Shown here piece after piece: positions 1-64,000 of a DNA stretch of 64,000 nucleotides; the stretch's first letter is position 1, and the number at the start of each line of letters is the position of its first letter. The translations under genes were made by a program, and so were the position numbers. The notes below the pieces were generated by a model. The model searched no databases, was not told the origin of the DNA, and saw only the letters and a program-made list of their open reading frames with translations. This DNA comes from a virus: IMG/VR virus record IMGVR_UViG_3300028571_000009; one strand, written 5' to 3'.

Positions 1-1
1 A

Positions 2-424
2 ATTGAAGAGAATGGCGAAGACCCGGCTAATCCTGTTGGAGCCGGTGCCGAAGATGATGCCGCAGCAGAAGATGGTGGCGATGAAGCCGCACCTGCCGCG
101 GATGATAAGGAATCACCAGCTGTTGACAATCCATTTAAAGAAGAAGGTGTTGAAGTACCAAAAGGTGGTTGGCCTGGAGCAGGTCGTCCGAAGGAACCAA
201 AAAAATATGGTACCAACCGTTCTATTAATGATAGAGACCCGTTAGGTCGTGAAGCGTGGCATAATGCGTCTAAAGAAAACAGACGCGATAAGTCTCGTGT
301 AGAAGGTATTATGAAATCGTATAATCTTAAGCCACGCAAGAAAATCACAACACCATTAATCACTGAAACGATTAAGTCCGGTTCATTAATGGATGAAAAT
401 TCCTTGTTAGATAGTGAAATGTAG
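2..424 (+). CDS. Portal protein (T4 gp20-like), C-terminal fragment, 5' truncated by the window
   Basis: Frame 2 is open from 2 to TAG at 422-424 (IEENGEDPANP...GAGRPKEPKKYG...RDPLGREAW...SLLDSEM). It has an acidic linker and GRPKE/RDPLG motifs, and sits upstream of the head cluster. Not in the ORF track. Confidence 0.65.
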   Translation: MEENGEDPANPVGAGAEDDAAAEDGGDEAAPAADDKESPAVDNPFKEEGVEVPKGGWPGAGRPKEPKKYGTNRSINDRDPLGREAWHNASKENRRDKSRVEGIMKSYNLKPRKKITTPLITETIKSGSLMDENSLLDSEM

Positions 425-471
425 AAATTGTATATATTTATATTAAATCATACTAACCGAAAGGTAAACTC

Positions 472-1311
472 ATGAAAAAACTCCGACATTCTAAATTTAA
501 GAATACCGGTATTTTGTTTGAAATGTTAGTCAGACAAATTGCCGCAGATACACTTAACAATAAAAGTTCAAAGTCTATCGACCTTATAAAGAAGTACTTT
601 AAACAAGGTACTGAGCTATCAAAAGAATTGGAGCTATATCAAACTCTAGTTAAAGAAAAATTCAACTCTGAATCGAAAGCTACACAATTATTAGAAGCAG
701 TAGTTGCTTCACAAAGGCATTTGAATCAGTCAAACCTGAATAAGCAGAAATATAACTTAATTAGAGAAATACAAAAGAATTATATTATAGAAGATTTCTT
801 CAAAGCAACCGTTTCTAATTATAAGGAATTAGCGTCTATATATAAAGTGTTCGAATATAATATGGCAGATAATCCGGCCGACATAACTAGAACTAGACAC
901 ACAATCATTGAACATATTTCAGCTGTAGGTAAAAAGCCAGAAGTTGCACAATTATCTGAGTTCAGTAAACAAGATAAAGATATTAGATTATTAACATACA
1001 AACTATTAGTTGATAAGTTTAATACCAAATATTCAAACCTAGATACCGCTCAGAAGAATACTCTCCGTGAATACATAAATAATGTGAATAACACAGTAAC
1101 ATTAAAATCATTTGTATCCGCGCAGGTACCTAAAATGCAAGCTTTGATTAAAAAGTATTCAGCCAACGTTACCGATAAAGTAACTAAAATTAAACTAGCT
1201 GAAACGATTTCGTTATTAGAAAAACTAAAAACGGTTAAGGTTGTAAAAGATAATCACATCTTATCGATGTTACGTTATTACGAATTAATTAAAGAACTTA
1301 AAAAGGTATAA
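472..1311 (+). CDS. Conserved head-cluster protein (possible prohead core component)
   Basis: 279 aa, helical, N-terminus HSKFKNTGILFEMLVRQI; lies between portal and protease. Confidence 0.5.
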   Translation: MKKLRHSKFKNTGILFEMLVRQIAADTLNNKSSKSIDLIKKYFKQGTELSKELELYQTLVKEKFNSESKATQLLEAVVASQRHLNQSNLNKQKYNLIREIQKNYIIEDFFKATVSNYKELASIYKVFEYNMADNPADITRTRHTIIEHISAVGKKPEVAQLSEFSKQDKDIRLLTYKLLVDKFNTKYSNLDTAQKNTLREYINNVNNTVTLKSFVSAQVPKMQALIKKYSANVTDKVTKIKLAETISLLEKLKTVKVVKDNHILSMLRYYELIKELKKV

Positions 1312-1608
1312 ATGGCAACAATAGATTCAGGGGACGGATATTCAAATGCATCAGCTAATAAGCGTGATGCTATCAACCGTAGAAACAATAGTACCGCAAT
1401 TCTTGTAACAACAGCTAATTCACCGTATACTGTATCAGGCAGCGTACCGACTAATATTGCATTGACATGTAATACAGGTACTGCGGGTACCGGTTCATTA
1501 TCAAGTGGTGGCACGATTAGCTTAGGGTCGCTGCAGGTAGGGGCTATTTATCCATTATCATTATCGAATGTTATAGTAACAGCAGGTTCGGTAAATCTAT
1601 TATACTAA
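1312..1608 (+). CDS. Hypothetical small beta-rich protein, possibly virion-associated
   Basis: 98 aa, rich in S/T/G/V, abuts flanking genes. Confidence 0.45.
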   Translation: MATIDSGDGYSNASANKRDAINRRNNSTAILVTTANSPYTVSGSVPTNIALTCNTGTAGTGSLSSGGTISLGSLQVGAIYPLSLSNVIVTAGSVNLLY

Positions 1609-1610
1609 TT

Positions 1611-2201
1611 ATGGCGAAGTATTTAAACGAAATGATATCTAGAATTCGCTTAGACGAGAAAGAGCAACTACCCAAAGATATTTTAGCATCACAGGGGGTT
1701 GAAATAGATGATGAAGACCTTCAAGAAATGTCTGATTCATCAGGGGCGGGACCATATAGTACACCATTCGCCTTCGGTAAAGCATCAGATAAATCAATTG
1801 AATCGTTAGGATATAAGAAGGTTAAAAAGAAACCAGGTGTAAATGTAGTTAAAGAAGATTCTGAATTCATGAAAGTGTCTAAACAAATGCACTTGACTGA
1901 GGTATCTTATAAAGATTACAAGAATGACCCAACCAGCTCTTCTAAATTTAAGTTGAATAACGCAATTAAGGAAATTAATAGCAGATTATTTCAAGTAGAG
2001 CGATATCTTAAGCAGAATCGTAAACTAAAAGAGGAGGAAAATTTAGGAACGGATGAATATTGGAAATCAACTGCACATAAATTAGTTAAAATGAACGAGC
2101 GAGTTCGCAATTTATATAAAGAAATTAAGAATTTTGGACTAGAAGAAGTTATGAAACAAATTCAAGAAGCTGAGCAATTAGCTCAAGAATCTAAAAGATA
2201 A
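1611..2201 (+). CDS. Hypothetical head-cluster protein
   Basis: 196 aa, EMS..SGAGPYSTPFAF motif, tight packing. Confidence 0.5.
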   Translation: MAKYLNEMISRIRLDEKEQLPKDILASQGVEIDDEDLQEMSDSSGAGPYSTPFAFGKASDKSIESLGYKKVKKKPGVNVVKEDSEFMKVSKQMHLTEVSYKDYKNDPTSSSKFKLNNAIKEINSRLFQVERYLKQNRKLKEEENLGTDEYWKSTAHKLVKMNERVRNLYKEIKNFGLEEVMKQIQEAEQLAQESKR

Positions 2202-2205
2202 AATT

Positions 2206-2811
2206 ATGAAGCAATTACTCGTAGATTATTTACCATTTCAAATAAGCCCGCAACAGATTAATGAAGCGATGGCCCAAAACGGTGGCCGGTTACTCGTAAA
2301 AGGTATTTTACAACGTGCGGACGCGGAAAACCAAAATGGTAGAAGATATCCTAGACCGATATTGCAACGTGAAGCGGTAAAATATACCGAGTCAATTAAG
2401 CAACGCCGTGCATTAGGGGAATTAGACCACCCAGATTCTGCGGTGGTCAATCTTAATAATGTATCACACAATATTATTGAGATGCATTGGGACGGTAATG
2501 ATTTATTAGGAACTGTAGAAGTATTGACTACACCTGCAGGAAACATATTACGTGAGCTATTCAAGGCGGGAATTACCTTAGGTATTTCTTCAAGAGGAAT
2601 GGGCTCCGTTAAGGAATTAGGTGAGGGAAAGGTTGAAGTTCAAGAAGATTTTGATTTGATAGCGTTTGATTTTGTATCGAACCCATCAACTCAAGGTGCG
2701 TTCTTAAGACCGATTCACGAATCAGTAAGTAAGGGTGGAATAATTACACCGGCAGCAAATAAGTATGGAGTAATTAACCGATTAATCACGGATATTTTAT
2801 CAGACTTCTAA
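2206..2811 (+). CDS. Prohead core protease (T4 gp21-like)
   Basis: ENQNGRRYP, ALGELDHP, VSH, GISSRGMGS and FDFVSNPS motifs. Confidence 0.93.
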   Translation: MKQLLVDYLPFQISPQQINEAMAQNGGRLLVKGILQRADAENQNGRRYPRPILQREAVKYTESIKQRRALGELDHPDSAVVNLNNVSHNIIEMHWDGNDLLGTVEVLTTPAGNILRELFKAGITLGISSRGMGSVKELGEGKVEVQEDFDLIAFDFVSNPSTQGAFLRPIHESVSKGGIITPAANKYGVINRLITDILSDF

Positions 2812-3263
2812 TGAAAGTAACTCAATTCAGACAATTAATACGAGAAGAAATTAAAAAAGTTCTCAACGAATCAAACCACGTTATAACGGAAGGAGAATCA
2901 GCCGAACTAGAGAAGCTCTTCGCGAAGTTGGTACCGCCATCGGGCCCTGCTAAAACGGAAGAAGGCGAATTAGTTAGAGCTATTATGCGAATATGGTATC
3001 GTTACACAAACGATGGCGATTATTGGTTTAAAGGATACGGTAGAGAAACCGCAGGCCCGACACGTAAATGGTTAGCGAGTGAATCACCATTAGCAAGCGA
3101 AATGCGCAGCATACTTAAGGTGGTATCGTTACCACGCGGTTCCGCAGAATACGGTAGCAATGACCCGTATATGAAATCAATCAAACAGGCCGCAGCTGTT
3201 ATTGTTAAGTATGTGAATTCAAAAGGAAAAAATTTAACACCTAATACGGGTGACAGTAGATAA
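2811..3263 (+). CDS. Leader-bearing putative internal head protein
   Basis: N-terminus MKVTQFRQLIREEIKKVLNE, then an LVPPSG...GELVRAIMRIWYRYTNDG domain. Confidence 0.6.
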   Translation: MKVTQFRQLIREEIKKVLNESNHVITEGESAELEKLFAKLVPPSGPAKTEEGELVRAIMRIWYRYTNDGDYWFKGYGRETAGPTRKWLASESPLASEMRSILKVVSLPRGSAEYGSNDPYMKSIKQAAAVIVKYVNSKGKNLTPNTGDSR

Positions 3264-3275
3264 AAAATAAATAAT

Positions 3276-3707
3276 ATGCCAGCAGTATCAAAATCACAAC
3301 AAGCACTATTCGGACTTGTAAAAGCCGTTAAAGCAGGTAAAGTAACCCCAGGTAAAGTATCTAAGAATGTTAGAGACATTGCCAAGGATATGTCATCAAA
3401 AGAAATAAATAAATTTGCTAAAACCAAAACAAAAGAACTTCCCGATAAAACGAAAGAAGTTAAAAAGGAATCATCTGGTAAGCTGGGTGATATGGCTAAG
3501 GAAATTACGGGTAAGAAGTCGGTTAAGGACGCAGACACATCAATACCGAAAGCAAATATTCATCCGTGGGTAGCAAATGCTATGGAAGAACTAAATAATA
3601 CTCTAGAATTATACTTATCACCGAAAGCTAATACAAAAGTTGATTGGCAATTATTGAAGAGTCATATGAATGACTTAACGAAACAAATAAACAAATTTCA
3701 TAAATAA
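3276..3707 (+). CDS. Basic putative virion protein (MPAxSKxQQ N-terminus, DUF3008-like)
   Basis: MPAVSKSQQALFGLVKAVK, Lys-rich. Confidence 0.5.
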   Translation: MPAVSKSQQALFGLVKAVKAGKVTPGKVSKNVRDIAKDMSSKEINKFAKTKTKELPDKTKEVKKESSGKLGDMAKEITGKKSVKDADTSIPKANIHPWVANAMEELNNTLELYLSPKANTKVDWQLLKSHMNDLTKQINKFHK

Positions 3708-3708
3708 T

Positions 3709-4236
3709 ATGAAAAAGAAACCAATAAAAGAATCGAAAGGTGTTTGGGGTATTGTCACACCTAAAGCATTAAATAATCCAAAACGGATTAGCTTATCAGA
3801 ATTAGCTAAGGAAACTTGGGAACCAAAACAGGAAGCTCCGCAATTATCTCCAGAAGATAAGAAAGCGTTCATGGAAGCTATCAATAATTTCGGCGGATTA
3901 AGTTCTGCTATATATAGAGAACAGACCCTTCAAGAAATTACTGAGAAAATCAAATCAATTGTAGAGCAAGCCGCACATGTAACTGTAACCGAAACAGAAG
4001 ATTGGTTCGATAGAGTTACTGTACAACGCCATATGAAACAATTGGGTGAATCATATAAAACCTTTGAAAAGACAGCTAAACAATTATCAGAATTACAACA
4101 ACGCTTAGAAGCATGTTATGAAGACATTGGTAGTACGTTAGGTAGATACTATAAGATAAATGAATTTGAACAAAAACCGGAAGATACTAATATGTCTGAT
4201 ATGGTTAAAGAAAACAAAGTAAAAAAACGTAGATAA
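3709..4236 (+). CDS. Conserved hypothetical head-cluster protein
   Basis: 175 aa, coiled-coil character, DWFDRVTVQRHMK. Confidence 0.55.
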   Translation: MKKKPIKESKGVWGIVTPKALNNPKRISLSELAKETWEPKQEAPQLSPEDKKAFMEAINNFGGLSSAIYREQTLQEITEKIKSIVEQAAHVTVTETEDWFDRVTVQRHMKQLGESYKTFEKTAKQLSELQQRLEACYEDIGSTLGRYYKINEFEQKPEDTNMSDMVKENKVKKRR

Positions 4237-4256
4237 CCGATATTCACTAGATTTAT

Positions 4257-4286
4257 AAAAGCAACTCTTAACCGGGTTGCTTTTTT
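4257..4286 (+). terminator. Intrinsic terminator
   Basis: AAAA-GCAACTC-ttaacc-GGGTTGC-TTTTTT. Confidence 0.8.
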
Positions 4287-4458
4287 CATGCACGAAATAA
4301 AAAAGTTTACCGAAAGGTCCATCCACGCGATTTTCATCTATATTTATTTCTGTAATACCTTACGAAAGACACTCTCTCCAAATGTAAGGTTAACAAACTA
4401 TTATTATCTATTTATAGTTTCTGAATAACTATATTTCCAAAAAAAAATTTAAGGAAAA

Positions 4459-5403
4459 ATGAAAGACTTATTAAAAGAGGCAATTGCCGATGCCAAAGCT
4501 GTACGTGAGACCGCTTTGCAAAATGCGAAAATCGCATTAGAAGAAGCATTCACTCCTAGATTGCAGTCAATCATCTCAAGCCAGCTTCAGAAAGAAGAAG
4601 AAGGCGCTGATGACGAAATGCAAGACGAAGATGATGTTGATTCAACCGAAGAAGCACCCGTTGAGGATGCTCCGGTAGAAGATGAAGTAGCAACCGACGA
4701 CGAATCATCAGAAGAATATTCTGAAGATGAAACCGGAGAAGGTGAAGCTCAAGAAGAAGAAGATGTTGATTTAGAAGAAATCATCCGCGAATTAGAAGGA
4801 AGCGATGACGAGAATGTTGATGACTTAGAAGAACTTGATTCTTCAGCCGTTGGTAGTGCTCCGAATAAAGCCCCGTCAAAAGACGCTAGTGATTCATCAG
4901 AAGATGGTGAAGATATTGATTTATTCGAAGATGACATGGAAGGTACCGAAGATGTAGCAGATGATGAGGAAGTTGATTTAGATGAAGTTATTCGTTCTCT
5001 TCGTGAAGAAGATGAAGTAGCTCCGGAAGAAGATACAAAAGAAGAAGAATTAGAAGAAGCATATAATGTTATTCGTTTCTTGAAAGATAAAATCAATGAA
5101 GTGAATTTACTTAATGCAAAACTTCTTTATTCAAACAAATTGTTTAAATCGTATGATTTGAACGAGGGACAAAAAATGAAGGTTATCGAAAATTTCGACA
5201 GAGCTCATTCAATGCGTGAAGTGAAATTAGTTTATACAACATTAGCTGAATCGTTCCGTGGACCTGCAGGTAGCAAAAGAATCGTAAAAGAATCATTTGC
5301 AAGTAAACCAGTAGCATCTACTAAACCAAATAGTAAAAATGTATTGACTGAAGGAGCAACGCAAGCATTGAGATTCCAGAAATTAGCCGGTCTTATTAAA
5401 TAA
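4459..5403 (+). CDS. Prohead scaffolding protein (T4 gp22-like)
   Basis: Very acidic, MKDLLKEAIADAK start, RFQKLAGL C-terminus, directly upstream of the capsid gene. Confidence 0.85.
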   Translation: MKDLLKEAIADAKAVRETALQNAKIALEEAFTPRLQSIISSQLQKEEEGADDEMQDEDDVDSTEEAPVEDAPVEDEVATDDESSEEYSEDETGEGEAQEEEDVDLEEIIRELEGSDDENVDDLEELDSSAVGSAPNKAPSKDASDSSEDGEDIDLFEDDMEGTEDVADDEEVDLDEVIRSLREEDEVAPEEDTKEEELEEAYNVIRFLKDKINEVNLLNAKLLYSNKLFKSYDLNEGQKMKVIENFDRAHSMREVKLVYTTLAESFRGPAGSKRIVKESFASKPVASTKPNSKNVLTEGATQALRFQKLAGLIK

Positions 5404-5435
5404 TTTTTTAAAAAACAAAAAACAATTTTTTCAAT

Positions 5436-7097
5436 ATGAAAAACGTTAAATCACTCTTAACCAACACTGACTCGACATACCGTCAGCAATTGAGCGAGAC
5501 CAAAGGTCTTGTTACAAAATGGGAAGATACCGGTCTATTAGAAGGCTTGACAGCTGAATATGACCGTCATGGTATGGCAATTATGCTTGAGAACCAAGCT
5601 AAACAATTAGTTCAAGAAGCGAATGCAACAGGAACTGGTGGAAACTCTGAACAATGGGCTGGCGTAGCTCTTCCATTGGTAAGACGTATCTTTGCTGAAA
5701 TTTCTGCAAAAGAGTTCGTTAGTGTACAACCGATGAATTTACCTTCCGGCCTTGTATTCTACCTTGACTTTAAATTTGGAACAGCAGTAGCCGGTTTTAA
5801 TACAACCAATACTAGCAATGACCCTACTAAAGCTGGTTACCAAAACAACTCTATCTTTGGTGTTACTCAAGACGCTAACGTAGACGCCTCTAAAGGTCTT
5901 TACGGAGCAGGTCGTTTCGGGTATTCATCTAACGATACAGTAGCTATCGATATCGGTGTATCCGGTTCATACACACCATCGTCCGCTGTATTCGCAAACG
6001 TGACTGCCGCGAACCAAACAACAGATATTAACTTTGATTCTAAATTCTCTGCCTCGTTTACCGCGGGACACATTCAGAAAATCACTGTTTCTACCGCGTC
6101 ATTCACTAATCCAGACCTTAAAGGTGTTCGTGCATTTGTAATCAGCGGCTCAGGTATTGTTACTACGTTCCCTCAGTTTACCAGTTATAACTCGACAGCG
6201 GAAACAATTTCGTTTATCGTATCCGGTTCTGCATCGACTGCAGCATTGTATACCGCAGGCGTTACTTACTTCAAGCAACCGACTGCAACTGGCCGTGGTG
6301 ATTTTGAAGACCAAAGCTCTGGTACTAGTACTACAGACTTAGTGATTCCTGAAATCAACGTAGAATTGAGAAGTGATACAATCACTGCTAAGACTAAAAA
6401 GTTAAAAGCTATCTGGACACCAGAGTTTGCTCAAGACTTGAACGCTTATCACTCAATTGACGCTGAAGCGGAGTTGACTTCGATGTTATCTGAGTATGTA
6501 TCTATGGAAATCGACCTTGAAATCCTTGATATGTTGATTCAAAACGCTGTAACAACAGAATATTGGTCAACACAAGTAGGTGAGTACTGGAACGGTTCCG
6601 GATTTACTTCGGATTCAGCAACCAATGCAGCATCTGCATACAACCAAGGACAATGGTTCCAAACATTAGGAACTAAAATCCAAAAGGTTTCTAACAAAAT
6701 TCACCAAAAGACAATGCGTGGTGGTGCGAACTTCTTAGTATGTTCTCCAGACGTAGCTACTATCCTTGAATCTATTCCAGGATATGCAGCAGACACTAAT
6801 GGTGATAAATCACAATTTGCAATGGGTGTACAAAAGACCGGTTTGTTAAATAGCCGTTTCACTGTATACAAGAACCCATACATGTTGGAAAACACAATCC
6901 TATTGGGATACCGTGGTGCTCAGTTCCTTGAAACAGGTGCTGTATACGCCCCATATATTCCGTTGATTATGACTCCGCTTGTTTATGACCCGACTAACTT
7001 TACCCCTCGTAAGGGAGTTATGACGCGTTATGCGAAAAAGGTTGTGAGACCAGAATTTTATGGTAGAATCTACGTTAAGGGTTTGACAGCACTTTAA
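5436..7097 (+). CDS. Major capsid protein (T4 gp23-like)
   Basis: VSVQPMNLPSGLVFYLDF, KLKAIWTPEFAQDLNAYH, YAPYIPL and PRKGVMTRY motifs. Confidence 0.96.
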   Translation: MKNVKSLLTNTDSTYRQQLSETKGLVTKWEDTGLLEGLTAEYDRHGMAIMLENQAKQLVQEANATGTGGNSEQWAGVALPLVRRIFAEISAKEFVSVQPMNLPSGLVFYLDFKFGTAVAGFNTTNTSNDPTKAGYQNNSIFGVTQDANVDASKGLYGAGRFGYSSNDTVAIDIGVSGSYTPSSAVFANVTAANQTTDINFDSKFSASFTAGHIQKITVSTASFTNPDLKGVRAFVISGSGIVTTFPQFTSYNSTAETISFIVSGSASTAALYTAGVTYFKQPTATGRGDFEDQSSGTSTTDLVIPEINVELRSDTITAKTKKLKAIWTPEFAQDLNAYHSIDAEAELTSMLSEYVSMEIDLEILDMLIQNAVTTEYWSTQVGEYWNGSGFTSDSATNAASAYNQGQWFQTLGTKIQKVSNKIHQKTMRGGANFLVCSPDVATILESIPGYAADTNGDKSQFAMGVQKTGLLNSRFTVYKNPYMLENTILLGYRGAQFLETGAVYAPYIPLIMTPLVYDPTNFTPRKGVMTRYAKKVVRPEFYGRIYVKGLTAL

Positions 7098-7126
7098 TTA
7101 GTGTAGTAAATCTTTAAGATACAAAT

Positions 7127-7151
7127 GAAAGGCCCTCAAAAGGGGCCTTTC
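7127..7151 (+). terminator. Intrinsic terminator after the capsid gene
   Basis: GAAAGGCCCTC-AAAA-GGGGCCTTTC hairpin. Confidence 0.8.
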
Positions 7152-7225
7152 TTCATGTACGGTCTCTAGAAATTAATTCCTAGTAACTATAGATATTATG
7201 AATAAAATTTCATATATTTATTAAT

Positions 7226-8977
7226 ATGAAAGAATATTTAAAGAAATGTAGTTACTGCAATTACAAATGGAATGGTGGACACGATAGAAATAAACATTTA
7301 AAATCTGCCCATAATAAAGCGTTTTCGGATTACATTATAGAATTTGTATATAATGGTATACAACCGAAATGCAAGTGCGGCTGTGGTCATGATATGAAAT
7401 TTAAGAATTTCGCAGAAGGTCCATGGTTTAACGAATACACCAAGAATCACTTCCCACATCAGAAACATACTTTAGCCACTAGAGCAAAAATACGAACGGG
7501 TGTAGTAACGACCTTTCAGAAAAAGTATGGGGTAGATAATGTATTTATTTTAAAATCTGTTCAACAGAAATCAGCAGCGACTAAATTAGAAAGGTATGGT
7601 AATTCAAATTATAATAATCAATCTAAACATTCGCAGACATTACTGGATACCTACGGGGTATCGAATAGTCGGTATTTAGTTAAAAATGTTAAGACATCAA
7701 AAATTGAAAATATCGTAATAGATGCATTATCAAGATTACACCCGGAGCTGGAATCTAGACCCATAATTAATAGTAAACAATTTGATTTTAAGATTGGTAA
7801 TGAAATTTTTGAGATAGATGGTAGATATTATCACCCCAGTTCTATAACGAATTGTACAATCACGCAGCTGAATAATATTATTAATGATGCCGCAAAAGTT
7901 GCGATAATTAAATTATTACCGGAATTCAAATTACATAAAATTCGCGCGGAGCAAATAGACAAAAATAATATTAGTATCGATTCGATATTATCAAAAGAAT
8001 ATATGCCCGACCATTCGTTTGATTTTTATACTAAGATAGTTGCCGCGGCTTATTTTTCAAATTATATATCAACAAAAGGTATAGCTAAGCTTAAACGATA
8101 TATACCGTTGTTTCTCAAGTTCATTAGAACGTTCCAACCGACCCTACCAGATACTACCACCGATGAAACTTTAGATTATTGTTTAGATATTGCAAAAAAT
8201 ACAAAATTACAAATTGATGGTAATACAATATTTCATAATAAACATTCACATATAGGTAATGGTTATCTAAAAAGCCAATTCAAATCATATTGGAAAAGCT
8301 CCTATGGTAAGAATAAATCTCCATACGACGCATGGCTTGATGATGAATTAATGAGTAAGATTATTGAATACAGAATTGGATGCAATGATTCTAATGAAGT
8401 ATTTGATTTTTCAATGCACCAAATGATGCGAGGTATATCCGCTCGAAGAATATCCGTTTCGTTTTTTAAGCCGACGTTAGCTGCCGGCATATATGAACAT
8501 TTCTTAGGTAATATTGATTCACCGACAGTATTAGACCCGTGTGCGGGCTTTGGTGGTAGAATGCTGGGCTTTTATAGCAAGTATCCTGCCGGGGTGTATA
8601 TTGGTATAGAACCAAATACGGCGACGTTTAATGAGCTTGTAGAGCTTAATAAGAGCTTGGGTAAAAAGAGCATTTTAATTAATGATTTATACGAAAATGT
8701 GGATATTTCAAAATATGATTATGATTTAGCATTTACATCGATTCCGTATTGGGATACCGAAATATATTCAGAAGACCATACAAAGTATTATGCTGATTAT
8801 ACTGATTGGGTGAATAAATTTTTAAGTAGAATTAAAAATACACCTAGAATGTTAGTTAATATACCGGATGCGATTAAGCCTGAATTTCTTGATTGTAATG
8901 ACTTATATTCTATTCAGATGAATACGTCACATTTCAGTTCCGTTAATTCTAAACAAGAATGGCTCGTTAAGTTATAA
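7226..8977 (+). CDS. Zn-finger / Vsr-like endonuclease fused to an amino-DNA methyltransferase
   Basis: CxxC...H...H, PKCKCGCG, FDFKIGNEIFEIDGRYYH; C-terminal VLDPCAGFGGR (motif I) and FTSIPYW (motif IV-like). Confidence 0.75.
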   Translation: MKEYLKKCSYCNYKWNGGHDRNKHLKSAHNKAFSDYIIEFVYNGIQPKCKCGCGHDMKFKNFAEGPWFNEYTKNHFPHQKHTLATRAKIRTGVVTTFQKKYGVDNVFILKSVQQKSAATKLERYGNSNYNNQSKHSQTLLDTYGVSNSRYLVKNVKTSKIENIVIDALSRLHPELESRPIINSKQFDFKIGNEIFEIDGRYYHPSSITNCTITQLNNIINDAAKVAIIKLLPEFKLHKIRAEQIDKNNISIDSILSKEYMPDHSFDFYTKIVAAAYFSNYISTKGIAKLKRYIPLFLKFIRTFQPTLPDTTTDETLDYCLDIAKNTKLQIDGNTIFHNKHSHIGNGYLKSQFKSYWKSSYGKNKSPYDAWLDDELMSKIIEYRIGCNDSNEVFDFSMHQMMRGISARRISVSFFKPTLAAGIYEHFLGNIDSPTVLDPCAGFGGRMLGFYSKYPAGVYIGIEPNTATFNELVELNKSLGKKSILINDLYENVDISKYDYDLAFTSIPYWDTEIYSEDHTKYYADYTDWVNKFLSRIKNTPRMLVNIPDAIKPEFLDCNDLYSIQMNTSHFSSVNSKQEWLVKL

Positions 8978-9012
8978 TTGGTAGATATTTATTAAGAAAT
9001 AATACACTAATC

Positions 9013-9291
9013 ATGAAAGTATCAGCATTCAAGAAACTAATAAGAGAAGAAGTTAAAAAAGTGGTTACAGAATTTGATGGAAAGGCCCATGACGCTTCCG
9101 TAAGTAAAGAAACTATATTCGCGGAGTATGATATGTTAGTTAACAAGTTCGGTGATTTGTTAAGTGATGCCTTTGAATTTAATCAAAATATTAAAGGTAA
9201 AGTACTTCCGGCTGAATATAATAAAGTCGCATTAGCTTTAAAGAAAATTCGAGACGGTGTTTATGTATTACAAGATGCTCTACCTAGTTAA
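9013..9291 (+). CDS. Leader-bearing putative internal head protein
   Basis: MKVSAFKKLIREEVKKVVTE. Confidence 0.6.
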   Translation: MKVSAFKKLIREEVKKVVTEFDGKAHDASVSKETIFAEYDMLVNKFGDLLSDAFEFNQNIKGKVLPAEYNKVALALKKIRDGVYVLQDALPS

Positions 9292-9351
9292 TAATCGCCG
9301 CTCTTAGCACTCATTTTACACATAATTTCACGTTCTTAAAATACTGTTACA

Positions 9352-10029
9352 ATGGACCACAACGAAGGTAATACCGGTAATCTAAAAAGAAAACCGAAGG
9401 GAGATATTAGATTCCACGTCACTCTCAATGATGAGCAAAAGGAAGCAAAACAAATTATTATAGATAATGCGGTAACCGTATTAAAAGGGCAGGCCGGGTC
9501 GGGAAAGACCTTAATAGCTTGTCAGGTTGCCTTAGATTCATTATTTAAGAAAGACGTCGAACGAATTGTTATTTGTCGACCGGCGATATCTAAAGAAGAA
9601 ATTGGATTCTTGCCCGGTTCTGCAAACGATAAGCTTCAACCGTATATGCAACCGGTTCTAGACAACTTCTATAAGCTGTATAATAAAGAAAAAGTCGACG
9701 CTCTTATTTTAGATAGAAAGATTGAGATTATACCATTTGCATTTATGCGTGGGCATACATTTACAAATACTTTTATAATAGCAGATGAGGCTCAGAATTT
9801 ATCTTTTGACTTCATGGAGCTAATATTAGGTAGATTAGGTTTAGGTAGTAAATTAGTAATTTGCGGGGATGCTTCACAGATTGACTTAAAGAACAAGAAA
9901 GATTCTGGTATTCATTACGTTACAGCATTAGAGGCGAGAGTTCCCGGATTCAAGATATTTACTTTAAAGAAGAATCACAGACATCCAATTGTACAATTAC
10001 TGTTGGACGTGATTACCGAATTGAAATGA
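9352..10029 (+). CDS. phoH: PhoH-family ATPase
   Basis: GQAGSGKT, IGFLPG, FMRGHT, DEAQN, GDASQIDL and NHRHPIV motifs. Confidence 0.93.
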   Translation: MDHNEGNTGNLKRKPKGDIRFHVTLNDEQKEAKQIIIDNAVTVLKGQAGSGKTLIACQVALDSLFKKDVERIVICRPAISKEEIGFLPGSANDKLQPYMQPVLDNFYKLYNKEKVDALILDRKIEIIPFAFMRGHTFTNTFIIADEAQNLSFDFMELILGRLGLGSKLVICGDASQIDLKNKKDSGIHYVTALEARVPGFKIFTLKKNHRHPIVQLLLDVITELK

Positions 10030-10364
10030 TAAAGTTAAAAAAGATATTGGTTCAGGAAACCAAACAGGAAGAGGAATTTGCAGAAACCAGAATGGGCGGT
10101 GCAAAAACAATTACTGACAATGCCAAAGAAAAAGGTGGGTTAGCAATGCTTACTTATCATCATTTCAAAGTTAAATTACCGTATTATAAAAAAGCCGCGG
10201 CAGGGACGCTTGATATGGATAAAGCATCTACCCAATATAAAAAACTTTTGGAAGAATTATATTCTACGACTAAAGATAATATGGGTATTGAACAGATAGC
10301 TTTTCAGGAATTAGTAGGTAAATTAGAAGTGTTAGGAGAGTTGCTTATAAAACATAAACAGTGA
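10026..10364 (+). CDS. Leader-bearing hypothetical protein
   Basis: MIKLKKILVQE; ATGA overlap with phoH. Confidence 0.55.
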   Translation: MIKLKKILVQETKQEEEFAETRMGGAKTITDNAKEKGGLAMLTYHHFKVKLPYYKKAAAGTLDMDKASTQYKKLLEELYSTTKDNMGIEQIAFQELVGKLEVLGELLIKHKQ

Positions 10365-10990
10365 AATTATCTTTATTAGATAATAAATTAAACAATAATC
10401 CGTATTGGTCGAATACTATAACAGACACGCCTACTATAAATGATGTAGCATTGTTCGACACAAACGGTTATGATTTATCCGGTTTAGAACAAAAGTATGC
10501 ACTGGTAAATCTATCAGCTTCGTCACATAGATATAAAATGGCATTGAAATATGATTGGTTTACTGATATTGATAACTCATATCAAAATGCCCATATAAAT
10601 CACGCGTTATTGTTTGAAAGAAAAGGCTATGATAACGAAGCTAAAGAGCAGTTAATAAAATTTTCTGAGCAATTGCCACTATGTCATAAGCTTTTAAAAA
10701 TTCATCCGAAATGGGGAATTGATTTTGCGGTTGATTATTGCGATACATACGGAAATGTTTTTGAAGTATTTCATTATGAATGGGATTCATTTCATTATGA
10801 AGAAGTAGAAAATGTAAAATACAATATGGAGAAATTCATAGTAAGTATGGATTGGGACAATGCAGCGTCGCACTTATTAAAAAGAAAACATGAGTGGGAC
10901 AGTTTATCATTTTTTGAACAAAGTAATTGGAAATGTAATTATTTTGGTGTAGAACCTGAACAATTCAAAATAGTAATTTGGAATACATGA
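10361..10990 (+). CDS. Hypothetical phage protein
   Basis: 209 aa, overlaps the upstream stop, aromatic-rich. Confidence 0.55.
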   Translation: MKLSLLDNKLNNNPYWSNTITDTPTINDVALFDTNGYDLSGLEQKYALVNLSASSHRYKMALKYDWFTDIDNSYQNAHINHALLFERKGYDNEAKEQLIKFSEQLPLCHKLLKIHPKWGIDFAVDYCDTYGNVFEVFHYEWDSFHYEEVENVKYNMEKFIVSMDWDNAASHLLKRKHEWDSLSFFEQSNWKCNYFGVEPEQFKIVIWNT

Positions 10991-11003
10991 GATATTTATT
11001 AGT

Positions 11004-11450
11004 ATGAAACTACAAAACGTATTGTTAGAAGATTGCTGGGATGGATATACCCAAATCGGTATGAAAGAAAAAGACGGGAAAAAAGTACCTAATTGTGTAC
11101 CCGTTAAGGAGAGTATTATGTGTAATGAATGCGCACTTATAATGCTTAAATCATTACGTGAATCTACACTAACAGAAGCTGATTACCAAGGTCGCACAGT
11201 AACATTGAATAAACCCACTCGTGGCGATGTCGCTAAATATAAAGTATATGTTACTAATGATAAAGGTAATGTCGTTAAGGTAAATTTCGGGGATAAAAAT
11301 ATGTCCATAAAGAGAGATAATCCTGTTAGGAAAAAATCTTTTAGAGCGCGACATAAATGTGACCAAAAGAAAGACAAAACGACTGCGGGTTATTGGAGTT
11401 GTAAAATGTGGTCGTCCACACCGGTTAGTCAAATTTTAAAAGGTAAGTGA
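11004..11450 (+). CDS. Leader-bearing conserved phage protein
   Basis: MKLQNVLLE, CWDGY...KKVPNCVP repeat-type motif, VNFGD...SFRARHKC...AGYWSC domain. Confidence 0.6.
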   Translation: MKLQNVLLEDCWDGYTQIGMKEKDGKKVPNCVPVKESIMCNECALIMLKSLRESTLTEADYQGRTVTLNKPTRGDVAKYKVYVTNDKGNVVKVNFGDKNMSIKRDNPVRKKSFRARHKCDQKKDKTTAGYWSCKMWSSTPVSQILKGK

Positions 11451-11986
11451 TGATAAAGTTAAAATATCTACTTAAAGAATACTCATATAAAGCTTCGAAA
11501 ATTTTTGATTTTGACGATACTTTAGCCACAACTGATACTAATGTAAGAGTTATTCATACTGATGGTACCGAATCAATAATAACACCGGCTGAATATGCTA
11601 TATATGATGCGAAACCGGGTGATAAGTTTGATTATAAGGAATTCAATCAATTATTAAAGTCCCCGAAACCCATAGATAAAATATGGAAGCTGTTAGTTAA
11701 AGCGGCAAAGAATCCTAGCAATAAAGTAACTATTCTAACCGCACGACAATTAGCATTTCCTATTAGATATTGGTTAAAGAAAGCCGGGTTAGACATTTAT
11801 GTCGTGGCGGTTGGTAGCAGTGACCCTAAGGTTAAAGCTGATTGGATTGAAAATGAAATTAAACGTGGGGCCACAGATATTACATTTATAGATGACTCAG
11901 AAAAGAATGTAAAGGCTGTTAGTAAATTAGCAGATAAGTATCCCGCAATTAAACTACAATCACTAACACCAAATCAAGTAAGATGA
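11447..11986 (+). CDS. HAD-superfamily phosphatase-like protein with leader
   Basis: IFDFDDTL (DxD motif I), ILTAR, FIDDSEKN; leader MIKLKYLLKE (likely start 11450). Confidence 0.8.
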   Translation: MMIKLKYLLKEYSYKASKIFDFDDTLATTDTNVRVIHTDGTESIITPAEYAIYDAKPGDKFDYKEFNQLLKSPKPIDKIWKLLVKAAKNPSNKVTILTARQLAFPIRYWLKKAGLDIYVVAVGSSDPKVKADWIENEIKRGATDITFIDDSEKNVKAVSKLADKYPAIKLQSLTPNQVR

Positions 11987-12261
11987 AGTTAAAAGAATTA
12001 ATAACTACCATTACCGAGAGTTTCGGTGGTCCTGGTAAAATGATACTACCCGCAAATCATAAAGCCGGATTAAAGGTAACTAAGGGTGGTAGTTGTTGTG
12101 CAAATTGTAAATACTGGGATACTGAAAATGAAGTATGTACAAGTAAATATTATCAAAAATGGGCAAAGACAGATAAAATACCTTATGCCCCTAATGAATA
12201 TTGTACAAATTGGTGGGAACCGAACATAATAAAGGTTAAACCAAAAACAGAAAACGAGTAA
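11983..12261 (+). CDS. Small Cys-rich leader-bearing protein
   Basis: MKLKELITTITE; CANCKYW...C...C. Confidence 0.55.
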   Translation: MKLKELITTITESFGGPGKMILPANHKAGLKVTKGGSCCANCKYWDTENEVCTSKYYQKWAKTDKIPYAPNEYCTNWWEPNIIKVKPKTENE

Positions 12262-12262
12262 C

Positions 12263-12859
12263 ATGGATATCAATAAGTTAAAAGGTAGTATACCTGATTC
12301 GGTGCTAGCACAAATACCGACGATTGTAACTAAATTCGGAATTAATACACCACTTCGATTAGCACATTTCCTTTCACAGTGCGCACATGAGTCTGGCGAC
12401 TTTAGAGTAACGACAGAAAATCTAAACTACTCCGCAGATGGGTTAAAGAAAACATTCTCAAAATATTTCCCGGGCACATTAAATGAAACGTATGCTAGAA
12501 ATCAACCAGCAATAGCGAACAGAGTATATGCTAATAGAATGGGTAATGGTGATGAAAAGAGTGGTGATGGATATAAATTTCGTGGTCGCTCATATTTACA
12601 AATAACCGGCCGAAACAACTATGCAGAATTTTCATCTGCTATCGGAGAAAATTGTCTAACGAACCCAGATTTATTATCCGCAAAATATGCATTAGCCGCA
12701 GCGGCATGGTATTGGGATTATAGAAAAATAAATACTGCGGCTGATACCGGGCCCGGCACCGAATCAATTAAAGCTGTTACTAAACTAATTAACGGTGGTT
12801 ACATAGGATTATTAGACCGAATAGAAAAATTTAATAAGTATTTCGCTCTATTATCATAA
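12263..12859 (+). CDS. GH19-family endolysin / lytic enzyme
   Basis: AHFLSQCAHES, ENLNYS, DGYKFRGRSYLQITGRNNY and VTKLINGG motifs. Confidence 0.9.
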   Translation: MDINKLKGSIPDSVLAQIPTIVTKFGINTPLRLAHFLSQCAHESGDFRVTTENLNYSADGLKKTFSKYFPGTLNETYARNQPAIANRVYANRMGNGDEKSGDGYKFRGRSYLQITGRNNYAEFSSAIGENCLTNPDLLSAKYALAAAAWYWDYRKINTAADTGPGTESIKAVTKLINGGYIGLLDRIEKFNKYFALLS

Positions 12860-12906
12860 GAATACGTTTATTATTCAAATAGCGATAATTATTAAAAAGA
12901 GATAAT

Positions 12907-14058
12907 ATGTCGCAAACAATAATTCCGATATGGCCGGGCAGTTCATCGTTTACCACAGGGTCGACACCTTTCGGGTTTTATGATGCTGATAATGATTTTA
13001 CATCATCAATTGATAAGGTGACATTATGGTGTGCTCGTAGATTAGGATATCCAATCGTAAATATAGAACTTCAAGATATTAATTTTTACGCTGCATTCGA
13101 AGAAGCTATTACAGAGTATTCCAATCAAGTAAATCAATTCAATATTCGTGATAATATGCTCACACTTACAGGTGCGAGCACATCTACAAATTTATCACAA
13201 CGTGTAATTTCTAATAATTTCGATAGAATAATTACATTATCATCAGAATATGGTACTGAATCAGGATATGGTGGTACTGTTACATACAAGTCCGCTTCGC
13301 TTCAATTGGTAACCGGTGTACAGAATTACAATTTATCTAGTTCATTAGTATTGGAAGGTACTGATGCGTGGGGCGATATTGAAATTAAGAAAATTCATCA
13401 CTACGCACCACCCGCAATTACTCGGTATTTCGACCCATTCGTTGGAACGGGTATGGGCAGCCAGCAAATGTTAGAACAGTTTGGCTGGGGCGCGTATTCA
13501 CCGGGCGTATCATTTATGATGATGCCAATGTATGCTGATTTGCTTAGATTACAAGCTATCGAGTTCAACGACCAGATAAGACGTTCTGGCTATGGGTTTG
13601 AATTACATAACAATAGATTAAAAATATTTCCAGTACCTACAACCGGTCTTAAGGTTTGGGTTGAATATATCGTTAAGTCAGAACGTGCGAATCCGTTAAA
13701 ACAATCAACAGGATTAGTATCTGATTTCAGTAATGCACCGTATAATCGGATAACATATTCAAATGTAAACCACCCCGGACGTCAATGGATTCTAATGTAT
13801 ACGTTAGCATTATGTAAAGAAACGTTAGGCTATATACGTAACAAGTACTCAGCTATACCATTCCCTAATGCCGAGATAACATTAACGGGCGGTGATTTAA
13901 TCGCTCAAGGAAAAGAGGAAAAAACTGAGTTAGTGGCACAGTTACGAGAGAACCTAGAGGCAACTAGTAGAAGCGTGCAGTTGACGAAGAAACAAGAAGA
14001 GTCAGAAGCATTACAAAATCAATTAACTAAGATGCCAATTGGTATCTGGATAGGATAA
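12907..14058 (+). CDS. Neck / head-tail adaptor protein (gp13-like)
   Basis: RRLGYPIVNIEL, FEEAITEY; terminal PIGIWIG; position. Confidence 0.7.
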   Translation: MSQTIIPIWPGSSSFTTGSTPFGFYDADNDFTSSIDKVTLWCARRLGYPIVNIELQDINFYAAFEEAITEYSNQVNQFNIRDNMLTLTGASTSTNLSQRVISNNFDRIITLSSEYGTESGYGGTVTYKSASLQLVTGVQNYNLSSSLVLEGTDAWGDIEIKKIHHYAPPAITRYFDPFVGTGMGSQQMLEQFGWGAYSPGVSFMMMPMYADLLRLQAIEFNDQIRRSGYGFELHNNRLKIFPVPTTGLKVWVEYIVKSERANPLKQSTGLVSDFSNAPYNRITYSNVNHPGRQWILMYTLALCKETLGYIRNKYSAIPFPNAEITLTGGDLIAQGKEEKTELVAQLRENLEATSRSVQLTKKQEESEALQNQLTKMPIGIWIG

Positions 14059-14075
14059 AAATTAGTATAGAAATC

Positions 14076-14870
14076 ATGATAAATTGGAAACAACTATATT
14101 ATCGGTTATTATTAGAAGGTGAGGTATCTATCGATACCACCGGCGAGTATCATCATTCCGTTCCTAGGCATTCTGACGGTGTCGATAGTCGCTTAGTTAA
14201 ATTATCTCATAGAAATCATACATTAGCTCATTATATTAGATTTAGGTGGTTGGGGCATCCGGGTGATAAAGTGGCATATCAAATGATGTCTGGACAGTTA
14301 TTAAATCCTATGCATGACCCGTTTATTCGTGCTAAGGTAATTACTTATAATCAATCTGCAGCCGGCAGACAAAAATCGAGTGATACATTTACAAGATATT
14401 ATGCGAATCCTGAAAACCTAGCTCGGCATTCCGAACAACGAAAACAGTTTATAGCTAACATGCCAGATAAGCGTGTAATGACTGCTCATATGAATGACCC
14501 GCAAAAGATATCGGACTATATTGAAAAACGGGTGGCTACATATAAACAAACTGCAAAAAATAACCCAGAACGATTTGCAAATAATTCAAAGTTGCGTGGT
14601 GATATATTGCGTCGCAACAATCTTTTACGTTCTGATATAGAATTAGCCGATATATACGGCCGCGGTACCGGTGCTAACAATCCTAAGTGGCGCGGCTACG
14701 TTATTGTTGAACTCGGTAATAACAAACAAATATTTGATAGTTTTCAAGATGCATATCAAAAAATAGGCCTAACATATGGACTGGCTAATAAGTATAAAAA
14801 TACGAATATACCGGTTAAAGCTGGTAGATTAAAGGGTAGTATTATTTCATTAACTAAATTTATTTCATAA
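14076..14870 (+). mobile_element. Free-standing HNH homing endonuclease gene
   Basis: EYHHSVPRHSDGVD...LVKLSHRNHTLAH; inserted between the two neck genes. Confidence 0.7.
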
Positions 14871-15394
14871 TGTGCGCTCTATTCGCCGGAGAGAGGGATA
14901 TGTCGTTATTCTATCATCTTAATAAAGAGATGATAACTAGAGTAATGGACGTACAGGTCTTATTATATAAGATTAATCTTAATGGTACGGATGTAAATAT
15001 ATATGGTGAGTCAAGTAAAAAATCATACGATGCTCCGATACTAGTTCACACTGTAATTAATCTAACACCGTCAGATTCGACAGGTGAAGACTTTGGTGTC
15101 GAACAAGTACAACAATGTGAGTTTGCTTTCCTACGAGATTTATTAGTTGAAGCCGATATAGTCCCAGAAATTGGTGACCTTATTGAATATGATAGTGCGT
15201 TCTGGGAAATTGACAATACAAACGAATGGCAATATTACGCAGGTAAAAATCCTGATAGTTGGCTCGGTGGTACTAATTTCGGGCATTCTATATCTATAGT
15301 ATGTAACACGCATAGAACCCGCCAATCGCAGTTACAAATTATTCCGGTTAGAACGGGGACTCAACCTAGAAAAGCATTGCCTAAAAATATATGA
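14870..15394 (+). CDS. Neck / head completion protein (gp14-like)
   Basis: LYKINL...NIYGES, PEIGDLIEY, WEIDN motifs; position. Confidence 0.65.
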   Translation: MCALFAGERDMSLFYHLNKEMITRVMDVQVLLYKINLNGTDVNIYGESSKKSYDAPILVHTVINLTPSDSTGEDFGVEQVQQCEFAFLRDLLVEADIVPEIGDLIEYDSAFWEIDNTNEWQYYAGKNPDSWLGGTNFGHSISIVCNTHRTRQSQLQIIPVRTGTQPRKALPKNI

Positions 15395-16584
15395 AGCCAA
15401 TAATACCAAATAAAACAGAAAATACGTTTGGGGCAAATAGTCCATTACGGCGCGAAACACAAACGCGTAGGGATAATGATAAGCAAAAGAATATTAGCGT
15501 ATCATTATATGATATAGACTACAATGTGAAGTGGCATATTGATAATGTTATCGTACCGCAATTAATTGATAACGGGCAGATAATCAGAATACCTATTCTA
15601 TTTAGTACTCCGGAGAAATGGGCGTCTATTAGAGAACAGGGATATTTACGAGATAATAAACAAAAAGTATTAGCTCCGATAGTATTAATCAAACGAAATT
15701 CTGTCACACCACGCGAAGATATTAATACCAGTGCTATATTTAGAGATATTAAGAGCAAGGATAGTAATAACTCGATAATGTTCGAGAAGAAATATACCAA
15801 CGAAAATAGATACGACCAATTTTCGTTATTGAACGGACGCCCACCACTGCGGGAATTTTATGCAATTGAAATTCCTACATATGTAGAAGTACAATATGAT
15901 GTAATGATATGGACTGATACAGTGGTTCAACTTAATGAAGTTCTGGAGCAGTTTCTATTTTACGATGGAAAGGCATTTGGTGATACGTATAAGTTTATGA
16001 CTTATATTGATAGTCCAACATTTGAACATGTTAATGCTACGACCGAAGACCGTTTAGTTAGATGTAATCTATCGTTAAGAACAAAAGGATACTTAGTGCA
16101 GGAACATATAAACAATGCTCCGAATATGCGTAAGTTCTTTAATATGAATAAGGTACAATTTGATATTGAAGTAGCCGGCGCATCTGAAATATTAGCTGCC
16201 GGACCGAAAACAGGCGCGCGGGTATCATTCACTAGACCGGTAGCTCCAGCATCCGGGGCATCTGTATCAACCGAAGTTATAACATTCCTTAATACAAACG
16301 TAACGGTTAATGCTGATACTATAACGGCTTTATATGCTGACTTCAATAATGTTCAGATATTAAGTTCACCATCAGCAACTATTCCAGCACCAGACAAATA
16401 CAGTTTTGCTTATTTTATTAATGGTCAATATGTAACACCTGCAGTGATATCGAGTATAGTGAATCAAACTTCATCGACGGTACGTGTAACATTTGATACT
16501 AGTATTTTAGGTTACACACTAGAAAGCACAGATGTGATTACAGTTTCCGGTAAATTCTCAGGTAATAGCGATACAACAATATGA
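15391..16584 (+). CDS. Tail terminator / sheath stabilizer (gp15-like) with C-terminal extension
   Basis: IPILFSTPEKW, PTYVEVQYDVMIWT, QLNEVLEQF; position. Confidence 0.65.
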   Translation: MKPIIPNKTENTFGANSPLRRETQTRRDNDKQKNISVSLYDIDYNVKWHIDNVIVPQLIDNGQIIRIPILFSTPEKWASIREQGYLRDNKQKVLAPIVLIKRNSVTPREDINTSAIFRDIKSKDSNNSIMFEKKYTNENRYDQFSLLNGRPPLREFYAIEIPTYVEVQYDVMIWTDTVVQLNEVLEQFLFYDGKAFGDTYKFMTYIDSPTFEHVNATTEDRLVRCNLSLRTKGYLVQEHINNAPNMRKFFNMNKVQFDIEVAGASEILAAGPKTGARVSFTRPVAPASGASVSTEVITFLNTNVTVNADTITALYADFNNVQILSSPSATIPAPDKYSFAYFINGQYVTPAVISSIVNQTSSTVRVTFDTSILGYTLESTDVITVSGKFSGNSDTTI

Positions 16585-17147
16585 TTTTAATACATAACAA
16601 ACAATTATTATATCCATTATCAGGAAGCTTCACAGGAAGCTTTACCGGCAGTTTTACGGGCAACGGGGCAGGATTAACTAATCTACCAATATCACCGACA
16701 TCTAGTTACGCGGTGTACGCTGAGTCAGCAACCAGTGCTTCATATGCAACCAGTGCATTAAGTTCTTCATACGCAACGCGCGCATTAAGTTCTTCATACT
16801 CAAGTACCGCGTCATATTATGATGTCAGCAATTTGGTTACTACCAGTTCATTTAATGCATTCACATCTAGCTATAACGAAGCCAGCTCTTCATTTGTAAC
16901 AAACATATATGGATTAACGAGTGCCACATCTAGCTACGTATTAAATGCACAGACCAGTTCAATGAGTGTGTTGAGTAGTTCATATGCGGGGACCGCATCA
17001 TTTGTAGAGAACGCTATCAGTTCGTCGTATTCTGATAATAGTGTAAGCTCATCGTATGCCATCAGTGCATCATATGCCCCGTTTCCGGCAATACCCGCTT
17101 CAACACCACCAGCATTAAATGTATTTACCTGGATGAATTTCTATTAA
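16581..17147 (+). CDS. Ser/Ala-rich repeat structural protein
   Basis: GSFTGSFTGSFTG followed by many xSSYA repeats. Confidence 0.6.
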   Translation: MILIHNKQLLYPLSGSFTGSFTGSFTGNGAGLTNLPISPTSSYAVYAESATSASYATSALSSSYATRALSSSYSSTASYYDVSNLVTTSSFNAFTSSYNEASSSFVTNIYGLTSATSSYVLNAQTSSMSVLSSSYAGTASFVENAISSSYSDNSVSSSYAISASYAPFPAIPASTPPALNVFTWMNFY

Positions 17148-17180
17148 ATTCGATATTTATTAGTAAATAATCACATAATT

Positions 17181-17603
17181 ATGGCACAGAATACGTCACC
17201 GATTTTTATCCTAACCCCGGACACTACGACTGTTGTAGTAGATGCCTCCAGCTCATTACGTGATGGCTCGGGTTCATTATTTACATTATTCGCAGCGGGT
17301 CCGAGTGGTTCCCGTGTAGATTCTGTAACATGGACATCAGCACAATCGTCATCATATGCCGCTTCATCAGCAATGGTTGGTCGCGTATTCATAACAGATA
17401 CGGCCGGTTTAAATCCTAGATTATTACAAGAAGTGGCGATTGCTACTGTGACACCATCTGCTACCGTAATAGGCGCACAAGCGATTATTAACTTTACAAA
17501 CGGACTTCTAATGAACTCAGGTTCATTATTAAGGGTAAATCAATCAGTATATGCAGGCGTACAAGACCGTATGGCAGTAGTGGCGCGCGGTGGTGATTAT
17601 TAA
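17181..17603 (+). CDS. Putative small tail or fibre-associated structural protein
   Basis: 140 aa beta-rich, preceded by TATTTAT motif, precedes the fibre-like triplet. Confidence 0.5.
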   Translation: MAQNTSPIFILTPDTTTVVVDASSSLRDGSGSLFTLFAAGPSGSRVDSVTWTSAQSSSYAASSAMVGRVFITDTAGLNPRLLQEVAIATVTPSATVIGAQAIINFTNGLLMNSGSLLRVNQSVYAGVQDRMAVVARGGDY

Positions 17604-17617
17604 AAGTAATTACCGAC

Positions 17618-18826
17618 ATGGTACAACAATTAGGTTACAATAATCCATCAAATATTGGTGTTTTAGGTATAATGAATTCACAAGGAAATTATACTTACTA
17701 TGCTGACTATACATCTGCTTTAAAAAATGCTAAAGCTGGTGATACAATTGTACAATTTGCGAACATTGTAGAGCAGAATCAAGTTACACTCATACTTAAA
17801 AATGGTGTTAACTTAAATCTAAATGGTTTTATTTATGAGTTTAAGCGCGGATTTTATTTTTATGATAATAACGTTGCTGTTGCGTGTTCAATAATGAATG
17901 GAAAAATCTATTCGGGTGTTGCAAGTAATACAACATCTTTATTTATAATACTAAATGCATCATCTGTAATTACAACAAATTGTACAATTGAAGCGACAAT
18001 GGGTAGCAGTTCATCAGCGGTTCAATGTAATGGAACTTGGATAGGTGGTATTTTTAGAGTATCAACAGGATATGCTATTACGACAGGTATATATTCAGCA
18101 GGTGGTGGTAGTGGCGTTTTAATAAATGCTAATGTATATGGAGGAGTATATACAGGCGGTGCTTTTGGTGGTGGTGGTACACTTAGAAATTGTGTTGTAG
18201 TGGGCGGTGTATTCACAATAGGAATAGTATCAATGCAAAATTGTGTTGTAATAGGAACCACATCATGTTCGAGTAATACATTAACAACATATAATTGCAT
18301 ATTTTATAACTCAAGTGGTTTTGGATTATATTATTCTAATAATACTTATAGTGGTGTACATACAAATTTGGTTGTAATATCACTAACGGGCTCTGGTGGT
18401 GCTGTGTTATGTGGTGGTGCAACATTTTATAATTGTTTTTTTTATTCTGGTGTTGCTCCTATATTTAAGGATAATGGAAGTGTATATGGTATATCACAAA
18501 TTAGCCAATTTAATAAATTTTACAATTGTACGTTAGTCGCAGCTGCGTCAATTCTTACAAATTCATTTAATGATACATATGTTAATTCAACATTAAATTG
18601 TCTATGGAACAATGCTGGGGGACATTCAACTTGGTATCCATTATCTATTATTAAATGTTATTTAAAAGTAGCAAATGTAAATGCAAAATGTGTTTACGCA
18701 CCAATAGCGACTACAGCAACATTTGTTAAAAATACATATCAAGGAGCTGTTGTACCAGTTGATGGGAATGTAGTACAATCACAACAAAATACAAGAGATT
18801 TGTATGGAAATATAACAATAGGATGA
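17618..18826 (+). CDS. Parallel beta-helix protein, paralog 1 (putative receptor-binding / fibre)
   Basis: Shared N-terminus QQLGY...YTYYADYTSA...VQFANIVE...LKNGVN, NCxF repeats, C-terminal DLYGNI. Confidence 0.6.
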   Translation: MVQQLGYNNPSNIGVLGIMNSQGNYTYYADYTSALKNAKAGDTIVQFANIVEQNQVTLILKNGVNLNLNGFIYEFKRGFYFYDNNVAVACSIMNGKIYSGVASNTTSLFIILNASSVITTNCTIEATMGSSSSAVQCNGTWIGGIFRVSTGYAITTGIYSAGGGSGVLINANVYGGVYTGGAFGGGGTLRNCVVVGGVFTIGIVSMQNCVVIGTTSCSSNTLTTYNCIFYNSSGFGLYYSNNTYSGVHTNLVVISLTGSGGAVLCGGATFYNCFFYSGVAPIFKDNGSVYGISQISQFNKFYNCTLVAAASILTNSFNDTYVNSTLNCLWNNAGGHSTWYPLSIIKCYLKVANVNAKCVYAPIATTATFVKNTYQGAVVPVDGNVVQSQQNTRDLYGNITIG

Positions 18827-20091
18827 TACAACAATTAGGATATAATAACCCAGGAAATAATGGACCTTTAGGAATCGCAGATTCGCAAGGGAACTATACA
18901 TATTATGCTGACTATACTTCGGCTTTAAAAAATGCCAAAGCTGGTGACACGATTGTACAATTTGCAAATATTGTAGAAACAAAACCAGTTGTTCTTACTT
19001 TAAAAAATGGTGTGAACATCAATATGAATGGGTTTACTTATACATCATTATTATTTCCTACTGGAGCTAATAATGCTACACCCGTATTTTTATGGGATGG
19101 TAATATTGCTGTAACTTGTACTATAAGTAATGGTTCTTTTAAATCGTCTCATACATCTGCTACAGGTGTGATGGTTTATATACAAAATGCATCATCAAAT
19201 ATTACAACTAATTGTTATTTTGAAAGCGTTTCTACAAGCTTTAGTAATTTTGTATTACTTCGTAATGTAGGCATATGGACAGGTGGTAAGTTTTATCACT
19301 CTGGTTCTCCTGCTGAATATTCTTATGTAAACAGTGGTAGATTAAATAACGCTTATTTAGAATCAGGTTTATATGGTGTAAACAATGGTGGCTATGTAAA
19401 TAATTGTATTATATCTGGCGGCCAGGTGGGTGTTGGAGGGGGAGGTTATGTAAATAATTGTATTATGTTAGGTGTATATGGTATATATAGTAATAATAGT
19501 AGTGGTAAATATAGTAATTGTGTTTCAATATCAACAACAGGTTCTGCTGGATATTTATATGCTGGTTCAGCAGGTATATGTGTAAATTGTGTTTTCATAT
19601 CAACAGCAAGTCACGCATTATCTGCTGGGGTAACTACTGTACATAATTCGTTTCTATACTCAACAGCTGCTCCGTGTATAGGTGGTGGAATGGTCGGTGG
19701 TTCAGGGGTAGCTAATAGAACTAATACATTTTGGAATAGCACATTAATATCAACTACAAATTCGGTCTCAGGTTATTGGAGTAATCAAGCTATTAATACT
19801 AATTCAGGTGCAAGTAATTTTATTAATTGTACTCTAGATTGTCAATGGAATAATCCAGCAGGTCACTGTTTCGTTTCTGATAATAGGTATGGTGCTACCG
19901 CTGGTAACATAGTTTCAAATTGTTATTTAAAAGTATCAAATGTAAATGCAAAATGTTTACACGCAACACTTCCTTCTCCACTATACTTTGTTAATAATAT
20001 TTTTCAAGGAACACAAAAACCTGTTAGCGATAACATATCCCAACAACAAATTAATACAAGAGATTTATATAATAATATTTTAATAGGATGA
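18823..20091 (+). CDS. Parallel beta-helix protein, paralog 2
   Basis: Same conserved termini as its neighbours; ATGA overlap. Confidence 0.6.
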   Translation: MIQQLGYNNPGNNGPLGIADSQGNYTYYADYTSALKNAKAGDTIVQFANIVETKPVVLTLKNGVNINMNGFTYTSLLFPTGANNATPVFLWDGNIAVTCTISNGSFKSSHTSATGVMVYIQNASSNITTNCYFESVSTSFSNFVLLRNVGIWTGGKFYHSGSPAEYSYVNSGRLNNAYLESGLYGVNNGGYVNNCIISGGQVGVGGGGYVNNCIMLGVYGIYSNNSSGKYSNCVSISTTGSAGYLYAGSAGICVNCVFISTASHALSAGVTTVHNSFLYSTAAPCIGGGMVGGSGVANRTNTFWNSTLISTTNSVSGYWSNQAINTNSGASNFINCTLDCQWNNPAGHCFVSDNRYGATAGNIVSNCYLKVSNVNAKCLHATLPSPLYFVNNIFQGTQKPVSDNISQQQINTRDLYNNILIG

Positions 20092-21305
20092 TACAACAAT
20101 TAGGATACGGAGTTAGTGGTAATATAGGAGTACTAGGAATAGTAAATGAGAATGGTAACTATACTTACTATGCTGATTATACATCAGCCATGATTGCTGC
20201 TAAATCTGGTGATGTAGTTGTACAATTCGCAAATATTGTTGAGAGAAAGCCTATAACTGTCACTTTAAAAAATGGCGTGAACATCAACTTAAACGGTTTT
20301 ACATATACTGTAACCACAACTGGTATTTATAATTTTTCAACAACAGCTGCTATTGTATGTTCAATAACTAATGGCACAATAACTGGAGGGATTTTCATTA
20401 ATAATGCAAGTGCAAACATTACAACTAACTGTACAATTAATGGGGGGGTATTAATATATAATGGAAATTGGAATGGTGGAGTTATTAATGGTACATTAAC
20501 GGGCATACTAGGTAATATTACAATAAACAATGTGTGTGTGAATGGTTATGGTTCATTTGGCCCTAACGGTACAACAATTACAATAAATAATTGTATATTT
20601 TCTGCAACAGCAACATATGCTGGTGACTTCGGTACTCAAAATGGAGCACGTTTACAATTTAATAGTTGTACATTTATATCATCAGCAGGGTATGCTTTAG
20701 TTGGTGCTAATGGAAGTTTTTTTAGAACATATAATTGTGTGTGTATTTCAAGAGCCAGCGTTTCTCTTGCAGTAGGAACCTCAGCGCCCGCTGGTGAACA
20801 TACAAATTTAGTAGCAATATCAACAGCATCATATGCATTACTTAGTATTAATGCTACATATTATAATGTATTCGCATATACAACAGGTAATAGTGCATTG
20901 GGTGGTAATGGTAGTAATATAATATTTACAGGTAATATTTTTTCTGTTCGCGGTAATGTATTTTATGGTGGGACACTTATTTCAACAGTTGCTGCATTGA
21001 TACCAAATACGAACCCAAATGGTGAAACTGCTAGAAACAATTCTTTTATAGGAACAACACTTGATTGTCAGTGGAATAATCGAGCTGGTTATTGTGTTGT
21101 AAATTCAAATATAGTTATAAATTGTTTTTTAAAAACAATTCATAGGAAGGCAAATGCCATCACATCAACACCAAATACAGAAAACCCAGTTTCTTGTTAT
21201 GCGTTTGGCAATACATTTTTAGGAATGGAAAAACCAATAGCTGATAATGTAATTTTAGCACAAAATAATGTCCCAGATTTATATGATAATATATTATTAG
21301 GTTAA
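20088..21305 (+). CDS. Parallel beta-helix protein, paralog 3
   Basis: Same conserved termini as its neighbours; ATGA overlap. Confidence 0.6.
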   Translation: MIQQLGYGVSGNIGVLGIVNENGNYTYYADYTSAMIAAKSGDVVVQFANIVERKPITVTLKNGVNINLNGFTYTVTTTGIYNFSTTAAIVCSITNGTITGGIFINNASANITTNCTINGGVLIYNGNWNGGVINGTLTGILGNITINNVCVNGYGSFGPNGTTITINNCIFSATATYAGDFGTQNGARLQFNSCTFISSAGYALVGANGSFFRTYNCVCISRASVSLAVGTSAPAGEHTNLVAISTASYALLSINATYYNVFAYTTGNSALGGNGSNIIFTGNIFSVRGNVFYGGTLISTVAALIPNTNPNGETARNNSFIGTTLDCQWNNRAGYCVVNSNIVINCFLKTIHRKANAITSTPNTENPVSCYAFGNTFLGMEKPIADNVILAQNNVPDLYDNILLG

Positions 21306-21356
21306 AATTTTACAGACAAAATAAAAAAAGCTAATATTTATATATAAATATAATTT

Positions 21357-21629
21357 ATGTCAGAAAATATTCAACAAATTGTAGTACAAATTACTTCAGC
21401 TCCGTTCGTTAGAGCACTTGCTCAATATGGTAATGCGTTACTTCCAAGCTCACAACAAGAAATACCTTATGATACATTAACAGATGAAGAAAAGGCTATT
21501 TGGGATGCTTTTATAGTAATGATAGAAAACAGATACAACGCTAATGATGTTATTTCTACAGAATTTGCAGCAGTAACAAAACGTTTAGAGGAATTACAAG
21601 CAATGATTGGTCAAAATCAACCAGTATAA
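21357..21629 (+). CDS. Hypothetical protein (possible fibre assembly chaperone)
   Basis: 90 aa, follows the beta-helix triplet, TATTTAT upstream. Confidence 0.45.
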   Translation: MSENIQQIVVQITSAPFVRALAQYGNALLPSSQQEIPYDTLTDEEKAIWDAFIVMIENRYNANDVISTEFAAVTKRLEELQAMIGQNQPV

Positions 21630-21640
21630 ATTAATTAAAA

Positions 21641-21979
21641 ATGCCAACATTAGGATTCGGCACGCCACCAAACATTCAAAGCCCGGTAGATAGTGATAAT
21701 ATCAATTATTACGCCAAAACTGGTACATTGTCCGTGTTACAAGTTCTTGATTTTCCATCAACATCGGCACAGAATTCCAGCGATATCACGGTACCCGTAA
21801 CCGGTGCGGTATTAAATGATATTGTTTTATTAGGTGTACCTAATGGTTCTACATTAAGTAATAGTTGTTTTACCGCTTGGGTGAGTGCAAGTAATGTAGT
21901 AACAATTAGATTTAATAATTACTCATCAGGTCCTCTAGACCCAGCATCCGGAACATTTAAAGTGCGTGTATTAAAATAA
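21641..21979 (+). CDS. Putative Ig-like small structural protein
   Basis: LDFPS...ITVPVTGA...FTAWVSASNVVTIRF...PASGTFKVRV beta-sandwich pattern. Confidence 0.5.
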   Translation: MPTLGFGTPPNIQSPVDSDNINYYAKTGTLSVLQVLDFPSTSAQNSSDITVPVTGAVLNDIVLLGVPNGSTLSNSCFTAWVSASNVVTIRFNNYSSGPLDPASGTFKVRVLK

Positions 21980-22017
21980 TATTTCCTATATTTATATAAA
22001 ATAAAAACGTTACAATT

Positions 22018-22290
22018 ATGTCAGCAGTTACGAAAATCAAACCAGAAGAATTAACTACTCTCCAATCATTACAACAAGCCTACTCAGATATCACTGCTAA
22101 GTTCGGACAGATTAAGGTGGAGCGTTTAATGATTCAGACTCAAGACGAAAGACTTGTTGCTTTAGAAGATTCTTTAGAAACACAATTTAAAGATAATCAA
22201 GCAAAGGAATCTGAATTCTTAAAATCTTTAGAATCTACATACGGTAAGGTATCGGTGAATATTGAAACCGGAGAAATTACGACTCTATAA
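22018..22290 (+). CDS. Coiled-coil hypothetical protein
   Basis: 90 aa heptad pattern ending YGKVSVNIETGEI; precedes the sheath gene. Confidence 0.55.
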   Translation: MSAVTKIKPEELTTLQSLQQAYSDITAKFGQIKVERLMIQTQDERLVALEDSLETQFKDNQAKESEFLKSLESTYGKVSVNIETGEITTL

Positions 22291-22369
22291 TATTTTCAAT
22301 ATTTTATGCCATATTTATATGTAAGATATTCTCATACATAATTATATCTAACAATATAAAATCTAAACA

Positions 22370-24868
22370 ATGGCAGAAAAAACAGTATCCGCTGGGGTAT
22401 TTACCAATGAAAAGGACCTTTCATTCTTACCACAGGGAGTAGCACAAATAGGTGCTGCAGTAATTGGTCCTACAATTAAAGGACCCGCTTTTATCCCAAC
22501 TATCGTCGAATCGTATAACGATTTCGTACAAAAATTCGGCGATACGACTCCGGATTCATACGTACCGTATACCATTAAAGACTATTTAAAGAACTCAGGT
22601 AGAGTTACGGTAGTACGTACTTTATTCGAAAACGGGTACAAAATGGATGCCCCGGTAGGTATAGTATTGTCTGGTTCGTATGGTAAGAAATTAATGGCCG
22701 TATTGCATCCTACGCAGATGATTACAAATGAGGCAGCGTATTCATATACCACACCGACATTATCGGTGTTTGAGAAATCAACCGTAACAACCAATTGGAA
22801 CCTAGGAGTTTCCGGGTCATTAACGGGGTCATTAGGGAACTTTGTACTGTCTATATCAGGTAGTGCACAGGCAGAAAAAAATACGACTGCAAATGTATAC
22901 TCCGCCAGTTTAGTGTCAACGAATGCTAGCTACTTATCTAAAATATTACCACTTAATCCTAAATCATACACGGCGCCTGCATACTTATATAATTTATATG
23001 GTAATGCAATTGCATCGGCATTAGCCGCTGATTCGGGTTCTGTAGTATCAGTGATATCAGGTTCATCAAATAGCTGGGACTTTGCTCAAGATGCTTCGTA
23101 TGCAACTACTCCGTGGATTACATCACAAAAGACGAACGGGAACATCAAGAAAGAACTAGTACGATTCAGTACATTATCAGATGGTACAGCGGTAAATTAT
23201 GAGGTAAAAGTTGCGATTGCTGATATCAAAGCAGCGGGCACAGTTCCTGGTTCAACCTATGGTTCATTTACAGTAATTGTAAGAGCTGTCGACCAAAGTG
23301 CTATTCAAGGAAGTCCATTCACGACAGGTGATGATTCCGATAGCAGACCTAATATATTAGAATTGTTTGATAATGTTAACCTAGACCCGACGTCGACAAA
23401 TTATATAGCTCGTAGAATTGGTGATAGATATGTTACAATTGATGCTAACGGAAAAATAACTTATTCCGGTGATTATCCGAATAACTCTAAATATATTAGA
23501 GTAGTAGCTGACGACGATGTGATAAACGCAGTGAACTCAGCAACTCTAGTACCGTTTGGATTTAGAGCTCTAGTAGCGCCGGTACCGGTAGGATTTGTAA
23601 GTGGAAGTGATGGAGTAGTTACTATACCAGCAGCATCATATGTAACTGACCAAATAGTAGCGAACTCGTACAGCAAACGTAAGTATTATGGGTTTGATTT
23701 TAGCTTATCAACTACAGATAACTTAAATTATCTAGCACCACTTCCAGTTACCGAAGTACAGACAACAGGTTCTAACGCGGATTTCTATTTAGGAGATTAT
23801 TCACAGAATGCTAGTGCGGGCACGTACACAGGGTCGATAGACCTTAGCACAAGTACAGTACTTGATACCCGTAAGTTTATAGTTCCGTTCCAAGGAGGTT
23901 TTGATGGTACATATCCGAACATACGAAAACTAAACGGTTCTAGTATTGAAGCGGCGAATATGCAAGGATTTAATTTATCCGCAGCAACATCAGCCGGTTA
24001 TTTGGCATATAAAAAATGTGTTGATGCAGTAAGTAACCCGGATGAATTTGATATCAATATGCTTGTATTACCGGGAACTAACTATAATGAACATCCGTTG
24101 ATTTTGAACTATGCGATGGACTTAGCTCTTGATAGAGGTGATACATTTATTGTTCTAGACGCGGTTGGCCTACCAGGAACGGGTGCGGTAGCTGCGACTG
24201 TGTTATCAGAAGCAGTAAATGCTGTTAATCCAATTGATAATAACTACGCGGCGACTTATTGGCCATGGGTTAAGATACTAGATGCCGGAATTAATAGACC
24301 AGTATGGGTACCAACCGCAGCGGTGTTGCCAGGTGTGATAGCATTTAGTGATAAGGTAGCAGCTGAATGGTATGCACCAGCCGGATTAAATAGAGGCGGT
24401 ATTACATCAGTAATTGATGCATGGACTCGTCTAACTCAAGATGAGAGAGATACTTTATATCAAGCCAGAATTAATCCGATTGCAACATTCCCGGGACAAG
24501 GCGTATGTGTATGGGGTCAGAAAACTCTTCAAGCTAAGCCTAGTGCATTAGATAGAGTAAATGTTCGTAGATTGTTGATAGCCGTTAAGAAATATATCGC
24601 ATCAGCAACCAAATATTTGGTATTCGAAAATAATACTGCCGCAACACGTAACCGATTCTTAAATATTGTGAATCCGTATATGAGCTCAGTACAACAACGT
24701 CAAGGTTTGTATTCGTTTAAAGTTGTAATGGATGAGTCAAACAATACACCGGACGTAATTGACCGTAATATTATGTATGGACAGATATTCTTGCAACCAG
24801 CAAAGGCTGCCGAGTTTATCATTATAGACTTTAATATTCAACCCACAGGTGCTTCCTTCACCCAGTAA
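22370..24868 (+). CDS. Contractile tail sheath protein (gp18-like)
   Basis: SAGVFTNEKD, WYAPAGLNRG, WGQKTL, LDRVNVRRLL and AEFIIIDF motifs. Confidence 0.95.
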   Translation: MAEKTVSAGVFTNEKDLSFLPQGVAQIGAAVIGPTIKGPAFIPTIVESYNDFVQKFGDTTPDSYVPYTIKDYLKNSGRVTVVRTLFENGYKMDAPVGIVLSGSYGKKLMAVLHPTQMITNEAAYSYTTPTLSVFEKSTVTTNWNLGVSGSLTGSLGNFVLSISGSAQAEKNTTANVYSASLVSTNASYLSKILPLNPKSYTAPAYLYNLYGNAIASALAADSGSVVSVISGSSNSWDFAQDASYATTPWITSQKTNGNIKKELVRFSTLSDGTAVNYEVKVAIADIKAAGTVPGSTYGSFTVIVRAVDQSAIQGSPFTTGDDSDSRPNILELFDNVNLDPTSTNYIARRIGDRYVTIDANGKITYSGDYPNNSKYIRVVADDDVINAVNSATLVPFGFRALVAPVPVGFVSGSDGVVTIPAASYVTDQIVANSYSKRKYYGFDFSLSTTDNLNYLAPLPVTEVQTTGSNADFYLGDYSQNASAGTYTGSIDLSTSTVLDTRKFIVPFQGGFDGTYPNIRKLNGSSIEAANMQGFNLSAATSAGYLAYKKCVDAVSNPDEFDINMLVLPGTNYNEHPLILNYAMDLALDRGDTFIVLDAVGLPGTGAVAATVLSEAVNAVNPIDNNYAATYWPWVKILDAGINRPVWVPTAAVLPGVIAFSDKVAAEWYAPAGLNRGGITSVIDAWTRLTQDERDTLYQARINPIATFPGQGVCVWGQKTLQAKPSALDRVNVRRLLIAVKKYIASATKYLVFENNTAATRNRFLNIVNPYMSSVQQRQGLYSFKVVMDESNNTPDVIDRNIMYGQIFLQPAKAAEFIIIDFNIQPTGASFTQ

Positions 24869-24929
24869 AACGTAACTTAAAATCATTTAAGATAAAAGTC
24901 CTCTATATTTATAGTATAGGGGATTTTTT

Positions 24930-25787
24930 ATGAAAGAAACGTCAAATTGTGTGAATTGTCTATCCGAATTTACTTGGTATAAGTACGACCATAAACCGGA
25001 TAAAAAGTATTGTAGTATCGGCTGTTATATGTCCCATAAGAAATTACTTAATCTAGAACACAACCGGATAACAAAGGTGTGTAAATTTTGTGCGGCTGAA
25101 TTTAGTGTTGCTGATAGTGTTAATTGTAATAAACGTGAATTTTGTAGTAAGCAATGCATGTATGATAACCGTAAACATTCGAGTCATCATATTATACCAT
25201 GTAATAATTGCGGCGAACCTATTAGTGATTATAAAATTAAAACTACAAGAATGTTCTGTTCACCAGAATGTCAACGTTCTAGCATTTGGAGAAGCGAATT
25301 AAGTCGTGACCAAATGTTGTACAATAATCCAATGAATGACCCAGCAAAAATTCAAAAAATCAAGGACACCAAAATGGCTAAGTATGGTAATCCGAGCTAC
25401 AATAATCCGGAAAAAAATGTCGAAACCATGATTGCTAAATACGGTGTTAAGTATGCGTTTGATTTACATCCTAGCAATGGTCATAGGATATCTAAGCCGC
25501 AAAGACTTCAATTTAAAAAGGTATTGGAGCGATATCCCGACGCTATTCTTGAACACTATCTACCAGACGTGCATATTTCGGTTGATATTTACATACCGTC
25601 TCTTAAGAAAATAGTCGAGGTGTATGGTGATTATTGGCATTGTAACCCGAATATATTTTCAAAAGATATGTATCATAATCAATTGCATATGACAGCGAAC
25701 ACCAAATGGGAAATTGATTCGATAAGAAAAAAAAAATTAGAATCTGCAGGATACACTGTAGATGTGGTTTGGGAGTCAGAAATTTAA
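24930..25787 (+). mobile_element. Free-standing Zn-finger + Vsr-like homing endonuclease gene
   Basis: Three CxxC...(Y/F)CSxxC repeats; C-terminal VDIYIP...VEVYGDYWH...VVWESE. Confidence 0.8.
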
Positions 25788-25794
25788 TCAAAAA

Positions 25795-25820
25795 GAGAAT
25801 AGGGCTTCGGCCCTATTTTC
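25795..25820 (+). terminator. Intrinsic terminator with UUCG tetraloop
   Basis: GAGAATAGGGC-TTCG-GCCCTATTTTC. Confidence 0.85.
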
Positions 25821-25859
25821 ATGTGCGGTAATAGCACTCATTTAAGAGCATATAATACA

Positions 25860-25892
25860 TTTGTATAATTTGATATACATAATTTATATTTA
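25860..25892 (+). promoter_or_regulatory. Bacteroidota-type -33/-7 promoter
   Basis: TTTG-N21-TATATTTA. Confidence 0.5.
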
Positions 25893-25913
25893 TTAGTATA
25901 ACGCTTTCTAAGA

Positions 25914-26372
25914 ATGAAACTAACTATAATCTTGATGGTAATTAGTGCAATGCTAGTAATTATTGCTGGTATGTGTAAGGCATTTGGTGATACAATTCAA
26001 TTCCATTTTCCATTCTCTAAACTAAGTCAGTTAGGTGATTGGTGGAATCCACGCGAAAGCTGGAAATTAAAATATAGTAAAGCGATGACCCTAACGAAAA
26101 AAGCGTGGTGGTATATTGGATTACATACACCGACCTATGATGAGATGTTTCCATTTAGTACCACTATATTAGTTGCATTAACAGACGCGTGGCATTTCTG
26201 GGGCATGATTCATAACTCCACATTACTAGGCTCAGGTATAGCATTTGGCGCGGCTCTACCATACTTACTTAATTTAAGTAATCTATATTTATTACTAGTA
26301 ATACCATTGTATATGGTGTTCGCATTAACATTTCACGTATTTTTTCATAACATATTACCGAACAAAAAATGA
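25914..26372 (+). CDS. Membrane protein
   Basis: Several hydrophobic segments, WWNPRESW, LTDAWH. Confidence 0.65.
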   Translation: MKLTIILMVISAMLVIIAGMCKAFGDTIQFHFPFSKLSQLGDWWNPRESWKLKYSKAMTLTKKAWWYIGLHTPTYDEMFPFSTTILVALTDAWHFWGMIHNSTLLGSGIAFGAALPYLLNLSNLYLLLVIPLYMVFALTFHVFFHNILPNKK

Positions 26373-26656
26373 GCAAAGTTAAAGATTGGTATGACAGTTT
26401 GCAACCATCCACACAAGTAAAACTATTACAATGGGTGGGTTATCCACTATTATTTTTAATATTTATAATTCCAGGATTAATTTACTGGACTACACCTTCT
26501 CTTTATAATGATGGGAGACATGAGTGGATGATGTGGTGGACAATAGTTACAGCTTCTACATTTGTCGCTGTAGGTATAGGCTATTTTGTAATTTATAGGA
26601 ATGTTAAAGAAGCAATTGAATTAAAAAAATGGAGAAAAGAACATCCAGCACCATGA
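26369..26656 (+). CDS. Two-TM membrane protein
   Basis: Two hydrophobic helices and a basic C-terminus. Confidence 0.6.
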   Translation: MSKVKDWYDSLQPSTQVKLLQWVGYPLLFLIFIIPGLIYWTTPSLYNDGRHEWMMWWTIVTASTFVAVGIGYFVIYRNVKEAIELKKWRKEHPAP

Positions 26657-26686
26657 AATTAGACATCAAGATTTTAAATATATTAT

Positions 26687-26995
26687 ATGCATAAGTTTAC
26701 ATTTACCTATTACGGTTGGATTCCATCATACAGAGATTTTGACCAAGACGATTATGAGTGTTCTGCAAAGACAATGCAAGACGCTTGGGCAGATTTTAAT
26801 AAGCACGTTAAATTCGTTAAAAGTGCCGCTCTTACTCATATTGATGGAAAAGCCGTTAAGAAAGACAATTTACCGGTACCAACTCAAGAAGGGAAATTAT
26901 CGTTGGATATTAAGAAGCTCGTTCGGGAAGAAGTTAAGAAGGCTATCAATGAGGATGCTACTTCATTTGTAAAAACATTCAAACAACCTAATTAA
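26687..26995 (+). CDS. Hypothetical protein with C-terminal leader-like remnant
   Basis: Ends IKKLVREEVKKAINEDATSFVKTFKQPN. Confidence 0.5.
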   Translation: MHKFTFTYYGWIPSYRDFDQDDYECSAKTMQDAWADFNKHVKFVKSAALTHIDGKAVKKDNLPVPTQEGKLSLDIKKLVREEVKKAINEDATSFVKTFKQPN

Positions 26996-27001
26996 CACAA
27001 T

Positions 27002-27388
27002 ATGAAAATATCACAATTCAAGAAACTTATAAACGAAGAAATCAGAACCGTTCTAAAAGAACAAGAAGCTTCTGATGCAATGGCCGCGATAGAACATATT
27101 AAGGCCGCAGTGAAAGATTTATCAGGCTCTACAATCGCACAAGAAGATGCCGTGCTTCAACATTTAATGGCTAAATATACAGGTCTATTAGGTAAGATTA
27201 CTTCTTACATAAAGACGAAGTATAAAGTAGAAGATGAGCCGGTTGATGATACACAACAAGATGTGAGCCCGGAAGCTTCGGGTCAACGTCAAGTACCTAA
27301 AACTCAACCATCTAAGCAACACGCTCCGGTTAAGAAAGCGCCTAGTACACCAACATCAGGGGCGCCTGACTACTCTAAATCAGTATAG
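27002..27388 (+). CDS. Leader-bearing putative internal head protein
   Basis: MKISQFKKLINEEIRTVLKE. Confidence 0.6.
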   Translation: MKISQFKKLINEEIRTVLKEQEASDAMAAIEHIKAAVKDLSGSTIAQEDAVLQHLMAKYTGLLGKITSYIKTKYKVEDEPVDDTQQDVSPEASGQRQVPKTQPSKQHAPVKKAPSTPTSGAPDYSKSV

Positions 27389-27394
27389 TTTATT

Positions 27395-28174
27395 ATGGCG
27401 TCGAAAGATTACTATAAAAAAGTTTTAGAGTCGTTCAAACTAAATGTTAACGAAGACGTTGTCGATGACGTGTTCGGTAAGGTAGCATTCGGTGGTGTAC
27501 CAAACCGTAGCAAGTCAGGTAAAATTCTTAAATTACAGGGCCTTAGTCCAGTAAATACAAACCGAGAAGCTGATACGGAACGCGAAACTACTTTATTTGA
27601 TGCATTAAATGATTGGACCGGTAGCTCTAGCCGTGAGGTTGTATCCGTATTATATAAATTTAAAGATTTAATTCGTGCAGCTCAGAAGAAATTCCCAGGC
27701 CTGTTCAATCCCAGCACATCTAATGGTACTATATTATATAGAGGCTTGGACGAAGTTAGCAGTAAATTAGCTGCTAAGCTCGGTAGTACTACTAGAGAAG
27801 ATTGGCAACAGCTAAAATCAAGTCACGGTGTATACTGGGTATGTATGAAACCAGTAACGTATACTCCTAGAAAAAAGTGTCAAAGTTGGACAGATTCATT
27901 TAGAATTGCATCAAACGGATTTCTCGGAGAAGGATTGTTGGTGACTAAACAATCTGATGAATTCATGATTAACCAAGATTTACTGCAGATTATATTTAGC
28001 GGTAGGAGCGAACGCGAAGTAATCCATTTCGGGACGGAATTTAAGAATAAAGTATATGTCGCAGTATCTGATGACGTGTTTCATGATGAGATATTGAAGC
28101 GTATGCTCCGTCTACAGAAGGGAATGTCTAAATTAGACAAATTGCAGAATATTGCTAAAGTAGTCAAACTATAA
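27395..28174 (+). CDS. Putative R-S-E ADP-ribosyltransferase (Alt/Mod-like fold)
   Basis: ILYRG, CQSWT and SEREV motifs in canonical order. Confidence 0.65.
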   Translation: MASKDYYKKVLESFKLNVNEDVVDDVFGKVAFGGVPNRSKSGKILKLQGLSPVNTNREADTERETTLFDALNDWTGSSSREVVSVLYKFKDLIRAAQKKFPGLFNPSTSNGTILYRGLDEVSSKLAAKLGSTTREDWQQLKSSHGVYWVCMKPVTYTPRKKCQSWTDSFRIASNGFLGEGLLVTKQSDEFMINQDLLQIIFSGRSEREVIHFGTEFKNKVYVAVSDDVFHDEILKRMLRLQKGMSKLDKLQNIAKVVKL

Positions 28175-28224
28175 CATGTTTTATAAAACAATCGATATTT
28201 ATATTAAATTAAAACACAAATAAC

Positions 28225-28713
28225 ATGGCAGAATTATTAGACCCGTCAGAGATAATGTATACCAGCTTTGAACCCAAAGTTGCGAACAGATTTATTATGT
28301 ATATCGAGGGTATTCCAGCATATTTAATTAAAGCAGCAAACCGTCCCGGAATTACATTCGGAGATGTAGTATTAGACCACATTAACGTAGAGCGTAAGCT
28401 TAAAGGCAAAGGCCGTTGGAATGATGTATCAATTACATTATATGACCCGGTAGTGCCAAGTGCAGCACAAGCTGTTATGGAATGGATAAGACTTTCACAT
28501 GAATCAGTAACTGGTCGTGATGGTTATTCTGATTTCTATAAGAAAGATATTACATTTAATGCTTTAGGACCTGTAGGCGATAAGGTAGAAGAATGGACTT
28601 TGAAAGGGGCGTATATTGGTGACGCTAATTTTGGTGACTTTGACTGGAGTACGGAAGATGCGGTTAATATTCAATTAACTTTGAAATATGACTACGCGAT
28701 TTGCCAATTTTAA
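28225..28713 (+). CDS. Tail tube protein (gp19-like)
   Basis: FEPKVANRFIMYI, WNDVSITLYDP, VEEWTLKGAY, LTLKYDYA. Confidence 0.92.
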   Translation: MAELLDPSEIMYTSFEPKVANRFIMYIEGIPAYLIKAANRPGITFGDVVLDHINVERKLKGKGRWNDVSITLYDPVVPSAAQAVMEWIRLSHESVTGRDGYSDFYKKDITFNALGPVGDKVEEWTLKGAYIGDANFGDFDWSTEDAVNIQLTLKYDYAICQF

Positions 28714-28750
28714 TTTTCATTGATAATCCATAGAAAATAGGATAATCGAA

Positions 28751-28782
28751 TTTGATAGTTAGAAGTATTTTCCTTATATTTA
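28751..28782 (+). promoter_or_regulatory. Bacteroidota-type -33/-7 promoter
   Basis: TTTG-N20-TATATTTA. Confidence 0.6.
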
Positions 28783-28807
28783 TTAGTATAAAGAAAGTAC
28801 TTTTAAC

Positions 28808-29650
28808 ATGAATAACACTTCTGATTTAAAATTTACCTGCCCAATTTGTAGTAACAAATATAAAAGTTACGTCGGTGTGAGCTCGCACCTATCACGTGAA
28901 CATCACATTGGTACCCCCGCGGCACGATATATGGCGTTTCATAATATCACAGAAATACCAAAATGTAAATGTGGTTGCGGAAACGACGTTAAATTCTTCC
29001 CAGGAAAAGGCGGCTGGTTTGGAGAATATTTGGTTGGTCACGTATCTAGAACAAATGGTGGATTTCAAACTAAAGAAGGATTAGAAAAATCAGCAAATAC
29101 TAGACGCGAACGATTTGCTTCTGGTGAAATTGTGCAATGGAATAAGGGAACACATTACACGGCTGCACAAATGGTGCTTATTAATGAACGGGCTAAACGT
29201 CCAGATAGACGCGCTAAAATTTCAAAAGCGCTTAAAGGTAGACCGAAGACCGAAGAACATAAAAAGATTATGTTAGTGCAACTAGCAAAAAATAGAAAAG
29301 AATTACTTAAAGGAAATCCATCAAAATTAGAATATACATTCGCGGAAATACTGACAGGATTAGGTATAGAACATATACATCAATATAACGTAGATGGCTT
29401 TGAATATGATTTCTATATTCCTGAAAAGAATTTATTGCTTGAAGTAGATGGTGATTATTGGCACGGTAATCCTAATGTATATGATGAATTACAACTCAAC
29501 GGTATGCAACGTAAAAACAGAGGATTAGACACGTTAAAAGATATACACGCCAAGAAACATGGATATAATCTAGTCAGAATTTGGGAAAAAGATATTCGAA
29601 GCAATAGATTAACTGTAGTCCAGAAACTAATTGATATCATTAGAGCATAA
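28808..29650 (+). mobile_element. Free-standing Zn-finger / NUMOD3-like / Vsr-like homing endonuclease gene
   Basis: C2H2, PKCKCGCG, ISKALKGRPKTEEHK, YDFYIP...LEVDGDYWH...RIWE. Confidence 0.8.
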
Positions 29651-29680
29651 GGATTTTTCTTTTCAATATTTATTAGTGAT

Positions 29681-30232
29681 ATGATTAAACTATCCGATAT
29701 ACTTAAAGAAGCAGGTCGCACCGGCATTATGCGTGGTACCGCAGAGAAAGAGATGAATACAGGTATTCGTAAGGATTTCAAACGCACGAATATAAATTAT
29801 GGTGGTTGCGGTGTATTTGCTCAATTAATGTATTACGCAATAAAGAAAGAGTTTGGTGTGTCACCTATAATTCTAACTCTATTAAGACATAACGCGAGTA
29901 ATAGGAATCGGTATAAGAACGATGCTAACATCAATAACTTTAAATCATTAGGTGACTTTAGTGATGTCGGGTATATGTTATCACATATTATAATAGAAAT
30001 ACCGAATTCTAATTACTGCATTGATAGTGACGGTATTCATTCGAAAAAATGGTTTGATATTGAGTATACGCCGGACAGGTATAATGATAAGATGACTATT
30101 CAGACATTAACTAGATGGGCTAGAAATAAGGAATCGTGGAACGATATGTTTGACCGCGCGGAGATTCCTAATATAGTGAAGAAGATAGATGCTATTATGG
30201 CTAATGTGCATAAAGTAATTAATGGTAAATAA
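29681..30232 (+). CDS. Leader-bearing protein with possible papain/transglutaminase-like triad
   Basis: MIKLSDILKE; GGCGVFA...SHIII...IDSDG. Confidence 0.5.
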   Translation: MIKLSDILKEAGRTGIMRGTAEKEMNTGIRKDFKRTNINYGGCGVFAQLMYYAIKKEFGVSPIILTLLRHNASNRNRYKNDANINNFKSLGDFSDVGYMLSHIIIEIPNSNYCIDSDGIHSKKWFDIEYTPDRYNDKMTIQTLTRWARNKESWNDMFDRAEIPNIVKKIDAIMANVHKVINGK

Positions 30233-30249
30233 TTACATATTTATTAGAT

Positions 30250-30642
30250 ATGATTAAGTTACCAATAAGTATAGGCGACACAATTCTGACGGGAAAGTTC
30301 CGTAATAAGAAAACGGTCGTAAAACATATAGGTAAAAATGAATTAGGACTACCTACAGTAAACGGTAAAGTTATAGTAAATTATCGGTATTATACAGAAC
30401 CGGAGCCAGAACAAGTTAAAGAACATAAAACAATTATGAAAGTATCACAATTCAAGAATCTCATAAGAGAAGAAGTCAAGTCCGTTATCAAGGAAGACCG
30501 TACGCGTCTTGCGCCACTAAATAGTGCACAGGAAAACCTCTTAAAAGCATTGTATCTCGTTACAAAGAAACACTATGGTTCATTATCTGACCAAGAAATT
30601 ATTAATACACTATCACATTTAACGACCCTATATACTGGATAA
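30250..30642 (+). CDS. Hypothetical fusion: small beta domain plus internal leader-bearing module
   Basis: In-frame ATG at 30436 in an A-rich context starts MKVSQFKNLIREEVKSVIKE. Confidence 0.55.
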   Translation: MIKLPISIGDTILTGKFRNKKTVVKHIGKNELGLPTVNGKVIVNYRYYTEPEPEQVKEHKTIMKVSQFKNLIREEVKSVIKEDRTRLAPLNSAQENLLKALYLVTKKHYGSLSDQEIINTLSHLTTLYTG

Positions 30643-30643
30643 T

Positions 30644-30928
30644 ATGAAACTATCACAATTCAAACAATTAATTCGGGAAGAAGTTAAAAAAGCTATAGCT
30701 GAAAAAAGGCTAGTTGAAAATATTCTTAATCCGAAAGCATTTACTAAACTGTTTATTCAGAATGCAAAGAATGGCCTAGTAGAAAAGCCAGTAACATTTA
30801 AAGACCTTAAACAGTCATTAGATTATGTTACCAGATTATCCGGAATTCCGGACCTTAAGAAAACTCATAAAAAAGAATATGAGGAAATCATAGGACATTT
30901 ATCATCATTCTACAATATCGAGAAATAA
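30644..30928 (+). CDS. Leader-bearing putative internal head protein
   Basis: MKLSQFKQLIREEVKKAIAE. Confidence 0.6.
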   Translation: MKLSQFKQLIREEVKKAIAEKRLVENILNPKAFTKLFIQNAKNGLVEKPVTFKDLKQSLDYVTRLSGIPDLKKTHKKEYEEIIGHLSSFYNIEK

Positions 30929-30930
30929 TT

Positions 30931-32058
30931 ATGAAATTATCATCAGTCAAGAAAATCATTAGAGAAGAAGTTAAGAGAGTTCTTCATGAAGACGCTACTA
31001 ACCAAACAGTTGTAGATATTGTAGCAAAAACTACATTAGATAATTTCGGTCCAAAAGTTAAGGCTCGTGTCCTACATTTTAAGGATAACATGTATACTGT
31101 AGGTCTTAGAAAAGGTATTAACGGTTTATATGACCCGCGATACTATAGTATGTTAGCTGATGATTTAAGAAATAATTTACCGAAAGAATGGTTAGAGCAA
31201 TCATCTGTTGACGCGGTAAAAATTGGTACCGGCGGAGCAACCGAAGGTTCTATAATACTGCGGTTATCTCCAGTCGGTATTAAAGCTGTTGGTAAGTTAG
31301 CGAGATTCGGAGAATCAATTATTAAAGAAGCATACCCTAGAAGCACTCCGAACACGAAATTAACCTTATCCCTTATAAAAAATCAAAATAAAATGAGAAA
31401 ACCAAAATTATTAAAGGAGTCGATGATGTCTGAGATTGACCTGTTAGCTCAAGAAAGCGACGACGTTAAAACGTTCCTAAGTAAACTTAAACCATTCCTG
31501 CAGAAATTTGCGGCAGATGATAAAGCGTATGCTGACCCTAAAGTACTTAAAGGTATTGTGGCTATGTATTTTGACCCGAAAGGAGTTAAAGTAGCAATGG
31601 ATGAAAGCGTATCTAAATTAACCGAAATGATTCGTGCTGAGATTAAGAAAGTTCTTAAAGAAGATTCGAGACAAGCGACATCTGCGGAATTCCAAAAAGC
31701 TAGTAAATTTGCGGCCACGAAAGGAATGAAATTATCTAGTATCGGTGTTGATAAAAAGACCGGAAAAGTAAAAATTCAAGCTTCTAAGAGTGAAACATCA
31801 CCGGAAGAAGAATTTGAATTAGATGAATCTGTACCGACTCTGAGAAAATTAAAAGTTGGTAGTTTTGTAACGCCAAAAATAGGACCGCATAAAGGTCAGA
31901 AGCATGAAATAATTCATGACTTCGGTAATGGTAAATACAATATCAAACCAGTCGGATTAACGGGCGCACAAATTAAATACAAATTGGGCGCAGCCGGCGC
32001 AACAGAAGACCAATTTGATGTTGTACGAGAATCAATAAAAAAGCCGTCAAAGAGATGA
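30931..32058 (+). CDS. Leader-bearing multi-module protein (possible polyprotein)
   Basis: MKLSSVKKIIREEVKRVLHE; internal IIKE, LLKE and IRAEIKKVLKE; C-terminal KOW/SH3-like module. Confidence 0.6.
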   Translation: MKLSSVKKIIREEVKRVLHEDATNQTVVDIVAKTTLDNFGPKVKARVLHFKDNMYTVGLRKGINGLYDPRYYSMLADDLRNNLPKEWLEQSSVDAVKIGTGGATEGSIILRLSPVGIKAVGKLARFGESIIKEAYPRSTPNTKLTLSLIKNQNKMRKPKLLKESMMSEIDLLAQESDDVKTFLSKLKPFLQKFAADDKAYADPKVLKGIVAMYFDPKGVKVAMDESVSKLTEMIRAEIKKVLKEDSRQATSAEFQKASKFAATKGMKLSSIGVDKKTGKVKIQASKSETSPEEEFELDESVPTLRKLKVGSFVTPKIGPHKGQKHEIIHDFGNGKYNIKPVGLTGAQIKYKLGAAGATEDQFDVVRESIKKPSKR

Positions 32059-32339
32059 AATTATCCACAATCAAACAATTAATTCGGGAAGAAGTTAAAA
32101 ATATTCTTACGGAAGAATCCGTCCCGAAAAAGATAAAGGATTTACGTGAACTTAATAAGTATTTTTTAAGTTCAGAAGTAGATACTATTTCAAATGATAT
32201 ATGGGGTAAAAACTCAACCCGTATCGTTAAGGATAAATTTAACAAACCTTATTGGGTGAAATATGTCTATAAAGGTACATATAACAGATATCTAGAATTT
32301 AGACCGGCGACAGGAACGACACCCGGTCATTATAATTAA
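32055..32339 (+). CDS. Leader-bearing putative internal head protein
   Basis: MKLSTIKQLIREEVKNILTE. Confidence 0.6.
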   Translation: MKLSTIKQLIREEVKNILTEESVPKKIKDLRELNKYFLSSEVDTISNDIWGKNSTRIVKDKFNKPYWVKYVYKGTYNRYLEFRPATGTTPGHYN

Positions 32340-32386
32340 TGAACACGTGAAGTTATCACATGTTAACCGATATTAGATAAAAAATC

Positions 32387-33214
32387 ATGAAAACACTTAA
32401 ACTAGCATCACTTCTTAAAGAAGAACCATTAGCTCAAGAGCAAGATAACAATTACATGTTTTTTCAAAATTTGAAAACTATACATCATGCTGTTAGTCAT
32501 TTATTGAAAATGGATGAAAGCTCAATTTCAAAATTATTGTCAGATGGACATGGCTGGGCATTAGACCACATAACAACTTCTGCTGATGATATTGAGGAAG
32601 TATATCATTTTTTAACTAGTAATTTATTAGGTGAAGCCGGAAACATCAATGAAGGTCTAGGAGCATTTCGTCGTTTAGTAATTACAACCAAAAAACTTGG
32701 TGTAGTTAAACGTGAAGTAGAAGCTTTTATCAACCGCGAAAATATTAAAGCCGATTACCCAGATGCAAAGATAACCATTAAAACGGTTGTACTGGCTGAT
32801 AGATTAATAGTAGATGTTGAAGCAACGAGTGGTACTGCATTAGCCAGTAAAATTCTTGATATCGTTAAGAAGTTCGATAAAGACGCAGTAGTTAAAGTTC
32901 GTAAGGAAAAGAAATTAAGTGCTGTAACAGAAGCAACAGTTGCTAATGCCGATTTATTCGGTCGCCAAAGGTTTATCGGAACGGTAGTATCAAACTACAC
33001 ATTAGCTGAATTAGTTAAGTTATTTAAAATAAGCGAAAAACGCGGACATCCTGATAAGGACAAGGCGACCAAGGTCTTGACTAGGATTAAATTCTTTGAT
33101 TCTGAGGGCGATGTACCTATGAAATTTCCAAAGGATAAAACTAAAGACGGCAAAACTCTTAAGAATTTGATGGATATATGTTTCGGTCGTAAAACACCGT
33201 ACTCACAAATGTAA
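32387..33214 (+). CDS. Leader-bearing multi-module protein
   Basis: MKTLKLASLLKEE; NYMFFQNL...DGHGWALDH domain. Confidence 0.6.
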   Translation: MKTLKLASLLKEEPLAQEQDNNYMFFQNLKTIHHAVSHLLKMDESSISKLLSDGHGWALDHITTSADDIEEVYHFLTSNLLGEAGNINEGLGAFRRLVITTKKLGVVKREVEAFINRENIKADYPDAKITIKTVVLADRLIVDVEATSGTALASKILDIVKKFDKDAVVKVRKEKKLSAVTEATVANADLFGRQRFIGTVVSNYTLAELVKLFKISEKRGHPDKDKATKVLTRIKFFDSEGDVPMKFPKDKTKDGKTLKNLMDICFGRKTPYSQM

Positions 33215-33297
33215 AACATTTCGGTAAGAAGAATAGATTTTAAATACTGATTATAAAATTAGTACAATTCTATATTTATTACTAAATAATATAGTTT

Positions 33298-34158
33298 ATG
33301 GTACAGGTTACGGATGCATATCCAAAAGGTGAAATCACAGATTCACAATTAAAAGAAATAGCTTTACAAAAGTTCAAACAGGACGACGCTAAAGCATTCA
33401 ATTTTCCAACAGAAATAATAGATTTACCATCAAAAGGATTAGTATATCCCGAAGGTAATCCATTGTCGTCAGGTAAAGTAGAAATGAAGTACATGACCGC
33501 GAAAGAAGAAGATATTCTTACTTCCGCGAACCTTATTAAACAAGGTGTTGTACTTGATAAGCTATTTCAATCGATGATAGTAACACCAATCAAATATAAT
33601 GATTTGATTACCGGTGATAAAAATGCTATCATGGTTGCCGCGAGAGTATTGGGTTATGGTAAGGATTACGAAGTAGAAGTTACTTGCCCTGAATGTGGTG
33701 AGAAATCGAAAATTGTAATTGACCTAGGCAAATTAGCTGATAAGTCTATATCAGATGATGTGGTGGTAGAATCACCAAATAACTTTAAGTTCACATTACC
33801 GCAAACAAAACGGGAAGTTACCTTTAAGTTATTAACTCATGGTGATGAAAGAAAGATTGACTATGAGCTAGAAGCTCTTAATAAGAAGTCTAAGAATAAA
33901 GATTCAGTAAGTCCAGAACTATCTACTAGAATGAAGCATGTTATCACATCAGTAGATGGTAATGATGACCAAGCGGTAATTAATAACTTTGTTGATAACG
34001 AATTATTTGCTCAAGATTCAAAAGCATTAAGAGCATATATCAAAAGCATCGCACCGGATGTCAATTTAACATTTGATTTCGAGTGTAAGAGTTGCGGACA
34101 TATCAAGGAGAATATGTCAATTCCAATTGACATTAACTTTTTTTGGCCTACCACTTAA
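33298..34158 (+). CDS. Tail / baseplate-hub assembly chaperone (gp26-like)
   Basis: FPTEIIDLPSKG, MTAKEEDIL, RVLGYG, two CxxC pairs, ends FFWPTT. Confidence 0.8.
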   Translation: MVQVTDAYPKGEITDSQLKEIALQKFKQDDAKAFNFPTEIIDLPSKGLVYPEGNPLSSGKVEMKYMTAKEEDILTSANLIKQGVVLDKLFQSMIVTPIKYNDLITGDKNAIMVAARVLGYGKDYEVEVTCPECGEKSKIVIDLGKLADKSISDDVVVESPNNFKFTLPQTKREVTFKLLTHGDERKIDYELEALNKKSKNKDSVSPELSTRMKHVITSVDGNDDQAVINNFVDNELFAQDSKALRAYIKSIAPDVNLTFDFECKSCGHIKENMSIPIDINFFWPTT

Positions 34159-34375
34159 TTACAAACCGATATTACATGGTGAACTCCATGATATAGTATT
34201 TTATGGTCGTGGCGGATATGATTGGGTCACGGCGTATAATTGGCCAATATGGCTAAGACGCTTTTATCTCAAGAAAATTCAAGAATCATATAAAGCTGAG
34301 AAAGATGCTCATAAGAAGGCAAATGAGAATGCTGGAAAGGGACAAAAGAAATTAGCTAAACCGAATATAAGGTAA
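34139..34375 (+). CDS. Frameshift-accessed C-terminal extension of the chaperone (gp51 / lambda T-like)
   Basis: +1 frame entered at T7 run 34138-34144: FFGLPLNYKPILH...YNWPIWLRRFY; no ATG start of its own. Confidence 0.7.
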   Translation, partial: FFGLPLNYKPILHGELHDIVFYGRGGYDWVTAYNWPIWLRRFYLKKIQESYKAEKDAHKKANENAGKGQKKLAKPNIR

Positions 34376-34414
34376 TTATTCAAGATAATTATATTATATA
34401 ATCATACAACAATT

Positions 34415-34816
34415 ATGAAATTATCTGCAATCAAACAATTAATTAGAGAAGAGGTTCGCAACGTAATGAGCGAGGCAGCTACTTTAAATCTAGATAAAAA
34501 ATACTATTGGTTTGAATACTATCCACACCAGAGTAAAGCAGCAGTAGTCGTAACAGGAAAAACTCTAATGAGCTTGAAAAAACTTTATGATATTGATGAT
34601 TCCAAAGGGTTTAACAAAGCACTTGCCGCGGTTGGGGGGAAAAAAATCTATTTTGCTTCTGATGTATTTGATGAATCTTGGAAAGACATAACTAAATCTC
34701 TTGCTGCAGGAAAAGCTTTCGGTGATGTGACTGAAGATGGCTCTTTTGCAATTTCTCCAAATAGCATGGCTGAAGCTAAAAAGATAGTAAGGGAGATTGA
34801 AGCGGATACCGACTAA
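34415..34816 (+). CDS. Leader-bearing putative internal head protein
   Basis: MKLSAIKQLIREEVRNVMSE. Confidence 0.6.
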   Translation: MKLSAIKQLIREEVRNVMSEAATLNLDKKYYWFEYYPHQSKAAVVVTGKTLMSLKKLYDIDDSKGFNKALAAVGGKKIYFASDVFDESWKDITKSLAAGKAFGDVTEDGSFAISPNSMAEAKKIVREIEADTD

Positions 34817-34844
34817 GTAGCTCCGTACGGTAGTTGTATATAAT

Positions 34845-34871
34845 AAGACGCATCATTAATTTGATGCGTTT
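34845..34871 (+). terminator. Probable intrinsic terminator
   Basis: ACGCATCA-ttaatt-TGATGCGT-TT. Confidence 0.6.
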
Positions 34872-34907
34872 CCATGTTCGCATATATTTATATAAAATAG
34901 AATCTAC

Positions 34908-35777
34908 ATGACTCGAATTAAATTAAAATCATTACTAAAAGAAGATGCTGAAGACGATGTGACACAGCTAATTACTAAGGTAAAGAACTATGATGAATTC
35001 GTTGCAAAGTTGGGCGATTTAGTTAAAGATGATAAAGTACGCAATTTTCTAAATTCTGGTAAGATAGACGGCGATAAATCGGACGACTCATTTACTGTAA
35101 CGAGTAAGACACTTGCCGTTAAAGACCTTCGACCTACACAGAATGAAATAGATATTGAGAAGTCGTTAAAATACCCACTAACGAATGCACAATCATTAGA
35201 GAGCTGTTTAAAGGGGGTAGCCGTAACGCTGAAAGCACCGATAGTAACATATAAAGGTGAGTTTATAATAGACGGTCACCACAGATGGAGTCAATTATAT
35301 GCTGTTAATAGCAAAGCAACAATTACATCATATGATTTAACTGGTGTTGAGTTAGACCCTATCGAAGTATTAAAAGTAATGCAACTGGGCATCGGAGCAG
35401 AGTTGGGGAAACTACCCACAGGTGAGGTTGGTGGGCCAAATTTACTAACAGCTGGGCCGGATATTATAAAAAAATTTATAAGTAAAACAATTATACCTGA
35501 TTGTATTTCGGTATTTAAACGGTTTCGGTCAAAAGTTGCAAATATCAATACGGCAGATGGTATAGCCGATGGTATTATTCTACCAAATGTAGAAATGATG
35601 AAACGCAATTCGAAACCAGTACCGGGCGCACCTAAACGCCCAGTAATGCCACAGACTGATGATGCACCTAAAGTGCTTAATAATTTAAAGGCGGGCCTTA
35701 TCAATTATAATAAACCATATAATGCTTCCACTGAATCTATTTACAAGGAAATAAATAAAATACTTCAAAAACTATGA
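34908..35777 (+). CDS. ParB/Srx-like domain protein with leader
   Basis: MTRIKLKSLLKE; LRPTQ, PIVT...IIDGHHRW. Confidence 0.7.
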   Translation: MTRIKLKSLLKEDAEDDVTQLITKVKNYDEFVAKLGDLVKDDKVRNFLNSGKIDGDKSDDSFTVTSKTLAVKDLRPTQNEIDIEKSLKYPLTNAQSLESCLKGVAVTLKAPIVTYKGEFIIDGHHRWSQLYAVNSKATITSYDLTGVELDPIEVLKVMQLGIGAELGKLPTGEVGGPNLLTAGPDIIKKFISKTIIPDCISVFKRFRSKVANINTADGIADGIILPNVEMMKRNSKPVPGAPKRPVMPQTDDAPKVLNNLKAGLINYNKPYNASTESIYKEINKILQKL

Positions 35778-36127
35778 CTCGAATTAAATTAAAAGGCCTT
35801 ATAAAAGAAGCTGACGTCGTGCCTACTGACCCGACTGGTAATAAAATTAGTGACCCAACAGTCATTAGAAATCTTAACATGGCCGTAAAAGCTGTTAGCT
35901 CGGCAATTCGGCCGAAACTACTTCAGCTTATCGAAGACCCGGCCGCAGCAAAAGAACTCAAAAGTCCGGCACAACGTGCGGCGGTAGTAGGGGCTATTGC
36001 TATAGCATTTGGTATATCAGAAAAAGAATTCGCACAGATAGTAACTAAAATAAAGGGTATGCTTAATAAAGCAGAACCTGTCGAGACCACACCTGGTACG
36101 CCATCTAAAACATTTCCAGTAACATGA
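35774..36127 (+). CDS. Leader-bearing hypothetical protein
   Basis: MTRIKLKGLIKE. Confidence 0.55.
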   Translation: MTRIKLKGLIKEADVVPTDPTGNKISDPTVIRNLNMAVKAVSSAIRPKLLQLIEDPAAAKELKSPAQRAAVVGAIAIAFGISEKEFAQIVTKIKGMLNKAEPVETTPGTPSKTFPVT

Positions 36128-36492
36128 AAAAATCAAGACTAGAACAAATCATTCGGGAAGAACATAATGCCGTTCATGGTAAAAAGATAATTACAGAAGA
36201 AAGTTTAATTACTAAGATTCTGGCTTTAATCTTATCACCTAAGGTTAAGAAGGAAGTTGCTAAGATAAAGAAGACTCCTGAATATATTGAACTTGAACAA
36301 CAAGCGACATTAGCCATTAAGGAGCTTGAAGCTATAAATAAAAAATTGGAACGGGTTTATGCTGACCGAGTAGATTTAGAAAAAGAAGCTAAAAAAATAG
36401 GAATAAAGGGTTATAGACAAGATATGGATTATTTCGAATTACGTGCATTGTTTGGTCCGATTTATAAAAAACTAGGGAAACATAATATCTAA
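36124..36492 (+). CDS. Hypothetical helical protein upstream of the tape measure gene
   Basis: MKKSRLEQIIREE...IITEE. Confidence 0.55.
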   Translation: MKKSRLEQIIREEHNAVHGKKIITEESLITKILALILSPKVKKEVAKIKKTPEYIELEQQATLAIKELEAINKKLERVYADRVDLEKEAKKIGIKGYRQDMDYFELRALFGPIYKKLGKHNI

Positions 36493-36494
36493 TT

Positions 36495-38960
36495 ATGAAG
36501 GCCAAGGAAGAGCAACGTAAACTCAAACAGATTGAAGACCAAAATAAAATTCTAAAGGAACAGTTAGAATTAGAAAGTGTACAGGTTCAAAATTTAACTA
36601 AACAGGTTTCATTATTACAACAAAAAAAGAAACTAGACGAGGAAATAACTAATCAATCTAGAGACTACACAACTTTGTTGCAAGACCGTTTTAAGCGATT
36701 AAAGGATTCAGATAAAATAGAAGAAAGGCAACTGGCCCGTAGTATGGAACAGTTGAATATAGAAAAAGACCTAGAAGATATAGCGAATAAGTTAACCAAA
36801 CTATCAAAAATTAAAGATGATAAACAATTAAAAGAATATAATCTAACTACGGAGCAGGTCAATGAGATACGGGAACAATTGAAATTCATGGAAACAGCGT
36901 ATAAGACACGTAAAGCCGACTTACCGTTAGTATATGCACAAATAGACGCTCAAAAGAAATTAAATGAAATAACAGCAAAATTTGGTAGTACTATTAAAGG
37001 GACGACCAAATTTTTAGACACTATAGAAGCAAAAATTAGAGCGATGCCCGTTGTCGGTGATATGCTTGGCGATGTATTACCATTTGAAAACGTAAAAAAA
37101 TCTATACAGGATAAAGTCGGTAAAACTTTGTTAAACGTATTCAGCAAGTCTTCAAAATCTGCCGAAGCAGTTGGTGCGGGTTTAGAAGGTGGTATGGCTG
37201 CCGGCACTAAAGGAGCGATGGTTTTTGGTACCACATTAACTGTAGCCACCGCTGGGATATTATTAGTAATCGGGGCTATTGTAATGGCAATGAAGTTTTT
37301 TGTTGATACCGCATTGGAAGCTGACCATCATGTTACGGGAATTGCGAAGAATCTTAATATTTCAAAATCCGCAGCATTTGAATTAGAACATTCATTAGGC
37401 CATCAGAATGAGTTTCTGGGTAAAAATGCTGTGTTATATGAAAATATAGTAAAATACTCAGATATTTTACATAAAAATTTCGGTCAGGCTGGGGCGGTGT
37501 TAGCAAAAGATGTGATGCCTAGAATGCAAGAGTTGCAACATAATATGCAATTATCGGATGAGGAGTTAGGTAGTATGGTGTCCACCGCAGCGGTTTTAGG
37601 AACATCATTCGCCGGCACTGCAGATAAAGCATCGGAATTTGAAACTTCCGCAATAAACGCGACTAAGGAATTTTACGAACAACGAGGCATACAGATAACA
37701 AACGCTGATTTGATGGCTGACGTTAGAGAAAACATGCAGCAAGTTACTGGTATAACTAAAAAGAGTCTAGCAATGTATGGAAAGTCGACAACGGAATTGC
37801 TTAAACAGGTACAAACGATACGTAAATTAGGATTAGAATTTGAACAAGTAGTAAAAATTTCGGAAGCTTCTTTAGACATTGAAAATAGTGTAGGAAATGA
37901 AATGCAGGCAAATGTATTGCTCGGTAAATCATTTAATCTTAATGCGGTGCGATATGCAAGTATTTACGGTAAGGTAGAAGATGTTGCAAAAGCAGTTAAC
38001 GAACAATTTGAACAACAGAATGTTAGTTTAGAGTCATTTAATGATATGATACCGTTTCAGAAAAAACAAATGGCTCAGTTGTTTGGTATGGGTGAAGATG
38101 AGATACAACAAATGTTATTACGTAATAAATTACAGGATACATTAACGGATAAGTATGCTGATGGCGGGAAAGAAGTATTAGATAATATTAGAACGGGGAA
38201 GACTTCTATAGAGGATGCTAAAAAGTTACTAGTACAACAAGGTAACCTTACAGAAGAGCAGGCACAGCAGTTAATTCTTGCAGAGAGAAAAACTACAGTA
38301 CAGCAAGACATGGCAATGATTCAAGACCAATTGACTCAATCGATAAAAGCTAATATGCCGGGGATACAATCTTTTATTAAAACGATAGCAGATTTTGGTA
38401 CCGGAGTACAAAAGGCCGGCGGGTTGAAAAATTATATACTTGGTGGTGAAATTAAAACTGTTACATCAGAAAAAACTGGAAAAACCGCAGACTATGAAAC
38501 CGCAAATATTTTAAATATTGGTCACAGGGATGCACTTGAAGGATTAAGTAGAACATTTACTGATATGTTCCATGGAGAGTTTCATTCAAGTTTATCGGAT
38601 GTAATCACTAAAATCCGTAAAGAAAAAGCAGTGGCTACCTCCGAAGTTTCAGGGGGAGGTGCAACAGGCGGCTGGGGTACAGAACAGCAGGATTTCATTT
38701 CACGCCCCGGCCAAGACCCGATATCATTTAATAGAGATGACATTATAATAGGAGCGACGTCTCCATTTGGTGGTTCGTCTGATAACGGTGATACCATGAA
38801 TATCCTAAAGGAACAAAATGCGTTACTTGAACAACTTATCGCAGCGACCTCAGGTCCAGTACATATTAAAATCGGTTCACGAGCAATTGAAGAATTAGAT
38901 ACCCAATTAAGTCTTCGAAAGAACTACAACATCGGTCCGGGCCGTGGTTTAGGTGTATAA
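36495..38960 (+). CDS. Tape measure protein
   Basis: 821 aa, long helical / coiled-coil, hydrophobic segment, EMQANVLLGKSFNL, C-terminal QDFISRPG...DIIIG; between chaperone and baseplate genes. Confidence 0.8.
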   Translation: MKAKEEQRKLKQIEDQNKILKEQLELESVQVQNLTKQVSLLQQKKKLDEEITNQSRDYTTLLQDRFKRLKDSDKIEERQLARSMEQLNIEKDLEDIANKLTKLSKIKDDKQLKEYNLTTEQVNEIREQLKFMETAYKTRKADLPLVYAQIDAQKKLNEITAKFGSTIKGTTKFLDTIEAKIRAMPVVGDMLGDVLPFENVKKSIQDKVGKTLLNVFSKSSKSAEAVGAGLEGGMAAGTKGAMVFGTTLTVATAGILLVIGAIVMAMKFFVDTALEADHHVTGIAKNLNISKSAAFELEHSLGHQNEFLGKNAVLYENIVKYSDILHKNFGQAGAVLAKDVMPRMQELQHNMQLSDEELGSMVSTAAVLGTSFAGTADKASEFETSAINATKEFYEQRGIQITNADLMADVRENMQQVTGITKKSLAMYGKSTTELLKQVQTIRKLGLEFEQVVKISEASLDIENSVGNEMQANVLLGKSFNLNAVRYASIYGKVEDVAKAVNEQFEQQNVSLESFNDMIPFQKKQMAQLFGMGEDEIQQMLLRNKLQDTLTDKYADGGKEVLDNIRTGKTSIEDAKKLLVQQGNLTEEQAQQLILAERKTTVQQDMAMIQDQLTQSIKANMPGIQSFIKTIADFGTGVQKAGGLKNYILGGEIKTVTSEKTGKTADYETANILNIGHRDALEGLSRTFTDMFHGEFHSSLSDVITKIRKEKAVATSEVSGGGATGGWGTEQQDFISRPGQDPISFNRDDIIIGATSPFGGSSDNGDTMNILKEQNALLEQLIAATSGPVHIKIGSRAIEELDTQLSLRKNYNIGPGRGLGV

Positions 38961-38989
38961 ATCTAGATTTGTAATATTTATAGATAATA

Positions 38990-41900
38990 ATGGCACTAAC
39001 CGAACTAAAATCTATACTGTCTAATTTTAGACGCCCGATGAACTCTAATCCTTTAGATAAAAAGGGAAAAGATAAAGTTGAGCCCGTTAAAACTTCGACA
39101 AAAGACGAAACTCTTTCAAGAACGTCTAATCTAGCGCCTATAAGCTCGAATAAGAGCGGTGGTGATTTAACTAAGACACATTTAAAGTCCTTTATAAAGA
39201 CTGTGAAATTGGGCGTGTTTGACGCTTTTTCAATGCCTAAGTTAAATTCCATAATTGCGGGCAATAAGAACGAATTCAGTAATATACAAATTACTAAAGA
39301 ACCAGCCGGAACGAACAATAATTCTAGTACTGTAGATATTACTAGAGCAAACAACGGGACTGATAATAATACAAGTCCAGTGTATGTTACTAACTCCGTA
39401 TTGGGTAAGAATAATAATTCAAGCGATGTAAAAACTGTTAGCGTTCTACAGGATAGATTATTATCTATTATGAATAGCGGTTTAGATGTTGATAATATTC
39501 CGGTGAAGTATGTAGTTTCAGGTAAATTACTGACTGATATATCGGATATCAATATTGATTATAATCCACCTAAATACATTAACACTCCGTCGATGCTACA
39601 TATTGGTAGCACCGGACCGGGTTCGAATGCAAGTATTTTAGATATAGACACCATCCCATTACAATATCAGGTTTCTGGGAAATTATTAACCGATATATCA
39701 ACATTAAATATTGATAGTATCCCATTACAATATCAAGTTTCGGGGAAATTATTAACCGATATATCAACATTAAATATTGATAGTATCCCATTACAATATC
39801 AAGTTTCGGGGAAATTATTAACGGATATATCAACTCTTAATATTGATAGCATTCCTACTCAATATCAAGTTTCTGGGAAATTATTAACGGATATATCAAC
39901 ATTAAATATTGATAGCATTCCTACTCAATATAAGAATATCGTTAATCTAGGACAATTTAACCCATTCAATACCGGGCAATCACAATTAGACATTAATTCG
40001 GTACCGAACAAGTACATTATATCCGGGAAATTATTAACTGATACTTCAGTACTTAATATTGATTCAATACCAACTCAATATCAAAATATAGTTGCATTGG
40101 GACAATTCAATCCTGATAAACCAGGTAACTCTATTTTAGATATAGATACAACACCAACAAAATACTCGTTACTAGTAGGCTCAGGTAGATTGAATAATGA
40201 TAATATTGCAGACATATCAAATCAAAGATGGTCAGGGTTAGTACCACCAGCAGTAAATTTTTTTAGACCCGACGTTCAACACGGTGCGAAAGGATTCACG
40301 ACATATTTTACCGATAAAAATAATACGCAGTTCGTAGGCGTCGACGGTCTTCAATATGGATATACTGATACAATTCAATTACCGTTAACAAATACTAAAT
40401 ACCCAGCTCAAGGTATTGCGGGCTTATCAACACAACTAGGTGCGGGTTCTATATTCAATTATATTAAGGATGGTGCTCCTGCAACGAAGCAATTTTCTAA
40501 AGGCTATAGCTCGACCAATACATACGGTTCAATAGTATTGGATGGTAGAACTGATGCAAAAAATAGCCCATTATATTTAAAGAGCACTGAAACAAATTCG
40601 CCGTCAGCACTAGATGAATTATATAGTAAGTATAATTTACAAGATGATAGCTACAATCCTTGGTACATACCGCAACCGTTTGTGTTACGTGGTATTCAAC
40701 GCAAAGGTAATAAGGGACTTCAGCGTTGGGGTGGAAGTGCATTAGCAGATGATGGACTAATTAGAGCCGGTATGGCTGCTTCTGTAGAAAGAAGTGCATT
40801 TGACGTTGCAAGACTATCACAATGGATAGCATCACCTAAAGGATTATTATGGGTAACTAAACAAGTAGGTTTAGGATTTTCTAATCCAAAGGTTGAACAC
40901 AAAACGCCGCTAATAGGACAAACCAGAATTCACACAGGAATAACAAGTTTATTATCAGTACCGACAACAGCATTTGGATTACACCTTACCAGACACGGAT
41001 TGCCGTTTCTAAATAGCATCGATAGTTATGAGAATGTATTATTACATAACAGATTATCTGATTTAAAGGAAAATTATTTCGGTAAGTATACTGCAGGGAA
41101 TGTTGTACGAACACCCGTCCCAACATTCCCTGGCGGTCCTAGTTTAATGTTATCAGGAATTGGCGGACCAAACTCAGCATACGGTCTAGGGTACACTCTA
41201 ATTAGAAGAGTATCAGTACCAAACTTAATGAATCGGGTGCAGGCGAGACTTGATGAAAAATACGGAGAAGAATCAATATTAGGTGGCGCACAAATATACA
41301 CGAATGTAGTGACAGGATATAATTCATACGCACTTAAATTATACTCTGGCACCGGTATTGCAATGAATGGTCCATTTGGTACACAAGGTAATGTTGCAAT
41401 CGATGCAACGCGAAAAGGCCAATTGTACGATGCAGGTAAAATGTCGTACAACCCAAACAAAAACACATCAGCGCCGAATCCATTTAAGCGCGAATCTGAT
41501 ATAGATAGAGGAACTCAAGGCGGTAATACTATTGAATCTGCTGACCGTGGTTCGGGCGATAATGCTATCAAGAATTATTCTACATTAATGTATTCTCAAT
41601 TGACGCGAAAGAAAACTCAGCGGTTTCAAGATTTCAGAGAGGATATAGATAATAAATTACGAAAAACCTTTAGTACAGACCCAGCAAAAACTCCTTTCAG
41701 TGAATATAATTTAGAAAAATTCGGTTGGGGCGACCAAGGTAAGGTTGGTGAAAACCGTGATGATTTTACTAAAGCTTCTAATCGAGGCGATAAAGTAAAT
41801 CAGGTCGATGCTAAGGTAGGTACAGCCAATAGGATTAAGTTAGACGAAGCGGGTAAGTTAGCAAAAGGTGATTACAGTGATATCCCCGGTGTTTCACCTA

Positions 41901-42505
41901 ACACGACAGACTTTATCGCATTTTATTTTGCCGGACCTAAACATCATAAAGATGGTGCTGGAGATGATATGATGGTATTCCGTGCTAATATACAAGGATT
42001 TTCTGATTCATTTGCACCTGAGTGGACGCCTGCTAAGATAATGGGTAGAGCTGACAGTGCATACATATATACTGGGTTTGACCGAAACATATCATTTACA
42101 TTTACAGTCGCTGCTACTAGTAGAGAGGAGATGAAACCGATGTGGAGAAAGCTTAACTATCTTGCCACATATACGATGCCTGATTATGGCGATAATAATA
42201 GAATGGTCGGACCGTTTATGCGAATTACATTAGGTAACTTATTTCAGAATACACCAGGCTTTATTGAATCATTAAGTGTCGCAATACCAGATGAAGCTAC
42301 ATGGGAGATTAACCAAGGTGATACTGATAAAGATATGCTACGGTTGCCGATGATGGCTGAAGTAAATATTACATTTAAAGTACTTGCAGATTATCGTCCG
42401 CAGAAGTTAGGAAGAGCATATTCACTTTCACCATTTGGCAAGGCGTCTAAAGATAAAACGGATAGTAATTGGTTGTATGATTCAACCAATGACATTAATA
42501 AATAA
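38990..42505 (+). CDS. Large baseplate / tube-initiator protein (C-terminal gp48/gp54-like) with internal repeats
   Basis: C-terminal FRANIQGFSDSF...MGRAD...YTGFDRNISFTF...PFMRITLGNLF; 22-aa repeats. Confidence 0.65.
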   Translation: MALTELKSILSNFRRPMNSNPLDKKGKDKVEPVKTSTKDETLSRTSNLAPISSNKSGGDLTKTHLKSFIKTVKLGVFDAFSMPKLNSIIAGNKNEFSNIQITKEPAGTNNNSSTVDITRANNGTDNNTSPVYVTNSVLGKNNNSSDVKTVSVLQDRLLSIMNSGLDVDNIPVKYVVSGKLLTDISDINIDYNPPKYINTPSMLHIGSTGPGSNASILDIDTIPLQYQVSGKLLTDISTLNIDSIPLQYQVSGKLLTDISTLNIDSIPLQYQVSGKLLTDISTLNIDSIPTQYQVSGKLLTDISTLNIDSIPTQYKNIVNLGQFNPFNTGQSQLDINSVPNKYIISGKLLTDTSVLNIDSIPTQYQNIVALGQFNPDKPGNSILDIDTTPTKYSLLVGSGRLNNDNIADISNQRWSGLVPPAVNFFRPDVQHGAKGFTTYFTDKNNTQFVGVDGLQYGYTDTIQLPLTNTKYPAQGIAGLSTQLGAGSIFNYIKDGAPATKQFSKGYSSTNTYGSIVLDGRTDAKNSPLYLKSTETNSPSALDELYSKYNLQDDSYNPWYIPQPFVLRGIQRKGNKGLQRWGGSALADDGLIRAGMAASVERSAFDVARLSQWIASPKGLLWVTKQVGLGFSNPKVEHKTPLIGQTRIHTGITSLLSVPTTAFGLHLTRHGLPFLNSIDSYENVLLHNRLSDLKENYFGKYTAGNVVRTPVPTFPGGPSLMLSGIGGPNSAYGLGYTLIRRVSVPNLMNRVQARLDEKYGEESILGGAQIYTNVVTGYNSYALKLYSGTGIAMNGPFGTQGNVAIDATRKGQLYDAGKMSYNPNKNTSAPNPFKRESDIDRGTQGGNTIESADRGSGDNAIKNYSTLMYSQLTRKKTQRFQDFREDIDNKLRKTFSTDPAKTPFSEYNLEKFGWGDQGKVGENRDDFTKASNRGDKVNQVDAKVGTANRIKLDEAGKLAKGDYSDIPGVSPNTTDFIAFYFAGPKHHKDGAGDDMMVFRANIQGFSDSFAPEWTPAKIMGRADSAYIYTGFDRNISFTFTVAATSREEMKPMWRKLNYLATYTMPDYGDNNRMVGPFMRITLGNLFQNTPGFIESLSVAIPDEATWEINQGDTDKDMLRLPMMAEVNITFKVLADYRPQKLGRAYSLSPFGKASKDKTDSNWLYDSTNDINK
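39638..39931 (+). repeat. 66-bp (22-aa) coding tandem repeat, about 4.5 units
   Basis: LNIDSIP(L/T)QYQVSGKLLTDIST units; degenerate copies flank at about 39480-39570 and 39985-40160. Confidence 0.9.
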
Positions 42506-42511
42506 TCAGTA

Positions 42512-42823
42512 ATGGAAAGATACGATATAGCAAAAGAATTAAAGTCAGATACCGGTAAACGGTACAATAGTACGACGTTACCACCAACCGTACAAAAGGA
42601 AGCTACTGATATTTACATCATTACTGTAATAGGTGATAGATTAGATTTAATTGCTTATGATTATTACGGTGACGCTACAAAGTGGTGGACTATTGCCGCG
42701 GCAAATCCTAACGCATTCAAATACAACGGGTCGTTAGCAGTTGAACCGGGACTACAATTACGTGTACCAATATCAGCAGCGACAACCGAAACACAGTACG
42801 CTACTCAGAACGCGAATCGATAG
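42512..42823 (+). CDS. LysM-type baseplate protein (gp53 / tail X-like)
   Basis: GDRLDLIAYDYYGDATKWWTIAAAN...PGLQLRVP. Confidence 0.85.
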   Translation: MERYDIAKELKSDTGKRYNSTTLPPTVQKEATDIYIITVIGDRLDLIAYDYYGDATKWWTIAAANPNAFKYNGSLAVEPGLQLRVPISAATTETQYATQNANR

Positions 42824-42846
42824 GTTTTTATATTTATTATCGCATT

Positions 42847-44772
42847 ATGACATATACTAATCTAAATAATCCGTTTTACAACGATATATCCGACTCAGTC
42901 AAGAAAGAACTGGATGCTCGGGCGTCGTTATATGGCACGCAGAACCGAGGTGGTACATCTGGGGATAAAGTACATGATTGGTTATACGGTAAAACGGCAT
43001 ATGTTAGAGTTAGATTCAATGATGGTAAGTCAGATAAAGTCGTATTAGAGCCGCCATTGGAAGGGTTTAAAACGATGTATGGTAAGGACCTATACCCTAA
43101 ACCATTAATTACGGCCGTTAACATTTCTAATGAAGGTGATTATTGCTCATTAATGAAAGCTGATATCCACTTTACTGTATTCACTCTAGCACAATTGGAG
43201 GAATTTTTAGGGACATTATTATTTGTTCAAGGACAAAAGGACGGTAAGCAACCGGTATCTATAGATTATGGATGGACGATAGGCGGTCACGATGGCCGGG
43301 ATGGTATGGAAGAAACATTGACCGGGTCAGTATATAATTTTGATTGGACTCTCCGCGCCGATGGCGGGTTTGACTGTGTAAGTAAAGTAATTGCCGCCGG
43401 ATTTTTTAGCATTAATACGAACTCCGATGCTACGTCACCACTGACCACTAAAACCACGGCAGGTGATATCGAAACAAAAGCATATAGTTGGATAGATACT
43501 ATATCGATACTTCCTTTTGGTGGGAAGTATGTTTTAGCTGGTTTTGAAAAATTTGTACTTCCAGGTAAACGTGCAGGTATTGCATTAATAGAGCGCCCCA
43601 TACGAGACAAAAGCAAACCAGAAGATGCCCAAAATGCACCATCCGGTAACTATGTAACACTAGAGTGGATATGTATGGCGGTATCTAAAACCATCACCTT
43701 GAACTCGGAAAATTATCGTAGAGACGATGCATATCCGTTATTTATAGCTGATAAAGAAAGTACGTTAGGCTGGACGTACAACCAAATTTACATCATTACC
43801 TCAGCTGACCCGAAGAATATACTATTACCCGGAGTGTCAGAATATAACGGAGTAGATTTAACGGAGAAAGTAGAAAAAGATATCACCGTGCTAATTAATA
43901 ACTCATCAGGTACACATGATTTAAGTAAAATATTAATAAGTGTGACATTTCTACAGTCGGTCTTAGAGTCACAACGTTCTACATTATCAATGCGTATGAA
44001 TGGTAAGGGCGTTGATAAATCAGTAATAACATTTTTCAATACAATATTTGAGAAAATATCATTTGCTACTGGAGGTATATACAATTTAGCTTTATGCGCA
44101 CCATCAGTACCGGACGACAAATCTGCAGATTATAAACATAGCCAAGATACATGGATTGTATATGATACCGGATATATTCCAGGACTGAATTCTAAGAAGG
44201 AACCGCTTAATGGCGATAAGGTGTACACCATACCTGTTATATCTGCAAAGCCGAATACTAGTAACGGTATATGCCGGACCGTTGCAATACAATCCAATTT
44301 ACCCGGAGCAATGGCTACGGCACAGTATATATCAGCAGCTGCCACGTTAACTGGGTTGCGAAATGTATCGATAGGAAATGTTGTTTCAACAACCCGGGAA
44401 GATTATGATTTTAATGCCGCTCTTGATGCCGCGAAGGAGTCGATAATTAAGCTCAAAAAAGCACTCGGAGCAAACGGGTTCATTCAAGATGATGTAGATA
44501 AACTGGCTGCTGCCCTACGTGAATATAAGATGTTACTAATGAACTCAAAAGACCCTGGTACCGCTAAATGTTTTACCGGCGCACCAATACCAGTAACTCT
44601 ATCGATAACGATGGACGGGATAAAAGGATTTAGAGCCGGCAATGTATTTACGATTAGCTATTTACCAAAAGCATACAAAGATATCGTATTCACAGTTACA
44701 AAAATACAGCATACAATACAGAATAATGATTGGACTACCACATTAACGACCGTATGTAGATTAAAGGTATAA
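42847..44772 (+). CDS. Baseplate hub protein (gp27 / gpD-like)
   Basis: GSVYNFDWT...GGFDC; C-terminal LSITMDGIKGF...GNVF...VTKIQHTI...WTTTL. Confidence 0.65.
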   Translation: MTYTNLNNPFYNDISDSVKKELDARASLYGTQNRGGTSGDKVHDWLYGKTAYVRVRFNDGKSDKVVLEPPLEGFKTMYGKDLYPKPLITAVNISNEGDYCSLMKADIHFTVFTLAQLEEFLGTLLFVQGQKDGKQPVSIDYGWTIGGHDGRDGMEETLTGSVYNFDWTLRADGGFDCVSKVIAAGFFSINTNSDATSPLTTKTTAGDIETKAYSWIDTISILPFGGKYVLAGFEKFVLPGKRAGIALIERPIRDKSKPEDAQNAPSGNYVTLEWICMAVSKTITLNSENYRRDDAYPLFIADKESTLGWTYNQIYIITSADPKNILLPGVSEYNGVDLTEKVEKDITVLINNSSGTHDLSKILISVTFLQSVLESQRSTLSMRMNGKGVDKSVITFFNTIFEKISFATGGIYNLALCAPSVPDDKSADYKHSQDTWIVYDTGYIPGLNSKKEPLNGDKVYTIPVISAKPNTSNGICRTVAIQSNLPGAMATAQYISAAATLTGLRNVSIGNVVSTTREDYDFNAALDAAKESIIKLKKALGANGFIQDDVDKLAAALREYKMLLMNSKDPGTAKCFTGAPIPVTLSITMDGIKGFRAGNVFTISYLPKAYKDIVFTVTKIQHTIQNNDWTTTLTTVCRLKV

Positions 44773-44773
44773 C

Positions 44774-45421
44774 ATGAGCCGGAATAAAATATATTACCCA
44801 GAAAACCAAATCGTTCGAAACTTGTATTCGACAAACAAGCAATGGATGCTAGAAGATGGTACTGAATATATTGGTGCATATCATCGGTATTCTTCCGGAG
44901 AAGTATATACGGAACCGACATGGAATGAATTTCAATCAAAGAAATTGATACCGTATCATATAGTAGCGAGTGCACCGGAAAATCTAGTATATAAGAAAAT
45001 TACAAAAACTGATGTAACCACATTTTCAGCACCGATAGATTACTATCCAATATTAAAAGAATCTGATTACGTGAATGGTAGTGTTACCAGATATTTTCTT
45101 CAGCGTAATAACCTTGCTAATGCTCTATATTCAATCATAGAAGTCAATAAAGAGCAATTCGGTAAATTGGTTATATCCGGTAAAGGAATTAATAACAGCT
45201 TATATAATGGTATCTCTATACCCTGGAAATTAACCGGCCCAAAGAATGACGTGGTTGTCGGTGGTACGAGAATAACCCCAGGCGTTGAAGATACAAACAG
45301 ACGTATTGTAGAAATCAATAGTACGAATGTACCGGGTCTAGATAAATTCCTAACGGACTATATAGAATTATCAGTATACTCATTAGTAACACCTGCCGAA
45401 ATCAAAATTAAATTCTTGTAG
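44774..45421 (+). CDS. Conserved hypothetical protein at the end of the tail cluster
   Basis: 215 aa, EYIGAYH, DYVNGSVTRYF. Confidence 0.55.
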   Translation: MSRNKIYYPENQIVRNLYSTNKQWMLEDGTEYIGAYHRYSSGEVYTEPTWNEFQSKKLIPYHIVASAPENLVYKKITKTDVTTFSAPIDYYPILKESDYVNGSVTRYFLQRNNLANALYSIIEVNKEQFGKLVISGKGINNSLYNGISIPWKLTGPKNDVVVGGTRITPGVEDTNRRIVEINSTNVPGLDKFLTDYIELSVYSLVTPAEIKIKFL

Positions 45422-45445
45422 TTCCATTTTATTTTCTTATATTTA
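45415..45445 (+). promoter_or_regulatory. Bacteroidota-type promoter of the DNA polymerase gene
   Basis: CTTG-N19-TATATTTA. Confidence 0.55.
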
Positions 45446-45457
45446 CATTGTAATATT

Positions 45458-46807
45458 ATGAAAATTATCGAAACCCAACAAGATTATGACACGCTTCTAT
45501 CCGAATGCTCGACATACGATTGGTTGATAGTTCCAATATATTCTAATGGAAATTATCCGGTGCATCTAGAAACACTATCATTATTATATGTATACGTGTT
45601 TTTAAAGGATGAAGAGTATATGGTTTCGTTTAATCATACCGAATCTTTAAATATAAGTGCAGATAACATATCGAAGCTACCTACTCTTAATAGATTATAC
45701 GTCTCTAATAAAAAGCGCTTCTTTGCATTTAATAAGAGCGATAATATTATTGATATTGATTTAGCTAAATACTTTGAAACGAATAGTCCATTTGAAGAAG
45801 ATTATGATACTAGTGCCCATGAATGGTTTGTGCGCAATTTTAAGAACTTTAAGAATCTTAATACAATCATTCCCATATTAAAGCATTATGAGCGGTGCAA
45901 TAATATTAGAAATGCATTCTTAGAATATTATACACCGGATATGCAGGAAACGGACGCATTTAAAAAGTATAACGATTTTTTCATTCGAAATTTTTATGAA
46001 ATAGAGAAAAACGGGCTTTATGCTAACCGTGATATATTTACAAAGTATTTCCCAGAAAATCAAATTCATGACGGGTATGCATTTACTGAATACAATATCT
46101 ATACATCGACAGGCCGACCGAGTAATAGGTATGGCGGTATCAATTACGCTGCACTAAATAAAGAGAGTGGGTGTCGACAATCATTTACCAGTAGATTCGG
46201 TAAAGATGGATTTTTAATTAACTTTGACTTTGACGCATATCACATTAGATTATTAGCAAATCTAGTTAACTATGAATTCGACGAAAATGAGTCAGTTCAC
46301 GAACACCTGGGTTGTACATATTTTAACACAACGAAATTAACTCCGGAAGAATACGAGCAATCTAAAAAGATAAGCTTTAAGTTATTGTACGGCGGTATCC
46401 CAAAAGAATATCTACATATTGAATTTTTCAAGCGAGTTCATGAACTAACTAATTTATTATGGAAATCATACAACGATAACAATTATATAGAAACACCGCT
46501 ATTTAATAGAAAGCTGTACAAGAATTTCTTTACGGATATGAACGCGTCAAAATTACTGAACTACTTACTGCAGAGTTTTGAGACCGAACGGAATTGTATG
46601 ATTCTAGACAACTTAAACAAGAATCTAGGTAAATCTAAAATAGTATTATACACTTATGATAGTTTGTTAATTGATTTTAATAAAGCCGATGGCGCGGAAA
46701 TGTTGCAATATATTAAGAATGAAATGGTCTCAGGTAAGTTTCCAGTAAAAATTCAAATCGGACCGGATTATCAAACATTACATACTATAGATTCGAAGAA
46801 AGTATGA
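45458..46807 (+). CDS. polA: Compact family A DNA polymerase
   Basis: TSTGRPS, FDFDAYHIRL (motif A), SKKISFKLLYGG (motif B), YLLQSFE, YTYDSLL (motif C). Confidence 0.85.
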   Translation: MKIIETQQDYDTLLSECSTYDWLIVPIYSNGNYPVHLETLSLLYVYVFLKDEEYMVSFNHTESLNISADNISKLPTLNRLYVSNKKRFFAFNKSDNIIDIDLAKYFETNSPFEEDYDTSAHEWFVRNFKNFKNLNTIIPILKHYERCNNIRNAFLEYYTPDMQETDAFKKYNDFFIRNFYEIEKNGLYANRDIFTKYFPENQIHDGYAFTEYNIYTSTGRPSNRYGGINYAALNKESGCRQSFTSRFGKDGFLINFDFDAYHIRLLANLVNYEFDENESVHEHLGCTYFNTTKLTPEEYEQSKKISFKLLYGGIPKEYLHIEFFKRVHELTNLLWKSYNDNNYIETPLFNRKLYKNFFTDMNASKLLNYLLQSFETERNCMILDNLNKNLGKSKIVLYTYDSLLIDFNKADGAEMLQYIKNEMVSGKFPVKIQIGPDYQTLHTIDSKKV

Positions 46808-46840
46808 CATATTTATATATGTTATTAATAATCGAACGAT

Positions 46841-47224
46841 TTGTATCAACTTTTAGCAGTCTTTACACCGGAATTAAGTTTACAGGATTATATCCAGAAA
46901 ATAACAACAACATATTCTATCTGCTTCAATAAAATTTTTGTATTATCTATAATAGGTAAGGACGAACTATTATGTACATTTAATATAGAGAGATTAAGTA
47001 CAAATGAAATGCTTCCGGGGGCTATATTATTGCATAGAAAAAAGGAAACGAATACATTATATACTATTAATTCATTGAATACTATCATTAAGAAAGAAAA
47101 TAACGGTATTCTAGATACAAAGCGTCAAATTAATTGGGACATGTATAGAAATAGCTTAATACTGACTAATAATAATGATATTAAGATACTACCAACCAAG
47201 ATATTTAAAATAATAGAATTATGA
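46841..47224 (+). CDS. Conserved hypothetical protein (TTG start)
   Basis: ILLHRKKETNTLYTINSLN; in-frame TAA at 46829 limits the start. Confidence 0.6.
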   Translation: MYQLLAVFTPELSLQDYIQKITTTYSICFNKIFVLSIIGKDELLCTFNIERLSTNEMLPGAILLHRKKETNTLYTINSLNTIIKKENNGILDTKRQINWDMYRNSLILTNNNDIKILPTKIFKIIEL

Positions 47225-47568
47225 AACGATTCCCGACAACCTTTAAGATGAAAAGAAGTGACCCTTCTGAGTTAGCTACGGTTGTGGCAACTGAAATACA
47301 GAACTACTTCAATATTCAGTTTGCTAAATTCAAACCAAATTGGTCTTCTGGATTCGATGAATTTGGATTAAAATTTGACGCGGACTATTCCAGTTATTAT
47401 CAACAAGATGATAACTATTATTCCTACGGCGAACTGAGTTACGATGAATCAAAATACTCTACAAAAGATATTCGTGAAGTAGTTAAAACTATTAACAGTA
47501 ATATCAAACATATGCACGAGTCTTCAAGGTCTGCACTAAAACTTAAAAATATTCTTTCCGGAAAATAA
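47221..47568 (+). CDS. Hypothetical protein
   Basis: 115 aa, ATGA overlap. Confidence 0.5.
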   Translation: MKRFPTTFKMKRSDPSELATVVATEIQNYFNIQFAKFKPNWSSGFDEFGLKFDADYSSYYQQDDNYYSYGELSYDESKYSTKDIREVVKTINSNIKHMHESSRSALKLKNILSGK

Positions 47569-47637
47569 CGTTTAGAAGTTATTTTTTGATATTTATTTAA
47601 GACGAAATATTACGTTAAAATTTATTACCCCAGATAA

Positions 47638-47669
47638 TTTGGAAGTATAAAAATTAACCCATATATTTA
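47638..47669 (+). promoter_or_regulatory. Bacteroidota-type promoter of the SSB/recombinase operon
   Basis: TTTG-N20-TATATTTA. Confidence 0.65.
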
Positions 47670-47751
47670 GTTAAATTAGTTATAAAACCTAGGACATACT
47701 CTAGAACTACTAATTGAAAATTATTAATTAACCAATAAAAATTGAACCAAC

Positions 47752-48540
47752 ATGGCCATCGATTTAGCTGCAATCAAAAACAAATTGCAAACTCTCCAAA
47801 CCAAAACTTCTAAACAACAGAACCTTTGGACTCCAGCACCGGGAACACAACAGGTGAGAATTGTACCTTATATTCATAACCGCGAAAATCCGTTTTTGGA
47901 ATTACATTTCCATTACAACTTTTCGGGGAAGAATATACTTTCACCAATCACATTCGGAAAACCTGACCCGATTGTAGAATTCGCTGACAAGCTGAAGTCT
48001 ACCGGTAATAAGGAAGAATGGAAGATGGGAAAATCATTAGAACCTAAAATGCGTTGCTATGTACCAGTATTGGTGCGTGGTAAAGAATCAGAAGGCGTTA
48101 AGTTCTGGGGTTTCGGTAAAACAGTTTACCAAGAACTTTTAGGATTTATTACTGACCCTGATTACGGTGATATTAGTGACCCAACTTCGGGCCGTGATAT
48201 TACTGTCGAATTCAAGACAAAAGAACAAACCGGTAAGGATTTCCCGGAGACTACTATTAGAGTAAAACCTAATGTAACTCCGATGACTGATAGCAAGGAT
48301 GTATTAGAGTCGATTAAGAATCAACCTAAAATCACTGAACTATTTAAGGAATGGTCTTACGATGAAATCAATAAAGTGTTAGACACTTGGTTGAATCCTG
48401 AACCAGGTAAAGAAGGTGAAGCTTCTACCGCAGATACTACTGCTGCAACGAATAAACAGCAATTTAAAGCCGAAACTACTTCCACTGAAAAGGTAGAAGA
48501 TGTGACCGCAGCGTTTGCAAGTTTATTTGATAAAAAGTAA
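47752..48540 (+). CDS. ssDNA-binding protein (T4 gp32-like)
   Basis: VRIVPY...PFLELHFHY, GKPDPI, VKFWGFGK, GRDITVE; acidic C-terminus ending FASLFDKK. Confidence 0.85.
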   Translation: MAIDLAAIKNKLQTLQTKTSKQQNLWTPAPGTQQVRIVPYIHNRENPFLELHFHYNFSGKNILSPITFGKPDPIVEFADKLKSTGNKEEWKMGKSLEPKMRCYVPVLVRGKESEGVKFWGFGKTVYQELLGFITDPDYGDISDPTSGRDITVEFKTKEQTGKDFPETTIRVKPNVTPMTDSKDVLESIKNQPKITELFKEWSYDEINKVLDTWLNPEPGKEGEASTADTTAATNKQQFKAETTSTEKVEDVTAAFASLFDKK

Positions 48541-48553
48541 AAACATTTAACAT

Positions 48554-49303
48554 ATGGCCACGAAAGTAGCAAAAAACAAAGCCGAGTTACAGGATGTATT
48601 AGCCGTAACTATGGCAGATAACCTTAATAAAAAATTTAAGGCAAGTGCGCTTCAAGTAGCTTATTTCCTAGACGGAGACGGTGCCGAATCCCCGAGTGAA
48701 ATCAGGGGTTGGGTATCGACAGGATGTACCACATTGGACCTCGCCATTAGTAATAGACCTAATGGCGGGCTTCCTTTCGGACGGATTGTTGAGATTACTG
48801 GATTAGAAGCATCAGGAAAATCATTATTAGCAGCACACGTATTAGCAAACACCCAGAAGATGGGTGGACTAGGAGTGTTCATTGATACTGAGAACGCATC
48901 ATCAACAGAATTCTTATCAGCCATCGGAGCGAATCTAAAGGAAATGCTTTATGTACCGTTAGAGACTGTTGAAGAGATATTCGAAGCTATTGAAAACATT
49001 ATTGAATCGGTGCGTAAGTCGTCAAAAGACCGTCCGGTAACAATTGTAGTAGATTCAGTAGCAGGTGCAAGTACCAAGGTAGAAATGGCCGCTGAATGGG
49101 ATAAGGATGGTTATAATACAACCAAAGCAATTATCTTATCTAAAGCAATGCGTAAGATTACTAACTTAATTGGACGCGAAAAGATTCTGGTAATTTTTAC
49201 CAATCAATTGCGTTCAAGAATGAATGCACCAGCATTTTCTGACCCATGGTGTGTTGACCCGATATCTACTAAGATAACTATTCGGTATAAAGCACAAGTG
49301 TGA
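48554..49303 (+). CDS. uvsX: UvsX/RecA recombinase N-extein plus 17-aa IntN of a split intein
   Basis: GLEASGKS Walker A, IVVDSV, FTNQLR; ends FSDPW|CVDPISTKITIRYKAQV* (IntN starts at 49250). Confidence 0.9.
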   Translation: MATKVAKNKAELQDVLAVTMADNLNKKFKASALQVAYFLDGDGAESPSEIRGWVSTGCTTLDLAISNRPNGGLPFGRIVEITGLEASGKSLLAAHVLANTQKMGGLGVFIDTENASSTEFLSAIGANLKEMLYVPLETVEEIFEAIENIIESVRKSSKDRPVTIVVDSVAGASTKVEMAAEWDKDGYNTTKAIILSKAMRKITNLIGREKILVIFTNQLRSRMNAPAFSDPWCVDPISTKITIRYKAQV

Positions 49304-49337
49304 TGTTTTGACTCCACCGGCTAATATTTATTAGTAT

Positions 49338-50426
49338 ATGACTTATAAACAATTACCGGTGGACTCATTATTAATGGAGTATTTTAATTTCGACATTGAA
49401 TCAAAAGATTCCTCGATTAAAATCAAGGTAAAACTTAAAGATTCTAAAAAGTGTCGAACCGATTTTCCCAAAACACCAAAAGGATTGCCGTACTCCGGGG
49501 TAACTAAGGAATATTTTATCCATTATATCGATGATTATGATACCGCAATTAAAGTATGGACAGCCAGAAAAACGATATGTGCTAAGACTAAATTGATTAA
49601 TTGGTGTATTAATAATCTAGGATTAGATTCTATTACAATAAATAAATTACATACATGCTCAAACGATATATCAACCAAGCTTAGTAATTCACTAAATGCA
49701 CACCATGCAAGCCCCGCAGGTCTTTTGACTAAGGAGAAATTAAAAGCTAGAAGTAAAATATGGGCACCGATAATTGGTCAAATTAATAAGAAAAAATGGG
49801 AAGACCCGGCGTATAGAGAGAAGGTGATGAATATGCGTGAAGATACTGGATTCTACACGGATGTTGTTGAGAAGAATAAAAAATGGATGTCTATACCTGA
49901 GAATAAAGCTAAATTTGTTGAAGCGTGTAATGAACCGGAGCGTAAAAGAAAAATAAGTGAAAGTACATCAAAACGGTGGCATGAATGGATGAAGTATAAT
50001 CCTGAAATAATACGGAGAATAACATACTCTAGCAAAAATAAGCAATACAGTTCTAACGGTATTAAGATGAATAATATCGAATATTTGGTAGCTGAATATC
50101 TAAATGAAATTCATGTTAATTGGATTTCTGAAAAGGTATTTAATTTTGGAAAACACACATACATTCCAGATTTCTACCTACCAGAATTTAATATAGTTAT
50201 TGAATGTTATGGTGATTATTGGCACGCAAACCCTGAAATATTCGATTCAAGTAGAACTATATTCAGGACGCCGGTAACCGTAATTCATGAAAGAAACGAC
50301 CGAAGAAAACATACATTTGAAAGTAACGGATATACGTTTATCCATATATGGGAAAGCGATATTCATAAAAATTTTGAAAATATAAAACAATTAATATGCA
50401 AACAGATTACATTGAAGAAGAAATAA
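49338..50426 (+). mobile_element. Free-standing Vsr-like homing endonuclease splitting the uvsX intein
   Basis: PDFYLPEFNIVIECYGDYWH...HIWESD. Confidence 0.85.
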
Positions 50427-51220
50427 CATTAGCAGAATTTGCATCTCGATTTCTCGGGGTACAAGACCTAGAGTCGCCGGAGGTTTATGATGTCGGTACA
50501 TTAGGTATTGAGGTAAAAACATTAAATTCTAAAGGTGAAGAAATATTCACACCGATAGAAACGTTCGTAGTAAAAGAACCGGTTTCCGAATATTATACGG
50601 ACGGCAAGATTAAGGTCTCAGCATCGCACCGATTTATCGAATCCGGCAAGGAAGTTTTTGCCAAAGACCATACCGATTTCAAGAAAGTATCGGGTCCGTT
50701 AAATATTGTTGATATAGAAGTTCCTGAATATGCTTCGTTCTTGGCTAACGGTCGGTTAAATCATAATACTACAAGTGGTGGAAAGGCGATTGCATTTCAT
50801 GCTAGTGTCCGTTTACGATTAGCTCCGGTAGGAATGATTAAAGAAAAGCGTCATGGTATTGATGAAGTAGTCGGTATTAAAACACAGGCCAAGGTAGTTA
50901 AGAATCGTATGGGACCACCATTAAGAAAGGTGGAGTATCCGATATATTTTGACCGAGGCATCGATGATGATTTCAGCTTACTAGAAATGCTTAAGAAGTA
51001 TGGTATAGTAAACGGTACATCAGGCAATTACAAATATGTAGATGAATCTACAGGTGAAACGATTCCGTTTAAGACAAAGGACTTCCGCAAAACAATTGTT
51101 GATGACCCTAGGATTAAGGATTTAGTTTACGCTGAATTGTGTGATAAATACATTATGTCGTATAACCCGACTGAACTTACCGATGAGATAGAAGTAGAAA
51201 CTGATTTTGCAGCGGATTAA
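50396..51220 (+). CDS. uvsX: 124-aa IntC plus UvsX/RecA C-extein
   Basis: Block B VSASHRF, block F IVDIEV, block G LNHN|T at 50767, then TTSGGKAIAFHASVRL...KNRMGPP. Confidence 0.9.
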   Translation: MQTDYIEEEITLAEFASRFLGVQDLESPEVYDVGTLGIEVKTLNSKGEEIFTPIETFVVKEPVSEYYTDGKIKVSASHRFIESGKEVFAKDHTDFKKVSGPLNIVDIEVPEYASFLANGRLNHNTTSGGKAIAFHASVRLRLAPVGMIKEKRHGIDEVVGIKTQAKVVKNRMGPPLRKVEYPIYFDRGIDDDFSLLEMLKKYGIVNGTSGNYKYVDESTGETIPFKTKDFRKTIVDDPRIKDLVYAELCDKYIMSYNPTELTDEIEVETDFAAD

Positions 51221-51235
51221 ATAAATTAAAAGGTT

Positions 51236-52312
51236 ATGAGTGGTGTACGTGATTATGTTAAATTATTAAGAGAACTTAGACAAGAAAAGGCCGTCGACTC
51301 GGCACCGGATGATAGGGTGCTAATTGTCGACGGCCTTTAGCTCAACAGTTTTATAAGGGTTTTTAGTGCCGTCCCTGTAGTTAATGAAGATGGTGAACAT
51401 ATTGGTGGTGTAACGGGATTCTTAAAGTCAATAGCATTTGTAGTACGTGCGGTACAACCAACTCGATTGGTAATTGTATTTGATGGTAAAGGCGGTTCTG
51501 TTAAGAGACGAGACCTGTATGCTGATTATAAAGCCGGTAGGAAAATTAATACTAAATTCAATCGCCCGGACCATTTAGAAATAAATGTGGAGCAGGAAAT
51601 GATGAATATGCGAAATCAATTATCAAGATTATCTCAGTATCTTGATACCCTTCCTATTACAATATTATCAATTGATAATGTGGAAGCTGATGACATCATT
51701 GCGTATATGACTACCAACGTATTTCATGAATCACGTAAAGTAACTATCATGTCAGATGATAAGGACTTCCTACAATTGATTAATGATAAAGTTTCCGTGT
51801 GGAGACCGGTTACTAAATTAACATATACAGAACAATCTGTGTTTGATAGATTCGGTGTACCGGCATACAATTACATTTTGCTGAAATTATTTATAGGTGA
51901 CTCATCTGATAACATTAAGGGTGTCGACGGTATAGCAGCGAAGACATTATGCAAGTACATTCCGGAAATTACTACCGATAAATTAACCCTGGATGATATC
52001 ATAAAGATTGCGTATGAACGTAATCATGATGCTAAGGTTAAGGTGTATCAAAATATCTTGGATAATGAAAAGTTGCTCCGCCTTAATTACGAGCTTATGC
52101 AATTAGCTGATGTGGACATACCCGGTAATGTAAAAAGTATTACACGTGATATTCTAATGAATCAGGAAATTCCCCCAATTGATAGATTTCAATTTAAGCG
52201 GTTGCTAGCAGAAGACAGAGCCTACAATGTTTTCAAAGACCCTGACGGGTGGCTATTAGATAGTTTCAACTATTTAGCCGGTTATGCAAGTATGCGTAAC
52301 GAGAAGAAATAA
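51236..52312 (+). CDS. RNase H / 5'-3' flap exonuclease with in-frame TAG at codon 35 (candidate recoded gene)
   Basis: ATG 51236, RVLIVDGL*LNSFIRVF...VVFDG-like LVIVFDGKGG, EADDIIAY, SDDKDFLQL, GDSSDNIKGV; the track ORF at 51467 is the same frame and lacks the first catalytic Asp. Confidence 0.85.
51286..51343 (+). promoter_or_regulatory. Coding-region hairpin abutting CTT-TAG-CTC (candidate recoding signal)
   Basis: Perfect 13-bp stem 51286-51298/51326-51338 plus inner 6-bp stem 51301-51306/51316-51321. Confidence 0.7.
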
Positions 52313-52318
52313 AATAAC

Positions 52319-52348
52319 TGCATGACTTTTTGGGTCATGCATTTTTTT
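52319..52348 (+). terminator. Intrinsic terminator overlapping the helicase promoter
   Basis: TGCATGAC-tttttgg-GTCATGCA-TTTTTTT; TTTG(52329)-N20-TATATTAT. Confidence 0.75.
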
Positions 52349-52365
52349 CTTTTATATTATAAAAT

Positions 52366-53154
52366 ATGAGTGATAAATTATCAATATTTGGGCACTCGTT
52401 CCAAATAAAAATTATAGCGGCGTTAATGTCCGATAAAATGTATCTGCAACAGATTGCTGATATTATCGAACCGGCATTTTTCGAATCAGAAGCTAACAAT
52501 TGGATAGTAGATACTATCCTAGAGTACTATAAAGAATACAAGGTACCACCGACATTAGATGTATTTAAAACAAAAGCTCTAGAGATTACCAGAGACGTTA
52601 TGAAAATGGCGATTGTAGATTCATTACGTGAAGTGATGAAATACATGGATGCTGATGACCTAGATTACATTAAGAATGAAACCTTAAAATTCTGCAAAAA
52701 TCAATGCATTAAGAGGGCGATTCTAGATTCGGTAGATGCCTTGAAGAAAGGTGATTACGATGTTATCAAAACGAAAATTGATGCCGCACTTAAAGCAGGT
52801 GAACCGGTCTCAACTGGATATGATTATCTATTAAATGTCAAGCAACGATATAATGAAATCAGCAGAAACTGCATTGCAACTCCATGGCCGGTTATAAATG
52901 ATATAGCAGGTGGCGGCTTTGCAAAAGGTGAATTAGTCATCTTAGTTGCAGGTCCCGGCGGAGGTAAATGCGTAGGACCTAGTACTAGTATTGATATTGA
53001 ATATGAAGAATTAGGAATAGAACTTATTTCTAGTGTAGGTACGAAATTTACATTTTGGATTAATCCATATGATACGTATAATATAGATTCGAATGAATTA
53101 TTAGGTTGGCAGGTTATCAAATTCTTAAAAGATACAACCCCTGATGGTGGGTAA
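52366..53154 (+). CDS. Replicative helicase (gp41/DnaB-like) N-extein plus 61-aa IntN
   Basis: GGFAKGELVILVAGPGGGK|CVGPSTSIDIEY... (IntN starts at 52969). Confidence 0.88.
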   Translation: MSDKLSIFGHSFQIKIIAALMSDKMYLQQIADIIEPAFFESEANNWIVDTILEYYKEYKVPPTLDVFKTKALEITRDVMKMAIVDSLREVMKYMDADDLDYIKNETLKFCKNQCIKRAILDSVDALKKGDYDVIKTKIDAALKAGEPVSTGYDYLLNVKQRYNEISRNCIATPWPVINDIAGGGFAKGELVILVAGPGGGKCVGPSTSIDIEYEELGIELISSVGTKFTFWINPYDTYNIDSNELLGWQVIKFLKDTTPDGG

Positions 53155-53198
53155 TCTATTTTGTATAATTTTTTACATATTTATATTAAAGTAATTGT

Positions 53199-54122
53199 AT
53201 GGCTAGTGTAAAAGATGCATGGATTAAAAAGTATGGAGTAGATGAAGGTTTACGTAAATGGAATGTATTACGACCCAAATTTAATAGTAACGGTACACCG
53301 CCGGCGGGCAAAAACTGCGTTAAATATTGGACTGATTTAGGATACTCTGATGCGGAAGCTATAAAAGAAGTAAGTAGAGTTCAGCGAGCGCGCAGTCCCA
53401 GATGTGTTGAATATTATAATACGAGGGGTATTTTCGACGAACACATGATTGCAGAAAAGATTTCTGAGTTTCAGCGCCGGCAGTGTCCTAGGTGTATAGA
53501 GTATTATATTCATAGAGGAATAGATATCGAAACCGGTAAGCAACTAATCTATAAAATTCAGTCGGAACGTAGTATTAAATCTTCTAGATTTAATGGAAAA
53601 CGTCATAGTGCATTATCAAAAAGTAAAATGGCTACTGCGACCAGTATACTTAAACGTCAAGAAATAGAGCTATTAGGTAAAGAGGAATGGTTAAAACGCA
53701 ATTTTGGTGATAAAAGTAAAAATAGGGGAAGTTGTATATCAAAGGTTGAGCGGACATTACATACATATGTATTAGACATATGTAGTATTGACTTTGATAT
53801 CACACTGAATAAACAAATTCCCGGTACGACATATATCCCGGATATTACTATTGGTAAAAAAATAATCGAATTTAATGGCGACCGGTGGCACGCCAATCCT
53901 AAAATATATTCGGCTGATATGATATTGAATAAACCAGGTGAACAAAGTGTATCGAAATTATGGGAACGTGATTTAATACGCGAATCAGCATTAAAATCGT
54001 TAGGTTACTCGATTTTAATTGTTTGGGAGTATGATTGGAAACATTCACGTGCTGAATGTGAGATGAAAATTAGAAAATTTATATATGATATTGAAGACAC
54101 GGGTAGTAAAGGAAACGATTAA
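53199..54122 (+). mobile_element. Free-standing Vsr-like homing endonuclease splitting the helicase intein
   Basis: YIPDITIGKKIIEFNGDRWH...IVWEYD; N-terminal W..KYG..EG repeats. Confidence 0.85.
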
Positions 54123-55263
54123 AATTGGCGAACTATTTAACAAACTTCACATCGATAACTCGGTGGATGCCCAACATCTACCAGATTTTAATATATGGGT
54201 AAAAACTCCGTACGGTAATAAAAAAATAATTAACCTGTTTAGGACTGCCCTACAAGAAACATGCACGTGTTACTTCGGTAATAATAAAACCTTAGTATGT
54301 TCTTTGAAACATTTATTGAAAACTGAGCGAGGTTGGCTTCCGGTTGAATCAATTTGTTCTGACGATATAATTGAAACGGCCTCCGGAACTACCTATTTAA
54401 AATTCTATAAACGACATACCAAACTAGAATCGTTATATGATATATCTGTAGATACTGTTGGATGTTATTATACAAATAATATAGTATCACATAATTCCAC
54501 AGCTCTTATGAACATAGGTGCACAGGGATTACGAAAGGGTCTGAATGTAGTATACTTTACCTTAGAGTTATACGAGAATTATATTTCACAACGGTATGAT
54601 GCTATTATCACAGGTATAGCAGCTCAGAATCTAAAATATCACGTAGATGAGATTGAAGCACAGCTGGAAAAGTTACCGGGTAGACTTCTATTACAGTATT
54701 ATCCGACAAAAACGGCATCATGTAATACGTTAAGAGCATATCTCAATAATCTAATTGTCAATGGAACCAAACCGGACATGGTTTTGGTAGATTATGCTGA
54801 CTTATTAAAGACCGCGGGTAGAAGCAAGGATTCGCATCACTTAGACCTGGAAAATATCTACGAAGATTTACGTGGATTGGCAGGTGAATATGAAGTACCG
54901 GTGTACACAGCAAGTCAGGCCGGTAGAGCCGCTGCTGACTCAGAAATTATTAGTGGCGAACAAGTAGCCGGCGCATACGCGAAGATTATGATTGGCGACT
55001 TTGTTATATCGTTATCAAGAAAGGTAACAGATAAAATATCAGGTACCGGTAGATGGCATATTATTAAGAATCGGTTCGGCCCGGACGGATTAACGTTGCC
55101 TAGTAAAATAAATATGAGTAACGGCCAAATGCAAATATTCGAAGAAGCTTCTGTGCAGGGTAAAGAAACACAAAAAACTATGGATAACGGGCAAGAAGTG
55201 CTTAGAAAGACGTTAGCAACTAAATTTAGGGAAATTAACCAAAAACCGGGGGACTTGGGATAG
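54085..55263 (+). CDS. 137-aa IntC plus helicase C-extein
   Basis: Block B CSLKHLL, block F LYDISV, block G VSHN|S at 54495; then STALMNIG, YFTLE, VDYADL, TASQ, KNRFG. Confidence 0.88.
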   Translation: MILKTRVVKETIKIGELFNKLHIDNSVDAQHLPDFNIWVKTPYGNKKIINLFRTALQETCTCYFGNNKTLVCSLKHLLKTERGWLPVESICSDDIIETASGTTYLKFYKRHTKLESLYDISVDTVGCYYTNNIVSHNSTALMNIGAQGLRKGLNVVYFTLELYENYISQRYDAIITGIAAQNLKYHVDEIEAQLEKLPGRLLLQYYPTKTASCNTLRAYLNNLIVNGTKPDMVLVDYADLLKTAGRSKDSHHLDLENIYEDLRGLAGEYEVPVYTASQAGRAAADSEIISGEQVAGAYAKIMIGDFVISLSRKVTDKISGTGRWHIIKNRFGPDGLTLPSKINMSNGQMQIFEEASVQGKETQKTMDNGQEVLRKTLATKFREINQKPGDLG

Positions 55264-55317
55264 TAGGTTGATATTTATATCAGCCCCACATTTATCACAA
55301 GTTAAAACATATTAATA

Positions 55318-57573
55318 ATGCAAAAAGGAAAACAATTCTTAAGTGACCTTAAACTTTACTCAGATTACTTTAAATGGCAACCGGAGCTCGGTCGATACGA
55401 AAATTGGCAAGAAGCAACTACCGACATTGTCGATGGACACGTTAAAAAATACGCCGACATAGATATTAACTCGGATTTAGATTCAGTTCGTGAATCGCTG
55501 AATGACCAGCTTATATTAGCATCACAACGTAACCTACAGTATAGACATACTGAGATTATGAAACATAATATGCGAATGTACAATTGTACAACCTTGCATT
55601 TATGTAGAAACCGAGCGTTTCAGGAGATATTTTATATAGCCCTTTGCGGCTCTGGAGTCACACCGTCTCTATTAAAGCCCTTTGTAGATAATTTATCGCA
55701 CATTAGAAAGCGAACAGAGGGCACGAAAACTTTTGTAATCCAAGACTCTATAGAAGGGTGGGCGGACGCACTCGGGGTTCTAATGAGCTCGTATTTTATT
55801 GACAAACAACCGTTTAAAGAATATGCCGGGTATGAAATTAAGTTTGATTATTCACATATTAGACCTAACGGGTCATTTATATCAGGTGGATTTAGAGCAC
55901 CGGGTCCTGATGGACTAAAACAGTCCTTAGAAAAAATTGAAGTTCTTATTGAAAAGTGGTTATCTAAAGAAGGTGAAGTTATTCGCCCGATATTAGCATA
56001 TGATATAATCTGTCATGCCGCTGACGCAGTGTTATCAGGTGGCGTTAGACGTTCCGCATTAGGGATGATTGTCGACCCCAATGACCCTGAGATGATTAGT
56101 GCGAAAATGGGCAATTGGCGGCAAGATAACCCGCAGAGAGCTAGGAGTAATAACTCGGTATTACTATTACGTGATGGGGTTACAAAAGCAGATTTTGAGC
56201 ATATTGTTAAATTAAATGACGGTGATAATGACATCGGGTTCGTTTTTGGCAACAGTTGGTTTGATGTATTCAATCCTTGTTACGAAATCTCGTTCACACC
56301 GGTATTAACCACCGTTGATTTAACATCTATTACATATGAATTTCTAAAAGACTTCGTTCAACAGAATGAAGATAGCTTTGGTATACAAGGTTGTAACCTT
56401 ACAGAAATTAATGGTGAAAAATGTACAACTAAACCGAAGTTCCTAAAAGCGTGTAAGGACGCTACTATATTAGGTACTCTACAAGCGGGTTATACATCAT
56501 TCCCGTATTTAGGTGACGTAACCGAAGCTCTATTTAAACGCGAAGCATTACTCGGAGTATCTATCACTGGTTGGATGAATAATCCTGACTTGTTTAATGC
56601 TGAATTATTACGTGAAGGCGTTGATGTAGTTCGTAATACAAACATATTGTGGTCTGAACGGGTAGGAATAAATCAAGCCGCCAGATTAACTTGTGTTAAA
56701 CCATCAGGTAATGCCGCAGTGATATTAGGTACAGCATCAGGCTGTCATCCAGACCACGCAGAGCGACTATTTAGAATAATGCAACTTAATATGAATAGTG
56801 ATACCGCAAAATGGTTAGCTGAACATATGCCGTTCTTGTTAGAAAACAGTGTATGGTCTTCGACAAAGAGTGATTATGTAGTTTTCGTTCCTATAGAAAA
56901 TCCTAAGGATGGTCTATATAAAAAGGATATGAAAGGTGTTAAGCACTTGGAGTATATCAAACTAATTCAACAAAATTGGGTAGTACCGGGCACCGTTAAG
57001 GAATTAGGTATATCGCCAAAAATCAATCACAATACATCATGTACCGTTATTATAGATGATAAAGATGCCGTAGTAAATTACATATGGGACAATAAAGATT
57101 TATTCACCGCAGTCGCATTTATATCTGACTACGGTGATAAGGACTATAATCAAGCACCATTTACTAGTGTATTAGATTTAGATACAATCGTCGCGGAGTA
57201 TGGTCATGGAGCACTATTCGCATCAGGTCTTATTGTAGACGGCTTACATTATTTCGACCAGAATTTATGGTTAGCGTGCGATTCAGTTTTAGATAAAACT
57301 ATCACATTGACGGGTACGAGAGAGCAAGTTCTTCTTAAGAAATATTGGGTAGATAGAGCTAAGAAGTTCGCTAAGAATTATTTCAAGAATGATTTAAAGC
57401 GTGCAATATATTGTTTAAAGGATGTCCACTTATATCATAAGTGGGTATCAATTAATAGACAGTTCCGGGAAGTTAATTTCGAGAAGATTTTAATTGCTCC
57501 GACATTTAAAAACATAAGTGATTACGCCGCAATGAGCTGTGCGGGCGGTAGTTGCGAAATAACAAGTATTTAG
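55318..57573 (+). CDS. nrdJ: Ribonucleotide reductase, probably class II (AdoCbl-dependent)
   Basis: MYNCT, GGVRRSA, NPCYEI, GCNLTEI, CVKPSG, C-terminal CAGGSCEI; no beta subunit next to it. Confidence 0.75.
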   Translation: MQKGKQFLSDLKLYSDYFKWQPELGRYENWQEATTDIVDGHVKKYADIDINSDLDSVRESLNDQLILASQRNLQYRHTEIMKHNMRMYNCTTLHLCRNRAFQEIFYIALCGSGVTPSLLKPFVDNLSHIRKRTEGTKTFVIQDSIEGWADALGVLMSSYFIDKQPFKEYAGYEIKFDYSHIRPNGSFISGGFRAPGPDGLKQSLEKIEVLIEKWLSKEGEVIRPILAYDIICHAADAVLSGGVRRSALGMIVDPNDPEMISAKMGNWRQDNPQRARSNNSVLLLRDGVTKADFEHIVKLNDGDNDIGFVFGNSWFDVFNPCYEISFTPVLTTVDLTSITYEFLKDFVQQNEDSFGIQGCNLTEINGEKCTTKPKFLKACKDATILGTLQAGYTSFPYLGDVTEALFKREALLGVSITGWMNNPDLFNAELLREGVDVVRNTNILWSERVGINQAARLTCVKPSGNAAVILGTASGCHPDHAERLFRIMQLNMNSDTAKWLAEHMPFLLENSVWSSTKSDYVVFVPIENPKDGLYKKDMKGVKHLEYIKLIQQNWVVPGTVKELGISPKINHNTSCTVIIDDKDAVVNYIWDNKDLFTAVAFISDYGDKDYNQAPFTSVLDLDTIVAEYGHGALFASGLIVDGLHYFDQNLWLACDSVLDKTITLTGTREQVLLKKYWVDRAKKFAKNYFKNDLKRAIYCLKDVHLYHKWVSINRQFREVNFEKILIAPTFKNISDYAAMSCAGGSCEITSI

Positions 57574-57575
57574 TT

Positions 57576-57830
57576 ATGAAAAAGGTAATATTGTTCACAG
57601 CAACTTGGTGTAAAAACTGCGAACCAGTGAAAGCCATATTAGAAGGACTTAAGTCCGAAATGGATATTGAAAAGATTGACATTGATGAAAATGCTCAATT
57701 GGTTCAACGATTTAATATTCGTTCGGTACCGACGGTCGTGTATCTAAATTCACACGAGGTTGAAACCCAACGTATATTAGGACTTCAACCGAAACAAACA
57801 TATTTGTCGGCATGGTCCGAAACTAAGTAA
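57576..57830 (+). CDS. trxA: Thioredoxin
   Basis: WCKNC, IRSVPT; probable start 57576 rather than 57552. Confidence 0.88.
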   Translation: MKKVILFTATWCKNCEPVKAILEGLKSEMDIEKIDIDENAQLVQRFNIRSVPTVVYLNSHEVETQRILGLQPKQTYLSAWSETK

Positions 57831-57832
57831 TC

Positions 57833-58051
57833 ATGCCTAAATTAGATTTACATGGTGTCAAGTACTTTGATGTAGAAGACACTATATTAGATTGGATTCA
57901 TTTCCAAGAACTACCGGCTGAAATTATTACAGGAAACAGTTCTAAAATGAAAAAACATGTACAAAGAGTTTTAGAAGCGAATAATTATTCTTATACTATA
58001 GGGGACACAATTAATCAAGGTTATATAAAAGTTACACATTATGGAAGTTAA
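57833..58051 (+). CDS. Stand-alone Smr-domain protein
   Basis: LDLHG...IITGNS motif. Confidence 0.7.
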   Translation: MPKLDLHGVKYFDVEDTILDWIHFQELPAEIITGNSSKMKKHVQRVLEANNYSYTIGDTINQGYIKVTHYGS

Positions 58052-58457
58052 AGTAAAAAAATTAAACAAATCATCCATTATCCCATCATACGCTAAACAA
58101 GGTGATGCCGGATTAGATTTAGTAGCGATATCAAAAGTTCAACATGAAAATCTGGTAGAATATGGTACTGGGCTAGCAATTGAAATACCTGAAGGGTATG
58201 TAGGGTTGATATTCCCGAGAAGTAGCATAAAGAATTATGATTTAAGCTTAACAAACTGCGTTGGAGTAGTAGACAGTGGTTATAGGGGAGAAATAAAGGC
58301 CTTCTTTAGAACTCACGGAGATACTGCTCATTATAATGTAATGGAAAAAATAGCTCAAATTGTTATAGTACCGTATCCACAGATTAAATTGGTCGAAGTA
58401 GCTGAACTATCAGAATCTGAACGCGGCGTAGGCGGTTACGGTAGTTCTGGAAAATAG
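58041..58457 (+). CDS. dut: Trimeric dUTPase
   Basis: GDAGLDL, PRSSI, GVVDSGYRGEI, RGVGGYGSSG. Confidence 0.95.
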   Translation: MEVKVKKLNKSSIIPSYAKQGDAGLDLVAISKVQHENLVEYGTGLAIEIPEGYVGLIFPRSSIKNYDLSLTNCVGVVDSGYRGEIKAFFRTHGDTAHYNVMEKIAQIVIVPYPQIKLVEVAELSESERGVGGYGSSGK

Positions 58458-58481
58458 TAATATTTATTACTAAAGAATAAT

Positions 58482-59807
58482 ATGCAAATTGATATCGAAG
58501 AAATATTACAGGAATGGGGCTATCGTTGTAGACGTGGATACCCGGTATATGGTGACAGCCAAGATATGGTTATTCTACGTGAGGTATTAGCCGAAATGAA
58601 TGTAGATGGTGCATTGGGTGATATCAATACTATTATACCAACACTAATATCAGAAGCGCCGTCAGCTATCACATTATATCCAAAAAGTTTAGTATCGAAG
58701 TTGACTGCTGCGGGTAAATTAGAAAAATTTACCGAATTCGTTAATAGTATACCGGGCGGAGATGCTCCGGCAAAGGTATCAGACGGTATTACTAGAATAT
58801 GTGCCAATAAATCATATGAAGACGTACTTGTTAAGTTATTTAAGGCCGGTAAATCATTAAAAGACTTGGTAAAAGTTAATCCGAGCGAAGGCGTTCCTGG
58901 GTTGTTATTCAATGTACGACCATCAGGTACTGGACCGGGTGAAGTACTTATATCATGGGTAATTGAGAATGCGGCCTTCCAAGGTGGCACTGTATCATAT
59001 GATATAGATTATGCCGGGGAACATTGGGAAGTAAAATCATTAGTTAAAGCTTCAGGAGGAAACGGTGCGGAACCGATAGACCCTGCCAATTATGGTAAGA
59101 TAAGCGGCCAAGCCGGTAAAAAACTTACACAACAACTTCAAGGATTTTTTGAGCATATAATTGACCCGTATTATGACAATAAGTTACGGGACGGTATAAT
59201 GGCACTTTCTGAGGACGCTACCGTTAAACATAAATTAGATGCGTTATTGATTGCACTAGAAAGTATGCCAAGAACTTCAGCTGATGGTAGTAGATTATTA
59301 TCGAGTTCAATCGGAGAAATGACATCGGTATTATTTAACAAATTTTACGTAGGGTTAAATGCTATGCACAAGTCGTTACCAGCATCAGTAAGAAATACTG
59401 CTAAGGCATCGAGAATAGCTGTGAAATCTAGCACGACCGACGCACAATTCTGGATAGACCCGAAAGATGCTGATGATATCACTAAAAATGCTGGAAAGGA
59501 TAAAGAGGTAGCAATTAAGGTCGGTACTGAAATCACCGACGAGAATAAAGAAGCGAAAATTTGGTTATCACATTTAATGAATAACCAATTCGTAAGAAAC
59601 CCAGAATCATTTATTACACAATTACGTGAAATACGTGATGGGTTTGCAGTCGGAAAGGCTGGTTTGATTTACATTACTAAAGGTAAGTTTAATCTAAGTA
59701 ATTCCATGGAGGATTTCTTCACTTCCGGAATCACACGTGGTACATATCGATTTAGCTTGAAAAATCAAAACAGATACGCAGGATATACATACGCTCAAGA
59801 ACAATAA
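58482..59807 (+). CDS. Putative PD-(D/E)xK nuclease-fold protein
   Basis: GTGPGEV...SYDID...WEVKS; acidic N-terminal segment EILQEWGYR...REVLAE. Confidence 0.55.
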   Translation: MQIDIEEILQEWGYRCRRGYPVYGDSQDMVILREVLAEMNVDGALGDINTIIPTLISEAPSAITLYPKSLVSKLTAAGKLEKFTEFVNSIPGGDAPAKVSDGITRICANKSYEDVLVKLFKAGKSLKDLVKVNPSEGVPGLLFNVRPSGTGPGEVLISWVIENAAFQGGTVSYDIDYAGEHWEVKSLVKASGGNGAEPIDPANYGKISGQAGKKLTQQLQGFFEHIIDPYYDNKLRDGIMALSEDATVKHKLDALLIALESMPRTSADGSRLLSSSIGEMTSVLFNKFYVGLNAMHKSLPASVRNTAKASRIAVKSSTTDAQFWIDPKDADDITKNAGKDKEVAIKVGTEITDENKEAKIWLSHLMNNQFVRNPESFITQLREIRDGFAVGKAGLIYITKGKFNLSNSMEDFFTSGITRGTYRFSLKNQNRYAGYTYAQEQ

Positions 59808-59808
59808 T

Positions 59809-59840
59809 CTTGGTAAGTATCATCTAATTACTTATATTAA
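59809..59840 (+). promoter_or_regulatory. Bacteroidota-type promoter of queD
   Basis: CTTG-N20-TATATTAA. Confidence 0.6.
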
Positions 59841-59845
59841 TCATT

Positions 59846-60322
59846 ATGGGACGTTACATTTCTACAAAAATATTCGACAATTATTCAGTATCATTACGCC
59901 AATGGAAAGCTCAACACTCGCATTGTCAGCTCAAACATGGCTACTCCATTAAGTTCAAGGTATGGTTTGCATCAGTAGAATCTGATGAGTCGAAACAACT
60001 CGATTCCATGGGTTGGATTTTGGATTATGGCGGATTCAAAACAAAACCGACAGGTAACGGTCTTAAGGACTGGATGAATTATATGTTCGACCATACGACC
60101 TTAATTGAAAAAGATGACCCGTATTTAGATATATTTCAACAAGAAGAACAAATGGGCTTATGCCATTTACGCGTTATGGAGAAAATGGGAGCAGAATCAT
60201 TAGCTAAATTAGTATTTGATAAATTTAATGATGTGTTATCAAAAACAGATGCCGGCCGCTGCAAGGTGATTAAGGTAGAATGTTTCGAAAATGACTCAAA
60301 TTCATCAATTTACGAAGAATAA
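59846..60322 (+). CDS. queD: 6-carboxytetrahydropterin synthase
   Basis: HSHCQLKHGY, DYGG, FDHT, AESLA, CFEN. Confidence 0.85.
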   Translation: MGRYISTKIFDNYSVSLRQWKAQHSHCQLKHGYSIKFKVWFASVESDESKQLDSMGWILDYGGFKTKPTGNGLKDWMNYMFDHTTLIEKDDPYLDIFQQEEQMGLCHLRVMEKMGAESLAKLVFDKFNDVLSKTDAGRCKVIKVECFENDSNSSIYEE

Positions 60323-60336
60323 TCATATTTATTAAT

Positions 60337-60876
60337 ATGAAACTTTCGAAAATTGTAAATGAGATTCTATTAGTTGAACGGGTATTAACTCTAATCACCC
60401 CGGACGATAGAAAAAAGTATTTAGATGTTGTATGGGATATTCTGCAGAAATCATACGAGAAAATCGGCGGGTTTAAATCAGTACCGAATAAAGAAGCTCT
60501 TATACCAGAAACAAATATTTGGAAGCTAGTACGTAAAGGTAATAAAATTGTCGCTGTCGGACTATATTCTAGTAAAAGTGGTAGAAAGTGTATAGGCTCA
60601 GGTACTGACGGGTCGCCTGAAGGTAAAGCTGCACTGTTACAAATGTGGCTAGATGATACTAAACAAAATAGGTCGTGGGGAGAAGTATCCGGGGCGGCTG
60701 AACATATCAAGTTAAAACAGGGCTATAAAGTTATACCGAATAAGTATGCATCTCAGATACTTAACAAAGACATATTGTCATTGAATCCAGACGGTGTACA
60801 TTACACGAGATATATTGGAGGAGCACCGCATGAAAAACTTCTAACGGGACACGTGGAGGGATTAAACTTGGAGTAA
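60337..60876 (+). CDS. Leader-bearing protein (possible GNAT-like fold)
   Basis: MKLSKIVNEILLVE; VWDILQKSYEKIGG...WKLVRK...GTDGS...WGEVSG. Confidence 0.55.
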   Translation: MKLSKIVNEILLVERVLTLITPDDRKKYLDVVWDILQKSYEKIGGFKSVPNKEALIPETNIWKLVRKGNKIVAVGLYSSKSGRKCIGSGTDGSPEGKAALLQMWLDDTKQNRSWGEVSGAAEHIKLKQGYKVIPNKYASQILNKDILSLNPDGVHYTRYIGGAPHEKLLTGHVEGLNLE

Positions 60877-60898
60877 TCAAATTAATTTCTTATCTTTA
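60867..60898 (+). promoter_or_regulatory. Bacteroidota-type promoter
   Basis: CTTG-N20-TATCTTTA. Confidence 0.55.
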
Positions 60899-61013
60899 TA
60901 GTATGAGCAAGATTTAAACCGAAAGGTTCCCGGGACGGTATTAGTTTGGCGACTCACATTTGTTCCGGGTTTTCTTTTTATTTAGATATTTATATGTAGC
61001 CAAATTAATACAT

Positions 61014-61847
61014 ATGAATTACCAAAGAATCTATAACCAGATAATAGAACGTGCCCAATCGGAGGTTAGTGAACGAATATTACATAAAAAGAATGGTGGA
61101 TATTACGAAGGACATCATATTATTCCGAGATGCATGGGCGGGGAGGGCGAATCTTGTAGTTGGCTACGTAAGGGGCAACATTATCGACATCCGAACATAG
61201 TAGGTCTAACTGCAAGAGAGCATTTTCTATGTCATTGGTTATTAATTAGAATATACACTGATAATCATAGTATAGCATATGCATTCAAAAATATGTGCAA
61301 AAACTATAACAAGAGTTACACAGATTTTGTTCCTTCAAGTAGAATGTATGCCGAAGCCCGCGCACATTTAAGTATGTTAGGGCACTCGCATATGACCAAG
61401 TTACGTATGTCTACTAGTAGGAAAAATATGTCTACCGAAAATAAGAGTAAAATAGCTCTAGCAGTGAGTTTAGCTCAAAAGGGTATTCCAAAAAGTACTG
61501 CGGTTTGTTCATACTGTGATGGTGAATTTGCCGTGAATATTATAGGTCGATATCATATGGATAATTGCAAGCACAAACCGGGTAATGAAGGCGTTATTCG
61601 TCATCATTCACCAGAACATCAAAATAATTTATTCGGACCAAAACCGATTGTTACCTGTCCACATTGTGCCAAGACCGGTGGCGCGAATAATATGTTTCGA
61701 TATCATTTTGATAAATGTCGAAATAAGCCCGGTAATGAATTATTAACACATAAATTAAAACGTATTGAATGTCCACATTGTTTAACATCTATAGGAGTTA
61801 ATCGTGTATGGAATCATTTTGATAATTGTAAACAAAATAAAAAATAA
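61014..61847 (+). mobile_element. Free-standing HNH homing endonuclease gene with Zn-ribbon repeats
   Basis: MNYQRIYNQII, EGHHIIPRCMGG, LTAREHFLCHWLL, three CxxC...H..NC repeats; real start 61014. Confidence 0.82.
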
Positions 61848-61851
61848 TAAG

Positions 61852-62442
61852 ATGTACAAGATTGTATATATACATGGGTTTGGGTCGTCGGGTGAATCTG
61901 AAAAGGCCCAATTATTACGTAAAGCATTTCCAAATGATAACGTGATATCTCCTAGTTTTTCAGCAAACCCATTAGTAGCCGTTAGTCAATTACACAAAAT
62001 TCTATCATCCGGTCCAGTCCCTACTATAGTAATAGGTACATCATTAGGTGGTTTCTATGCCACATATTTAGCCGTTAGATACGATGTTCCGGCATTTATT
62101 ATTAACCCTTCATTAGAGCCGCATATTACATTACAATCATACATAGGAAAGCATAAACGTTACGGTAATAGTACAGACACGGATTATGATTTTCAAGCAC
62201 CATATATAGACGAGCTTAAAAAGTTGTTTGATAAAATGCATGCATCTGATAAAGCCGGTAGTAATTTACATTTTTATCTATCTACCGATGATGATGTATT
62301 AACATACGAAAAGCTAGATACACTGTTTCCAAATAGACAGCACGTAAAAACCTTTAATAATTCCGGGCATAGGTTTTCCAAATTCTCAGAAATATTTCCG
62401 GATATTCAGAAAGCGTTAGATAAATTCCCAAAAAAGAAATAA
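61852..62442 (+). CDS. YqiA/UPF0227-like alpha/beta hydrolase
   Basis: YIHGFGSS, GTSLGG, INPS, DDVL, SGHRF; real start 61852. Confidence 0.85.
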   Translation: MYKIVYIHGFGSSGESEKAQLLRKAFPNDNVISPSFSANPLVAVSQLHKILSSGPVPTIVIGTSLGGFYATYLAVRYDVPAFIINPSLEPHITLQSYIGKHKRYGNSTDTDYDFQAPYIDELKKLFDKMHASDKAGSNLHFYLSTDDDVLTYEKLDTLFPNRQHVKTFNNSGHRFSKFSEIFPDIQKALDKFPKKK

Positions 62443-62474
62443 TTTGGTAAGGTAATTAATATTCCTTATATTTA
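62443..62474 (+). promoter_or_regulatory. Bacteroidota-type promoter
   Basis: TTTG-N20-TATATTTA. Confidence 0.65.
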
Positions 62475-62502
62475 GATATTGTTAATTTCAAATAAATAAG
62501 TT

Positions 62503-62745
62503 ATGAAAACTGTAAAAAAGGGTACTGAATACAAACGCGTATCAGACACCGAAGCCTACCATCTGGTAGAATTTAAGGGTTGGAACTTTGCTAGTAAAGA
62601 AGAATGGAAGAAAAATGTTAGAGACGAAGGTAAGGCCGCCCCAGTAACGGCGCCTGGTCAGGCTCCTGATAGAAATCCTACAACAGACACTCCGGTACCT
62701 GTTAAGGAAAAGAAACCGAAAAAGGATAAAAAAGACAAGAAATAG
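62503..62745 (+). CDS. Small basic hypothetical protein
   Basis: 80 aa, Lys-rich tail. Confidence 0.55.
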   Translation: MKTVKKGTEYKRVSDTEAYHLVEFKGWNFASKEEWKKNVRDEGKAAPVTAPGQAPDRNPTTDTPVPVKEKKPKKDKKDKK

Positions 62746-62750
62746 AGTTA

Positions 62751-62861
62751 ATGACGACAACGACTCGATTCCTAAAAAATTCTGAAACTAATGAAAAAGT
62801 TTCTTATATTGATATAGTAAAAAGTCGTGAACTACAAAAAAGACAATGGAAAACGGCATAA
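62751..62861 (+). CDS. Small 36-aa ORF not in the track
   Basis: MTTTTRFLKNSE...QWKTA*; fills the gap and ends 2 nt before the uvsE ATG. Confidence 0.45.
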   Translation: MTTTTRFLKNSETNEKVSYIDIVKSRELQKRQWKTA

Positions 62862-62863
62862 AG

Positions 62864-63772
62864 ATGACACGATTAGGGTATGCTTGCATTAATCTTTCAA
62901 TACCATGTTCACCGAGCTTGAATATGCGAAAGAATACGTTTTTATCTAAAGGAAAAGAATATGCCGGCGCTCTTGCACTAAACAACGTTAAGATGCTTAG
63001 CAAAATCTTCCAATGGAATGAGGATAATAATATCAGAGTGTATAGAATGTCATCTGACATGATTCCATGGATGTCAGAGTATGAGCTCAACGAGCTTCCA
63101 CAGTTTAACGAAATATCACCAGTACTATCAAGCGCAGGTGCTCTGGCAAGGAAATATGGGCACAGATTATCATTTCATCCCGGGCCATTCAACCAATTGG
63201 CATCTATGAAAAGTAATGTCGTAACTAGAACTATTAAGGAACTTAACCAGCACTCAGAGATAATGGACCTTATGGGGTTTCCTGCCAACCATATGACAAA
63301 AATTAACATACACGTAGGTAACGCTGCTGAGGGTAAGGCTGACGCAACCAATCGATTCTGTGAAAATTTTAAATTACTAAACGATGGTACGAAAAAACGA
63401 TTAGTGGTGGAGAATGATGACAAATCGGGCCTATATACTATGCAAGAATTATACGAGCTCGTTCACAAGAAAATAGGCGTACCACTAACTTTCGATTACC
63501 TCCACCACTATTGTAACCCGGGCACATTAACAGAAAAAGAAGCGCTAACGTTAGCCGTATCAACCTGGGGAGAAGTTACTCCATGTGCACATTACTCATC
63601 ATCAAAAAAGCTCTGCGAAGATAACACTGCTAAATTACTTTCTCACGCTGATTACGTTTACAATGTAATAGATACATACGGTTTTGACCTTGATATTGTC
63701 ATCGAAGCTAAAGCTAAGGATTTAGCTACATTGTCATACGTTAAAAAACATTCTAGTGTTCTTCTTAATTAA
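62864..63772 (+). CDS. uvsE: UV-damage endonuclease
   Basis: RLGYACIN, YRMSSD, SFHPG, NIHVG, VENDD, FDYLHH, HADY, IEAKAKD. Confidence 0.92.
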   Translation: MTRLGYACINLSIPCSPSLNMRKNTFLSKGKEYAGALALNNVKMLSKIFQWNEDNNIRVYRMSSDMIPWMSEYELNELPQFNEISPVLSSAGALARKYGHRLSFHPGPFNQLASMKSNVVTRTIKELNQHSEIMDLMGFPANHMTKINIHVGNAAEGKADATNRFCENFKLLNDGTKKRLVVENDDKSGLYTMQELYELVHKKIGVPLTFDYLHHYCNPGTLTEKEALTLAVSTWGEVTPCAHYSSSKKLCEDNTAKLLSHADYVYNVIDTYGFDLDIVIEAKAKDLATLSYVKKHSSVLLN

Positions 63773-63779
63773 GAAATGA

Positions 63780-63811
63780 TTTGGAAGTTAAAATAGAATT
63801 ACTTAAATTAG
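63780..63811 (+). promoter_or_regulatory. Bacteroidota-type promoter of queE
   Basis: TTTG-N20-TAAATTAG. Confidence 0.55.
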
Positions 63812-63829
63812 AGTTAAAATTAGAAGATT

Positions 63830-64000
63830 ATGGAGAATAATACATTGTTAGTTAGTAGCGCATTCTATTCGGTACAAGGCGAAGGTAAAACCGTCGGCGT
63901 TCCTGCATATTTCATAAGATTAGGTTTATGCAATCTATCGTGCGGAATGTCTAAGAAATTCATGAATCAATTAAAGAAAGATAAGTCTTTAGCTGATGGT
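63830..64000 (+). CDS. queE: 7-carboxy-7-deazaguanine synthase (radical SAM), 3' truncated by the window
   Basis: FYSVQGEGKTVGVPAYFIRLGLCNLSC; not in the ORF track. Confidence 0.85.
   Translation, partial: MENNTLLVSSAFYSVQGEGKTVGVPAYFIRLGLCNLSCGMSKKFMNQLKKDKSLADG

Follow-up and report, generated by a model that had tools for sequence, protein, structure and literature searches.

A probable natural stop-hop in a phage 5′-3′ exonuclease gene, associated with a putative homing-endonuclease cassette

The 5′-3′ exonuclease / flap endonuclease (FEN) gene in the analyzed stretch of lake-phage DNA (64,000 nucleotides, part of a 182-kb contig; hereafter, the window) is interrupted by a TAG codon in its most conserved region. 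Most probably, translation passes this stop by a programmed +6 hop, in which peptidyl-tRNA-Leu would move from CUU to CUC over the TAG and yield a 356-aa nuclease. We regard the hop as the most likely explanation because the interruption, situated behind a paired hairpin, is kept in dozens of wild phages.

The FEN gene consists of a short upstream part, ORF1, and a long downstream part, ORF2, separated by six bases (Table 1). The frame after the TAG is unchanged across the 6-nt insert and remains open to the terminal TAA. The initial annotation of this DNA had proposed the same anatomy (the start codon, 34 codons, CTT-TAG-CTC, and a continuous frame to the end of the gene), and both its coordinates and its sequence proved correct. 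Enzymes of this family combine an N-terminal resolvase-like nuclease domain with a C-terminal helical domain and carry a D-G-x-N motif that contains the first catalytic Asp. In the window gene, the Pfam domain PF02739 (5_3_exonuc_N) is matched with E = 9.6e-34 over residues 28-207, spanning the TAG, and PF01367 (5_3_exonuc) with E = 1.2e-8, which is below the Pfam cut-off. Residues D32 and N37 are invariant in the alignment of 19 sequences (the window gene and 18 homologs). All 18 homologs are intact, with 50-74% identity, and read VDG-LNSFIRV without gaps; the window has two extra codons at this point. Deletion of TAG-CTC in silico regains the consensus V-D-G-L-N-S-F-I-R and a protein of 356 aa. 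One homolog (P0016, 383 aa) contains a C-terminal extension after the nuclease domain, with a Cys-rich C-x-C...C-x-H segment.

Table 1. Coordinates of the FEN gene, its interruption and hairpin, and the neighboring split genes in the window
Feature	Position	Strand	Description
FEN / 5′-3′ exonuclease gene	51236-52312	+	single frame with one TAG; PF02739 and PF01367; predicted hopped product 356 aa
ORF1	51236-51337	+	ATG to take-off codon, 34 codons; first strand and catalytic Asp of V-D-G
Hairpin 5′ arm, 13-bp stem	51286-51298	+	variable N-terminal coding region, codons E-K-A-V-D
Inner 6-bp stem-loop, top of hairpin	51301-51321 (51301-06 / 51316-21)	+	RNA fold
Hairpin 3′ arm	51326-51338	+	V-D-G codons, take-off codon, first base of stop
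Take-off codon CTT (Leu)	51335-51337	+	CTT in 34/36 distinct cassettes and ~1/49 intact loci
Six-base insert	51338-51343	+	TAG (51338-51340) and landing codon CTC (51341-51343); proposed skipped stretch
ORF2	51344-52312	+	322 codons and TAA (52310-52312); begins at invariant Asn of D-G-x-N; remaining nuclease
recA/uvsX-like gene	48554-51220		two pieces, 48554-49303 and 50396-51220
Endonuclease ORF between recA pieces	49338-50426		Vsr / DUF559-like, free-standing
dnaB-like helicase gene	52366-55263		two pieces, 52366-53154 and 54085-55263
Endonuclease ORF between dnaB pieces	53199-54122		same superfamily as the ORF at the recA locus

No other in-frame stop in the window divides a long frame as the one at 51338 does, with no restart close by. 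In the +1 frame, a stop is reached 5 codons after CTT-T, so a +1 shift would be unproductive here. The plus strand of the window is densely coding in the standard code, and TAG terminates 7 of its 74 long ORFs. Genome-wide reassignment of TAG was considered and rejected, because in the window TAG ends other ORFs normally and reading it as a sense codon repairs no other gene. No second FEN homolog is present within the 64-kb window. A DNA search against cultured phages yielded no match, and the closest cultured relatives have ~35-42% protein identity. A template-switch origin of the six bases (quasipalindrome correction) was also rejected, since copying of the 5′ arm flank predicts TTTTCT, not TTTAGC, after GGCC.

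In the searched protein collection, the window gene appears as a fragment of 281 aa. The interrupted genes P0002 and P0011-P0013 are listed there in N-terminally truncated form (281, 315 aa), with starts at internal TTG or GTG codons. Because gene callers start them in this way, interrupted members are hidden in protein databases; if the hop is real, annotators should note that such genes are being recorded in truncated form.

The window contig is a metagenome assembly, but the probability that the stop is an artefact of assembly or sequencing, or a recent mutation private to this phage, is negligible. Contigs from three independent lake-water or viral-metagenome runs of 2019-2023 (X3, X5, and X7) span position 51338 with no indel and contain no substitution within 51203-51366; being contigs, they drop rare variants. 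One strain in these runs is ~3% diverged and yet identical across 51203-51366. Assembly error is excluded because other lake runs, from different studies and years, carry the insert unchanged. Neither an artefact nor a private mutation accounts for the occurrence of the same device in 28 protein clusters from many samples. It is also very improbable that the six bases are removed from the RNA by a hairpin-directed micro-intron or editing, or are missing in a part of the DNA population. The hairpin does adjoin the insert, and the flanking CT repeats permit a precise 6-nt slippage loss; however, we know of no mechanism for excising 6 nt from a bacterial or phage mRNA, and the contigs of the three other runs have no indel at the site.

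Searches with the protein and with a degenerate DNA pattern over viral and metagenome contigs, after removal of duplicates, revealed 36 distinct cassettes in uncultured phages, forming 28 clusters at 85% protein identity. The stop codon is TAG in 18 cassettes, TGA in 13, and TAA in five. The take-off codon is CTT in 34 cassettes, with single cases of CTG and ACC, a count to which several scans with CTT fixed in the search pattern contributed; in unbiased sets CTT is the take-off codon in ~10 of 13 lineages. Intact genes use CTT for the corresponding Leu in ~1 of 49 loci. The landing codon is CTN in 33 of the 36 cassettes (CTG in 10, CTT in nine, CTA in eight, CTC in six), the other three being CGA, AAT, and TTC. 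Leaving the middle codon free (NNN) in a search of viral contigs added no locus to the 17 obtained with the TRR pattern (TAA, TAG, TGA, TGG), and lost none; the middle codon is a stop in 17 of 17, and no sense codon stands between the Leu codons in these loci. Scans with gap lengths of 3-12 nt produced within FEN genes only 6- and 11-nt gaps among the matches listed.

The initial annotation had suggested a search of orthologs for a codon, a stop, and a synonymous codon accompanied by a covarying stem. This combination does recur, in 28 clusters and with all three stops. Matching of the take-off and landing codons, another element of that annotation, is usual across the cassettes and is absent from three of the 28 clusters. 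The unmatched cassettes are CTT-TGA-CGA (L086:5701), ACC-TAA-AAT (L176, minus strand), and CTT-TAG-TTC (L402). All three retain the hairpin, and in L086 and L176 a long, open ORF2 follows. These three may be decaying copies, or full re-pairing may be dispensable.

The stop could also be decoded in frame without a full hop, either by readthrough with a near-cognate or suppressor tRNA, which would give VDG-L-x-L-N with two extra residues, or by a 3-nt slide that adds one Leu, provided that the insertion is tolerated. Such in-frame recoding agrees with the preserved frame across the 6-nt insert and with the C after the stop, which is a weak termination context, and the flanking Leu residues could be a structural requirement. 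Nevertheless, we consider it unlikely. No single suppressor would serve, because all three stops are used interchangeably, and no tRNA genes were found in the 64-kb window or in 22 related loci. An insert of one or two residues at the motif occurs in none of the 18 aligned and ~49 intact homologs, and the failure to see a sense codon between the Leu codons is likewise contrary to in-frame recoding. In addition, known readthrough stimulators are typically located 3′ of the stop, whereas the putative stimulatory structure here is 5′ of it.

In-frame recoding is further contradicted by two relatives in which the gap changes the frame. In L394, CTT is followed by eight bases starting with TGA and then by CTG-AAT; in L315, it is followed by eight bases starting with TGA and then by CTT-AAC. 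In both cases the gap is 11 nt, and the nuclease resumes in another frame that continues for >300 codons. Plain readthrough is ruled out in these two relatives, because the downstream ORF is in the other frame, and some re-pairing of the P-site tRNA is therefore required. A full 11-nt hop would give the native motif; alternatively, there may be a +2 shift onto TTG, with three extra residues in the product.

The interruption is preceded by a strong hairpin. The perfect 13-bp stem, the inner 6-bp stem, and the location of the 5′ arm in a poorly conserved N-terminal segment were all described in the initial annotation, and each was confirmed. The two 13-nt arms are 100% complementary and constitute the only perfect spaced inverted repeat of at least 13 nt in the 64-kb window. 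The RNA fold has an energy of -34.2 kcal/mol vs. a mean of -17.0 for shuffled sequences (z = -6.3), and none of 200 shuffles is as stable.

The position of the hairpin is fixed relative to the take-off codon. Wherever the upstream sequence sufficed for scoring (34 cassettes), the 3′ end of the stem is located between -2 and +3 from the first base of this codon. The arms themselves differ in sequence between lineages. Ungapped stems are better than composition-matched shuffles (p ≤ 0.014) in 14 of the 18 cassette sequences first tested. The MAFFT alignment A3, with the 17 first-found cassettes, set several 5′ arms out of register; covariation was counted on the alignment A4. In A4, 89.5% of cells pair, compared with 81.4% in shuffles, and both-sided changes are observed in 17 cells, a number reached by none of 500 shuffles. 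Compensatory types are present in four of nine pairs, at wobble positions of Gly, Asp, and Val codons. In slid controls, 13-56% of cells pair. This count is conservative, because three rows of A4 remain out of register.

A stem at the same site is also found in intact relatives, usually with 7-8 bp, over the Leu and Asn codons. The nearest intact relatives of the window have hairpins of -14 to -24 kcal/mol, and the median energy is -25 kcal/mol for interrupted vs. -21 kcal/mol for intact genes. The weaker hairpin over the G-L-N codons is seen, for example, in L193, L195, L196, and L004-L054, and the intact-gene hairpin includes one compensatory switch, from a C/G to a T/A pair alongside CTG to CTA. 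Two phages in culture, which are more distant, have no hairpin at this place. The hairpin belongs to the clades where the cassette circulates; interrupted genes are not alone in having it, although theirs is stronger. Its presence in intact genes may be due to precise loss of the six bases with the hairpin left behind, or to a second function. The view of the hairpin as dedicated and selected is borne out insofar as it covaries and is stronger in interrupted genes, but not as regards exclusivity, given the weaker versions in intact close relatives. The case that the initial annotation had set against its own proposal, all close relatives intact and without a hairpin, is not what the relatives show: the interruption recurs among them, and the nearest intact ones have a hairpin.

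Based on these features, the following sequence of events can be proposed. A ribosome with peptidyl-tRNA-Leu on CUU (51335) would meet UAG, in the weak termination context of a following C. The tRNA would unpair, the mRNA would slide by six bases, and the tRNA would re-pair on CUC; decoding would then restart at AAC and produce the native V-D-G-L-N-S-F, while ribosomes that do not hop would terminate and release a 34-aa peptide. The 3′ arm of the hairpin, containing the V-D-G codons, would be located just behind the P site, and the hairpin presumably re-forms as the mRNA exits, so as to favor forward and block backward movement. The median fold is -13 kcal/mol with the 3′ boundary of the folded segment at -6, and -24.5 kcal/mol with the boundary at 0. 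Most of the stem energy comes from the final six bases of the 3′ arm, and therefore a 6-nt slide would close a GC-rich part of the stem behind the ribosome. This stem-closing model is consistent with recent proposals for gene 60, in which mRNA pairing at the exit drives forward bypassing. The device itself would have arrived in a mobile cassette, in which a homing endonuclease gene was joined to a new 5′ segment replacing that of the FEN gene. Because it is placed in the most conserved DNA of the gene, the insert probably destroys the endonuclease target site, and the hop would render this protection harmless to the phage. The hop from CUU to CUC put forward in the initial annotation gains from the recurrence, the three stops, the CTT/CTN pattern, the covarying stem, and the 11-nt versions, and it is from these features that we infer the hop itself.

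Another explanation is that the insert is an immunity scar of a selfish endonuclease and the gene is inactivated. In this case, only the 34-aa peptide would be made, with no nuclease or with a split enzyme, a host 5′ nuclease would be used instead, and ORF2 would be intact merely because the invasions are recent. Indeed, several pairs have 5′ cassettes of much more recent date than their gene bodies, and the interrupted gene L030 is almost identical downstream to its intact relatives; a part of the measured purifying selection therefore predates the invasion. More generally, since the cassettes spread sideways, comparisons of interrupted genes partly measure pre-invasion evolution, and much of the purifying selection between them could have acted before recent cassette invasions.

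Inactivation nevertheless appears improbable. All 36 cassettes are followed by an ORF2 without interruption over 306-326 codons or up to the contig end. Between the window and the ~3% diverged strain, there are 16 downstream substitutions, all of them synonymous and none non-synonymous. Pairs with old cassettes (upstream dS 0.24-1.0) keep a downstream dN/dS of 0.11-0.23. One such pair is L357 and L345, which differ in the stop and landing codons and have a dS of ~1.0 both upstream and downstream, with a downstream dN/dS of 0.23; another is L071 and L345, with an upstream dS of 0.24, a downstream dS of 0.47, and a downstream dN/dS of 0.115. The old-cassette pairs and the variant strain argue that ORF2 has been under selection while interrupted. 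In a mere scar, the stop, CTT, CTN, and the covarying stem would not have been retained during divergence of the endonucleases to 27% identity. No start codon is conserved after the stop, and the first ATG past it in the window is 87 codons downstream.

On a tree built from the downstream protein, at least five changes are needed to explain the interrupted state. An example is provided by the gene L030 (contig L056), which sits on this tree among nearly identical intact genes. Compared with the intact L027 and L037, L056 carries an additional ~1.1 kb between recA and the nuclease gene. The extra DNA contains a 335-aa ORF at L056:1794-2798, a new gene start, a hairpin, and CTT-TAA-CTG; the initial codons of the old gene are stranded behind recA, and identity returns ~25 nt past the stop. 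The 335-aa ORF has a NUMOD3 motif, weak Vsr / DUF559-like nuclease matches, and matches to phage homing-endonuclease families. In another example, the 5′ cassette of L234 is 96-100% identical to those of L252, L289, and L230 over ~150 nt (from -125 to +25 relative to take-off), and the downstream gene is ~75% identical, with dS above 2. The identity of 5′ cassettes reaches 0 differences in 31 codons where the gene bodies have dS above 2. A sharp island of identity ending ~25 nt past the take-off codon and stop is, on these comparisons, a sign of recent lateral transfer.

Of 29 interrupted loci, 12 have an endonuclease gene directly adjoining the FEN start, compared with none of 47 intact loci. 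Homologs of the cassette endonuclease share 27-60% identity; a full copy is present in L394 and a remnant in L059. In the window, the gap between recA and the FEN start is only 15 nt, and no endonuclease gene is found beside the FEN gene. For the window, the cassette reading therefore rests on relatives. The window, L001, and several other loci appear to have lost the endonuclease and retained the bypass cassette. The evidence points to a putative homing-endonuclease cassette whose insert probably shields the target site; nothing supports the purpose assumed in the initial annotation, namely tuning of the nuclease level.

The FEN gene lies between the split recA-like and dnaB-like genes, and the nearby endonuclease ORFs of the window are inside recA and dnaB (Table 1). 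Both of these genes are in two pieces, with an endonuclease ORF between the pieces. The second recA piece starts with an intein-like segment. The first dnaB piece continues past the P-loop (GPGGGK-C) into non-helicase sequence, which is also intein-like.

In summary, the FEN device is likely to represent translational bypassing carried by a homing-endonuclease cassette, and a natural in-frame stop-hop would be new. On balance, we also favor a broader view: these genes would form the first family of natural stop-hops outside the laboratory, in which re-zipping of the hairpin powers the 6-nt hop and homing endonucleases spread a cassette that combines immunity and bypass, independently of T4 gene 60 and in a far shorter form. 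If the hop is real, the family provides a second, independent, and much simpler natural model of bypassing, with the hairpin, CUU, the stop, and the landing codon all within ~60 nt, and its dozens of natural variants constitute a ready-made mutational series. It would also mean that homing endonucleases have more than once entered an essential motif by exploiting ribosome behavior rather than an intron or intein.

Bypassing is so far represented by the well-studied T4 gene 60 and its homologs and by yeast mitochondrial inserts. MobA, a homing-endonuclease element, carries the T4 gene 60 bypass (Bonocora 2011, as summarized in bioRxiv 10.1101/2022.08.31.505936). Gene 60 resembles the FEN cassette in several respects: (i) the take-off and landing codons are matched, and a stop directly follows take-off; (ii) the device is located just after a replacement N-terminal segment, and the endonuclease gene overlaps or abuts the gene start; (iii) some genomes lose the endonuclease and keep the bypass cassette; and (iv) protection of the target from cleavage is the role ascribed to the insert, as we propose for the FEN insert. 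The differences are also numerous. The gap is 6 nt in FEN genes (11 nt in L394 and L315) vs. 50 nt in gene 60 (20 nt in one clade), and a FEN gap of 6 or 11 nt is too short for a take-off stem-loop of the gene 60 type inside it. The take-off codon is Leu CUU in FEN and Gly GGA in gene 60, the target genes are FEN and topoisomerase, respectively, and the endonuclease is NUMOD3 / Vsr-like here, whereas MobA belongs to the HNH family. The 5′ stem adjoins the take-off codon in FEN and is 9 nt upstream of it in gene 60. Gene 60 uses a nascent-peptide signal in the exit tunnel; in FEN proteins, the N-terminal Y-x-x-L-L-R/K-x-L of interrupted genes is also present in intact homologs.

The inserts of Magnusiomyces capitatus mitochondria (byps) occupy 81 positions in many genes of one genome, and their bypass is reported to be independent of mRNA context (PMC5009743). 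Similarly to the FEN inserts, byps are short inserts in conserved genes that translation skips, and their codons are sometimes imperfectly matched. However, byps are longer nucleotide blocks in many genes, whereas the FEN insert is confined to one site in one gene family and is accompanied by a conserved hairpin.

A different parallel is provided by the +1 frameshift of the release factor 2 gene (prfB), with a conserved CUU_U, a UGA stop, and then C, where the P-site tRNA-Leu unpairs (PMC5009743). The FEN site similarly has CUU and U in the P site, a stop in the A site followed by C, and a putative stimulator immediately 5′; the TGA cassettes read CTT-TGA-C, exactly as the RF2 site does. In FEN, the putative stimulator is an mRNA hairpin; in RF2, it is Shine-Dalgarno pairing 3 nt upstream. 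No AGGGGG-like element precedes the CTT of the window, which sets it apart from an RF2-type +1 frameshift site, and release-factor feedback is inapplicable to the FEN site, since the stop varies among lineages.

A further parallel is provided by the synthetic stop-hops in Escherichia coli (Weiss et al., 1987; O'Connor et al., 1989), which are described as low-level in the summary of PMC5009743. According to that summary, they share with the FEN site the matched codons around a stop, the decoding of nine bases as one residue, and an unchanged frame. Natural in-frame stop hopping was not known at the time of this 2016 review (PMC5009743), and our full-text literature searches found nothing later on a natural in-frame stop-hop. 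As summarized there, the synthetic stop-hops are engineered, unstimulated, and low-level, whereas the FEN site is natural, conserved, and equipped with a covarying hairpin.
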